Source: Utricularia gibba (Eukaryota; Plantae; Magnoliophyta). Taken from it: DNA of 64,000 bases. A program made the translations under genes and the position numbers. Location of the stretch: positions 682,001-746,000 of the forward strand of contig NEEC01000008.1 of assembly GCA_002189035.1 (NCBI GenBank). Reading direction: 5' to 3'. Of this stretch, positions 1 to 64,000 are shown one piece after another. The number at the start of each line of letters is the position of its first letter. The first letter of the stretch is position 1. The notes beneath the pieces were generated by a model. It saw only the letters and a program-made list of their open reading frames with translations, had not been told where the DNA came from and made no database searches.

Positions 1-570
1 TGGTTAGGAATGAATGTGTATTTGTGAATGTAGTGATTTTGTAAGGACCCCATACATCCATATGTGCCTTTTCATAAAAGATCTAGTACTATGCCTTCAT
101 TGCTTTCAAACTTCAATCTTGTTAGTTTTCTAGTATGACAGAATTCACAAGGTGTTAATTGCTTCTCATCTCTGGAGGAAATTAATTGAAGTTTTCTCAT
201 TTTGCTGGTGCATGACCCAAATGCATATTCCATAAAACAAGTTTGACAATGGCTGCGTTTGCAAAAGGTGCTCAGATGAAAAGGAAATAGAGTCATTAAA
301 GACATCAAAAGTAGAATCTCCATCAATGAATTGTTCATCTAGCCAATACAAACCTCTAACCAACTTAAGTGATGGCTCCTTGTGAGAATACTTTAAAACA
401 AGATATTTTGCATCCTCTTTTTTTTTAATCCCATTTGCCGCCTGTTTAGGTATAGGGCTACTGGCTATTCTTGTATTTCCATTTCCACTAACTATAGTGC
501 TTTGTCTTAGATCACAGACATGTTTAGTTTTCGTCATATTATAGTTTGCAACAATGATCTGCTTCATTAC
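1..570 (-). mobile_element. Degenerate Ty1/Copia protease to integrase N-terminal fragment
   Basis: Minus-strand frames give LWNMHLGHAPAK (LWHxRLGH), PCEFCHTRKLTRLKF and HMDVWGPYK (HxDVWGP), broken by frameshifts. Runs off the left window edge. Confidence 0.7.
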
Positions 571-1634
571 TTACCATGTTCTAGACTTGTCTGTTAGAAG
601 TCGGCCTGGGTCTCTATGATCAAAGACATCAGAGAAGTAGAATTCAAAGAAATGACTCTATGGTAACAAAAGTTAGAATTTCAGGACATTTTTATTCATT
701 TCTGGAAATGCTTACATGGATGTATCTCTTTAGTAATTAAGTTTTCAAATATCAATAAAGGAAAGGTTTTCAATTTTCGAAAACTGCCCTCACATAAACC
801 CAATTTCTGCTTGAAAACTCAATAAAATATAAGACAAGTTATTTCCTCTTTCATTTCTCTATTCGCACTAGATTCTTCTAGATCACACACACAACAGGTA
901 AATGACTTTTAATTTATTCATATTTGGTGAATGTTATGCATTAGATGTGAACGTATTTGTTTCCAACTAGTTGCTATTTTTTTTCTTTCAATTTTTTCTG
1001 TATCTCACTCTCTTTTTGAAAACATGCATTTTGTAATTTGATGGGTGGGAATTAAGATTCTTGTTACATTTAATAAGATTGTTGAATTAGATGGAGTTTC
1101 TTTTATCTTACCCTTTCAATATGGTTCCAAATTTCTCAGGAACTTTCTTTTTCATATTCTCCTGATTTCCTTGTAACTTAAACCCATTATTTTTGTTTAT
1201 GATGTATTTCACTGATTATTAAATCATTTTATTGCTTAATATTAGTAGTTAAAATCAGAATACTGTTTTTGGAATCATTGTTTCAAATCTATGCAATAAC
1301 TTTATTCACACATGATTTTCAAATGTGATTAGAAAATAGTTACATGAATTTGATCAGTCATTTTTATGATATCTTTTGTTGATTATAAATGATTCCTAAG
1401 TATTTAAATGTGTTTTGATGATGTATTTCAATATAATTAGTTGTTTTATTATTTAGAAATCATTTATTACTTCATATTAGCATACAAAATCAAATTTTTT
1501 ACTTCTAGAGTTATTGCTTAAATTAGGAATGATGTGATTATGAATATGCTTATTAATTTGTATGATCAAAGACAACTAGAAAAGCAGAATTCGAAGAAAA
1601 TGATTCTACGGTAACAAAAGGGAGAGCTTCAACA

Positions 1635-1848
1635 ACAGAGCAATATTGAAGAAATTTGAAAACCCAGTTCGAAAGGTCAAGAACCGAAGGGTGAGAAGAA
1701 AACTCTCTATTGATTTCTTAGTTCAAAACAATTGAAATATCCTATTTATATTTTGTACAGAACTCATATAATAAAGGAATTATACAAAAGAACAATCAAG
1801 GTTGTTCTGCACTCTGTGGCCTGCCGCAATTCCCTTGTTGTGATAATA
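1635..1848 (-). repeat. 3' LTR of the Copia element (left boundary approximate)
   Basis: Aligns by eye to 5911-6116 (shared gcaatattgaagaaat...aaggaattatacaaaagaaca...ttgtgataata) and is adjacent to the PPT. Confidence 0.75.
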
Positions 1849-2690
1849 TCCCCCCCTCAAGCTGGATGAAGGATGACGGATGCATTCCCAGCTTGCACAC
1901 GAGACTATGGAAAGTAGCAGCAGCTAAAGACTTGGTAAAACAATCAGCTACCTGGGAAGAAGAGCGAACATGCGTGGGCACTAAGAATCCAACCTTAAAT
2001 AGATCGCGAACGAGATGACAATCAATGTCTAAGTGTTTTGTGCGCTCATGGAACATAGGGTTCTTGGTAATATGGATAGTAGATTGGCTATCACATCAAA
2101 GGGTCACAGGATGTGTAAATCAACCATCCAAATCACATACCACATATGAGATCCATAACAACTCAACAGCCGTTGCACCAAGACTACGATACTCAACTTT
2201 CGTGAAAGACTGAGACACCGTTGGTTGTTTCTTGGTCCTCCAAGAAATCAGACTCTCACCCATGAACACACAATAACCACTCATAGACTTTCTGGTTTCA
2301 ATACATGCTCCATAGTCTGCATCTGCATAAGCAGCAAAATGCATTGCTGAGGAGTTTGGAAGTGTCAGATAGAACAAACCAAGGTCTACATGACTTGATA
2401 GATAATTAAGCAGTCTGCGTGCACCTTCCCAGTGTGCTAGTTTTGGCCTTTGAATGAATTGACTCAATTGTTGGACTGAAAATGCCAGATCCGGTCTAGT
2501 GAAACTCAAATAAAGCAATCTACGAATGAGGCATCTGTAACAGTCCGATTGCACATCAGGTTTAGTGTATCAACATGATTGAGTGTATCTGTTCCAAAGT
2601 CATGTAAAATGCCCTAAATATATTTCTGCTGGCTTAAATGGATCCCAATGGGTGAGTGAAGGATTTCAACGCCAAGAAAAAAAGTAGCTT
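1796..2690 (-). pseudogene. Copia RT C-terminus and RNase H remnant
   Basis: [62 protein letters not shown]. Confidence 0.9.
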
Positions 2691-3081
2691 TTCCTAAATC
2701 CTTGATGGTGAAGGTGAAGTGTAAGCCATCTTTCAGTGCTTGGATGTCACATCAAAATGATCCCATACCCAAGAAGATCTTCTACTATTAGTAATTTTGG
2801 ATATTATACTTTTATCAGTATAACCAGATTTCTTCTTCTTTGTCCTAGAGGTACTTGGCTTCCAAAAGGATCATTTTTGAGGTGGTTTTGATGTAGAATC
2901 ATGTACATATTCACTATCAATCTTCTCAATAATTTTGTCCTTTTCAGTTTCCATGATATACCTAGCCCCTAAAATTAAAATATATGAATATTTCAACTAT
3001 AAATTACATTCATGTAAAGCAAAAAAACTACTTGAAAAATCACGAAAAAAAAATGTATTTCACTCAATCCAAAGATATAAT

Positions 3082-4495
3082 TGTTATGGTTTGCGACATC
3101 TATTGCTGGAGTTTAGCATAATACCTCTCTAATGATCATGGTTATGTATGAAATCAATAAAGGATGGGGCCCACACCGGTATGGAGGTTGTTTTTATCAA
3201 CCAATAGAGGTGAAGCAGGTGCTATCTAAAGGAAGGGCCATATGACAACCTCAAGATAAGGGGGATGCTGACTCATGATGTCTCTTAGGTTCAGATGGAT
3301 GGAGTCATTTTGGAAAAAACCTGAAGAATCATAGTTGAAGAGGAGGAGGAGGGTAGGAAATACAGCTAGTGAGAAAGGGAAGTTCTTGATTCTAGTTGTG
3401 GGAAGGGATTACTTCTGTAGGGGATAAGGTAAGTGGGATGAGTGCTACTACCTTTTGGAAGCATGCTTTGATGCTTCTCTGGAACACATGTGATAATTGC
3501 CTATGTGTTATTATATGTTATTTTGGAAAGAGTTCTTCCCTGTTTTTATTAACATGTTTTTCCCCCTTGTTCTTCATTGTGTGAAGAGTCTAGCAGGGCA
3601 CGTCCTCTTCTGGTCTTGGTGCCTCAACTCTGTTTAGAGTCCCTAAAATTCTTCTTTCAAAACCTAAGTTGTTTTCTTCCAAGGATTTTGTGCCCTTGTT
3701 GGTCGGTTTCCAAACAAGTGTTTCCTTTCGAGGTGTATAAAGTGTTCAATGTTCATTGTTTATGTGCTATGTGTATATATGTTAGGAAATGGAGAGGAGT
3801 GTGGACCCACACTCCTAGCAACATGATTTTAACCATAGGATTTATGGCTAAATATGTCAGACATGTTTGAGGCATCCCTATGAGATAAGCCAATTAAGAA
3901 AGACCAGGGAACATGTTTTATGCATGCTATGGTCTAAGTTTAGAGGTGGTGTTCGATTGGTGGCTCTTCTGAACACTACTAAAGGACCTAGGCAATAGAT
4001 GACCCTTTTCCTAAGATCTGGAAGTGATGCCTAAACTGAAGGGTCAAGGGGATTGGGCAAAGATAGACAACAGGGCTCACTACTTGGATATGTGCTTGAC
4101 TTCGAGTCTTATGCTCAAACATTTTTTCTTCACTTCATTCATGTTTATCTTTTACCAAACTTCAGTAGCATGACCACTCTATGTTTTAACTTTTTCCAGA
4201 TGTAGAGGGGAATGATGGAAGGTTTGGTGATCAACCAAAGTAGGAGTTTAGCTGTAGAAGTTGTGGTAGATCAAGAATAGCTTTTAGAACCTTAACTACG
4301 TTGTGAGGAATATGCTTAGTAGGCTGGACATAGTTCCTTTTGCATGTTTGAACGGTTGTGAGTTAGTATACATGTAGCCATATTAACGTTATTTCTCCAT
4401 GTTACAAAGGGGTTAAGTTGCCTTGAGTCCTAACGTTGAATGAGACTTGACAGTCATGCCTCATGCCTCTTGGGCCCTGGGCATGGGTCCTGACA
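3082..4495. mobile_element. Solo LTR (about 1.4 kb, probably Gypsy) nested in the Copia element
   Basis: Begins TGTTATGG and ends GGGTCCTGACA. Flanked by a 5-bp direct repeat ATAAT (3077-3081 and 4496-4500). No coding motifs inside. Confidence 0.65.
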
Positions 4496-4927
4496 ATAAT
4501 TCAATAGAAGCACATTTTAAAATAAATATAACCAAGATCTAGTGGAAGAATACATACCCAAGAGAATCTGACTTGGATAGAATAAAGAATAGTCACAATC
4601 TTCAAAGAAATAGGTAGAGCGAAAATATATTATTGAGAAGAAAACTGAAACCCTCAAGTCAAAAGGGTCAAGGGTTCTTACTTAAGATGGGAGAAGTAAA
4701 TTTTTAATAAAATTTATTGAATATTATTTAATATATAAATATTATTGACGGGTCGAGTGATTAATGGGTTTTAAAATTAAAATCCATCATCCGACCCAAT
4801 AACAACGGATTGTATTAATTTAATCCACTTAGTTTTTTTATTTTTTGATAATTATCAAATTGCGGGTTTACATATGCGGGTATGATCGGATCGGACGGAT
4901 TTACATTAATTTGCTCACTCCTACCTA

Positions 4928-5821
4928 CTAATGACCCTTTTTCTTCTTTTTTTTATCAGGATAACCATTCAACTTGTAGCAATTTTCTCGCAAGTGCCCT
5001 TCTTGTTTACAATAGGCATAGTGTCTTCCCTTTGGATCCTTGGTTTGGATTGGAATAGCCGAAGATGGTGATAATTGGTTAATCATAGCATGGCTACCAA
5101 GATGTTGATGTGCCATAAAAGCACTCTCCTGTACTGCCGTCTTAACACCCAGGTTTAGCTGTCCCTCCACCGTTATCATCATAGCATAAGCTTGGTCCAA
5201 ATCTTGTTCCGGCTGCATGGTAATGATCTGATCAGTGATGGCAGGAAATTGCTCATTCAGTCCATTTAGGAACTACACCAGTCTGGTTCGTTGCGCTGCC
5301 TTTGTCTCTTTGCAAATTACACATTGATTTGTAGGCATGAGTCCATACAAATCTGTCCACAAATTTTTCATGCGAGAGTAATACTCGACCAACATTTGCC
5401 CTTGTGAAACATGGTACAATTCACGTTGAATGTGAAAAATTGCTGCTAAATTCATTTTCCCCAATTGCTTCTCCATCGTCTCCCAAAGCTCCTTTGCGTT
5501 TCCTGCTGAATTGAAATTGTTGACCAACTCCTATGATATGGAGTTCATCAACCAACATCTCACCATCACATCTACTCAATTACATGCATTGTAGGTTGGA
5601 TTTGAAACTGGTGCTTGTGGAAGTCTACCATTTACAAACACCAATTTATTATGTGCTTCCAGAGCCATGGTCATACTTCTACGCCAAGAGAGGAAGTTTT
5701 TGGTGGTCAAAGACGGAGTCACCAAGATGAGACTTGGATTTTTAGACCCATGAACATATAATGGGTCTAAAGCATTAAGCCCTTGGTGTTGAAGTATCTG
5801 TAGTAATTTTCTCACATCCAA
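4928..5821 (-). pseudogene. Copia gag remnant with zinc knuckle
   Basis: NFLSWRRSMTMALEAHNKLVFVNG, ELWETME..GKMN..IFHIQREL, YCKQEGHLRENCYKL. Split over three ORFs. Confidence 0.85.
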
Positions 5822-5893
5822 GAGGTTACCACGAGTTTCACTTGAAGTTTATGGAGAATCGGTCATTATGTTCGCTCCACACTCACCGCACCA

Positions 5894-6116
5894 TAAACAA
5901 GTGAACAAAAAAACAGGGCAATATTGAAGAAATCTAAAAACCCAATTCGGAATGTCAAGAATAGAAGGGTGAGAAGAAAATTCTCTATTGATTTCTTAAT
6001 TAGAAACAATTGAAATATCCTCTTTATATTTTGTACATAACTAATATAATAAAGGAATTATACAAAAGAACACTTGCATTTCTGTGGCATGCCACCATTC
6101 CCTTATTGTGATAATA
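5894..6116 (-). repeat. 5' LTR of the Copia element
   Basis: Homologous to 1635-1848 and directly followed on the minus strand by the PBS-like TGGTGCGGTGAG. Confidence 0.75.
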
Positions 6117-6200
6117 GAATCCAACGCCGGTCTCAAATACTTGTAACGGAAATCACGAATACAAACAGAGTGGTTGCGAGTTAAACTGATAGCTGCACGT

Positions 6201-6453
6201 TCACTCTTCCTCGCTGGCTTCCTCGCCGTTCTTCTTGTTGTGCTTCCGGGCATACCTCTGGTTCCTTAAAAACTTAGGGTCCATCTGTGGACAACCCCAC
6301 CGGTCAAGACCCAAGATTGATGATCACATGGGGTGAGAGAAGCACACGAAAATTACCCCTTTTGTCGAGGTATGGCGATGGCGCTTGGTCTTCTTGATCC
6401 CGTTCTTGTGGGCATGACTGGTTGTGCGCCGTATGATTCTTCGACTTCGCCAT
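6201..6453 (-). pseudogene. RPL29: 60S ribosomal protein L29 (eL29), 2 coding exons, frameshifted as written
   Basis: Exon 6357-6453 reads MAKSKNHTAHNQS then, after a frameshift, AHKNGIKKTKRHRHTSTKG. GT-AG intron 6285-6356. Exon 6201-6284 reads [27 protein letters not shown]. Exon 1 is 97 nt versus 102 expected. Confidence 0.9.
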
Positions 6454-6633
6454 TACTTCCTTCTCAGGTCTGCTAAGAAACGGAAGGCAACAGCAATCAA
6501 TACAAATAAATCCACCTGCGCGAACAGACGCTGGTAATCATCTCTGCTGATGCCAGAAGGTAAGGAGATAGATGCTCAACTGCAGGAGGAACGACGGATC
6601 CGCCGATGTCTGTCGTCGACGGAACGATTGAAG

Positions 6634-6673
6634 AAACCCTAACTGCATAAAGCGAATAATGGGCCTTGGCCCA
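6634..6673. promoter_or_regulatory. Telo-box plus site II elements upstream of RPL29
   Basis: AAACCCTAA at 6634-6642, TGGGCC at 6660-6665 and GGCCCA at 6668-6673. This is the typical plant ribosomal-protein promoter combination. Confidence 0.65.
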
Positions 6674-7530
6674 ACCATTTTTCTTGAGCCTCTCAGAACG
6701 AAATATGATCATCCATGGCTCTGGAAACATTGCTGATGTCTGTAAAAAAATGTGGAGATCATCTGAAGAGGCCTCCCAGTCCCCTGATAACGAGAAAGAA
6801 AGCTTTTTGTATTCAAGGGTGTCTTTGTGATGGTGAGTTGAACCAGCAGCAGTTTCCCTTCGGGCTGCAACAAAGCATGGCCTAAAAAATCCTGCCAAAG
6901 AAGAGACCTCTCAGTCTCATCTCAAAGGTGCAATCTTTCATTGGCAAAGAGGCACAGGCGCAGAGTTCCAGTGCACCAACCAGAAATACTAAATAAATGG
7001 CAAACTATGGCTGTCCTGTCAAGCATAACTACGCAACGCTAACCTCCTTGCATTCACGGAGAGTGAGAACCAACCAATTAACTTAAAAAACACACACACA
7101 TACACAAATGGACGACGAGGAACTGATGGGGGCTGATGCTAATCGACTGATCAACATACTTCAGAGATGGCTCTCTCCTCTCTGTCCAGTGATTTCCTGA
7201 TGCAGCTGCATTCTCGCTCCCACGAAAACGGCTTTCTCATCATTCCCATCCATCTCACGGTTAGTTTCAAAAGCCAACACTACAACATCTCAAACTCATA
7301 ATGATGCAATAGCCAACAAGCCCCATTCGAAAAGTCCTCTTTTCATCATCGCCAGCAATGCCTCTTGTCTTCTGAACTTTTGTAACAGCTTTTCAGGAGA
7401 GGCAGGCTTAGCCTTTGTAGTGCTACAGATACAGCTTAAAAATAAATAATAATCCCCAAGCTGATCAGAAGCTTAATTAATTTGACACTCCAGCAGCTAC
7501 TGCATTGGATAACAGCATCGTATCATTAGT

Positions 7531-10489
7531 TCATGTGTCTGTTATCACTTCATCTATCAAAGAATTCAGTATCTGCGTCTCCATTTCAACACCCACTTCA
7601 AAAACTTCAATATCGAAATCAAGCCATCTCCCATGTTGGCTGCTCATCTCCCTATCCAGTAGATCATCAATCATAGAATCCCCTGCCTCGGGCCAACCAC
7701 AGATTTCCTTGCATATTTCTCTCCCTAGTCTCTCCTTTCTTCTAACTGAAACCAACCCCTCAGTCCACAGTTTGTATCCTCCACTAGTGAAATGTTTGAA
7801 CCTCAAATCCAGGCTTTCATTGAGATGGTCATAAAGAATCCTTGGGTTCATGCTAGGAGCGGATCCAGTTGTGTCTAACTTCAGTTTTCTCCTACTTTCC
7901 AGTCGATCAAAAACATGAGGGCTGACGATGTTACTACTTTGACCTAATGCATACTCGACATATGCATTTTCTATGTCATAAAGCATTTCCTTCACAAACT
8001 CTTCTTCCCATGTCCTTGTTGAATTCCTCGCATCAGTTAATATGAGGGCTTCCGGCTGGTTTATTAAGAGATTCATCATATCAGTAGCTGATGAAGCAGA
8101 GTCTGACAAGTCAGCATCCAAGCACTCCTTCGGATGCCTCAGATCAAGCACCTCTGGAGTTTGAGACAATGAAAACTGCTTGATACCTGCATTTATCAAC
8201 ATGAGATTTGGTCCAATGCTTGATGTTTTCGTGAACTAAAAAAACCATACATACCGGTGCTACAACTGTCTATGGTATCAGAACTGCAAATGTCACCAAC
8301 AGAAGAATGCTCAAGGACGGAATCAGGGCTTGGGAACCGGCAACCATGAACCTTCCGGGCTTGCAATATGCTGGCATCGTTCACCTCCTAAGCACAGCAC
8401 ATGAAGATAAACACTGTCAAATTATTTGCTCAACTAAATACAATTGAATGATAAAACGCTCTTGCATAAGCAGCTCACAGTGTAAAATGCACATATCAAT
8501 AGAAACAATTCAAGGTGAACTAATTAAACATTACACGAAACCCCTCAAATTCACATGATTGGTGGAGCATATTTCCCTTACAAAAAAAAAAAAAAAACAT
8601 TCCTCTTCCATCACCCAAACTTTCAAGCGTACCTGGTTGTCCATTTGCTGCATTCTATCCTTAGCTCTTTGTTGAATTTTAGGATGTAAAGTGCTCTCCG
8701 CATTAGACTGCACATCCCCAAATAATTTGGAAAACTCCACCTTCTCAGCTAATCGTTTCAATTTTTGTTCAAGGAGATAACTTAATGCATCAGCTCCATT
8801 CACACTCTTCTTAGTCCATGGATGCTCGCAATTATACTCGCTGTCTGAAAACATGATAGGCCATTTGCACTGAGGGCGCGTTGAACAGAGAAAATGATGA
8901 TCTCCAACTTTTGCGGCCTGAGAAGAACTTTTCATAGGAGCAGTGAAGGTAAAAGACACAACATCTGATCCTGGCAGATTAATATCATGCCCCCAATTAC
9001 TGTGAACTCTCATTGCTAAACTAGGCACACCAGCAAGCCCATCTGGTTCAGTCATCATCTCTTGAAAACTCTGATTTCCTGCTGAATGATAACTTCCGTC
9101 TATAGAGCGTTTCCTACAAGTGATTTTCTGAGAATTAGAACATGATTCGATCCTGTTCTCATCTTTGGAGTCTGAAGATAATTTTCTGGAATCAGATTTA
9201 GTGGCACCGTTAAGTCTACCAGAAGCCCGTTGCCTAGCATAGGAGGTTTCTTCATGAATTTCATTGCACTTCGAGGACTTTCCCCTATAAGCAGAAACAC
9301 AACTTTGCCTTGTATCATTCTGTCCAAGCACACGTGATCCCTTCTGCATGCTCGGTTTCATGACCGCAGATTGACCTGAGAGCAGCCGACTGTGACTAAA
9401 ATTACATGCCTGTTTTTGGTAGTCTCTTTTCTGAGGATTGGTCTTTGATTGCGGCTCGACTGTAATGGTTTTTTCTTGCATGTTTGGTATAAAATTTGTC
9501 GTCGTCCCATACAGAGATCCGCACCAGCTCTTACTCATTGGCAGCTCCTTAAGGTTCTCAAAAACACCGGATTCTTCTTTTCTAAGAGAAGCTTCAAACA
9601 ACTTTCTTGGTTTTTGGGACACTTGGACTTTCTCTTTCAACTCCTTTAGTCTCAAAGGAGCTGAAGATGATCCTACCGAGGGACGTCTCCCTTTTGCACT
9701 AGTATGGGGTGATGACTCAAGGATTCTTGCAGCTGCTTCCATTATCTGAGCAGCATCTTCAGGTGGTATATAAGTAGTCCTCTTAATGGGTGACAGAAGC
9801 TTCTGTTGGGTTACAGGAACTGCTTTAGCTGATTTAGGTGGTTTCACTTCAGTTTGAAACTTGTGCAGTCTCCTGTTAATCACAGATTGGTGCTGTAACC
9901 CATTCATAAGAGAATCGTCCTGCAATGTGCTGGATATCGAGGTTTGATGCTGATGCTGCCCAAGGTTTGATGCACGGCAAAGGGAACCACGAACGGATTG
10001 AGAATCAATGAATGGAGCTGAATGAGGCTCAGGGAATGTAGATTTTGGGAGAGAATCCAACCCCATTAGCCTTGCAACCACACCAGGTTGCCTGGTCCCA
10101 TAGACATCTTCATCAGTGATAGATGGCGGATGACTAGAATCACATGCCCCTTTTAATCTACCTGCTATTTCATGTTCTGCCCTCTGAAGAATGCCAAAAG
10201 AGAATTTCAAACCAGTGACCCGATGAGGGAAAAAATCATCAATACCCTCACCTTTGGTGCCTTGGTTGACTGCAGATTTCCTTCACATCTTTTCTTTCGC
10301 TTAGATTGCTCTACAGGAGGTTGAAAACAAGTAAATATTTTATTTTCTCAAGAGAAACAAGGGCTGTATTTCAAATGACATTTCAGGCATACCAGGCGTA
10401 TTCTGCTTGGTTGGAAGCAGCTGGTTACGAGATCTGGTGTTCCAGTCAAACATTTGGAGGAAGCCACCTCGCTTATCGATTCCCATCAT
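7531..10489 (-). CDS. TON1-recruiting motif (TRM/LONGIFOLIA-like) protein with VARLMGL motif and C-terminal DUF4378
   Basis: Exons 10393-10489, 10252-10310, 8633-10183, 8255-8387, 7531-8186. All GT-AG and phase-consistent (2496 nt). Motifs GGFLQMFDW, GVVARLMGLDSLP, PSPDSVLE, WLDFDIEVFEVGVEMETQILNSLIDEV. Confidence 0.85.
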
Positions 10490-12060
10490 TCAACAGTGAA
10501 GCAAAGGTGGATTTTTTTTGGAGGGGTTTTCTGATTGAAAACGTAGACTAATGACTGCAATAAAAAAATTTCATCAAAGGATCCATGTATCCAGGAGATA
10601 TATCCGAAACAAAAAATAACAGGGGAATCTTGCGTGGGAGGATATGGTAGCGAGATTCAAATTATATCCAGGAAGGAGAGAAAAGGGCAATGAGACGGAG
10701 CGAGATTCAAATAACGAACCAGCACAGCAGCAGCAGCATTGCAATCTTGGCTGGTTAATGATTCCTCATCGATGCCTGCACTGCAGAAATAGCAAACCTG
10801 GCGTCAGTCAATGCAATGGAGGAAGGACTGTCTTCTCCCCTTTCTGGTCCGGAATCACACCCGGAAGGAAAGACAGATACTTTTTCCAGACCCAGAAAAA
10901 CTAGGCTGTCGTATCTTCTATTCTATCCTTGTATAGGGCAACGGCATACTCCTTACCTAAACAGCGCGTAGCCGGCGGGAGGCGACGAAGACTTGGTAGG
11001 AGGCGCTGGGAGGGGAGGAGCGCCATCAGACAGATATCTTGAAAAGAAGCGGAGTTACACCTTACAGTTGAAACAACAATAAATGCAGTTGTAAAAGAGA
11101 TCGGGGGAGCCGATTTGGCGTCCACTCTGCTCTTCCTCTGCCCGCCCAGCAACGTTAGCTTCTCTCTCCTTCCCCACCCTCCCTATCCCCCTTCTTTTTG
11201 TATTTGAAATAGAAAAGGCAACGTAGTTAACAGGAAAAGGAAAGATGGCATTACGCAGATGACGACCCCAAGAGAAATTCGACACTTTATGCCCCACCAG
11301 CCGCCACGCACATTCGGAGCGGAGGGGGAGCGTTTGCTTTCAAATTAGTCGTGGATCCCACATCCCGGCAACCACCGGAGAACCGCAGCCCACTAGCAGA
11401 TCCAGGCCTGTGGGCTCCGGTCCTTTGGAAGTTGCATGCAGTCAAATCTTCTTTCTGGTTTTGCTTTTAGAAAAGGGTCGCGTTCTACTGAGGATGGATG
11501 AGGATGCCCTGCTGCTTGGATACCCATCCGCTGTTAGTTTTGAATGCGTTTGAGGGAACAAGTGCGGGTCCGATTAGAGACTAAGGAACTCGAATCCAGA
11601 GAAAAGAACACAAAGTGGGAGGTTGATGCCAGGAGTGGCAGGTAATGGGATCTGTTCATGATGCACCATACGCAGAATTTGAGTATTATAATATGTTTCT
11701 TGTCCCCAATCCACCCTCCTTTACTGGAAAAGAATCAAGCCCACCAGCATTCGACGATGATAATGCAGCAGCCAAAAGCATCGGAATTTGCAAAGCCATG
11801 ACCAACTCCACTCCACTTCTAACGCCATGCACCGGCTATGTACAAGCAGGAGGTAGGAGAGGGCAGCAAAGGAGAGCCTACACTTCATTCAGTTCTCGCT
11901 GCTTGCCTTACGGGAATGCTAATCCGTCGAGACTCCTGCAATCGTGTTCCGCCGCCAGTATGCTGCTTTCTGACTGCTGTGCACGCATGAAATAAGTGAT
12001 TGGTTATCTACTTCCTGATCACATAACAAGAACACAAAGTAGGAAAGTTCATATGTAGTG

Positions 12061-14360
12061 TTAAAATGAAACCTGTCCCAGAAGCCTGCTAATGACGTCT
12101 TCCCCTTCATAGTGATCATTGAAAAAGTAGTTGTGGATGTCATGGACCACAGGGAGCCCACTTGCAGCCTTGTTTCTTGAAGAACTATCACCTGTACATG
12201 TGGGAACCACCGAGGAGGAGGAGGGGGATGAGTTGTTTTTGGTCTCGGGACAAACTCCTGCTGCTGCTGCTCCTTCTCCTTGGTGTTCCAAATTCCCTCC
12301 TCCTCCTCCTCTTCTATCCAACGCATCGTAGCTAGACATAAAGCTTCCTATAGATACCAGCATTCCCGACTTCATCCCTTCATCTGGAGTAGTCGCATTG
12401 GTAGTAGACAGGCCCATGTTTCTCCAACTTGTGTTACTCACAGGACATAATCTGCTGCTACCTGGGAATTCCGAGCCCTGTTCCCTTGCAAAAGCCAATG
12501 GCTGGGAAGCAGAGGCGCCCAAATTCTGGAGGTGAAGGTTTCCAAATCCACCATGGCCTGCAGCTGCACTAGAAGTTCCTGGAGGCATAGGATTCAAGAC
12601 ACTGGCATCACTCAAGAGGTGCGGGTAAGGTTGAGCCCTGACCGGTGGTTGAACCATCTGAGGCAAACTACTTTGGTTTGAAGAATGTGAAGGAATAAGC
12701 ATGGACATATTTATGTTACTAAATGGCTGCTCAGATTGATGGTGCAAAGCAGCAGCAAGTTGCTTAGAATCTATACTTGTTGGGATCCCATGCAGAAGCT
12801 TATTGCTGCAGTCACTCTGTTGTAAGAAACCAAGTGCTGGATTTTCCGAGCTGAAAATTGTTCTCTGTCCCATGGCACCACCCCGTGGAGAGAGCTGACC
12901 ACCGGCAGCAAAGGGTGGATAATCAAAACCATGGAGAGTCCCAAATGCTGAATCGAATGCACTTGCAACTCCATTGCGTTGTGACAAACTTAGTTTTCTC
13001 AGGTAAATGCGATACTTCTGCAGAATTAACACATACTCGAGTAAGGTAACTAGACACAAACTAACTAAAGAGATGGGTTCCCAAACCTGAAGGTGGCTAG
13101 CCACATTCTCTCTTGTAAGTCCAGGGACATTCATTAGTTCCAGAATTTTCTTGGGCACAGCTTCTGCAACAGGCATCAAAAGATGATGGCTATGAAATGA
13201 TTTAACAGGGAATGAATGTGCAATGGGTAAACAGCTTACTGTCAATTCCCAGTTGATTAACAGCATTCACAAATTGAAGATGGAGCTCAGAAGTCCAAAC
13301 CACCCGCGGTTTCTTCAGAGTAGACGATTCATCCCTTTCTTGGTATTCGTCCTCCTCTTCTTCCTTCCTCTTCTTGGAACTACCACCTTTCCAATGAGCT
13401 TCATTTACTGAAGAGATGTTATCAACATCTTCTGATTGTCTTTGAGCTCTATCCCCATCTTCACTTCCAGAATGCTCCTTGGATCCCTGCTTCTTTCGAC
13501 GAACCACGTGCTGCCAAATATTCTTCAGTGCCTCCATGCTGATTGGTTTTATGAGATAATCGCAGGCGCCATGTGTGACTCCCTTCATCACAACATCTTT
13601 GCTATCGTCTGCTGACATCACTGACAAGCAGGAGAGCATGTGACAACATCCCCTCATACTCAAACACTACAAGGAGAAGAACTGAAGGAGGGACTACTTA
13701 CTGATGACAGGAAGTTCCATCTCCAGACCAACGTGCTTGAGAAGATTGAATCCATCCATGTCTGGCATGTGGACATCACTTAGAACAATATCGTATCCAT
13801 CCTTGTGATCTCTTAGTAACTTCAAAGCATCCTCTGCTCGGCTACATTTGGTCACTGACAGTAGATGCAGAAGACGGTTCAGATAGAATACTCCACACCG
13901 GAAAAACTAAAGGGGTGGGGGGAGGGGGTGTCAAAAGCCACCAAAACATCACAGAGTCGACCAACCGTAGAAAAAAACATATTTTGAAGACCATTCATCC
14001 CGGGGTTGTCTTAGTAATAATCTCCAACAGTTTACAGAACATCCAACTCAATAGAACAGCAAACAGGCAGCAGTATCGGATCTACTATATCGAACAACAG
14101 TAACTAAAAAGGGGCAGAGCGCATGTACGTTGTAATTGGAATAAGAGCGGGCTCACGAAACCAAGTGCGTGGTTTTACATACAACCTTTATAGTGGCAAT
14201 TGATGAGCATCTTCTCCAAGATCTTCAGACACGTAAGGTCATCATCTACTACGAGAACTCTGAGGCCAGCGGGAAACTGTCTCGGAACTCCGTCAGCGGA
14301 CTTCTTCCGAGAAACACAAGAGCCAGCGAAAGACATGGGCTTCTTGGCTACAAGACTCAT
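12061..14360 (-). CDS. Type-B response regulator (ARR1/ARR2-like): receiver plus GARP domain
   Basis: Exons 14186-14360, 13702-13854, 13240-13620, 13087-13163, and 13017 down to 12061. A short terminal exon 11919-12014 is possible. Motifs [48 protein letters not shown]. Confidence 0.93.
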
Positions 14361-15414
14361 TCTTTTATCAGCAGAAAGCAAAAAGATCCGAGATTTACAT
14401 TGAGTGGGCTCTGCTAAAACCACCCAAGATGAAATATAACAATCGGCTTTAAAAAAAATGGCGTTGGTTTTGGGTGATGAAGAGAGAAGAGAGATGGGAT
14501 GAGTAAACAGGGAAGAAAAAGATGGCAGCTTCTATATACGGGAGTCTGAGCTCTGCAGACACGGAAGAAAGCTCTCTCCTTTTGCCGTTCCCGTTTCCTT
14601 CCCCTCAACTAAGGAACAATTTGGAATTTGTAGTAAAGGCAATTTAGTTAAGCATGAAGACGAATATTTTGGTGCCATCAATTGGTTACCTAATATCACG
14701 GAAAGATCTTCTTTCCCTTTGGAAATAATTTCAGTATGAACACTGAGTGATGCTGCCATAAAACAAAAAGATTCACCAGAATCATTAACCACTGTTTTCC
14801 AGTTTTAAAGAAATGCGTAGGTAGGTCAACGTGTTTGAAAAATATACTACGCTACGCCGGAGGTCCCGACATTGATGACCGGAAAACGGTGGTCCGTCTT
14901 CGAGCTCTCGTTTTTCCAACCCCCTTTGTATAAACAAACCCCCCACTAGGCACTCGGGGCCGCTGATAAATGTCTTGAGTTGAAATTCGCAGACGCGCCC
15001 GAGATTTTAGATGTTCGCCATCATTTCATGCGTTGTATGGCGCTTCTTAACCGGTTTGAAGAAAGGAGTGAGATAATATACCATGCGTAGGAGCGAAACC
15101 AGAGGGGGGTGGGGGATCGCCGTTGTTCTTGGTACAGAATGACGAAGAAAGGAGTGAGATGTAACATGGCCAGGGAAACTACCGCGGTGGTGGATGGTGG
15201 TGCCGCTCCGATGGGATTTTTTGTGGGGTTGATGCATTGCATTGGCATGTGATGGGATTTTGAGTTGGTCCACAAAAGATCCACCAACACCTACCTACCT
15301 TGGAAACATAACATCATTCCAACAACAAAACACTTGGTACCAGGTTCATAATTCAAGACACGTCCTCCTCATAAAAGGACTCGTTGCATTATTTATTTGG
15401 GGCCTCGTGTGAGC

Positions 15415-15430
15415 AGAGAGAGAGAGAGAG
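15415..15430. repeat. (AG)8 microsatellite upstream of the ARR gene
   Basis: agagagagagagagag seen directly. Confidence 0.8.
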
Positions 15431-16899
15431 CATCCATGAAAAAAAAACTCCGAATAGAAGGGATGTCGGAAAGGGACATTTCTCCTCTATCCCTCAAATC
15501 AAGAACTGAGGTGAGGATCATCTGAAGATGCGATTTGTAGTGTTGGGAGTTCATTCATGTTAATTAATTTTGTTGCATTGATCCTACCGGACTAAGAGTA
15601 AGGGGGCATCTCCTCCTCTGGCTCGCTGGATGCTGCACTGGGCTGCGTCTGAAAAAGAAAGAGAGCAGTAGCAGGTAGCCAGCCTCGCATTTGTCTCAAT
15701 CAGGTGTCTCCACGTCTCAAGATGATTGGAAACAAGGCAGGCGTAGCTCTCTACTCTGAGAGTAAGGTGAGAATTAAGGTACTAATGACTCTTCTTTCCA
15801 TAAGAAGAGGAGCAAGCAATTAAACTGCTTGCATTTGGTTATAGTTTTAGTTCAGAGCAGACAGGCGTGCCTTCTTGAGTGGAATGGAAACTGAAAAAGC
15901 AAGTACTTGTATTCTCTGAATCCCATCCCTCCCACTCACAGCACAGCCAAGCACAGAAACTCTGAGCACTGAACTCAACTGGCTCATTTTTTTTTTCTAT
16001 TTTCCAGCAGCAGGCAGGAAAGATTCCCTTTCCAGGCTGGGCTTTGTTTTGAAAGCAAAGTAGGAGGAGTAGGAGTAGAGTGAGTTCCGCGCCATCCCGG
16101 TCGTCTAACTTCTTACTGGAGCATCCTGGAATGCAATTGCGATGCGGCCATGGCAGGAGAGCCCCACTGCCAGTCACGTCCCCGGTTCCCTTCGAGTCTA
16201 CGCTAAAAAATAACGACTGTGGAGAAATTTTTCACTGTCACAATGTTTTACCGCTCTTCTAAGTAAAATTTCAAGACATTGGAGTGTTTTGCATTACTTA
16301 TAACAAAACTTATAACAAATTAACTTACTAGTAGTAACTAAGATTTAATTTAAAGTAAATAAAAAATAGAAATTATTTATTTTAAGTTACTATAAAAGTT
16401 TTAAATAAAAATTAAGTGTGTTTTATATAATTTTCAAAATTTATATATAAAAGTCTAAACATTCTTATGTGCATATAAATATTTTTAATACTATAACTTA
16501 TATTTATTATTTCTATATAATTATAATTCAATGTTTTTAAGTTATGTATATACATATATATAATTAATAATTATTTTTTTCTAAATATTTTAATATATTT
16601 ATTAATATTTATGTAGTTATATGAATTGTAAATGTAAAAAAATAATATCAACACAAATTTCATTTAATTATAATAACATGCATAATAAATGATAAATTAA
16701 CTTACATAAATTTTGAAAACAACAAAAAATAAACTAAAATTGATACTATGAAACATTTTTAATTCATTGTACTAATTGATGCACATATTACATCACGTAA
16801 AACATTCTTATATCTATCTTGAATTGAGAATGCAAAAGCTTTTATTGCTGATAAAGCTATTTGAGTATTATATGATAGAGTTTAATTATTAGTTTCAAC

Positions 16900-17640
16900 A
16901 CGTAAAGAATCCATATCATTTGAATCAACTCTCTTGATAAATTGTAAATTGCAATAGTTGCTTGTGCAATAATTATTTGATCTTGTCATAAAAATCTAAA
17001 GAAAGTTTGTTAACCATGTCAAATTTTACCTTCCATACCCTATAACAAACGCAATGAAAAATGTCAATATTTATACATTCTATAGGATTTCTAACTCGTG
17101 AATTAGTATGATACTCTTCCAAATGGTACATTTGACCTCTACATGATATAAAAAAATATAGTATTCATGTACCTAGAATCAGTAAGATAAAACTTACCCA
17201 ATAATTACAATGGAAAATTATTATCTGATGAACGTATAACGCATGATAATATTGAACTATCATGCATTTGTCCTTATATATTGAAGCTACAAAAATGCAA
17301 AGCATATTAGAGTTGCTCGCTGCCAAAATCTATGTGGTCTCAAGGTATAGACTAAAAAAGGAACGTCTATCTTTCTTTTTAATTATTGCAAGAATGTGAT
17401 ACCATCAATGATACCGAATACATCTTGAAAATGAGGCCAAAATAGAGAATCATTTCCTATTTTTTGTAAGTGAAGTCAACATATCACTCGTTGGGAATAT
17501 AAATTCAAAAGTTATATTTGCACAAACATTAAGAACTGCACGAAAACTTTCATTTTCATTATATAAAAAATGTTGAAACTATTCTTGAAACCAATTGATG
17601 GGATTGGAAATCAATATATGCTGCATGGAGTAGGTGAGAG
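16900..17640 (-). pseudogene. Harbinger DDE transposase relic
   Basis: PHFQDVFGIIDG (PYFKDCIGAIDGTH), GKFYLTDSRY (GKYYLVDSGY), SRVRNPIEC..VWKVK, QIIIAQATIAIYN. Many stops and frameshifts. Boundaries approximate. Confidence 0.75.
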
Positions 17641-19049
17641 GACAAGTTACACCCCCCTCGAAATAAGGGGGAATGAGAAGCATTAGTCGAATAACATCAT
17701 CAGCATCAAATTGGAAAAACTGAACACGACACAAGGTGGTAACAGAAATCTATCATAGCAAGAGAATACCTAATTGGGTGTCATAGAACGAAATTAGCTA
17801 AAAGGCATTTGCTAGATTCTGATAATCGACAAATTGGATGGTCATTTGTAGGGGCAGCAAAAGGGTATTATCAAGCCCTGATCGTTTCAATAAAATTTGA
17901 AAAGTGACTGACTTGTAAGATTGAAAAACATGCGACGGTTATGTGTCAGCAGGATCACATGTACGACCGACTTACCTGCCAAGTGCAGAAAGCAACTGAC
18001 ATTCATAGAAATCGATCGATCTAACTTCCTCTATAAATAAGAGAACGTTTGAAGAGAAAAATATTTTGTATTATTGATAATCATTATAAACCTCTTTTTT
18101 TTTTCTCTTCTTAGTGAAACCCGTTTTTTTGGTGAGCTCCCTATTTCGATAAGATATTCTTACAAAAATAAAGTGGTAAATTTTAAGAATGAATTACACT
18201 AGTGCCATTATATAAGAAACTATTTTAGCATTTGGAGCATCAACTTTGTCCTTAGAATTATCAGTATATGGGAAAGAATTGCTAGAAGAAGACATGGATG
18301 CTTAGTATTTGAAAATGATACATAATGCTAATTTTATAAATGAAAAAAGGTAGAATATTTGTAAGAAATCACATAGAATAGTTGCAGAAAAGTATATGTA
18401 ATTGTCGTAGAAAATCAAATACAACTCTTAAAGCATATGGATTTGATGTAGAAAAACACATGGAATTATTAAAGAAAAACAAATTCTATCAAGTATCCAC
18501 ATGAAATAATACAACTTTAAATAAAATGGTGTTCTTGCTATATTTAAAATTCACCTATTAATATTAAAAAAAAACTAGTTTAAATTAGTACTTTTCTATG
18601 CTTTGATAAATATCAATAATTCTTCATTACTTGTCATACTCATAAAGATCACGATAAATACTTTTGCTAAAAGCCAATGCAACAACTCCAAGCACATTTG
18701 GTTCCTCTAGTGACTCTAGAATTTTCCTCTCACTATATCTAAGCAATCTACAATCAAAGATAACTTTGATCTTTGAAACATAAATGAATAAAATATTTTT
18801 TAATTGATTTGTTAAAGCAGCAACTCACTTGGTTAACTTTTCTCTTATTTCTTTAATGGTTCTTCTTTGATGTTTGCTTCTCACATTAGCATTGTTTGCA
18901 CCAACTTTCACATTTTCCTAAATTCTAATGAGTTAGAAACAAATTTTTATAATACATCAATAATTTAGATAATCATATTCTTGTTGTGGACTACCATAAA
19001 ATGATGATTGTTCATTTTTTCGAATATCAATATTATTGAAAAGGAACCT

Positions 19050-19500
19050 TGCTATTTCACGTATTCCATGCCAAGTCAGTTGTTGTAGTCACCGATGTGA
19101 AGATAACATTTTGTAAGGCAGGATAAATAAGTGGATTGATCTTGAATTTTTTGCATCTTGGCATCTTCTAATAAATTGAAAATAATTGAGTTATAATATA
19201 TTTATCATTTATGCATAAGTGTAAATAAAAAAAAATCACCTTGATCATTCTTAATCATCATTCATATGTTCTAGTTATGATTTCCAAGTTGTCATCTCAC
19301 TTCCAGTTGTCTTTTAAAACTTAATCCATATAGATCAAACTTTTTTCATTGTATTTAATTTATTCTTCAATTTTTCACATAACGATTACCCATCCTTTTA
19401 TTGAACTCCTTCAAAATTCCATACCAGCTTTGAGAATGTTCCAAGCATATTGTGTTGCATAAACTTGATGTATGCAAGCTTCTAAAAATATATGAGTTGC
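19050..19500 (-). pseudogene. Harbinger Myb/SANT-like DNA-binding protein relic
   Basis: EFNKRMGNRY, LKNKLNTMKK and TTDLAWN fragments in the expected order. Boundaries approximate. Confidence 0.6.
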
Positions 19501-20879
19501 ATTTTCATTTAAGTAGAACTGGAGTTAGGTGAAAATGGTCCTTATTTATCCATTTGTTCTTTGTATTGATAAATGGTTATTATGTCATTCAACTATAAAT
19601 ATCCAATGGTGTTTCAAATGCATTTTCAAGAACAAAAATAAAGTAACAATTATCAAAACAAAAAAAGATCCTAAAACTTACTAATTCTATTATCAATTAA
19701 TAGAACTCATAGCAAACTAATGACTATTCTAGTTAGCAAGATTTTTTAAATTATTAATTATATATGTTGTATTCTAACATCTCCCACAAACAATTGAAAA
19801 TAAATGAATTGAATATTGTGTTTTAAATCAAAACTCAATTCTAAAATCATTATCAAATCACCAACGAGACTGAATTTTATATTTAAGTATTCATCCATAT
19901 CAATTAAATTTCATATTTAAATAAACACTCATTTCGTATATTGAAACATCAGCATAAGTGTCACAAGTAAGAATTCTGAAATTTTATATTTTAATATCGG
20001 AACATTTAAATAATTTCATAAGAATTTGTTCATTTATTAAGTAATTATTTACCTACTTTTAAAAACTACTTATAATTCATGATTTATAAGAATTTACTAC
20101 TTATAATTTCAGTAAGTTATTTATAAATAATGTAAAACACCCTCAATATTGAAAGTATCCTCTTTATGAATATTGTAAAATTGTAAACAAATGAATTTAG
20201 AGAAATTACTACTCTTTCAAGTAAAAAAAAATTCCTCTAAATTCATATAATGATATTTTGTATGAAAAATTATCATATCTAACTCTAAATCTTTAGAGAT
20301 TTTCACGAAGAGACATAGCATTGAATCTTGGAAAATAAATGTTATATTTTCATTATCTATATTTAATAGAAATTAATATTATTAATAAGAGATTCATATG
20401 ACAAACTATCTAAAAATTAAAGAAAACTTAAAAGAGAACTTACAATATCTTGACTTGATAAATCTTATAGATCTAAACAAATTACAATATCTAAGAAATA
20501 TGATATAAACATGGCCGCTGTAGTGGGCATTTTACATTAGAGACTTACTAAGAACATTTTTAACAAAGTGAAATAATGTAAAACACCCAAAAAGACAAGT
20601 TGAACTCTATGAAGTAGTAAAAATTATGAATTGTAAAAACATACTTAAAGATTTTGAGAGAATCAAGATATTTCTATAAGAACAACAAATCTCACATCGC
20701 AAAATGAATAGTAGAGTACATAAGAAGTTATGGATCATTAGTAATTGATTAGGTCTAATTTTTTCTAATGTGATTCACGTTTTTAGTATATTTGGGTTTC
20801 ATATGTGCACTCGCTCGATCCATCAAATCTTCAATTTCAACATAGTATTAGAGTATTTACCTTGTGGCATGGCTTGGGT

Positions 20880-22891
20880 GACCAAGATGGGTTTCTCTTT
20901 TTCCCACAATGGTGGAAATTGAGGAAGGTGCACAAGGTCTTTACACTCTCCTAACGTTGTGTTACCCAACATTTCTGTACAAAGAACACATTCCATGACA
21001 ACAAGGTCTCAAGTTGGCATCCTCAAACCGATTCTGAAGTATGTTCTCTATGTGAAGCAACATTACTCTGTTCCATCATAATCCAAAATGGTTCGAGAGG
21101 CACTTAATCATTCGGGATGGAAGGGCTCCATGGATGATGAAATGGATGCACTTAAGAAGAATAATGCATGGACTTTAGTTCCACGTGTTGAGGGAATTCA
21201 TGTGATTGAGTGTCGATGGATCTATAAAGCAAAGCTGAACCTAGATACAACTCTTGATTGTTTGAAGGCTGGACTCATCGCCAAGGGATATAATTAGATG
21301 GATGGAATTGATTACACAGATACATTTTCACCTATTGTGTGACCAGGTACGATTCGACTTCTCATTTCTATTGCACTTGCGGACAATAGGGAAATCAGAT
21401 AGTTTAATATCAAGAATGTCTTTTTACATAGTGAAATTTAAGAAGGTATATATATGTAACAACCACTAGATATGAAAAATAAAAAACTTTCCAACACATG
21501 TTTGTAAGCTTAACAGGGGATTGTATGGATTAAAACAAGTACATAAAGCTTTGCTTTGATAGGTTTAGCTCTTTTCTTTTGCAATTATGCTTTTTATGCA
21601 TCTTTCTTGATCTCTCACTATTTGTGGCTCATATCGGGAGTGAAATATTAGCATTGCTTCTTTATATTGATGATATCTTTGTCACATGGACAGCTCTCCA
21701 TCTCATACATGACCTCATTGAAGTACCTTGGACCGTTGCATCAATTTCTTGAAGTGTACGTGCCACACTTAAACCAAACTCATTATGCTCTTTCTGTTTT
21801 GGACAGGTTTGGATTAAAAGATTGCAAGTATGTGGTGATGCCACAAGCACTGAAGTTCAAAACCGCTCAAGAGAAAAGGAAACTCAAGGATCCAACACCT
21901 TTTAGGGCATTGGTTGGAACCTTGCAATATCTCACGTTCACACAACCATATATCACACATACTGTGAATTATGTGTCCTTGTCTATGCAAGACCCCAACT
22001 ACATACCATCAAATTCAAGCCAATCGGATTTTACTCTATGCCAAAGGGACATTGAATCTTGGATTCCTATATTCACGGGACTCACCGTTACGTCTTGAGG
22101 CATACTCAGATGCAAACTGTCCTAATTGCCCTCTCACAAGATGCTCGATCACTTGATATTGTGTGTTTCTTGTACAAATACAACCTTCTGGTGTTCAAAG
22201 AAGCATCAAACGGTATCAAGATCTAGCACTGAAGCGGAATATAGAGCAATGGCTCACATAACATCAAAGGTAACCTAGTTGCAGTTTGTGCTAAAAGAAC
22301 TGAAGGTCAAGCTGGATCGCTCACCTATACTACATTGCGACAATTTGAGTGCACTTCATCTCACAGTAAATCTGGTTTTTCATACTAGAAACAAGCATAT
22401 AGAGATACCACTTTGTTCGAGAATGTGTGACGATGAGATATCTAGTAACTCAACATATCTCTACACTATATCAGCTTGTAGATTTCTTCACTAAAAGACT
22501 ATCCTCAACAAGACTCACCTCTCTCAACAGCAAACTTGGGCTTACCTCAACATCAAGTTTGAATGAGGGTGTAGAAGAGAAGAAATCAAAGGAGTGATAA
22601 AGTGATAGTAGAAAAAAGTGCACTAATTTCTTAGAGATGAGTTACAAAAAGAACACTGTCACTAGCTCTTGGATAAAGAGGAATTGATTGAGTGTGTTAG
22701 CTACAATCATGGAAGGTCATAATAGTAAGAGGAAGACTAGGCTTGATTAACGGATCTGAAACCAATTGTCATTATATTTAAGTGTATTAAAACCATTGTT
22801 TTAATGTGCAGTGAATAAACATTCCTTTCCCTTACGTGTTGTGCATGCCCTCTTCTTTTGGTCTAGAAGTGCCAAATGAATCAATCCAACA
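20880..22891 (+). mobile_element. 5'-truncated Copia: RT-RNaseH relic and probable 3' LTR (about 22570-22891)
   Basis: EMDALKKNNAWTLVPR..CRWIYKAK, ALVGTLQYLTFTQPYI, AYSDANC, LHCDNLSALHL..N.VFH.R.KHIE. Purine tract GAATGAGGG is followed by TGTAGAAG...CCAACA. Confidence 0.8.
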
Positions 22892-25150
22892 ATTCAATGA
22901 AAAACTTCAAAGTTGCTGAGTGATATAAGAGCCTTAACTAGTGATTCAAAGGAAGCAAAAGTGGTTAATAGCCATAGATGCCAAAATTATGTAGTATTGA
23001 AATAATCGTAGAAGTGATAAAGATAAGATATAACCTATTTTTATGGAATTAATAGGAAGACTTCAATTCTCCAAAAAATGAATGGTCCTAAGAGAATCAA
23101 ATACAAATAAAATATTTAGAAAAGAAGTTGATTTGATGACCATAGATGCAAAATGTTATAGCAAGAATATTGATCCTAAAATAAACATTACAAGTGAAGG
23201 CAACAAAATGTCAGAAGGGCAAATAAAATCATTTCTTGAAGAAAAATGTTAGTTTCATGGAAAAAATAATAATAGGATATAAGTATATTGGACTAAGAAA
23301 GAAAATATATATCAACACTATGATAAAGATACACACTTATCTGATTTGATGGCATCCTAACAAATGGATGCAAAGGACAAAAGTCAATAGTGAGAATATG
23401 CTCAAATAAAAAAAATCATTAGAGAAAGAAAAAGAATAATAGTTTATTTTATTTATGTACTATGAGAAAGAAAATAAATGCATATATGATACATCAAATA
23501 TTATAAAGGTTTTAATGATCACACATGAAAAAAAATGAAGGATTGTTTTCTAGATAGCAATGTTTCACAACATAAGTACAATAACATAAATTTTTTTACT
23601 GATTTATGGAAATGATATACTTAAAATGTTTTTGATTCAACTGAGTATACAATAAAAATTATAACAAGAGTAATAATAAATTTCCTTTGAAAAATAGTTT
23701 TATATCTATTGAAAATGTGTGTCATGCTCCAAATTTGATATAGAATTTCCTAAAAATAGATAAATGAAAATTGGAACAAGGCTTCATGTGTTGAGCTATT
23801 TGATAATGGAGTTCAAGTGAAATTTTTTAAAAATGAGCAATCCTTCACCGCTCATATTCTGAACATCAACATATTCAAGATCAAAACTTGTGAGTTATTT
23901 CATGTATTCAAAGCCTCAGACCTATGTATTAATAAGAAAATTCAAATTTATGATTGAGAAACAAATTAGATAGATAAATAAAAGAATGAGATTAAATAAC
24001 AATGTAGAATATATCTCTTCTTTATTAAAGGGTTATGTGAAAATGAGGATATTGTACACTCCATACTGTCCACATGGCTAGACACGTGTAATAAAAGCCC
24101 CCTATTACCATGCTAGAGACACTCATCCACAACTAAAAAGTTGGAATTGTAGCAAATGGATCTCACATCCATAATTGGATAACAGTACCATCGCTCTTTA
24201 TTTTAGGATTGTGTAAAATTAATGGAATTTTAAATACCAAATTGAATTTTATGTTATTGGTATTTGGGATTCAATATTGATATGTGATTTATAGATGATT
24301 CTCAAAAATTTTGGGATTTGATTTAGTATTAGAAGTAGTAAATATAATTTGATATATAGCAAATTTAAATTTTTATATTATTATTTAAATATATATTATT
24401 TGGATTGTATAATTTAGAAGACATTGAAGAAGATACTTTAGAGCAAGATAAATTTGAGAAAGGTAATTATCATGTTATTGGTTTTACTTTTACAGTCATA
24501 TATTATTGTTTTTTTATAGTATTTATCTAAATTAATATTGTGTTTGCTAAATCATATTATTTCAAAGATAGTGAAAATTTCTTCAATCACTTTGGAGTAA
24601 GAAGTTATGAGTTCTTCGTAGAATCTAAGTCATTGCATTTTATTTTGTGAAACTAAACTAATATTTTTTTATATTTTGAAGTTATATATATTTTGTTATG
24701 TATTTATTAAAAATATATTTTTTCGTTACCATGAATATGTTTGATGCATTTTATAAATAATATTTAATAAGATAAAAAATTTAGAACTTCATGAACCAAA
24801 TATCGAATACCGAAATAATTTCAATATTTGATATTTCAGTTGACACCTAATTTTGTTTGAATTTGATATATTATTTTTTATAAATTTCGGTATTTGGTTG
24901 GGTATGTCCAACACTAATAAACGTTCAGCCCTACTTTATTTGGCAATGTTGCTTAGCCTCTAGCCTCCATGAGTAAATGCATGGGCTTTATTCATCTACT
25001 ATTTACATGAACTAGGTTTCATCTAGCGTGCAAATTATGCATTCATTGGATGAAAGTGCAGTTGCACAGAAGCTTCTTGGCTGCTTCCGTGCAAAGCCAT
25101 GGCATATAAGTTTCTTCTGTACGTGTTTTGCATAAATTTTATTATTATTG

Positions 25151-25655
25151 TGATGGGATACAAATCGGGTATAATCAGCCGATCTCTGAAAAGCTGCCAA
25201 AAGATGTTCTGACATGATCGCGCCAGCCAACCACCGAACGTTGCAGGTCAGAGGCACAGTCTGAAAAGCGGCCGAATTGCGGTAGTGCAGACGGCGATCC
25301 TCTGAAAAGCATAATCGTAACGCAGGCACGAAAAGCAATCACCAACCCTAAAATTCAGGGGCTGTCAGTTCGGCCCCTCCTATAAGTAAGATGAATCCTA
25401 AGGAGAAAGGGATTGGCACCCCGAACTTCCCAACCTGTTTCTTATTTTTGCCACCCCCGTCTAGTGGAAATCTTCTTCGGCGAGCTCCGATAACTCCGTA
25501 GTTTTTCCGTCCTTCGGCGATTTCCACGTAAAAATCTTCGCTTACTCTTATTTCAACCGAACCAACCGAGAAAAACGCAATTAAGTGTGATATTCCCGAT
25601 TGCACTTATCACCCTAAAATCGGCCCCCCATCGGACATCGATTTTACCCACAATA
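25151..25655 (+). repeat. 5' LTR (505 bp) of the Tat element
   Basis: Starts TGATGGG after the TSD and ends ...TTTTACCCACAATA just before the PBS. Its last 30 bp recur at 33442-33471. Confidence 0.85.
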
Positions 25656-25658
25656 TTT

Positions 25659-25676
25659 TGGCGCCCACCGTGGGGC
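25659..25676 (+). other. Primer binding site complementary to the tRNA-Lys(CUU) 3' end
   Basis: TGGCGCCCACCGTGGGGC matches the reverse complement of the plant tRNA-Lys(CUU) 3' end as recalled. Confidence 0.8.
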
Positions 25677-25730
25677 AGATCTACAACCCCACTCGAGAAA
25701 TCCACGAGAGTCAATCACTAAGTGTTGATC

Positions 25731-28700
25731 ATGGCGGAAAATAGCACAACCACCAACCCTGTCCATGACGGAAGCACCAGCGCACAAGACCTTGGCCTTA
25801 TGATCACCAGCAGGGAACAGCTAAAGGCCCTTCTAACGGAAATCCTCACCGATTTCAGGACACCTTCGAGCCTCAACTCCAACTCCCAGGAGGGGACACT
25901 CGAAACCGCACCACGAGCGGAGAAGCAACCCCCGGTTTCGGAATACCCCTCAGACATAGAGACTGAGTTCGAAACTGAAGAGGAGATACTATGAAGGAAA
26001 AGGCATAACCAAGTCATATATGAGCCAGGAACTGATAGGGAAAACATGACTAGCGAAATCTTGGAAAAAAGAGAAGAAGAGCTGAAGGGAGAGTTAGACC
26101 AGATTCGTGAGAGGAGAAGACTTATCGACAAACGGATGTCGTCATGGAGAAGAGAGGATAGGGGCTTCAGGGATCTTTTCAATCAGAACGTATCCACCGG
26201 GAGAGGGGACGTTCTGGCTGATATTGCTCTGGCCTTGAAGAATGGAGTTGAGGGAGCAGCTGGGACTACAGCGCTGCGCTTTGACCCTTTCTCGGACGAT
26301 TTAGTCGAGGAAGAACCCGAGAGATGATTCAGAGTCCCGGACGGGTTACCCACGTATGATGGAAAAGGGGACCCCATATCACACGTAACCGACTTCAATA
26401 TGAGGATGTCCACGGTTCGACATTCAAAAGCCATGAAGTGTAAGCTGTTCGCTTGCTCGCTCCAAAAGGGAGCAAAGACTTGGTTTAAACAGTTAGAACC
26501 ATGCAGTGTGGCATCCTATCGGGAGTTAGTGCTGCTCTTCACTACCTGATACGCCGTCAACATCGAAGCTCCACCTTCAAAAGCAGCACTGTACTCGAAA
26601 AGAGAGTTTGAGAAGATTTGTCGACCGATTTAATTGCCAAGCGCAAGATGTCCAGCTGGATTTAAAGAAAAGGGTGGAGATAATGAAGCGGGCCTTGAGA
26701 ACATCGAAGTTAGGGCAGAGTCTATCTAAATCCCCCCGAAAAACCTCGGGGAATTGCTAAGGAAAATCATGAAGTACATCTGGGTGGATGATGACCTCAG
26801 GGCCGAAATGCAGAGCCGTGTTGAGATCCCTCCGGCCCCGCAGCAAGAAATGCAGCCTATTCGGGCCAACCAGCCGAATAAACGCCGTGAAGTATATCAC
26901 GTGGAACAGACCAAAACGAATGCCTATTGTGAGATACACAAAACAATAGGGCACAATACGGCCGATTGTCGAATAATGAAAAGGTTGATTGAACAATATC
27001 ATGCCAACGGGGGAACAAACAACACGATACGGAACCCTACGCAAGCGACGGAAAGAAAAAGGGGACGTAATGAGCGTCTGAGGAGTGAGGGTAACCGATA
27101 TCCGAAGTTCCCCCCAAAACCAGTGAGGGAAAATCCGAGAACCAACAGGGAACCGAGTCCCGAAGGAAGACAAGACATACCGGAAAGTTCAAGGAACGCT
27201 CATCAAATACAGGGTAGTCCCCCTCTATTCGGGAAATCCATGTGATATCCGGAGGAACCGAGATAGATGCATCAGGAAAAGCACGGAAGAGATATTTGGA
27301 CGAAACCAGAAGAGGAGAAGTTTTCGAGATCGGGAGTGGTCCGAATGAGAAAGCCGCTTGGGAAAAGGAAGAGGTCAGTTTCTCCGATAGAGACATTCCG
27401 GTAAACCCAGCCACAAGAAACGAGCCTTTGGTGGTATCAGGAATATGCAGGAGCACCAAAGTAAGGAGGATTCTTATTGATCAAGGATCCTCGTGCAACA
27501 TCATGAAGAAGGAAGTAGCCGAGTTACTGGCGTCATCCAAAGAGGGAAATATTCGCCATGCGCGCATGGAATTATACGCATTCGACCAGTGGGCCGTGCA
27601 AACTACTTTTTTGGAAAATAACTCTGCCCGTAACATTCGGATTGGCAGGGCGGAGCCAAACCGAGAGGTTGGAATTCTTGATCCTGGATTCGGAGGTCTC
27701 ATACAACATCATTCTCGGGCAACCCGGCATCAACCAATTCGGTATGTTACCCTCTACTGTACATTTGAAAATTAAATTTCCGACATTGAGGGGCATCTGC
27801 ACGATGGACATTGACCAACCAACCACCCGGTCCTGTTATGTATCTTCCTGCTGGGACCCCTGCACGAAAAAGCCGAGGGTGATGTATGTAGAAGGAGAAC
27901 CCCAGGAACCTCCCAGACAAGCAATGGAACCGGTGAGGTATAAGTCTATGCAACTAATGCCAGGAAATGCGCAGAAGGCAACCCGCATTGGGGTATATTT
28001 TTGCCTGGACTGCTGCAGACTTTGTAGGTATTGATCGATCCATCGTTGAGCATCACATTGATACCTACCCGGGAGCAAAACCGATTCGACAGAAGCAGCG
28101 GCATTTCTCCGAGGAAAAGTGCCGAATCATCAAAGAAAAAACGAGGGAGCTCCTGGAAGCTGGTTACGTGAGGGAGATCCAGTACTCCGAGTGGGTAGTT
28201 AACCCAGTCGTCGTCCCAAAGCCCGGGGGAAAATGGAGAATGTGCGTTAACTTCACCGACCTCAACGCCTGCTGCGAAAGAGATCCTTACCCCTTGCCAA
28301 AGATTGATAAGCTGGTGGACGCCATTGCCAGATCCCGATTCCTGAGCAACATGGATGCCTATTTGGGGTATCATCAAATCTTTGTTGCCGAAAAGGACTA
28401 ACCAAAAACCACCTTCTACACCAAGGATGGGGCTTTTTGCTATGTGACGATGCCCTTCGGTTTGAAGAATGCTGGGGCAACATATCAGAGGTTGGTGAAT
28501 AAGATCTTCTCTTCTGAAATCGGTACCTCGATGGAGGTTTATGTGGACGATATGATCGTGAAATATATGAATGAAGAAGACCATTTAGCGTATTTGGACT
28601 CTTTTTTCTCTCTATGTCGCACGTACGGGTTAATGCTCAACCCGCTGAAATGTTGCTTCAGGGTACAGAGTGGAAAATTCCTTGGCCATTATGTATCGGA

Positions 28701-31042
28701 GAGAGGAATCGAAGCAGACCTCGAGAGGATTAAGGTAATATGCGAAATGCAACCCCAAGGACAATCAAGGAGTACCAGAGTCTCACGGGTAAATTGGCTG
28801 CCCTCAGCCGATTCATCTCTCGGTCTGCCGACAAGTCGGCATTTTTCTTCAAGGCCTTGCGAAAGGGAAATACTTTAGAATGGAATGAGGATTGCCGGAT
28901 TGCCTTTGAGAAGCTCAAAGAATATCTCTCATCACCCCTGCTTCTTGTAGCTCCGAAGGAAGGGGAACCCCTAGGACTATATCTATCCATATGATCTGTT
29001 GCGGTCAGCGCGGTTTTGACAACCATCTCGGTAGAGAAACACTTGCCGGTTTATTATGTGAGCAAGGTCCTATTACCGGCCGAAACCCGGTATACGGTGA
29101 CAGAAAAATTCATTTTGGCACTAAAGATGGCGGCCACCAAGTTAAGGTCATATTACCAAGATCGGTACATTGTGGTATTCACAAATCAGCCTCTAAAGAA
29201 TATCCTATCTTGACCAGAGATTTCCGGAAGGGTTGCCAAGTGGGCGGTCGAATTGAGTACAATGGATATTGAATTTAAGTCGAGAACAGTGATCAACGCC
29301 CAACCTCTCGCCGATTTTGTGGTCGAAATGACCAGACCTATTGATCGTTTCGTAGAGACCAACGACCGATGGACAATGCACATCGACGGCTCCACATACA
29401 ACGGGGCCGGTGGGGGAATTGATATCCAAACTCTAGACGGAGAACATATCTACATCACGGTGAAGTTCCTATTCCCCGCCTCAAACAATGTAGCCGAATA
29501 TGAGGCCTTGGTCGAAGGGATGAAAATCGCCAGGGAGCTTGGTGTTGCAGAGCTCGACGTTTATACGGACTCACGGCTAGTATAAGGACAGTATTCGGAT
29601 GACTATGAAACCCACGACCCCTTGATGGCTCTGTATTGCGCAGAGCTTGGCTTTGTCGCATGTCGCACGCAAGGAAAATGGAACTGCGAACAGTCTCGCC
29701 AGATTTGCAGCGGGTTTTCCGAGATTAAAGGAAGAGAGTGTGACAATCCAATTGAGGGATTAGCCTTCGGTAACCTTGCGGGCGGTGAATCATATCACCC
29801 AACGATTAGGAAACGACATCTCTCCGCAGTTGAGCCTCCTTGAAGATTGGACATCACCCTACATCTGATACCTGCAGAACGGAAAAAATCCTCCCGGTAA
29901 AGCGGAAGCCCGACAACTGGAGATTAAGGCAAAGAGATATACACTGGTAAACGGAATTCTCTACCGAAAATCGTTAGATGGACCCCTATTGAGGTGTATC
30001 GGGACAAAGCACTCTCAAGAACTTATAACCGATCTGCATGAAGGGGAATGCGGCAGCCACATCGAGATACGATCCTTGTGTAGAAAAGCTTTGAGAACCG
30101 GATATTATTGGCCAACTATGAAGCGGGATATTACCGAAATGGTGAAGAAGTGCAAAGTATGCCAATACCATGCAAGTATACCAAGAAAACCGGTAAACGG
30201 CCTGACCTCTCTTCCATTCTCATGCCCGTTCGATCGGTAGGGAGTGGATATTATAGGGTCGTTCCCCCAAACCTCAGGCCAAAGGAAATTTGTCATCGTA
30301 ATAGTCGGATATTTCTCCAAATGGGTAGAGGCTAAAGCCGTGGCAAAAATATCAGAGGAGACCGTTATTCGGGATTCCTCAAGAACTAGTGACCGATAAT
30401 GGAACCCAATTCGCTGGAGGAAGAATGGATGCATTCCTGGATAAATATTCGGTCAAGCACAACTTCACTTCGGTGTATCACCCGCAGAGCAATGGTCTCA
30501 CGGAGATAACAAACCGAACGCTCAGACTAGGTTTGAAGACTAAGCTTGAGGATTTCGGAGGGTCATGGGCAGCTCGCTTGGAGGTGATGCTGTGATCATA
30601 TTGCACCACCCCTCGAACCACCATGGAAGAGTCTCCTTTCTTATTGGTTTACGGTTCAGAAGCCGTATGCCTGATTGAACTAACCCTGAAAAGCTACCAG
30701 GTGGAGCACTACAATGAAGAGGAAAATGCTGACCTGCGAAAACTGGAGTTGGAGTTGTTGGAAGAAAAACGACAAAGCGTCTATAACCGACTAGGGGCTT
30801 ATCAGAAAAGAACAGAGAGGAGTTACAACAAGTCGGTATACCCAAGGGAATTCTCCGAAGGAGATTTGGTGCTCCGAAGTATCCAACCACAGAGACATGT
30901 TGGGAAATTAAACCGTAATTGGGAAGGCCCTTATCGGATTTCGAGGGTGATCGGAAAAGGAGCGTATCGTCTAGAACAGTTAGATGGCGTGGAATTCCCA
31001 AGGTCGTGGAATGCGTCACACCTAAGGAAATTCTACACCTAA
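25731..31042 (+). pseudogene. Gypsy gag-pol, fragmented
   Basis: CEIHKTIGHNTADC; protease RILIDQGSSCN; RT KWRMCVNFTDLN, MPFGLKNAGATYQR, YVDDMI; second RNase H WTMHIDGS..SNNVAEYEAL; integrase TDNGTQF, HPQSNGLTE, NWEGPYRI. Stops and frameshifts throughout. Confidence 0.93.
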
Positions 31043-31936
31043 CTGGCTCAATATCAATCTCCATCACAGGTTTGTCCAGAATTCGGTATTCTCTTCCTCA
31101 AAACACTCAAGCATCTATAAATTCCTCTAAAGTGGAGATGAGTAAACAAGATCATAAGCCTGGCGATGTCACGTAAGCCCAGGCAAATCTCCTAAGTCTG
31201 CACCCCCTGTTGGACGCAGCGAATTAACTCGGGGTTTCCTCTAATGTATATGTGGCCTCCTAAACCCAAGCGCCAGTGACAAGGGTAAGCCCTGGTACAA
31301 TTCGGGCACTGGTTTCCTCAAACCGCATGCGTAAGCCCCGAAAAGTCCTTAAGTACTCACCTTATTGCCAAGATCTCGAGACGGTAAGAGCACCCAAAGC
31401 GAATCCTCCCATGTTTCAAAACAATGGGGTTTCAGCCAGAAGAAGGCCCAGTCGGATTGGGGAAGTTGCTCAACCCATGAGGGGTTCTGATCCACTTCCC
31501 TAGCAGCGGTTCAGCTCGCATAAGGAAATACTAAGGCAAACTGAAATTAAAAAGTCCAACTAGAAGGTTGGCAAAAGAACACCTACCCTCCGGGCCACAA
31601 TAGCCTGGGCGAAAACCTTCTAAGGCTAAGTCCCACCATGGGAACACCAAATTGACTTGGGGCTTCCCCCGAAAAGTGGCAAGCCCTGGTACAAGCCTTG
31701 GTCACTTTCTTAAACCATCTGCGTAAGCCCCGAAAAGGCCCCTCGAAGTGGCCCCGACAAAGTAAAATTCTCATTATTAGACCTTGAAGTGGCGAACACA
31801 CCCCAAGCAAGACAACCAATAATGAAAAAAGCGATATGCAAAAACTGAATAAACTAAAGAAGGAAGTCTCGAACCAACGTTTCAAGAAGTACAAAACCCT
31901 GAAACTAGGGGTAAAAACATCAGTTTCAGAGAAGAG

Positions 31937-33430
31937 TTAGGATTCGGGAACGGGATCAGTCGCGGGGCCGACATGCCCTTCCATTCTTGCCCTCAGCTTG
32001 GCATCATTTTCTCGCCCGATTCTAGCGCGAATAAGAGCTATGAGGCGCTCCCTATCAGCCTCAAAACCGAACTTCGGGGCTTGGTACATGTCTGCAATCG
32101 CATCCAGCATGTTTTCGTCCTTCTTCAGAGGATCCACCCTGTCAAAACGCGGATCCATGATCGACAGCCCGAACTCCTGGCTGATTTGATGCCTTTGCTG
32201 GTACAAGAGAAGGCCGATTAAGTCCTCGGCATAAATATCAGATAACTCGGAAAAGCAGGCCAAGTTCACGAAGTCCTCCAAAAGTCTCCCGCGAGATGCC
32301 TCCTGGTTGAGCAGCTCTGCCTCCAGGGCTAAAACACGATCCTTGGCTTGTTTCAACTCTGTCTCAGCCTCTTCAAGTTGCACTTTGAAACCTTCCTTCT
32401 CGGAGTTGGCGTCATCAATTGCCTTCCCCGTTTCACTAACCAGGTTCTGTAACTCTTCTCGGCGGGTATGCTTCCCGAGCATACTTCTCAATGCGCTCCC
32501 TTCCTCCCACATTGACTTTATCTTGGCATCTTGAGCCGCGATTTGAGCTTGAAGCCGAGAAACTTCCTCTGAATGGGACCCCATTTCCTTGGCCATCCCC
32601 CATCAGAATGTCAAAGCCTAGGACAAAATCAGCAAGTGAGGAACCAGATATATATGATTCCAAAAGAGAGAGAGAATACCTGCCAAATCCCTTTAAGTAC
32701 AATTTCCGGCTGAACTCCCAAAAGATTCGGGGTAGCCTCTTCTAAGGCTCTTCGCAGCTCTGAGGGGACCGAAGAGGGGGGAAGAGTAGGATCCTCCCTT
32801 ACCTGAATTGGAGGAGTGGAAATCCCCCTGCATTACTCGGAGGGATCGATGTGGAAGCACCGGCCAAAATAAATCCAGTGCCGGGAATGGAATCTTCACT
32901 GGATATCGGTGAGGGGGAAGCCTTTCTTTTCCTTTTCCCGACGGGGAGGAGTCGCTTCCCGAGTCCCGGAAACCTCAACCAATTGATCCTCCAGAAGGTG
33001 ACCGGCAGCATCTGAGTGAGCTGAGGGTGAATCGGCCTAGGAGAAAGTTAAAAGGTTAGAATCAGAGACTCCTAGCAATGGGCCACCAGAAGTCAGACAA
33101 ACCTATGCAGAAGGAGCCGCATCCAATTCCTGCATTCGGCGCATCTCAGCAGAAAAGCGCGCCATCACCGTATCCTCCAAAGCGTTCTGTCGAGCCATCT
33201 TTTCAACTGCATATCAAAGCCAAAAAAATGGTGAAACGCGATAAAGAAATTACAGGATAGGGAAGCAGAACATGGCTACCTCTTTGCTTTTTAGGAGGTC
33301 CCTGCGCAGAAACCTTAACCCTTTTTCTCTTGTTTTGGGTTAAAGGCCGAGTAGAGGACTCGGGGGCCGGATCAGAGGGAAGAGGGGATACCGGATCAGA
33401 GGTAGGGAGTGCAGCCGAGTCAGAAGGAAT
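31937..33430 (-). pseudogene. Antisense accessory ORF(s) of the Tat element, apparently intron-containing, with coiled-coil C-terminus
   Basis: 219-aa coiled-coil-rich ORF at 31937-32596. Upstream pieces PSELRRALEEATPNLLGVQPEIVLKGIWQ and GKRKRKASPSP. GT-AG intron candidate at about 32619-32679. Confidence 0.65.
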
Positions 33431-33999
33431 ATTATGTAGAGCCCCATCGGACATCGATTTTACCCACAACATATTGATTTTTAAGTTAATGAACTTATAA
33501 GTCAATTATAAATATATAATGTTTGTTTTGATGTATATATTAAAAACTTAAAAATTAAATTATTTGAATTTGGATATCTTAACTTATTACTATGTTAAAT
33601 AATATTTTACCCCTTATTATTAACTAATATTAAATATGAATATGATTGAAACCCTAAGATAAATATGAACAATTTTTTGATTTAAATAGGTATAATAAAT
33701 ATAGATATTTTGGTAATTAGAATACTTCAATTGATTTCAAAAGAAAAATAGATACGTTTTTTCTACTTATAAACTTAAATTATAAATAACCTAAAAACAT
33801 TTGTTTAAAATCCTTTATAAGTAATAAATAAAATACTTATACAAATTATAAGTAATTTATAATCAATTAAAATAACTTACGAACAATACAAAACATTCCT
33901 TTTATTTGATAACTGTTCCGTAAATGAGCCCGATGAACAGCCCAGATAAACATAATCAAGGAAAACCAATTACAACTGCACATGGTGCTGCTCCAACAG

Positions 34000-35727
34000 T
34001 TACATCATCCCAGAAACATAGGGTACCCCAGCTCTCCGGATCCACTGGTCACCGCCGTAAGCTCTTCCAGGGGTAAAGGATGCAGCAGTCTGTGCTGTGA
34101 TGTGCTTGATCCCCGCCCACTTAACGCGATGAGCAGTGTTGGATCCAGGCCCGCGGTTCATGTACTCTGCATAATACAGTGTATCCAGTGCGAAGTTTCC
34201 AGACCATGGGAACCAACCCTGGGGCGAGATGGAGCCGCCGATGTAGGACTGCATGATGATCGTCCTCGAGTAGATTTTCCATGGGCGTCCCAGATAAGCA
34301 TCGTGCGAGGGTCTGGCATTGATGAAGGCTGGGTCTGACCTGATTTCTCCGTTCTGGATTACTATGACACCATTACTTTTTCTATCCTCGCGACCTTGGG
34401 CTGTCACCATGCAAGACTGCCCTCCCATGGGTTTACGGACGACGAACTGGCAGCTCTGGAAGATGGAGAGAGCATTGCCGAAAACGAAGTCGACGGTACC
34501 GGTGGTGCGACAGTTGCGGTAGAACTGACGGCCGGTGTGTGCGTAGAGAGTATCCTGATACCCGTCCATGTGAACGTTGAAGAAGACACCCAAGTCTCCT
34601 GATGCGCGGAGGGCCACAGCCTGTTCCCCCTCTGGTCCTGCTGTGTTCTCGAAGGCGATGTCCTTGGCCATGAAACCATCCCCATCCACGCCTTTACCAG
34701 CACACAGAAAAGTAGGCTCACGTCATCTCGTAATACTACCAGACAGATGGATATGACAAAACTTACAGACGGTGCAGGATTGGAAGGTCTTGACACCTCC
34801 GGCATAGCACTTCCGACCGGTGACTCTAGTCCTTGTGGGTCCATCTCCTACCAAGACAATGTTGTTCTTTCCTTTGGGAACACTTACGTATTCTTTGTAT
34901 AATCCGGCCTTGACATGAATGACGAATGGAGTAGTGCTCTTAGCAGGGACAGAGTTAATTGCAGCATTGATGCTCCTGAACTTCCCGCTTCCATCAAGCG
35001 CAACCACGACACTTGGGGCGCCCGCCAACATCCTCATCTTGTGCCTGACCCATTCCGGTTCCTCCATTGATAGAAGCTTTCTGTTATTAGTCACGTTTCC
35101 ATTTATAACACCAGTTCCAATCTGCAACTGTCCCAGAATAGAGGAAAGATCAGTCACCATGGCCAAACTATTGCTAGACAACTCTCTCGCTGTTTTCAAA
35201 AGGTTTTTCATCTTCTCTGCTATCTCAGTTGAAGTGGTGTTATCGAATGCATCAGTGCACGTTTCCTCGTTTGTTACCACCCCACTAAGCCAAGTCCGTA
35301 GATCCTCAACATATTCACCAATCTTGCTCTCATCCAACTCTCCCAACTTGTCAAAAGATCTTCTGAGATCATAAATAGCAACATCCAGAACATCTTGGCA
35401 GACAAAAAGTGCGTCCTTGGTGCTGTTATCCTTGGCCGCCTGTTGGAGGAGTGTTGAGTTCTTGAGAACATCCCCAATGGCTTGGATGGTGACTTCAAAC
35501 CCGAGCTTGATGAGCTCCTTAGGGTCTGTGGTGTTGGCACTCGACAGGCTCCTCTCACATGTCTCTCTGTAGTCTGTTGAGGAACAAAGGGCCTGTACTG
35601 CCTTATTGGATGTGGCTGGCGAATCAGCCTCAGAATTCTTTTTCGTGACGGTAATAGCAATGGCAACCACCATAGCCACCACTAGGATGGAGGCCAGACC
35701 TGCAATTACTACCTTATTTCCTGCCAT
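34000..35727 (-). CDS. Pectin methylesterase with N-terminal TM anchor and PMEI pro-domain (550 aa)
   Basis: Exons 34767-35727 and 34000-34691 (1653 nt, in phase). PMEI cysteines, RKLL processing site, and QAVALR, GYQDTLY, GTVDFVFG, YLGRPWK. Confidence 0.95.
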
Positions 35728-35915
35728 TTTCCTCGAAGAGTCAGCTCCGTTTGAGTTCCCAGGTGGCTCTCCTGGATCACAATTTATAGCTGCCAAAACT
35801 ATAATTAGACGATCAGCAAGAATCACAAGCTACCCGCTTCGAATGGAATCCTCAATGGCTATTAACCAACATCCATAAAAAGCTAATGGACAACCATACA
35901 TTCAAACCGTCCGTC

Positions 35916-35960
35916 CATCTTCATCTTCATCTTCATCTTCATCTTCATCTTCATCTTCAT
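35916..35960. repeat. (CATCTT)7.5 microsatellite upstream of the PME gene
   Basis: Perfect hexamer tandem seen directly. Confidence 0.95.
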
Positions 35961-36846
35961 TGGAAGTATGAACCTAAAAGAGCTCCCCTCCTAGAGTCCA
36001 GTAAAGGTGATGTCCACAGCATCTTCACTTTGCACCTTCAAGATGAAAAAGCTCAAGTCGTTGCGCCTGGGACTCCTCCCGGTTTTCAGGAGGCATATCT
36101 CAGTGATTGTCACTATATTCGTTTCAAAAGACCTCTCTTTCTCTCTCTTTCCGAATCCTTTTTTCTTGAATAACCTCTTCTTCCTCATTGGCACGAGCTA
36201 GGCTAGCTGAGCATCCCATTTTTCCCCGATTACCATGGCCGGTATCGGTGCCGTGATTGCAGTGACATAAGTTGCTAGCCGATGCTCACCCACCTCATGA
36301 TCGGGAGGTCGAGAACGGATTAATGTATCAATTCTACGTAAAAGTCCTGCGCACAGCCGGGAAGAGGCTACTGGAGATGCTTGTGTTACTTGGTGAATGG
36401 AACTAACAACGGGTATTTGGGGAGCGTGGCCGGCGGCAACAGGGAAACCACTGAAATCCGGAGTATCAAGTTACTGACACCCTCTGCGAGCTGAATGTAA
36501 AGGTTTCCGGTCTGCCATGGCAGTATCTGAATTAAACTTCAAACTTCAGGGAGTCTGGGTGTATACTAAAGCTAAGAGTTTTCTGGAATTAGGAATCATT
36601 TTGAATCAAACCAATTTCAAAACGACAAGCAATACCAGAAATCAGAAAGAACTTTAATGTTTTACATTTCAAATCAAAGAACCTGATTCTCTTATGAGCT
36701 TGGCCTGCATCAGGCCAAAGCCGAGGTACCAGTGTCAATGGATTTCAAATCCATATGCTTAATTCAACAGAATAACGTGTGAAAACAAGGAAAGAAGAGA
36801 GCTCAACATGCAATGCAGTGTACCCTCAAACCACTGATGCACACAT

Positions 36847-38473
36847 TCAATTTCTATTTGCCTTGCTACGTCGTGCAACCTCAAACTGCACATCCAGAAA
36901 GCCAGTTATTCCAGCTTCAATCTTTTGGCCGGCCCTAACTGGACCAACCCCAGAAGGAGTGCCTGCCAAACACCCAACATTTCTCACTCTTTCAACACCT
37001 CAAAAAAATAATAATGCCCAAACTGAGGTTTATAGTAGGTTGACACTCATGTTTTTATAGTAAGAAAGACATTAGTGTCAAGCCACCGCCCCAAAGCATG
37101 CACTAGGAAAATCTCCGTACTTGCATCTACAGAACGACCCCATTACCTGTCAGAATGACGTCCCCTTCAACAAGGGTAAACATGGAACTGATGTGGCTAA
37201 TCAAGAATGGGATGCTAAATATCATATCACTTGTAGATCCCTTCTGCTTCATCTCCCCATCAACCTACTAATGAAGCTACAATAAAATATCAAGAAAGGC
37301 AGTACAGCATAAAGAAAGAGACTGCCGTTACCTTCAACCATAGCTCCACATTGTGAGGGTCTGTCAACCTACATTTGGGTAGCTGAAGCAACATAGGGAA
37401 ACTAAACCATAAGCATGTTACAAGAAACATGGAAAAAACTTATGTGGAAAAAGAAAACAAGGATTCAAGAGAAAATTCATGTCTTCCAAGAATCTTTCAA
37501 GGAGCTTCAAAATTTACTGCAACAGAGGTACAAACAACCATACTTACAATAGAGCTGATAGGAGTGAAGGTGTCTTGACCCTTAGCCACAGACCAAGGAA
37601 GTCCTGCAGACTTCGAAACCAAATATAAAATGATGAGGTAGAAGAGCATGCAACCGACCGTAAGAGAGGGGAATAAGAAGGGAAAAAAAGATCTTTTTTG
37701 TGAACCATCATTTCAGGGGATAAAAAATTTCTTTACAAAAGAAAAGAATCCTTTAAAATCCGAGAAAAGCATGTTTATGCACACGAAATGTGCATATACA
37801 CTGCAGTAACTGCTAGTCTCTATGAAAAATTGCACACACCTTGGCAGCCGACTGGATCTCCCTTGCAGTCATATCCAAAGCAAGAGCATAACCTAGCATT
37901 TGCAAAGGCGCATCACCAATTGAAGAAAGAAAAAGCAGGATGTTTTCTTTTCCTTAAGAATTCTAGAAATAAGAATAATTAACGATGTTCCAGAACTCCA
38001 AAATCAAAGAGCATGGGGCAACCCTATATGATCCCGTTGCCACAACACGAGTATAGCTTGACACATGAATTGCAGATCAATACGGGACAACAGCTATTTC
38101 AATTAATGTAAAACATCTCCAGTCACCTCCAACATAGTCCATGGCCGTTGCTTCCGGCACATCCCGACCTCGTCTACCAATGACCACCGCTAACTCAACC
38201 TCATGATCCAGGAACTCCAGCGGCTCAGGAATCTCAATAGTGCCACCGTTCTCTAGATACGAGGTCGTCGGTTTCAGAAACAAAACGGGCTCCTTCAAGA
38301 CAAACGATCAGCCAACATCCAAAAAAGACAGACTTTCTTACGTAATAGATTGACAGTACTTTAGGGACAGCATTTCCCAGTTCCTTCGCGTGCGCCGCGT
38401 AGTTTCGGCCTACGGCGATGATCTTGGTGCCGATGGTCAGAAGTTTCTGCGCCGCAGACGTTGCGGTAGCCAT
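36847..38473 (-). CDS. FAHD1: Fumarylacetoacetate hydrolase domain protein (acylpyruvase / oxaloacetate decarboxylase)
   Basis: Seven in-phase GT-AG exons: 38360-38473, 38127-38292, 37840-37892, 37548-37610, 37332-37382, 37147-37264, 36847-36962. Motifs VGRNYAAHAKELGN, EPVLFLKP, DHEVELAVVIG, KGQDTFTP, GDVILTGTPSGVG. An in-frame upstream ATG lies at 38557. Confidence 0.93.
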
Positions 38474-38993
38474 TTTTGTCAAAACTGGAGTTCTTACAAG
38501 CCTAGCCCCGGAGCTGAGCGGCGGCGGCACAAAAGGCAAAAATTGTTGTGCCTGCATAAAATTGGAGAAGAAATCCCCCGATTGGCAGCTTTTCACTTGG
38601 ACAGAAATAAGAAAAGAATATTAAATTAAAATTAAAATTAAAATTATTTTTTTTCTGATTAAAATTTAATTCGTATTTAATCTCCAAATTAAATCCGGGT
38701 TTGCTCTCAGCATCATAAACCCTAGAAAGAATATTTTTTTGGCAGGGTTTTGTGGTATGTTGATGGGGGTAAAACCACCCGGGCGACACTGCAAGACGCC
38801 ACCTTTTCTCTGCAAGATTCCTTTTTTCATCGTTAGATCTTTCTCTCAAAGTGCCCATGTAGAATCTCCGTCCGTTCCTGTGATCTATCCGCTTGCCAAA
38901 TAGCGTGAATAATACTGAGACTTGTTGTGACTCCTACTAATTGCTAGGAAGGAACAATTTTCGTTTGTTAAACCTTTTGCTTCTTCTGAGAAA
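38474..38993. promoter_or_regulatory. Putative bidirectional promoter between FAHD1 and DHODH
   Basis: Divergent start codons about 520 bp apart. Telo-box AAACCCTA at 38717-38724. Confidence 0.55.
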
Positions 38994-41714
38994 ATGGCCC
39001 GGAGGGTAGGCCTGTATCTGACGCGGCAGTGCACTCTGATGAGATACTCCAATTGTATTACCAGGCGGTTGTTTTGCGCTACCTCTTCCGCAGATCAAAT
39101 TCCAAAGAAAGTCCCTCAATTTTCCAAAAAGGTTGATTTTTTTTTTATTTATTTTGGGTATGTTATTGGGTTTCTGTCCGGTATATCGGCTTGTTGATGA
39201 TAAAACTTTCAATAAAATTTGTGATACTAGTGAAACTACCACCTGTTTCTGCACTCATTTTCAGGGCAGGATATTTACAGGAGTTGCTATTGGCCTGCTA
39301 ATCGGCGGTGGGGCGTATGCAAGTACCGTGGATGAAGCAACATTCTGGTATTGATTATTTCAGATTCCAGCATTGTCCAGGTCATTCAGTATTTGAACTT
39401 GGCTCTTTTTCATATAAATCCTCACCCGTGAGCTATTGTGTGTGCGTTGTTATTATTATTATTACTCTCTGGGAATTGGAACTCTTCCTGAAGGATTTAA
39501 AGTAAGCGCGTCACACCAATGTGATAAAACAATACAAGTTTATGGAAACTTGGTTTGCTGATGATTGATATATTTTGGAGTTACTTCTTTGACATCTCAT
39601 TAAACTGCAGTGGATGGCTGTTTTCTGCAACAAAACTTGTCAATCCCTTCTTTGCATACATGGATCCCGAGGTTGCTCACCGGTTGGCAGTTTCTGCTGC
39701 TGCTCTTGGATGGGTCCCCGTAGAGAAGAGGCCGGACCCACATATCTTGGGAATCAGAGTTTGGGGAGGGGGTTCTCTAATCCAATTGGTCTTGCTGCCG
39801 GCTTTGACAAGAATGCTGAGGCTGTTGAAGGCTTGCTTGGGCTAGGTTTTGGCTTTGTAGAGGTTGGATCAGTCACACCCATTCCTCAGGAGGGTAATCC
39901 AAAACCTCGTATTTTTAGACTTCCAAATGAAGGGTAAGGTGGTCCTTGTTTTGGTTCTTTAGTTTGTAGATCTGTAGTACTCAGGCTATTTTGGATTGTA
40001 AAACTTTACCTTTGGGGATTTATGGCAGTGCTATCATCAATAGATGTGGCTTCAATAGTGAGGGCATTGTTGCTGTTGCAAAACGGCTTGGAGCTCAGCA
40101 TGGTAAAAGAATGTTAGAAACATCCAGTGCTGCATCTCCTGCGGGTGATGAGGTTGCTCATGGTGGGAAGTCTGGCCCAGGCATTCTGGGAGTTAACCTG
40201 GGAAAAAATAAGACCAGTGAAGATGCTGGGGCTGATTATGTGCAAGGAGTTCACACATTGTCACAGTATGCTGATTACCTGGTAAAAATACATCTGCTGT
40301 TTTTTCAAGATATCCTATTCATTCAAATCGTTTATGTGCTTTCTTCTGATTTTTAGCAAATCTTATGTACTGGGTGATTTTTGTAGTAATTGATCATTAA
40401 CTTTTTAGAAATGGGACTATGCTCATGGTGTGCACGACATCCTTTGGTTTCCTTGAGCTCTTTCGTGTAATATGCTGAATTGCATTTAACTTATATTTTT
40501 GTTTTCATATTCCTGTGTGAGTGCATAGTACACAGAGATACCTTTCCTTGGGGGCATATTGAGGTTTTAATTCTTCATGATCTTAAAGCTTTGTTGGTTT
40601 GTTTTTATGTCACTGGATGTATATTTGTAATCTTACAAATGTCCTGCTCATTTTATAGGTTATTAATGTATCATCCCCAAATACTCCTGGACTGAGACAA
40701 CTTCAGGGAAGAAAACAGTTGAAAGACCTTGTGAAGAGGGTAACATCCTGGCGCTTTTGTCATCTACTCTTGATATTCGGGATTGACCATTTTCAAAATT
40801 GGTTTACATTACCATTTTTCAGGTTCAAGCAGCTCGGGATGAAATGCAATGGGGTGAAGAAGGACCACCTCCATTGCTCGTTAAAATTGCTCCAGATTTG
40901 TCCAAACAGGATATTGAAGACGTGGCAGCAGTATGCACAACATTTTTTTTTTTATTGGGCATCCTCTGCAACAGCTTTTGATTGCTTCCCATTTTGTTTT
41001 GCTGCAGGTGGCTCTTGCCTTGCGTGTAGATGGATTGGTATGTTGTGTCTGCTCTTGAAACCCAAAATTTGTATGCTTCGAATTGTTAGTAGCATGCTGT
41101 ACTAATTCATATCCCCCCTCAGATCATTACAAATACAACCATTCAAAGACCAGATACCGTGAGTAACAATCCGGTTTCTGTCGAATCGGGTGGCCTGAGT
41201 GGAAAGCCACTTTTTAGTTTATCAACAAACGTACTCAGGGACATGTACATTCTGACAAAGGTATTCATTTTTTGTCGCAACCTGTGTATCACATCCTGGC
41301 ATGCCGGATGTGTTGCTTCTCTCCGAAAGTCTTGATTCATCTTGCTGGTCTCTCAGGGTAGGATCCCATTGATTGGCTGTGGAGGAGTTAGCAGGTAAAC
41401 GTTGTCTTAAATGCGGTAATCATAGTTTGGGCCGTTTTTTCATTTCCTTGGTGGATTCGTTTTATTCAGTGGAGAGGATGCATATAGAAAAATACGAGCA
41501 GGGGCAACTCTTGTTCAGCTGTATACTGAATTTGCATATGGAGGGCCTGCTCTCATCCCTCAGATAAAGGTACAGAAGTTGGGCTTCAGAGATCCAAGCA
41601 GTATTCAACGAATAGTCCTTGATGCATGTCATTTTTCAGGCTGAACTTGCTGCATGCTTGGAAAGAGATGGGTTCGCGTCTGTGTCCGAGGCAATTGGAG
41701 CAGATTACAGATAG
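38994..41714 (+). CDS. DHODH: Dihydroorotate dehydrogenase (quinone), mitochondrial; one 1-nt deficit as written
   Basis: Eleven exons. Motifs [81 protein letters not shown]. Exon 39611-39933 is 323 nt where 324 is needed, with the frame break in the G-rich run at 39763-39772. Confidence 0.95.
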
Positions 41715-42387
41715 AGCTTCACCTGAACCTGGCCACCACAAAAAAAAAAAAAAAAACCCCATTCACTGATGCACTTAGCACTACTCTCACTTATTGCTTT
41801 TTTTTGTTTCTTTTCCTATAAATGTACAGCACATCTTATTGTTTCTACCACACAACAATGAGTGCCAGCGCCATTTCGTGACTGGAAGTCTTTTCAGTAG
41901 CTCTTTTTGTATATTAATGAGTGCCAGCACCTTCCCATGTCCAGGGCAGTGCCACGCTGAGGAAGGCATCTACAGTAACCTGGATTTGCAGCCCAATCGC
42001 AAGAGGATGTTGAATGTATATAAGATAAGAAGGTGATAAATGGCATGGGCATTGAGGTAGATGATGAGTCAATTCCACTTCTCTTAATTTGCCCACAGTT
42101 GAGCTGCCAAGATGGCCCACGGGGACTCATCCGGTGGACGGTGAACCTTCTGTTCTCCATTCTCTTTGCTACTGGTCACAGCATCCTCCTGTTCCTATTG
42201 CTATACACGTGCTGAACCTGCTGAAACTCTGGGTCATTTGCTCATCCTCACCACCTACGTGTTGTCGCATCTCTTTTATCTCCACGGGATGGAGCTGAGC
42301 CTGAAGTAGCAGCCCCAACAGCACAAATGGATTAGATTTCCTTTTTGAATCAGCGGCCTGCTTTTTTTGCCTTCCTTCCTTTCGAAG

Positions 42388-43363
42388 ATGGTGATGGAAG
42401 TTATGCATGGGGACACCGCTGCGTGTGCAAATCATCCCTTCAGAAACACCACCACCCCAGATAGGGGTGGGATCTGTGCCTTTTGTCTGCGGGAGAAGCT
42501 CAGAAACCTCATTTCATCCTCTTTTCCTGAGGCTGCGTTCCCTTCATCCTCTTCTTCTTCCTCCCCATTTCCAGATCTGACGTTGTTGTACTCCAATCAC
42601 AGAGTAGCAGCACGTACAAGGATATCGCTAAGCTACCTGCGCATCACCACCACCAGAAGGTAACGATGAACAATCAAGTTGCCGGGATCATGGTTTCAGA
42701 TTCCACACAGCATGTCCTTGATGAGCATTGCACTTCAAAAAACTCCCGCAGAAGAGGCTTCTGGTCATTTCTTCAATACAGGCGAACGAAAGTTAGTGGG
42801 TTTCATAAAGATGTCAACTTCACACAAAGCACCATTAATAGAGGATCCAGAAATAGGGAGCTGCTGATGAAGAAGAAGATAATGATGATCAGGCTTCACC
42901 TGACCCCAGGATTTCAAGATCCAGATCTATGGGCTGCGGCAGGAACTTCTCAGGTGATTTATTTGATACATTGTCGACGGGCTTTGGCGGTTGGTCTCTC
43001 CGCCGAGTAGCTTCCCAGAGAGAAGAAAAGCAGCAGCAGAAGGGTCCAAACAGAATTCACGAGAATGGCTCAACCCCCACTGATGGGCGTGAAAGCATCA
43101 AAGAAAGAGTCGTACAGGGTGGGATATCGAGTGGATCCACGATGACTCCCTCATCATCTTCCTCACATCGTGTTGCACCATCCCTTCAAGGGCGCCGGAA
43201 GTCAATATCGTATGTGGGGAAAATTACCACCCATTCCCATTCGTGGAGCAAAAGCTGGGGCTGGGCATCTGCAAGTCCACTGAGAGCCTCCGCAAGGCCT
43301 CCCTCACGAAAAAAGGAAGCTTCTTCTTCCAACAAGAGTTCAACTCCGAGTTTGTCACTGTGA
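42388..43363 (+). CDS. Intronless plant-specific uncharacterised protein (DUF740/OCTOPUS-like Cys/His N-terminal motif); two 1-nt deficits as written
   Basis: CANHP..GGICAFCLREKL, GFWSFL, ISRSRSMGCGRNFSGDLF..LRRVASQRE. The three ORF pieces join if one base is added at about 42567-42572 and one G at about 42857-42860. Confidence 0.7.
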
Positions 43364-45445
43364 GCTTGAAAAAAAAAAGCCTGTTACAAAACTTGAAAAG
43401 AAACTACAGCTTCTCTCACAATATTTTACAGTCCTAGTCCTGCTGTTTCCTCTACCTCCTTTGTACTATGTTCTTCGTCTATCTCGAATTGGTTTGTCTG
43501 TTCATGTTGGTTTTGCTTACTATAGTTGGGCTCTGGTTTCTACTACAACAGGTGAACTTGATCAGCCTGACCAAGCCATATCTTTCGTCTGTTGGCTGAT
43601 TTGTTTTCGTCTTCGTTCTGGTTGCCAAAATTAATTCATATGGGGACTGGTTAGTGGGTACACGCATGATAAAATAACAAAGTCCTGGATGCAAGGTCGC
43701 TACCTTCTCATGTACAGGGCCCCTACAGCATCTGTCCAGTCATCGCCATTATTGCTGTCATTTCTGCATTTCTTCGAATACAAGAGCCGCACCTGTTTTG
43801 GGGAGATGTGGAACCAAAACCAGAACCAGAGCCAGTCGAATAGATAGTGAATAGCGACACCCCTGATGAAATCTCTCAAGCTTATTCCAGCCCATGTATT
43901 TGTCTAGAAATGATCAGATTGATGAGGATCACTACTAGCTCATGAAATCAATTTACAAAGCTAATGTTTTAGCATCAAGCACCTTAGTGACTAAGGTAAT
44001 GTCATTGTCAGTCTCGCCATAAGAAATTCTTGAGTTAATTTGTGAGGTGTTCATCTATCGCAACCAAATATGATAAATGGTTACCTTTAAAAATTTCTTT
44101 GCAAATTGATCATCCTTTTCATTTAATTATTTAATTATATATATTATACAGAATGCTATAAAATATTTAATTTATTTCATTAAGTTTTCAGATGTGTTAT
44201 GATTATAAAAGATGAATATATAATTTTTCGATTAACCAAGTAAGGGGCATTGGCATTATTAAATAATATATGTTTTAAATTGATCTAAAATCGAATAGTT
44301 ATTCGAAATAAATGTTTCAAACGTTATTATTGGGGTGCTTTTGCTAATTTTCATTTCGAAACATATGTATGTCAAAAGCTTCTAGAAGCATATTAATTTG
44401 AAAGAGTGATACAATGTGAACAAAAGAGGCCAATTTTATACATTATTTTGGAAACTCATAAATCGAAATAGTAATGTAATTTTAACATAAAAAAGAAACT
44501 AATAATGAAAGGTTCTTTTTGTAAACATTTCAATCATCATTATATTTTAAATTATTTTATTATTCATTAAAATTATGTTTATAGATTATTGTATTTTTTA
44601 ATAAAATTGAAATAACAAGTTATTCTAATACAATTTACATAATATAACAAATTTATATATTCTTATATTTTAGAGACTCAACACTCTTAGGCAGCCATTA
44701 GTTGAGGATATAAAGGAGGATTAATTAATAGGTATTAGATTTATGACTTTCTACATTTAGATGTTGCACACATTAAAATGTTTATATATAACTAAACATA
44801 TCATTTGCTTCATATAATCCTTCAAAAAAATAATTAAATGTATTCATTACTCTATAGCACACTATTGTACCTTTATGTCATCTTATAAAAAACAAAAAAT
44901 ATTGCATTGTTTAACTATTAAATATGATAAAAAAATTAACTAAGGTGAATTAATAAAAGTTCTATAAAATGACAAGTACGTTACCAGATTTAGAAGTAAT
45001 TTCTCTGATTCATTATCAATCAACAATGTATTACTTATGTTGTAACAATAATTTGACGGTTATATCATCATTTCAAATCCCTCGCAAGTTTTTAAATTTA
45101 AAGATGTTAAATCTATCGTCAATGCATGCTACTATTAGGGATGATCAATTTGGTAGGTATTGAAGCATAGATATACTAATGAATGAAAATTGGGTATCTT
45201 ATTTCATATTGTTAGATGGTATGCCTCAATTGTGAATTTCATCTCTAGTTACATGAAGTTTTAAATGTATTTAGATAACATCATTCATTCATTTCTTGAG
45301 TATAGACAAACTCATAGTCTCTTTCTCATATTTCCTGAAATTTCATTGACTTTCTATTCTTTTGGTCAAGTTTACATAGTACTTATCTTATAAGAATTGT
45401 CACACCATATAGGGATTGAGTCTCTGAAATTTGTAATCAATGGTT

Positions 45446-45903
45446 TGTTAGAGTTTGCAATAAGGTAGGATATTCGGCTATTTTGAGACAGGTTTTGAGA
45501 CTTTGAAAATATTGAACAAAGGCAGAGAAGAATATTGGTTGCTTATGCAGTTCCTTAGGGGGGTACATGAATATTTATAAGCGTAGAAACTAGTTGTTGT
45601 TGAGAACTGTTGCACCAGTCTGTCCATTACGTAGTCAGACTACTGGAATAGCAGTCAGACTGAGTGAGCCGGTGGGAGGTGCAGAGATGTTGTTGGGCAG
45701 TTGACAGCCCATCATGGTATTGGTTGGCCCAGAAGAGCAGAGTCCACTGTCTTTCCTACTTTCTGTCCAGATTGCTTCTCGGCGGGTGTTCTTTACCGCT
45801 GGGTCTCGTCTCTCGCGCGAGTTCTCAGACACTTTCTATAAATTAACAGTCGGGTATTCTCCGGTCTTTGAGCCGTCCTTCACCTCCATATCGATCACCG
45901 ACA
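45446..45903 (-). repeat. 3' LTR (458 bp)
   Basis: Plus strand TGTTAGAG...CACCGACA. Aligns to 57140-57565 plus the stub at 50560-50564. Confidence 0.93.
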
Positions 45904-45939
45904 TTCCTCCTCGATGGGTTGGTGAAGGATTGGTTGTTT

Positions 45940-48900
45940 CACTTGCAAGGTTTAATCGGAGCCCTAGAAGCTGGTGGATTCTGCAGAACGATTTGGGAAA
46001 CAGACATTTTGTGAGGATGTCTGCTGCTTGGCCTTCTAACGCTATGTACTCGCTTTATTGTGTCTTCCTGTACGTAGTCTCTTAACAAATGGTATTTGAC
46101 CTTAATGTGCTCCGTTCTTCCAAACATGACCGGCTTTTAGGCAATGCTAATTGCTGATTTGTTGTCAATTCGTAGGATTACTGGGCTGCTGATTTGTATC
46201 TTCAGGTCAACACAAAGTTTAATTAACCACTGAGTGTGGTTTGCTGCTGTTGAAGCTGCGATATATTCTACCTCCACCGACGATTGTGTGACAACATCTT
46301 GTCTTCTACTATTCCAGGCGAACAGAGCAGATCCTAAGTTGAACAGGTATCCGATCGTTGATTTGCATCCAATTTTGTCACCTGCAAAGTCTGAGTCGAC
46401 GAATCCCTGCAGAATCGGGTGAGTTCCCTTATTATAAAACAGTCCTAAATTGATAGTAGAGTTCATATATCTCAGGATTTTTCTAGCTATTTCCATGTGA
46501 ATCGTATGTGGTTTGTGCATGTATCTGGAGAGAAAGGATACTGCAAACGTGATGTCGGGTCTGGTGGCCATTAGATATAGCAAAGAACCAATGAGTTTCT
46601 AGTAGTCTTGTGTGTCAATAGGCTTTGTATCCAGATCATTCATCTTTTGTCTATCCTCAGGTGAAAATGGCACTGACGCCGCTTTTGTTTTCTCCATATT
46701 CACTCGCTTCAATAGGTCAACAGTATATTTCCTTTGATTAATAAATATCGACTCTTCATTTTGCAATATTTCAATTCCAAGGAAGTATCTTGCGAGGCCA
46801 AGAACTGTGAGATCGAACCGTTGCTTCAATAAGTCCTTTTGCTCAGAAATAAATTTTTCACTACTTCCTGTGATCAATATGTCGTCGACATAGAGTGTAA
46901 TAACGATCTTTCCTTTTGAGTTTTCCAATATATATAAAGTGGTGTCGTTCTTGCTTCGGTAGTACCTTGATCTAGGAAGAATTTGTCGATGGTAGAGTAC
47001 CACCCTTTCGGCGCCTATTTGAGGCCATATAGGGTCTTATTTAGTTTTAAGACATACTCAAGGTGGTCTTGAATTAGAAATCCGGGGGGGGGGTGTCTTC
47101 ACATATATGTCTTCGTTCAGATCTCCATTAAGAAATGCACTCTTGATGTCTAAGTGGTGAAGTTTCCATCTATTGCAGGGGACAAGGCTATTATGAGCTT
47201 GACGGTGTCTAGTCTGGCAACAGGCATAAACGTCTTCAGGTAATCTATTCCGGCTTTTTGGAGGTAGTCCTTTACTACCAGTCTGGCTTTGAGTTTGTTG
47301 AGTATCCCATCGGAGTTTAGTTTGGTCTTGAAAATCCACTTCAATTCCAAGGGTCTTGTATTCTTTGGCTTAGGGACGGCCACCCATACTTCGTGATCAT
47401 GTATGGATTTCAGTTCGGCATCCATGGTGCTTCTCCACTCAGGATATTTCAAGGCTTCAGTCACGCTGTTGGGTTCATGCACCAATAAGCAGCGATCTAA
47501 AATATTTTGGACTGAGCGATAGCCCCTTCTAGGAGGCTCATCTTCACGTTCGCGGGGACTAGTGTAGAGGTGATAAGCCAAGTAGGGCAGGTCTTCATGG
47601 CTTATCCCATAATCTTCTAGATAATTGTATTTTCAGATTCGGGAAGTAATATGGGGTTTCTGATGGCTTAGGGCGGACACCTCAACAAGAGAGCGTCTTC
47701 ATGTTGGTTCAGGGCTCCGTCCAAAGTTTCGAAATCGGAGTCAGTACTGTGGGTAGGCTGCACAGGTATATTGTCTGAGCCTCCTTCTTCAGCATATGAA
47801 AGCGTGACTTCAGGTGTGGATTTTACAGAATCTGAAAACTGTCGACATGTTTCTTCTGCATTTGAGGTTTGGGTAGAAATTTCCAGTCTTGGTGTCGATT
47901 CTAATTCTATTGTGAGGGGGCTGTGTTTCATGATAAGGATCAAGGCCTAAGTCTTGATTAAGAATTCCTCCTGAGTCCTGATTAAGAATTCCTCCTGAGT
48001 CGGATAACATATATACTTGTTGTTGACTCACTTCGTTTGTCGAGTTGTCTTCTTCAGAAATTTCTATCTGCTGTACGGTATGCGGTCCTTGACTTGTTTG
48101 GTCAAGAGAGTCATTTCCAAGACCAGATATAAGTTCCACAGAAGGAAATAGGTTACGAATACCACTGGATAAGCTGGGAGATTCTCATTGGGTAACAGAA
48201 TGTTTTTCCAGTCCCAGGTTTTGTCTTCCTCCACTATGACATCACGGCTGATTTCTACTGCATTCTTTCACAGGTTTAGCACTCGGTACGCTTTACGTGT
48301 ATCGGCATATCCCAAAAAATACCAGGTTCGGATCTGTTATCCAGTTTCGTTCGCTTTTCCTTGGGAATGTAGATATAGCATGGAGAGCCAAAGACTTTAA
48401 TATGATCTAACACTGGGATCTTACCGTGCCAGAGCTCATAAGGGGTCTTGTTGTTCTCGATGCCTTTTGTAGGAAGGTGATTCAAGAGGTATACTGTTGT
48501 GTTTACTGCTTCTCCCCAAAACTCCTTAGGTAACCCCTTTTGGTGTAGCAGACATCGAGCCATATTGATTATGGTTTGATTTTTCCTTTCGCATATTCCG
48601 TTTTGCTCCGATGAGTAGGAGGCTGTAAATTGATGGACAATGCCATTGCTTTCACATAATCTCTTCAGCTCAGTGGATTTATATTCTCCTCCATTGTCTT
48701 ATCTGAGAGTGAGAATTTTGCAGTTGCTCTGAGTTTCTGCAAGAGACTTGAAGATGTTGAAATAGTGCAGCACTTCGGCCTTTCGTTTTAGTAGATAAAT
48801 CCAGGTATATTTTGAATATTCATCCACAAAAATAACATAGTATTTGTTTCCTGCCCTTGTAGGTGTAGCCATCGGGCCCCAGACGTCACTGGTTACAACC

Positions 48901-50476
48901 TCAAGTTTCTCCTTCGAATGAGAGCTGAATTCTGGGAAGGGTTTTCTGTTCATTTTGCATTCGATACAGGTCGGGCACTTTCCGTCTTCTGGACTCAACT
49001 CAGGTAGGCTTTCGCGAGATTCTGCCTTTTCAAAGTTAAAAGGGATGCATAGTGGTGATGTCCTAGTCTCTCATGCCACAGTTTGGTTTTTTCGATTGTC
49101 ACCAGACATACATCTTCAATGAGAGTAGGCATAGAGAGTGTCAAATGAAAGATTATGTTAATCATTTCGCCTATGAGTATTATATTGTTTGCTTCATCTC
49201 TTATAATACACCTGTTGAGTTCCAGGTGAACCTTATATCCTTTTTCCACCAACTGTCCTGTGCTCAATAAGTTATGAGATATGTTTGGTACCAGATACAC
49301 ATCCAAGATTTTGATCAGTCTGTGTGCAGTTTCTATGCACACGGTTCCCACACCCTCAACAGGTAGCTGCTTTCCATCTGAAATCTCAATAAATTTATTT
49401 GAGAGCTTTGAGATGTGCAAGAATATACTTTTTTCGTTTGTAAGGTGGCGATTGCAGCCACTGTCAACCAACCATACCACCCGTTTTCGGAGATCAGTGA
49501 AGGAGGTAATTAGGGTGTGTTGATACTCGAGATAAAGGTCGACTTTCCTCTTATTAACTTCAGCGTTGAAGGATACATCATTGAAAGAATTAACTAGTTT
49601 TTCCATAGGATCGTCGGACATCCCCACAAGCTGATGATATTTCTTGAGTGGATAGACCTGGTCGACATGGCCTTTGAGCGAACAGTAGGAGCAGCTGACA
49701 TCCGGATTTGAGAAGCATTTGGAGGGTGAGTGTCCTTTCCGCTTGCAATAAGGGCAGAGACCGTTTTGAGGAATCTTCTCAGGTTTGGCTTGAATAAACA
49801 CAGGAGGTTGAGAGGTTTCGGCACATGGCTCCTTCTTGGGAAGTCGAGACTCATGAGCATGAAAGGCAAGTTCTGAGGCGTGCAGTTGATCAGCAGCATA
49901 AGGTTTGATTTCCACCCCTTTTAACCCCTAGAGGAGTTGTTTAGAGCTCATGGAATGGATGCGGCCATCAAACTTATGGAGCCAACACATACTCGAATTG
50001 TTGCAGTACAAGGCTGATTATTTTTGCACATAGGCGACTGTCTTCGATCTTCTCACTCAAGCGTTCTAGACCTGAAACAATTTTTGTTAGTTCTTCTGAA
50101 AAACTAGCAATGGACTAACCTGGATGGATCTCGAGCATCTCGTATTGTTTCCACATGTGAGACTTCTCAATAGCTGCAATTTGTATATCTCGACCATATA
50201 TTGAAGCAAGGGTGTCCCAAGTCTGCTTAGGGGAGGTGCAGTTCATTATGGGATCGTAAGTGTTCCCAGGTATTGCTCCACCTAAGATTGCTTGAGCTTG
50301 ATCTGCTTTTTCGTCCCAGGCTGTCTTTTCATCTTATGTTTTTCCTGAGTATTCTGTTGATACAACTGCCCATAGCTTGCATGCACGTAAATAAAGGGTC
50401 ATTTTGTTTGCTCAGCGTTCATATTCACTGCCGGTGAATGTTGGTGCAGGTTGATTGAAGTTAGAGGCCATGGCAT
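45940..50476 (-). pseudogene. Copia gag-pol, fragmented
   Basis: CPYCKRKGHSPSKC, WLVDSGCNRH, LWHERLGH, SDVWGP, FWGEAVNT..YLLN, KWIFKTK..KARLV, LYVDDILITGS, YLMATRPDI, IDNKSAISIA. Confidence 0.93.
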
Positions 50477-50541
50477 CTTCTTGAGAGGAGTGATTGATGC
50501 TTTGAGATTCTGAACAGAAGGTTTTGTGGGAGGACTACGAC

Positions 50542-50559
50542 TTCACGTCGAGTTCATCA
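50542..50559 (-). other. Primer binding site resembling the tRNA-Trp 3' end
   Basis: Minus strand TGATGAACTCGACGTGAA directly after the LTR end. It matches TGGTGAACCCGACGTGAA (complement of plant tRNA-Trp as recalled) at 16/18. Confidence 0.65.
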
Positions 50560-50564
50560 TGTTA

Positions 50565-52455
50565 GGGCGCGTTTGCTTGTTGGGTTTTGCCTAAACCCAG
50601 ATTTAGTTTATTTGGGTTTAGGGAACCCGGTTTTGTGGGTTTAGTCTCTGTGAATCATTTTTTGTTGATGGGTTTACATTATTTGGGTTTAAATAAACCC
50701 ACGTTTGCTTGGTGGGTATAAAATTGGGTTTATACATAATTTTCATGGGAATTTACTAATATAGCCTTTCACACTCGTGCACCGACTTTCACACCCACTT
50801 TACCCATTCAGACATATTCCTCTTTCTTACCATTACCCCCTTCGTCCAACGACTTTCACAGTCCATTGTCGCGGTGCTGCCGGTCGACGAGATCTCTCGT
50901 TTTCACAAGTAATTGAGAGTGAAGAGCCATGGGTTACGTCCAGTTTGTATACTCCCTTCGTTGCACAGGGTTTCTTGTTTAAAATCCGTTGAATTTTGAG
51001 TGAATTTTACGGTTTACTTGTGGTAAGTGTTCGGTGTAGATGCTTTGTTCTTGCTGTTTTATTTCCTCCAGCACAGATTGCAAATATGCATAGCCCAAAC
51101 GTGATGGAAGAGTCTCACAAAAAAACGAAACGCGCCTGGAAGCCAGATGAGGAGAAAGACTTGTTGCACGCTTTGAAGCAGATCGTGAAAAAAGGTTGGA
51201 AAATTGAGAATGGTTTCAGGTGTGGGTATCACCGAGCGTTAGAGACAGAGTTTTTGAAACTCCTACCTAGAACCGACATCCGCGCACACCCCCATATATC
51301 TAGCAAGGTGCACACCTGGAAAAAAGACTACTACCTCCTTGTAGATTTTTTATCACGATCAGACACCGGTTTCAGTGAGCTGACCTACACCGTAGACGCA
51401 GACAATGAGGTTTGGAAGGAGATTGATCAGGTATGTATGCTCTGTTGTTGTTGTGTTATATCCGGTGCTGACCGTGTTATTATGTCAGCATGCACCCAGA
51501 CTGCGTGCCCTAAGACACAAGGCGTGGCCGTATTACATGGAGTGGCAGGAAATCTTTGGAAAGGATCGGGTTACAGGAGAAAAAATGAAGAGCTATGTAG
51601 CCGCGATCAAGAAGAGGAAATTCATGGAAGATGTGGGGGAGAATCTGGAAGTATCTTCGGATTGCCCTCTGGACCCGGATAGCACTGGACACGATATGAA
51701 CTTCTCGTATGCTGACACACCTTGTGACCCAATTGGTTGTGCTGCGGAGGGTTTCAACATCACGCCTAGTAGGGACTCTGAATCACACAACAGCACCAAC
51801 TCGTCGCGGCGCACTGGACGAAGCGGCAGGGGACCGAGGGGAATTGATGATGATGTGCAGTTTATCACAGAAATCAAGGAGCTTAACATGCGCACATGCG
51901 AAGAGCTACGTCACTTGGGATTAACAGTGGTGCAGCAAGCGCGGGACTTGATGGATAATCAGCGTCAGGCAGGGGAGATCATTAGAGGTATGCCGGTGCA
52001 ATTAACTGCCATCGAACGTTTTACCATAGCAGAGACGATTAGTTCCAACCCTGCGAGGTTGCGCTATTTCCTTGCCTCTAGCGACTGTGAGAGAGAGCTA
52101 ATTGTGCGTGGTTTAGTATCCGAATGTTGATCTTAAATCTGTTGTGTGGTGCTCCGCCTTATGTTGGAGTCATGGACTAGATGTATTTCGTCTTCTAATT
52201 ATCTTTTAAACTGATATGAGCACTGCAAAGGGTAGACAGTGTTCTAACTTCGTATGTGGAAGCACCGCATAATAGCAATCGCGGTGCTTCGTTGTTGAGC
52301 ACTCATCCGCAAACGTGGTGCTGCAACTATGGGTAAATTCATAGCAGTGCTATCGAGTAGTGATGGACTAGCACCGCGTTGGTTTTGCGTATTACGAAGC
52401 ACCACGTCTAGACACAAGGTTTCAAATCCATAGATGGCACCGGATGTTACAACAT
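50565..52455 (+). repeat. Left inverted arm
   Basis: Reverse-complement homology to 55301-57139 from the TIR to ...GGCACCGGATGTT(AC/G)AACAT, with scattered substitutions and indels. Confidence 0.9.
51086..52130 (+). CDS. Harbinger Myb/SANT-like DNA-binding protein, intact (328 aa, 2 exons)
   Basis: Exons 51086-51430 and 51489-52130, 58-nt GT-AG intron, phase 0, no stops. Motifs RAWKPDEEKDLL..GWKIENGFRCGY, PHISSKVHTWKKDY, WPYYMEWQEIFGKDRVTG. Confidence 0.88.
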
Positions 52456-52551
52456 GCGGTGCCACCGCGAATAGTGATCGATTAAAAACTAACAAGGTCA
52501 GCATACGATAGTTCACGCAAGATCCATGCAATTGCAAAGGTGCGCCGTCGA

Positions 52552-53621
52552 TTAGACAAGAGCCTTGTAATGCTTCCACAATGGGTGTTCCTCATCTATT
52601 GGACGTTGACCTACCCGACGTCGATTGACGTACGTGGGTACATCCATGTTGTCAATGAGGGCTTTCAGGAACGACCTAATATCTCCCCTCGAACCAGCGA
52701 ACAATCATTCGCCGCGGTGTACTTGAATGTGGTTGGGAATATGGCATTTTCGGGCTGTTCAGTGAAAGTAAACAATCATCGGATGCAAGACGGTGGAGAA
52801 TGAGCGCTACCGAAAACTCACCGGATTGTGTAGTGACTTGTATGGCGCATCATCGATGAGAAGCATATTAACACGGTGATATTTGCCCTTGAACTCGGTG
52901 TTGGCGCCCATACATGATTCAACAGCTTAAGCTTAACCGTGTTGTTCCTGTTGTCGTGCATCGGATAGCCAGTGTCCACACACCTGGATCCATCCCATTG
53001 GAAGACGAGCTTGCTAGCTACTGCAGTCCCTAGTAACCACTGAATCACATCGTGCAATTGTTCACTGTCACACGTCGTCAGAAAAAAAAAATGTCAGTAG
53101 GAATGCGGACCCCCTTGTCTGCTAGGTGGTCAGTCTTACCGCCCTCTTGAAGACCAGATAGCGAGGTCAAAGTGTTCCATGCAAAATTGTATCAACTCAC
53201 ATGCACCTGGTCGAAGATACACTACAACCACAAGAAATAGTACTGACACATGAACCAAATATTAAATGCATATCAATGACATTGCATTACCGTTTCGCCC
53301 GTAAATGACGGCATCCGGCTTTGGCGCTCCCCATATGACTTCGCGAGGATACACAATGTCCGCAAGTACGCCATTCATGTCAAATATAAGCAACTTCCGT
53401 GGTGGGGCCGTGTTATCACTAGACAGTCCACCATATGGCCACCTTGCTTCATACCATGCAAGCCGACCACAAAGATCAAGATTCTCTGCGTACAGTCTCT
53501 CCACTTCGATATATTTTGCAGTGACAACACCACACCCGTCATCGTGAGTCCAGATCGGTGTTGGCGTGTCCGTGTTGCCCCTGACTTCTGGCTGCACATC
53601 TTCTTGCTCTTCATGGGTCAT
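52552..53621 (-). CDS. FCP1-homology / NIF (HAD-family) phosphatase-like gene, 4 exons, two 1-nt deficits as written
   Basis: Exons 53291-53621, 53140-53221, 52822-53064, 52552-52754 with GT-AG introns of 69, 75 and 67 nt. Motifs RKLLIFDMNGVLADIV, VYLRPGACELIQFCMEHFDLAIWSSR, KLVFQWD, NMLLIDDAPYKSLHNP, GGDIRSFL, GQRPI..HPLW. Confidence 0.8.
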
Positions 53622-54760
53622 CTCCTCAGGATCATCATTTGTACTCGTACGTTATCGACGGTGTCGAGGGGTTCCGCACCACAAATGTTGTGTCCTAGGG
53701 GCATTGACGAAGGGGGGCAAGACGTCCTCCAAGGACTTTGTTCTGCAAGAGAACAAATTCACGAACCTCCTTGCCGCACGTTTTGGCAACACCTCTATAC
53801 CTACAATGAAAACAGCAACAAACATGAGTACGGTTGCACAAGATGTGTGCAACACCGAAATTATTCTGTATGGTTACCTGATGGATGTCCTACATTCTCT
53901 AACACTGTCAACGTTGTTGGCCATTCTGCAGCGGTGGGTGGGCATACCCATACAAAACTGGTCCATCAATCATCATATGCACTTCTCACGTCTGTAACCA
54001 GAATCACACCATGTTTTCCATGAAGCGAGTAGTGTGGATCATTGGAGCCAACACCACGATCTTCAGTTGAGGTGCTTCCACATAGGCTTGTACGACACCA
54101 ACGTTGTGGGCAGCACCATGTGTTTCATCGTATCCGGTGCTCATAAAATTGAAGATTAGATGAGTGTGAAGCTGGTGCATAGTAGTGAGGGTATTTGGTA
54201 CTACAGCAAAGCGTCATTTGACCGAACACCGCGATCCGTAAACTCCGGTGCTTCTGTACGCTTGGGCTATGCTGCGTTCAGTGCTGCACCGAATGTTTCC
54301 TCGTATCCAGTGCTGTCAAATCTTAGAAGTAGATGTGTACGCAGCTCGTACATGTTAGCATGGGTGATTGGTAGTACAATAATACTCCATTTGACCAAAC
54401 ACCGCGATCCGTAATATGCGATGTTTCCAAATACCTGAGGTATGCTACACATTCCACAGCATCGCGAAAACCTAATCCGATGTTCTGAGTTCCAAAAACA
54501 AAATGCCATAAGATATTGCAGTTATCCAGCATTAAATGCGAAGGGCGGTTGACAACCGCCCAGCGCTATTAATACCCCCCTGCGCACAATAAAGACGCCT
54601 GACATTGTGCACTTTCCAAAATAACTTCATTAATTCTGCCATCCAACTCCACCCTTTCAGCAAACATGCAACAACACCACGAAAACAGTCTCCTCGGCAA
54701 CCTCTCTAGAACAGCGTCGCGACGGTAGACACCTTTGCCCTTTGCATTTCAAATTCTTCG

Positions 54761-55249
54761 TTGCCATTGTCGAGTAACACGTCTATTGTTTTCCAGATGT
54801 TGACATGTGAGAAACTACGTGTCCGCTTCTCAATTCCCGACGGTTACACGATGTGGGATAAACAGTCGGGCGAAACGTCGGACGGCGAACCACCATCCAG
54901 AGTTGGCGGTTCGGGATTCGCCGTCAGCACCGAGCACTTTCGGTGTGGATTGCGACTCCCCCCACCCCCTTTCTTAGTGCAAATACTTGCTGCACTTCAG
55001 ATCCCACTCTCCCACCTAACACCGCGTTATGTGGCACACGTTCTCGCATTTTTGCAGATCTGTGAAGAGGAGGACATAACCCCGGAAATGCATGTCTTCT
55101 TTGTGGTTTCTATTTGTGTCCAACGCAAGGGGGGTCCGCACTACTCGCTTCATGGAAAACCTGGTGTGGTACTGGTTATAGACGTGAGAAGCGCATATGA
55201 TGATTGGTGGACCAGTTTTGTATGGGTATGCCCACCCACCGCTGCATAA
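54761..55249 (+). CDS. Transposase_28 (PF04195, putative Gypsy-type transposon)-like ORF
   Basis: 162-aa open frame with LRVRFSIP, EHFRCGLRLP.PPFL..IL...IPLSHLTP...VLAF..IC, WWTSFVWV, resembling the antisense accessory domain of Tat/Athila-type Gypsy elements. Confidence 0.65.
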   Translation: MPLSSNTSIVFQMLTCEKLRVRFSIPDGYTMWDKQSGETSDGEPPSRVGGSGFAVSTEHFRCGLRLPPPPFLVQILAALQIPLSHLTPRYVAHVLAFLQICEEEDITPEMHVFFVVSICVQRKGGPHYSLHGKPGVVLVIDVRSAYDDWWTSFVWVCPPTAA

Positions 55250-55300
55250 TGGCCAACAACGTTGACAGTGTCAGAAAATGTGGGACACCCATGTCAGAGG

Positions 55301-57139
55301 ATGTTCAACATCCGGTGCCGTCTCTGGATATGAAACCTTGTGTCTAGACATGGTGCTTCGTAATATGCAGCACCAACACGGTGCTAGTCCATCACTTCTC
55401 GATAGCACCGCTGTGAATGTGGCGGTAGTTGCAGTACAATGTTTGCAAAAAAGTGCTCAAGAACGAAGCACCGCGCTTGTTCATACGCGGTGCTTCCACA
55501 TACGAAGTCAGAACACTGTCTACCCTTTGCAGTGCTCATACCAGTTTAAAGGAGGAAAAGAAGATGAAATACATCTAGTCCATAAGTCTAACATAAGGCG
55601 GAGCACCACACAACAGATTTAAGATCTACGTTCTGATGCTAAACCACGCACAATAAGCTCTCTTTCACAGTCACTGGAGGCAAGGAAGTAGCGCAACCTC
55701 GCAGGGTTGGAACTAATTGTCTCTGCTACGGTAAAACGTTCGATGGCAGTTAATTGCACCGACATATCTCTAATGATTTCACAGTCACCAACTCCCGCGC
55801 TTGCTGCACTACTGTTAATCCCAAGTGACATAGCTCTTCGCATGTGCGCACGTTAAGCTCCTTCATTTCTTTGATGAACTGCACATCATCGTCGATTCCC
55901 CTCGGTCCCCTGCCTCTTCGTCTAGTCCGCCGCGACGAGTCGGTGCTATTGTGTGGCTCGGAGTCCCTACTAGGTGTGACGTTCACACCCTCCACAGCGC
56001 AACCAATTGGGTCACAAGGTGTGTCAGCATACGAGAAGTTCATATCGTGTCCAGTGCTATCCGGGTCCAGAGGGCAATCCGAAGATACTTCCAGATTCTC
56101 CCCAACATCTTCCATGAATTTTCTCTTCCTGGTCCCGTGAACATAGCTCATTGTTTTTTCTCCATGTAATACGGCCACGCCTTGTGTCTTAGGGCGCGCA
56201 GTCTGGGTGCATGCTGACATAATAACACGGTCAGCACCGGATATAACACAGCGACAACAAGGCATATGTACCTGATCAATCTCCTTCCAAACCTCATCAT
56301 CTGCGTCTACGGTGTAGGTCAGCTCACTGAAACCGGTGCCCGACCTAGATAAAAAATCTACAAGGAGGTAGTAGTCTTTTTTCTAGGTATGCACCTTGCT
56401 AGATATATGCGGGTGTGCGCGAATGTCGGTTCTAGGGCGGAGTTTCAAGAACTCTGTCTCTAACGCTCAGTGATACCCACCCCTAAAACCATTCTCAATT
56501 TTCCAACCTTCTTTCACTATCTGCTTCAAAGCATGCAACAAGTCTTTCTCCTCGTCTGGCTTCTAGGCGCGTTTCGTTTTCTTGTGAGACTCTTCCACCA
56601 CGATTGGGCTGTGCATACCTGCAATCTGTGATAGAGGAAAGAAAAAAGCAAGAACAAAGCACCTACACCGAGCACTTACCACAAGTAAACCGTAAAATTC
56701 ACTCAAAATTCAACGGATTTCAAACGACAAACTCTGCGCAACGAAGAGAGTATACAAACTAGACTTAACCCATAGCTCTTCACTCTCAGTTACTTGTGAA
56801 ATCGAGAGATCTCGTCAACCGACAGCACCAAGACAACCGAGTGTGAAAGTCGGTGGACAAATTGGGAAAACTAGGTAATAAAGAGGAATATGTCTGATTG
56901 GTTAAGTCGGTGTGGAAGGCGGTGGACGAGTGTAAAAGGCTATATTGGTAAATTCTCATGAAAATTATGTATAAACCGAATTTTATACCCACCAACCAAA
57001 CGTGGGTTCATTTAAACCCAAATAATGTAAACCCATCAACCAAACATGATTTCTAAACCCTAAACCCACGAAACCGGGTTCCCTAAACCCAAATAAACTA
57101 AACCTGGGTTTAGGCCAAACTCAGCAACCAAACGCGCCC
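55301..57139 (-). repeat. Right inverted arm
   Basis: Reverse complement of 50565-52455. Confidence 0.9.
55619..56616 (-). pseudogene. Second Myb/SANT gene copy, inactivated
   Basis: Homologous to 51086-52130 but with premature stops at 56563-56565 (TGG>TAG), 56467-56469 (CGA>TGA) and 56383-56385 (TGG>TAG), plus a deletion near 56160 removing WQEIFGKDRVTG. Confidence 0.88.
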
Positions 57140-57565
57140 TTAGAGTTTGCAATAAGGTAGGATATTTGGCTGTTTTGAGACAGGTTTTGAGACTTTGAAA
57201 ATATTGAACAAAGGCAGAGAAGAATATTGGTTGCTTATGCAGTTACTTAGGGGGGGTACATGAATATTTGTAAGCGGAGAAACTAGTCGTTGTTGAAAAC
57301 TGTTGCACCAGTCTGTCCGTTACGTAGCCAGGCTACTAGAACAGTGGTCAGACTGAGTGGGCCGCTAGGAGTTGACAGCCCATCATGGTATTGGTTGGCC
57401 CAGAAGAGCAGAGTCCACTGTCTTTCCTACTTTCTGTCCAGATTGCTTCTTGGCGGGTGTTCTTCATAGCTGGGTCTTGTCTCTCGCGCAAGTTCTTAGA
57501 CACTTTCTCAGTCGGGTATTCTCCGGTCTTTGAGCCATCCTTCACCTCCATATCGATCACTGACA
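57140..57565 (-). repeat. 5' LTR of the Copia (bulk; its terminal TGTTA is displaced to 50560-50564)
   Basis: Aligns to 45448-45903 with substitutions and one internal deletion of about 22 bp. Confidence 0.93.
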
Positions 57566-58049
57566 TGGTTTAATATCTACTCATTGCATGTCTTTCACTA
57601 CTACTAATGTTCCAAAACACCCTTTGTCATCTTCATCTAAGGGTTGCACACCACACAATATAACAATTTCAGTCAAAAATATCAAAAATTATGCAAATCA
57701 AAAGATATTTATAAAGGAAATACTAGTTAGTCTTCCAATATTTGATAAGTTCAATATGTATCTAACTATTATAAACATTACATCTTCTAGCAAAGTGAAC
57801 CATTTGAAATTAATTCATCAATCTCTATAAAAGTCTCATAAATTTATCGCCATGATAATTCCACCATTCAATGATATTGAAAAATAATGTCTCAAGACAA
57901 CTTTTGAGCACTTTTCAATGTCAAACAATGTATCAATACTAAGTATAAACTTGTCATTTTAGCATAACTTAATAAAAATCAACAATATTATTGATGAGAC
58001 ACAATATTAAATAAAATAGTGGAACATGCAACAAATGAAACGCCAACTG

Positions 58050-58200
58050 AATTAAAGATTGAATTGTAATTTCAATCCACATTTAAAATGCTCTGTATTT
58101 ATATTAAAAGCATGGGAGCCAATATTGTGTGGTTCATCAGAAATTTTCTCACCATCTTTATTGTTTGATATTACACATTTTTTGGGGCCAAATTTGTGAA
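58050..58200 (-). pseudogene. Decayed relic of the same Transposase_28-like domain
   Basis: DGEKISDEPHNIGSHAFNINTEHFKCGLKL aligns with GETSDGEPPSRVGGSGFAVSTEHFRCGLRL of ORF 54761-55249. Confidence 0.5.
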
Positions 58201-60253
58201 GAAATTGTGTCAGAAGAATTAGATTTGTAAAGTAACTGGGTTTTAGATTAGCAATGTTTACAAAAATATTTGCAATATAGCTTAACATTCTAAATATATT
58301 GATTTGATATTGCTTTTCGAAATATTAATTAATTATAAATATTATTTATAATATTTAAATGAATTAAAATATTAAAAATATAGTTTATAAAATATTTTGC
58401 ATCATATTATATTTTAAATTAATATAATATTTTAATATATCAGTCGAATGCATAATATATCATTAATATAATATTTTAATAATTTTTTGATAATATTATT
58501 ATAAAAAATCACAATCCAATGTAATAAAATATACCATTTTAATATATAAAATATACACATAAAATTGTGTATGTTCTTAGTTATTTTACAAATAAAATTA
58601 AAAACCTCAGTTACTTTGAAAATATCATATTCAAATTAGTTACTTCGCCAACAATATTTACTGACATTAGTCATTTTCCCAATTTACTCCATTTTTTGAC
58701 ATCAGTCTATTTGTTTGATTTTATTTGCAATAATCATCAATTGTAATGAATGTTACAAATAAAATAGAACATAACAATATACATAAAATCAGTTATTAAT
58801 CAAAAAAATGTGAAAAAAATTGGAAAATAGTTGATAATGTAAAAAATGTAAACTAACTTTAAACAAAATCATTGGTTTTAAAAAATAAAAATATATTATA
58901 CTAATTTAATAAATTGATAATAAAAATTAAAGAAATTGTTATTAATCAATTCAAAAAGTCACAGAATATTTTTTTATATTTTAATATAAAAAATTAGGTA
59001 AAAATTTCGAAAAATTTGAAAAAAATTCTGTAAATTTTAAGGTCATCACCCTTAGTTGGTACTTCCATTTAAACTTGATCTACAAAAATATCAAATTTCA
59101 TTTATACATAAATTGGATTGAAAGTAGTCTTAATTGGAAATAATACTCAGACCTAGCATACAACTGAAGAAAAACTCTGAAAATTGAAATATTATTTAGA
59201 TTGCAGATTGTCTTGAGTTTATATTATAGACTAAAATTATTTATTCTAGTAAAGAATTTAATGGCATGATACAACTGAAACTTCGAATGCATAGTAGTAG
59301 TGATTCACACAATGAAACCAGTTAAATCTATCTATTTATTTGCAATAACTAAGACCAACTTTGGAATAAATAAAAAGAATGAAGCTGCATGATTGCAAAA
59401 TTTGTAAAAAGACAATATATTTATAAGGTAACAAAGCACAAATGTTGTGTCAACTCATCTAATGTATTGGTGTATGACTTAAGGTGCAAATAGGATCAAC
59501 ATATATTTTGTATTCAATCCATTTTTACTTTATGTAAAATTAATAATATATTGATTTTTAAATGATTATAGTGATTTAAAAATATTTTATAATGCAAATA
59601 ATGTAAATTTAATAATATATTGTTTATCTCTAATATGTAAATGCAAATAATGTAAATATATTATTAATTCTATGTGTTTATCTTTGCATACCCTTCCCAT
59701 TTTTTTTCTTTTTAAAATTTACTATCATTTATATTATAAATTAAGTAATGATTTTTAAAAACAGGGATGCCAAATTAGTGAATCTGCTAGGCAGTGATGC
59801 TCTAATCACTGGCCTGGGGTCATCTCTGTGCTGTCTAGGGACAGTTTCTTGCGAATCGCCCAATTTGATGGCTTCCCTGGGTCGGTGAATCTTGGATGCC
59901 GTTTCGTATTGGTTTTTCTCCCCCTCGGAGGCCCGGTTGATTTTTGTTGCCTCCGTTGGTTTCCCCTCCAATTTCAGTGCCTCTGTCGGCTGCCCGGCTC
60001 TTCCACAGGTGGGGTTGGGGTTTGGTTCGCGTTTTAATATGCTTGCCGGTGATTGATTCCTGATTTCCTCTTTGGTTGTTTGAATCACTTTGTAATCTAA
60101 GCCTTTGTGTATGGTCGATTAGTGGAATTTCGAGGGGCTTTCGTTGTAACTAATTCGGTGGTTCGCGCGTGATACTTACTTCCCTTGATTTATTGCATCA
60201 TGATACCCTGAAACTCTATGCAGATTGTAAACTGATGGTGAGTAACTGAAAAG

Positions 60254-64000
<3,747 letters not shown>

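Follow-up and report, generated by a model that had tools for sequence, protein, structure and literature searches.

In the 64,000-nucleotide stretch of Utricularia gibba DNA analysed here (the window), positions 50565-57139 hold a real, single-copy PIF/Harbinger derivative, which is decayed and dead. The original prediction had regarded the two open reading frames (ORFs) between its inverted arms as foreign cargo. Here, we found that they are parts of the family's own third gene and not captured host DNA, and thus the structure does not constitute a new type of mobile element but an ordinary derivative that arose by rearrangement. It probably represents one dead, non-autonomous element, in which the Myb-side halves of two family members were joined head-to-head at a microhomology. 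The features are as follows:

50562-50564: left TTA target site duplication (TSD), which together with TG 50560-50561 restores the start of the host LTR, TGTTAGAG
50565-52448, plus strand: left arm with terminal inverted repeat (TIR) GGGCGCGTTTG, subterminal GGGTTTA motifs, Myb gene and 3' intergenic region
51086-52130, plus strand: left Myb/SANT gene, open (exon 1 51086-51430, intron 51431-51488, exon 2 51489-52130)
52449-53880, minus strand: segment of the left half only, with the linker and the multi-exon phosphatase-like 3' part of the third gene
53881-54038, minus strand: 3' end of the left Transposase_28-like exon, cut off at 54038
54034-54038: head-to-head fusion junction with the 5-bp microhomology GTGGA, single-copy in the reads
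54039-55134, plus strand: segment of the right half only, upstream region of the third gene and 5' part of the Transposase_28-like ORF
54761-55249, plus strand: Transposase_28-like ORF of the right half (PF04195, E 8.9e-10)
55135-55292, plus strand: 3' end of the right Transposase_28-like exon, 92.4% identical to 54038-53881
55293-55306: filler at a 1432-bp deletion of the right half, where the phosphatase-like part (corresponding to 52449-53880) is lost
55307-57139, minus strand: right arm, inverted relative to the left arm
55628-56616, minus strand: right Myb pseudogene with three premature stops and deletions of 37 bp and 16 bp
57140-57142: right TTA TSD

Alignment of the two arms (50565-52448 and 55307-57139) over 1887 columns indicated a sequence identity of 87.2% when the 57 gap columns were included and of 89.9% over the ungapped columns, which corresponds well to the predicted inverted arms (1891 and 1839 bp, about 85-90% identical). 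The K2P divergence of the arms was 0.109 ± 0.008. Both arms start with GGGCGCGTTTG and both termini read GGGCGCGTT(TG), which fits the G(N)5GTT motif of PIF/Harbinger TIRs, defined as repeats of about 14-25 bp (PMC2213677). In the 64-kb window the exact 11-mer GGGCGCGTT did not occur beyond the two element ends, and the window contained neither a second copy of the element nor a TIR relic at the inner junction. The predicted TTA was found beside both ends (50562-50564 and 57140-57142) as the 3-bp TTA/TAA duplication of PIF/Harbinger elements, and the flanks are exactly contiguous. Each arm runs, as predicted, from the TIR through a Myb/SANT-like ORF1, with PF12776 above the gathering score. 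In the left arm, exon 1 matched Myb_DNA-bind_3 (PF12776) with an E-value of 2.7e-7, and the gene is open over 115 + 213 codons flanking a 58-nt GT..AG intron. The right copy is a pseudogene and its stops correspond to two TGG>TAG changes and one CGA>TGA change. Word-index protein searches with Myb exon 2 and the Myb-domain ORF gave no match at E <= 0.001. The predicted lack of a transposase was confirmed, since no DDE transposase (IS5-like) domain was present among the ten ORFs tested.

The spacer (52449-55306) measures 2858 bp and not 2845 bp as originally proposed, but its two outward-facing ORFs (53621-53262, minus strand, and 54761-55249, plus strand) were confirmed. They constitute the 3' (phosphatase-like) and the 5' (Transposase_28-like) parts of one gene, which is convergent (tail to tail) with the Myb gene in each half. 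The palindrome extends inward to the exon ends at 53881-54038 and 55135-55292, and the whole 6.6 kb are explained by two Myb-side halves. This inner inverted pair, the kinship of the two ORFs and the host LTR retrotransposon described below were absent from the original prediction. The left half carries a private TGA in the Transposase_28-like exon (53966-53968; TGG in most family contigs) and a private in-frame TAA in the phosphatase-like part (53652-53654; A>G at 53654 in some family contigs). Compared with the left half, a GAA>TAA change terminates the right Transposase_28-like ORF, and a diverged 173-bp tandem duplication (54102-54254 and 54275-54427) is located inside 54039-55134. In the region of the right-half deletion, one family contig links 55319 to 52473. 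The label phosphatase-like (FCP1/NIF-like) is putative and was assigned by the motifs LLIFDMNGVL and LLIDD; Pfam called no NIF/FCP1 domain on two single-exon pieces of this part, and a PDB search gave no NIF/FCP1 support either. When the Transposase_28-like ORF was used as the query of an exhaustive HMMER search, 45 matches were obtained (best 33% identical), and a phosphatase domain was present in none of the ten matches checked. No full-length family member was recovered in the protein searches with Myb exon 2, the Myb-domain ORF and the Transposase_28-like ORF.

Copy numbers of the spacer DNA were judged from Logan contigs, which are 60-190 nt long in the repeat with none spanning an arm. 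The summed contig depth, which is not a copy number, was 50-1500 over the entire element including the spacer vs. 3-19 in the flank (four runs). Beyond 54034-54038, where their match ends, family contigs run on into the reverse complement of 55105-55138, and thus the gene continues there in the same way as in the right half. These data indicate that the spacer is high-copy family DNA, which argues against the idea of foreign cargo. The classification as Pack-type element failed as well, since spacer and arms are equally high-copy and the same gene occupies the same position in both halves, although these come from different sources. Pack-type gene capture was rejected, as family contigs carry the third gene on across the breakpoint.

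A single asymmetric junction (54038/54039) connects the two halves. At 85% likeness, only the exact contig was found over position 54036 in run X1 (depth 12.1; flank 9-13) and no contig in X3 and X5; this search covered short contigs of four runs, and siblings more than 15% diverged or outside these runs would escape it. Family contigs break on both sides of the fusion junction, and those breaking at 54034 (3 + 3 + 8) are preceded by sequence absent from the element. A foldback or Pack-type family is thus not indicated by the reads, in which the junction is single-copy, and the mobile foldback-like family of the original prediction was not recovered.

The composite is inserted in a Ty1/copia element, which consists of the following parts:

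45446-45903, minus strand: host 3' LTR, preceded on the plus strand by the TSD TGGTT (45441-45445)
45904-50559, minus strand: host internal region with gag/protease, integrase and RVT_2 in order
57140-57565, minus strand: host 5' LTR, the last two bases of which (50560-50561) lie beyond the composite; TSD TGGTT at 57566-57570 (plus strand)

We found two direct TG..CA LTRs (93.9% identical, K2P 0.064 ± 0.013), a 5-bp TSD and the gag-PR-INT-RT order of Ty1/copia elements, with the domains Pol_BBD/gag_pre-integrs, rve, SH3_retrovirus and RVT_2 following each other on the minus strand. The composite sits 2 bp within the inner end of the 5' LTR. It occupies TTA at LTR bases 3-5 and no host bases are missing or added. 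The LTR start TGTTAGAG can be reassembled from TG-TTA of the left flank and TTA-GAG of the right flank, and the paralogous LTR provides TG-TTA-GAG as the empty site. Harbingers nearly always duplicate TTA/TAA and thus the TTA TSD alone is weak proof of insertion as a unit. The empty site based on the LTR appears to be the stronger evidence.

The predicted head-to-head arrangement of the same end was confirmed insofar as both ends are Myb-side ends that were joined, but they do not derive from duplication of one end. Between the Myb genes of the two arms, we counted 39 synonymous vs. 35 nonsynonymous differences (19/16/43 per codon position). In a spectrum- and CpG-matched null model (5000 runs), 22 ± 3.9 synonymous differences were expected and the observed 39 were reached in 0/5000 runs. 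The corresponding dN/dS of 0.22, which presumes the absence of later gene conversion from other copies, indicates that mostly purifying selection acted while the arms diverged. Divergence of the arms also exceeds that of the host LTRs (K2P 0.109 vs. 0.064), a comparison that presumes equal mutation rates, although methylation and deamination may proceed faster in inverted repeats. Taken together, these two observations indicate that two already diverged family members contributed. At 8 of the 17 listed sites, the two arms share a state that differs from that of the family majority, and thus the two sources were not very distant.

Fusion of two Myb-side halves, which we consider the probable explanation, may have proceeded as follows. 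The family is abundant in the genome, and in its members the Myb/SANT gene is arranged tail to tail with a third gene, in which a linker connects the N-terminal Transposase_28-like part to the C-terminal phosphatase-like part. Two diverged members would have contributed their Myb-side halves, which were fused at 54038/54039 with loss of both putative transposase-side halves. The left half ends inside the Transposase_28-like exon, and the right half reaches 1.1 kb further but has lost its phosphatase-like part, later or earlier, by the 1.43-kb deletion. The junction suggests microhomology-mediated joining or template switching. Possible routes are abortive gap repair, or alternative or macro-transposition involving two neighbouring copies in inverted orientation with subsequent deletion of the palindrome centre.

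As to how the composite came to its present site, arrival at TTA as a unit, with family proteins acting on two equivalent ends, appears most likely and has roughly an even chance. Formation in place at TTA is a strong competitor, which we rate somewhat below even. Here, a full-length copy might have been inserted, and abortive gap repair switched template at the shared TIR to another family copy, replacing the transposase half; alternatively, a second inverted copy might have entered the duplicated TTA, and the palindrome centre was lost by microhomology-mediated joining. The asymmetric junction with its 5-bp microhomology and the origin of the arms from two sources are consistent with this process. 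Maize PIF reinserts repeatedly at one site, and the occupied site CCC-TTA-GAG still resembles the reported PIF target (9-bp consensus). Harbinger derivatives have been documented to arise by abortive gap repair, inversions and nested insertions (PMC2213677). However, formation in place requires either a template switch to an ectopic copy that is ~10% diverged or two hits in one 3-bp site, and no sequence feature separates it from unit insertion.

The remaining explanations fared much worse. Inverted duplication of one Myb-side end with capture of host genes, giving a Pack-type foldback-like family mobilised in trans, would account for the two Myb-side ends, the TTA TSD, the contiguous flanks and the lack of a transposase. 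It is very improbable in view of the high-copy 'cargo' arranged alike in both halves, the dN/dS of the arms, their divergence in excess of the host LTRs and the single-copy fusion junction. A chimeric palindrome resulting from long-read or assembly errors is even less credible. Palindromes are a known class of artefact, but the arms are separated by 184 substitutions and 4 indels, which show a biological pattern. Moreover, X1, which may be the sample behind the assembly, contains exact contigs of single-copy depth over 53733-53921 and 53936-54063, and contigs of X6 (a bisulfite-like run from another study) bridge 53980-54068. In line with the original prediction, the 10-13% divergence of the arms and these contigs across the inner junction argue against an assembly palindrome. 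Two insertions at nearby separate sites with deletion of the intervening DNA, or an inversion made by recombination, would fit the two-sourced arms and the matching TTA flanks, which prove little for Harbingers, but these scenarios have next to no probability since the host LTR shows contiguous flanks, TG-TTA-GAG being split by the composite without loss, and both LTRs and the TGGTT TSD of the copia element are preserved.

The architecture had been thought not to be described before. However, Mu killer (Muk) of maize has the same layout (PMC3440606), and Ac/Ds composite insertions carry inverted duplications of transposable elements (bioRxiv 10.1101/2020.01.07.897926). The significance of our data is therefore mostly corrective: an apparently new gene-capturing architecture is a one-off chimera of gene-bearing family copies. 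It provides a clean and datable PIF/Harbinger case of same-end head-to-head derivatives, which are known from Mutator (Mu killer) and from Ac/Ds, with an exact empty site offered by the host LTR and a microhomology junction. In addition, it gives independent evidence that two lineages of the family, which evolved separately, both had the third gene at the same position. Inverted-duplication derivatives are candidate triggers of transposon silencing, and small RNAs arising from this locus would extend this mechanism to a third superfamily. That the composite acted or acts as a 'Harbinger killer', silencing the three-gene family in trans, is unlikely. Because of its position 2 bp inside the inner LTR end, an LTR-driven or read-through transcript would cross both arms. 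Such a transcript would form a hairpin with a stem of ~1.9 kb over the TIR, the subterminal sites and the Myb gene and would feed siRNAs, silencing the family in the way Mu killer acts on MuDR and Ac composite insertions act on Ac. No RNA run is among the runs listed as containing the stretch.

The closest known architecture is Muk, a rearranged MuDR of the Mutator superfamily (PMC3440606). Like the element described here, Muk is internally deleted, derives both TIRs from one end type and is a single locus and not a family; in both cases two partial gene copies meet as an inverted duplication. In contrast, Muk belongs to Mutator and duplicates the transposase gene mudrA, whereas the present element belongs to PIF/Harbinger, duplicates the Myb/DNA-binding gene and, unlike Muk, has arms that are about 10% diverged and stem from two sources. 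Moreover, silencing of MuDR by Muk has been proven genetically (PMC3440606), whereas silencing by our element is hypothetical. Ac/Ds composite insertions (bioRxiv 10.1101/2020.01.07.897926) similarly engage the termini of two nearby elements and contain inverted duplications of fractured pieces, but these are hAT elements, in which alternative transposition with re-replication was seen happening, whereas here the mechanism is deduced from an old product. Medicago MtPH (PMC2213677) and the MADF-only derivatives of C. inopinata (PMC13668399) share with our element the G(N)5GTT-type TIR, the TTA TSD, the loss of the DDE transposase with retention of the gene for the DNA-binding protein, and an origin by abortive gap repair or rearrangement. 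However, they keep one copy per end, whereas the present element has the same end twice with two Myb genes and no multiplication was seen. Drosophila Foldback and Galileo (PMC3688188) also have kilobase-scale inverted arms at their borders, but their long TIRs are family-wide and contain repeated transposase-binding sites, whereas here gene-bearing halves were fused once. Finally, Pack-MULE and Pack-TIR elements (PMC8277862) are likewise bounded by TIRs, lack a transposase and contain coding sequence, but they hold captured fragments of host genes, whereas the element described here holds the genes of its own transposon family.

The composite PIF/Harbinger derivative at 50565-57139 is built from two inverted arms (50565-52448 and 55307-57139), and analysis with a repeat finder and gapped self-comparison bore out the earlier description of this structure to within a few bases. 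The arm alignment comprised 1887 columns (57 gapped) with 87.2% identity when gaps are counted. Without gap columns the identity was 89.9% (112 transitions, 72 transversions, K2P 0.109), and CpG-type losses were about equal between the arms (16 vs 19). Each arm starts with GGGCGCGTTTG and TTA borders both outer ends. Gapped self-comparison detected no further copies of the element in the window.

Exon 1 of the left Myb gene yielded an above-threshold Pfam match to Myb_DNA-bind_3 and its reading frame is uninterrupted on both sides of a 58-nt GT..AG intron. Its right-arm counterpart carries three premature stops (TGG>TAG twice, CGA>TGA once) and deletions of 37 and 16 bp. The left gene (51086-52130) has zero disabling changes versus five in its partner, a split for which we roughly estimate a chance of about 5% under equal neutral decay. 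Where the left gene departs from the family majority, many of the changes are private to it, and it may originate from a minor, recently functional sublineage. GGGTTTA/TAAACCC motifs, which resemble the plant telomere repeat TTTAGGG, crowd the subterminal regions (50592-50732 and 57013-57112 hold 13 of the 20 occurrences in the window) and are candidate binding sites for the Myb-like protein of the element.

Self-comparison with the repeat finder revealed a second inverted pair within the spacer (53881-54038 vs 55135-55292, 92.4%). Since this pair lies 14 bp from the right arm but 1432 bp from the left arm, the palindrome extends inward and its halves differ by a 1.43-kb indel. Minus-strand translation of the left half gave the 3' end of a Transposase_28-like exon, followed by a splice donor, then a linker and finally several exons bearing FCP1/NIF-like motifs. 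The plus-strand ORF of the right half (54761-55249; PF04195, E 8.9e-10) represents the same exon with its 5' part intact, and the arm follows directly. Taken together, these data indicate that the two outward-facing ORFs are opposite ends of a single gene, which in each half forms a tail-to-tail pair with Myb. When we summed contig depth in four sequencing runs (short assembled Logan contigs), values of 50-1500 were obtained over the entire element, spacer included, compared with 3-19 in the flank; the spacer is therefore repeated as much as the arms. Contigs from other family copies whose match to the left half ends at 54034-54038 run on into the reverse complement of 55105-55138, so that in ordinary copies the gene proceeds exactly as in the right half. 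These findings confirm that this third gene belongs to the family and sits beside Myb, and the spacer does not contain the foreign cargo assumed in the original prediction. The left half has in-frame stops that are peculiar to this copy: where it has TGA at 53966-53968, most family contigs have TGG, and where it has TAA at 53652-53654, some have CAA.

The linker at 53388-53510 (minus strand), just upstream of the phosphatase-like motif, bears a weak chromodomain likeness (PDB 1g6z, Clr4; E 0.038); aromatic positions align, but the similarity is too weak for a claim. The HAD/FCP1-type motif at 53370-53390 (minus strand) reads F-D-M-N-G in this copy, with asparagine replacing the second aspartate of the catalytic signature DxDx(T/V). 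The asparagine may reflect either a G>A change confined to this copy or a pseudo-enzyme trait of the whole family. Short motifs containing GGTGCT/AGCACC cluster at 54062-54480, 52244-52450 and 55310-55505 and so bracket the third gene at either end. Within these clusters lie a 173-bp tandem duplication whose copies have diverged (54102-54254 / 54275-54427, 71%) and a direct repeat of 23 nt (54062-54084 / 55480-55502).

The halves meet at 54038/54039, and we surveyed contigs placed at 85% likeness on 53935-54145. At 54036, the sole contig of run X1 was an exact one with a depth of 12.1 (flank 9-13), and at this likeness no contig of runs X3 and X5 covered the position. Contigs of X6, which comes from a different study, bridge the junction (53980-54068 and 53988-54048) with bisulfite-like G>A changes. 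Family contigs whose match begins at 54034 (three in X1, three in X3, eight in X5) are preceded by ...GGTAACATGGTAACACACG, which is not present in the element, and the canonical sequences of both sides share GTGGA (54034-54038). This pattern indicates that the junction is real, asymmetric, microhomology-mediated and, within reach of the data, single-copy. The cut in the left half falls inside the Transposase_28-like exon; that in the right half lies 1.1 kb further along. Over 50385-50467 and 53980-54068, nearly all differences between X6 contigs and the window are C>T or G>A; this run is probably bisulfite-converted DNA and, if so, could reveal the methylation state of the locus.

The right flank of the composite is paralogous to 45446-45903, the two being LTRs of one Ty1/copia element:
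45441-57570 including TSDs, minus strand, complete Ty1/copia retrotransposon with LTRs, TSD and decayed gag-PR-INT-RT ORFs
45446-45903 and 57140-57565 plus TG at 50560-50561, minus strand, Ty1/copia LTRs of the TG..CA type
45441-45445 and 57566-57570, 5-bp TSD TGGTT bordering the element

Gag/PR, integrase and RVT_2 follow in that order on the minus strand, and a purine tract adjoins the 3' LTR. The LTR starts with TGTTAGAG; the left flank of the composite ends ...TG-TTA and the right flank begins TTA-GAG. Compared with the paralogous LTR, no host bases were lost or gained except for the TTA duplication. The composite puts 6.6 kb between the 5' LTR and the primer-binding region, which alone would disable the retrotransposon. 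Just beyond the copia element lies a very AT-rich block (57800-59500, GC 18-30%), in which 57800-58186 (minus strand) resembles Transposase_28 weakly and with many stops (tblastn 23% identity, E 3e-6) and is presumably what remains of another decayed element.

At this site the composite cannot be older than the copia element. Since K2P is lower for the LTRs (0.064 +/- 0.013) than for the arms (0.109 +/- 0.008), the arms were already diverged on arrival, although inverted repeats might mutate faster. The Myb genes agree with this order of events: they differ by 39 synonymous and 35 nonsynonymous changes (dN/dS 0.22; 19/16/43 by codon position). When the observed substitution types were redistributed with CpG context kept, 22 +/- 3.9 synonymous changes were expected and at least 39 were reached in 0 of 5000 runs. 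Thus, most arm divergence accrued when the Myb protein was still functional in both lineages, before they were joined as arms of a transposase-less element with a dead right gene. On these sequence comparisons the arms probably derive from two sources, and both the dN/dS value and the excess over LTR divergence speak against duplication of one end.

Three routes of origin are compatible with all data. The composite may well have been made elsewhere and inserted here as a unit by cut-and-paste, a reading that we consider about evenly balanced. The two ends are equivalent, and family proteins would act on both; one possible course is that a neighbouring pair of inverted copies moved as a macrotransposon by way of the outer ends and that the centre of the palindrome was deleted afterwards. 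The unique junction is not evidence against this route because cut-and-paste keeps the copy number at one. Alternatively, an ordinary insertion at this TTA was followed by abortive gap repair in which the template changed to another copy of the family at the TIR that both share, or a second, inverted insertion entered the duplicated TTA next to the first one, with subsequent deletion of the centre; jointly, these two routes have a sizeable probability that falls short of even. Harbinger derivatives have been documented to arise by abortive gap repair, by inversion and by nested insertion (PMC2213677), and for Ac/Ds inverted TE duplications from alternative transposition have been documented (bioRxiv 10.1101/2020.01.07.897926). 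Two independent insertions at separate sites with deletion between them and inversion between two copies are both excluded by the exact contiguity of the flanks in the host LTR.

No RNA run is listed as containing the composite, and the idea that the composite acts as a silencing trigger, via hairpin RNA driven by the adjoining copia LTR, is therefore speculative. The composite is a single decayed locus. Harbinger derivatives with only the DNA-binding gene are known (PMC13668399), and our literature search did not find the same-end head-to-head layout described for PIF/Harbinger. The architecture as such is not new: Mu killer of maize has one and the same end at both termini and a head-to-head pair of partial gene copies (PMC3440606), which is the layout of the composite.

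Follow-up and report, generated by a model that had tools for sequence, protein, structure and literature searches.

Introduction

Plant DNA transposons are known to carry a few accessory genes that manipulate their host, VANC and the ULP1 proteases being examples. VANC of VANDAL21, the MULEs that bear ULP1 proteases and the Pack-MULEs are known cases of accessory or captured genes in plant transposons. An inverted duplication of a transposon can also act on its own family, as Mu killer, which derives from MuDR, silences the family. VANC is mentioned in PMC13547354. The transposons of the PIF/Harbinger superfamily, in turn, are two-gene elements that encode a Myb-like ORF1 and a DDE transposase (e.g. 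PMC2213677). On the side of the host, the plant CTD phosphatases comprise CPL1-5 and 16 SSP genes, and those of the FCP1/SCP1 type in Arabidopsis are CPL3-5 and the 16 SSP genes, according to a review (PMC8774115), in which a term search found no form of the DxNG type.

Here we describe an element from Utricularia gibba (GCA_002189035.1, contig NEEC01000008.1, forward-strand positions 682,001-746,000); this stretch of 64,000 nt is called the window, and all positions are those within it. The element is like the PIF/Harbinger transposons in its TIRs, its 3-bp TTA duplication and its Myb/SANT-like ORF (PF12776), but differs from them in being without transposase, in forming a foldback with two Myb arms and in holding a third gene, which joins a Transposase_28-like domain to a NIF domain. 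The copy of the NIF domain in the window resembles the FCP1/SCP1 phosphatases in scoring above the gathering score of PF03031, whereas it differs from them in motif I, which reads DMNGV with the second Asp replaced by Asn, and in having no close relatives detected by sequence; in addition, the family is transposon-borne, numbers many copies and has its NIF domain joined to a Transposase_28-like one. As in the case of the VANC, ULP1 and Pack-MULE genes, DNA transposons here carry and multiply a gene that comes from the host and encodes no transposase. The likeness to VANC is one of analogy; no homology of the NIF gene to VANC or ULP1 is expected and, in contrast to typical Pack-MULE fragments, the majority of the NIF family has its frame open at each of the four breaks of the window copy. 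What is shared with Mu killer is that transposon sequence is duplicated in inverted orientation at a single locus.

Materials and Methods

Public DNA reads were used as short assembled contigs from runs X1, X2 and X5, which represent three samples, and were aligned to the region 52000-54500 at 90-100% likeness. X9, one small RNA run of assembled contigs, was aligned at 90% likeness. Matches to PF03031 (Pfam NIF) were judged against the gathering score of 21.8 bits, and the queries for Pfam and for the ESM Atlas were the in-frame parts of the NIF copy (115 aa and 51 aa) or single exons. Substitutions relative to the family majority were scored for 20 of the 40 listed majority differences. The five-exon model of the family gene is based on frame continuity in the window and on the read majority.

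Results and Discussion

The NIF copy is borne by a transposon, as a preliminary description of this DNA had proposed: Harbinger/Tourist-type TIRs (GGGCGCGTTTG) at both ends, TTA target-site duplications at 50562-50564 and 57140-57142 and a Myb/SANT-like ORF (50996-51679; PF12776, E 1.5e-6) were all found (Table 1). The features of a PIF/Harbinger element are present as far as the TIRs with their 3-bp TTA duplication and the Myb/SANT-like ORF1 are concerned, and no transposase domain was found among the element ORFs that were scanned for a DDE transposase gene. The element is non-autonomous. It is built from two inverted arms of about 1.85 kb, which are 89.95% identical with 4 indels and enclose a spacer of 2.9 kb, and the divergence of about 10% between the arms indicates that the element is old. 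The unique middle of the foldback also contains a 153-nt direct repeat (54102-54254 and 54275-54427) whose units are 71% identical.

Table 1. Features of the element and of the NIF gene copy, followed by the sites at which the DNA contigs carry another letter than the window. Site rows give variant depth/total depth in each run; sites are given on the + strand and codon meanings on the minus strand.
Feature	Position	Strand	Description
Whole element, foldback-like non-autonomous PIF/Harbinger-type	50565-57139		6,575 nt; TIR starts GGGCGCGTTTG; TTA duplications
Left arm of inverted repeat	50565-52448		Myb_DNA-bind_3 remnants, + strand ORFs 50996-51682 and 51405-52130
Right arm of inverted repeat	55307-57139		
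1.43-kb segment, left arm only	52449-53880	-	1,432 nt: intron 0, linker, all NIF exons, about 100 nt of 3' flank
Transposase_28-like exon, right-arm copy	54761-55249	+	PF04195, E 8.9e-10; arm sequence directly after
Transposase_28-like first exon, tail	53878-54038	-	Residues 126-162 of right-arm ORF; TGA 53968-53966
Intron 0	53801-53877	-	77 nt, GT..AG; joins Transposase_28-like exon to linker
Linker, upstream continuation of the exon holding ATG 53621	53622-53800	-	In frame; broken only by TAA 53654-53652
Exon 1 of the preliminary description	53291-53621	-	ATG at 53621; 75-aa N-terminus, then HAD motif I FDMNGV
Exon 2	53140-53221	-	VYLRPGACELIQFCMEHFDLAIWSSRG; core of NIF match, HAD motif II
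Exon 3	52822-53064	-	Contains first frameshift and motif IV LLIDDAP
Exon 4	52552-52754	-	Contains second frameshift; stop TAA 52554-52552
Site 52906 +C	52906		One more G in run (minus strand); X1 64.5/92.1; X2 51.8/51.8; X5 511/775
Site 52684 +C	52684		One more G in run (minus strand); X1 52.1/101; X2 42.7/90.8; X5 316/435
Site 52685 +T	52685		Other added base, also frame-restoring; X1 12.7/101, X2 17.9/90.8 (one contig each); X5 0/517.8
Site 53654 A>G	53654		CAA for TAA; X1 60.8/68; X2 47.6/51.7; X5 349.5/349.5
Site 53966 T>C	53966		TGG for TGA; X1 174.1/192.4; X2 180.9/183.9; X5 1662.4/1662.4
Site 53621 T>C	53621		GTG for ATG; X1 221.7/228.8; X2 257.2/263.2; X5 1467.1/1508.7

The two arms carry different forms of the cargo. 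At the place of the 1.43-kb segment the right arm has 14 nt (55293-55306), and the left arm contains the same two right-arm pieces (54038-53881, and from 52448 downwards) split by 53880-52449. The long form is that of the family and the short form of the right arm a deletion, because DNA contigs with 12 differences span the junction between the NIF segment and the arm at 52448/52449, this 3' junction being common to other family copies, and because the coding frame crosses the 5' junction into the Transposase_28-like exon.

Splicing and translation bear out the gene structure that had been given for the segment: four minus-strand exons from 53621 to 52552, separated by introns of 69, 75 and 67 nt that are all GT..AG, a terminal TAA, no internal stop in the frame segments that lead to it, two 1-base frameshifts at G runs (about 52906 and about 52685) and a spliced product of 286 aa, with X at both breaks. 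The first break comes after the Trp codon 52910-52908, in a + strand run of 3 C (52907-52909; 3 G on the minus strand), and the second falls in a run of 4 C (52685-52688; 4 G on the minus strand). The assignment to the FCP1/NIF proteins, proposed from the letters of the DNA, was upheld by the PF03031 profile. For the 115-aa part between motif I and the first break the score is 27.6 bits (E 2.6e-6, profile positions 1-75), above the cut-off; exon 2 by itself reaches 18.3 bits (E 0.0019) and the 51-aa part between the breaks 13.5 bits (profile positions 110-144), and the pieces run colinear with the profile over the first break. The ESM Atlas features of exon 2 lead to NIF clusters (0.90; 199 of the 256 features in common), and those of exon 1 gave nothing useful. 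When exon 1 (110 aa) was compared with 1.84 billion representatives, the sole match was a spurious bacterial repeat protein (P0001), and its 75 N-terminal amino acids are without detectable relatives. A word index of 5.8 billion proteins contained no match to the exon 1 ORF, the 115-aa NIF part or the Transposase_28-like ORF, nor did the PDB sequence search return any with exon 2 or with the 115-aa part. The NIF domain here is a divergent PF03031 member.

Motif I is LLIFDMNGVL, with FDMNGV at residues 80-85, in agreement with the DMNGV read before: the nucleophile Asp is present, the second Asp has become Asn, and the DxDx(T/V) form with both aspartates is not found in the copy. On inspection by eye, AIWSS, VKLKLL and LLIDDAP seem to stand at the positions expected for motifs II-IV. 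The copy shows what we take to be the HAD layout of SCP1, with the Asp nucleophile of motif I, AIWSS supplying the Ser of motif II, a Lys ahead of NHVW and, in LLIDDAP, the Asp-Asp of motif IV.

The coding frame continues upstream of the ATG at 53621. Between 54100 and 53622, once intron 0 is spliced out, 133 codons lie in frame with this ATG and contain only two stops (TAA 53654-53652 and TGA 53968-53966). Since only about 2 in 1000 random stretches of this length would lack stops, these codons are coding sequence, and from the continuity of the frame what had been called exon 1 would form the 3' part of the second exon in a gene of five exons. We read the family gene, from its sequence, as a Transposase_28-like exon 1 followed by the linker and by the NIF/FCP1-type HAD domain. 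In the left arm only residues 126-162 of the Transposase_28-like part are kept, about three quarters of the first exon being absent there.

How common is this gene in the genome? On the 2.5 kb of the region aligned (52000-54500), 422, 418 and 880 short contigs were obtained from the three DNA runs at 90-100% likeness. The depth of the perfect-match contigs is about 6-14 in X1 and X2, and the summed depth is roughly 10-30 times higher, which indicates a many-copy family. At each of the four lesions that break the window copy, namely the two frameshifts and the two nonsense codons, the family majority has an open frame (Table 1), and the right arm also reads TGG where the left-arm copy has the TGA 53968-53966. 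At 53654, 53966 and 53621 the window's own letter has a depth of 3-18 in X1 and X2, near that of the perfect-match contigs, and since this is about the depth of a single copy, the three substitutions (TAA, TGA and ATG) are real mutations. The ATG at 53621 is thus a copy-specific accident, a G-to-A change from the GTG of the family. As a separate observation, two of the DNA runs each contain one contig, of depth about 5, that lacks intron 1 and 3 exon bases (53225-53293) and has 6 other letters in between; on the minus strand the frame is kept, GRN/VYL becoming GRSQIVYL, which means that a NIF copy without intron 1 exists somewhere in the genome.

The changes accumulated by the window copy have the character of decay. 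On the coding strand, C>T and G>A account for 11 of the 20 scored differences from the family majority, and the change that created the TGA at 53966 is of the same kind; we read this proportion as the neutral decay of a methylated repeat. Inside the 286 codons lie 17 of the 20 scored changes, 7 of them synonymous and 10 non-synonymous (in 9 codons), with no stop. With 17 changes, the absence of stops is expected about half the time and the synonymous excess is not significant; the 7 synonymous changes and the lack of stops leave room for some constraint on the 286-codon frame, and part of the synonymous excess may date from the active period of the lineage. Expression, which the preliminary description had considered, found no support, as X9, one small run of contigs, gave no contig at 90% likeness despite the abundance of the family in DNA, and none of the RNA runs is listed as holding the NIF stretch.

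We consider it highly probable that the NIF copy is an old, dead, 5'-truncated copy of a many-copy, five-exon Transposase_28-NIF transposon gene; as a gene in its own right, it is ordinary transposon debris. Of one old copy of the transposon gene, the locus would preserve the 3' four fifths. A foldback-like, transposase-less Harbinger derivative, with the NIF copy in its left arm, would have inserted as one unit, and its decay would have involved the formation of the foldback, the loss of the cargo from one arm and nonsense mutations of the C>T type. Most of exon 1 is missing from the left arm, two nonsense codons lie upstream of the ATG, and the ATG itself is due to the G-to-A change. At this locus the copy most likely does nothing as a gene and is a mutated passenger in a dead element.

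The inverted arms could nevertheless give the locus another role, as the source of a hairpin: read-through of the arms would produce dsRNA and siRNAs directed against the Harbinger family, in the way that Mu killer acts on MuDR. Arms that are 89.95% complementary over 1.85 kb around a 2.9-kb spacer, in a genome with many family copies, would suit such a role, but no transcript was found in X9 or among the listed RNA runs, a mismatch of 10% would make the hairpin imperfect and the middle, where the NIF part is situated, stays unpaired. We regard this role as unlikely.

The two frameshifts bear on a further alternative, that the copy is an intact NIF-only accessory gene which can be expressed and whose 286-aa product starts at ATG 53621, and that both frameshifts are errors of the assembly. 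By our estimate, it is somewhat more probable than not that both are assembly artefacts. The preliminary description had placed the missing bases in G runs, and the public DNA contigs agree, the family majority having one more G at each site. It had also pointed to the same type of lesion in two genes of the window, both host genes, and single-base frameshifts were indeed found in both of them. The DHODH gene (39600-41700, + strand) is one G short near 39770 (GTTTGGGG-AGGGGG; VWG/RGFSNPIG) and the CUL1 gene (60254-64000, + strand) is one base short near 62990 (TTTATGG-ATACGTG; HDKFM/YVNDCF), the exons of both being otherwise good. These lesions have the look of an error that the assembly makes systematically at G/C runs, and their presence in the same window makes an assembly error plausible in the NIF copy as well.

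The contigs themselves speak less uniformly. At 52906, all the readable contigs of X1 and X2 that are flagged for the insertion or clipped carry 4 C, and X2 has no 3-C contig; two clipped 4-C contigs in X1 may account for the depth at this site that goes without an insertion flag. At 52684, the depth without the added base is 30-36 in X1 and X2. The neighbouring letters specific to the locus, at 52872 and 52923, are mostly absent from the DNA contigs as well, so the absence of the window's form of the G run proves nothing. One-base indels between the arms are rare in the element (1 in 1.85 kb), and the count of zero G/C-run indels between the two arms in 3.7 kb is uninformative. Three intact host ORFs, 5.3 kb in total, are free of any such single-base error, and by the rough rate that they provide two assembly errors in 0.86 kb would be unusual. 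As a caution for the assembly, single-base gaps at G/C runs should not be trusted outright, either as lesions or as errors.

The extra G of the family majority at both sites, the lesions of the same kind in DHODH and CUL1, the rarity of real 1-base indels in the element and a stretch of 286 codons without a stop would all fit an intact gene. However, its ATG is a copy-specific G>A change, its frame is what truncation has left of a longer gene with two nonsense codons just upstream, and the left arm lacks most of the first exon, in which the start of the gene would be expected. To this are added the lack of RNA contigs, the proportion of C>T/G>A changes, which exceeds one half, and arms that have diverged by about 10%. 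The claim of a probably intact gene is therefore not supported: the frame extends upstream of 53621 into a Transposase_28-like exon with two copy-specific nonsense codons, and where an uninterrupted frame from a conserved start was looked for, the family reads GTG at the supposed start and the copy, as assembled, has two frameshifts and upstream stops. We hold the intact gene to be very unlikely and prefer to see in the copy a dead, truncated remnant, in which, if both 1-base deletions are assembly errors, the 286-codon NIF-only frame would be open by chance.

A one-off capture of a host NIF fragment into this element, of the Pack type or as filler DNA, is suggested by the presence of the 1.43-kb segment in one arm only and by its retained introns, yet it is highly improbable, as the segment is covered in the three DNA runs by contigs of 90-99% likeness that number in the hundreds, the 12-difference contigs share the 3' junction 52448/52449 and the frame crosses the 5' junction into the Transposase_28-like exon; it was rejected for this locus because the junction is common to other copies. 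A domesticated host gene was also rejected, since the sequence lies inside TIRs and a target duplication, is multi-copy and carries changes of the decay type.

The point of interest is the many-copy family gene and not the window copy, which serves as a worked example of element decay. What might the family protein do? The Asn at D+2 is probably the family state, given that no majority variant is listed at 53375. The family protein would keep the Asp nucleophile, the Ser of motif II and the Asp-Asp of motif IV, and would have Asn at the position of the general acid/base (DMNGV). In HAD enzymes, loss of the general acid/base slows or blocks turnover and leaves substrate binding in place. With Asn at this position, a protein that binds or traps a phospho-substrate is therefore likelier than an efficient CTD phosphatase; more precisely, binding or trapping of phospho-Ser/Thr, or a very slow turnover, appears the more likely activity. 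It is possible, though we propose it only tentatively, that the family gene encodes an undescribed accessory protein, made of a Transposase_28-like part and a NIF pseudo-phosphatase, which is open in active Harbinger masters and binds, or slowly dephosphorylates, a CTD-type substrate of host transcription or silencing.

In our search of the literature on the Harbinger superfamily no description of a Transposase_28-like plus NIF gene was found, and a search that combined FCP1 homology, NIF, PF03031 or CTD phosphatase with transposons returned no NIF/FCP1-like gene in plant transposons. If the proposal is true, a many-copy fusion of a retrotransposon-type part with a CTD-phosphatase-like part would be another case of an accessory gene, and would suggest a new interface with the host in the phosphorylated tails of RNA polymerases or their partners.

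Some sequences in the neighbourhood of the element deserve mention. Just outside it lies a distant Transposase_28-like frame (57800-58186, minus strand), with 22.6% identity to the 54761-55246 ORF (E 2.8e-6), which is presumably part of another transposon. Just upstream of the element there is a Ty1/copia-type polyprotein fragment (48998-49915, minus strand; Pol_BBD and gag_pre-integrase). Elsewhere in the window, a pectin methylesterase gene that includes a PMEI pro-region and looks intact (34003-35826, minus strand; PF04043 and PF01095) has apparently one short intron, estimated at about 70 nt, which is similar to the introns of the NIF gene.
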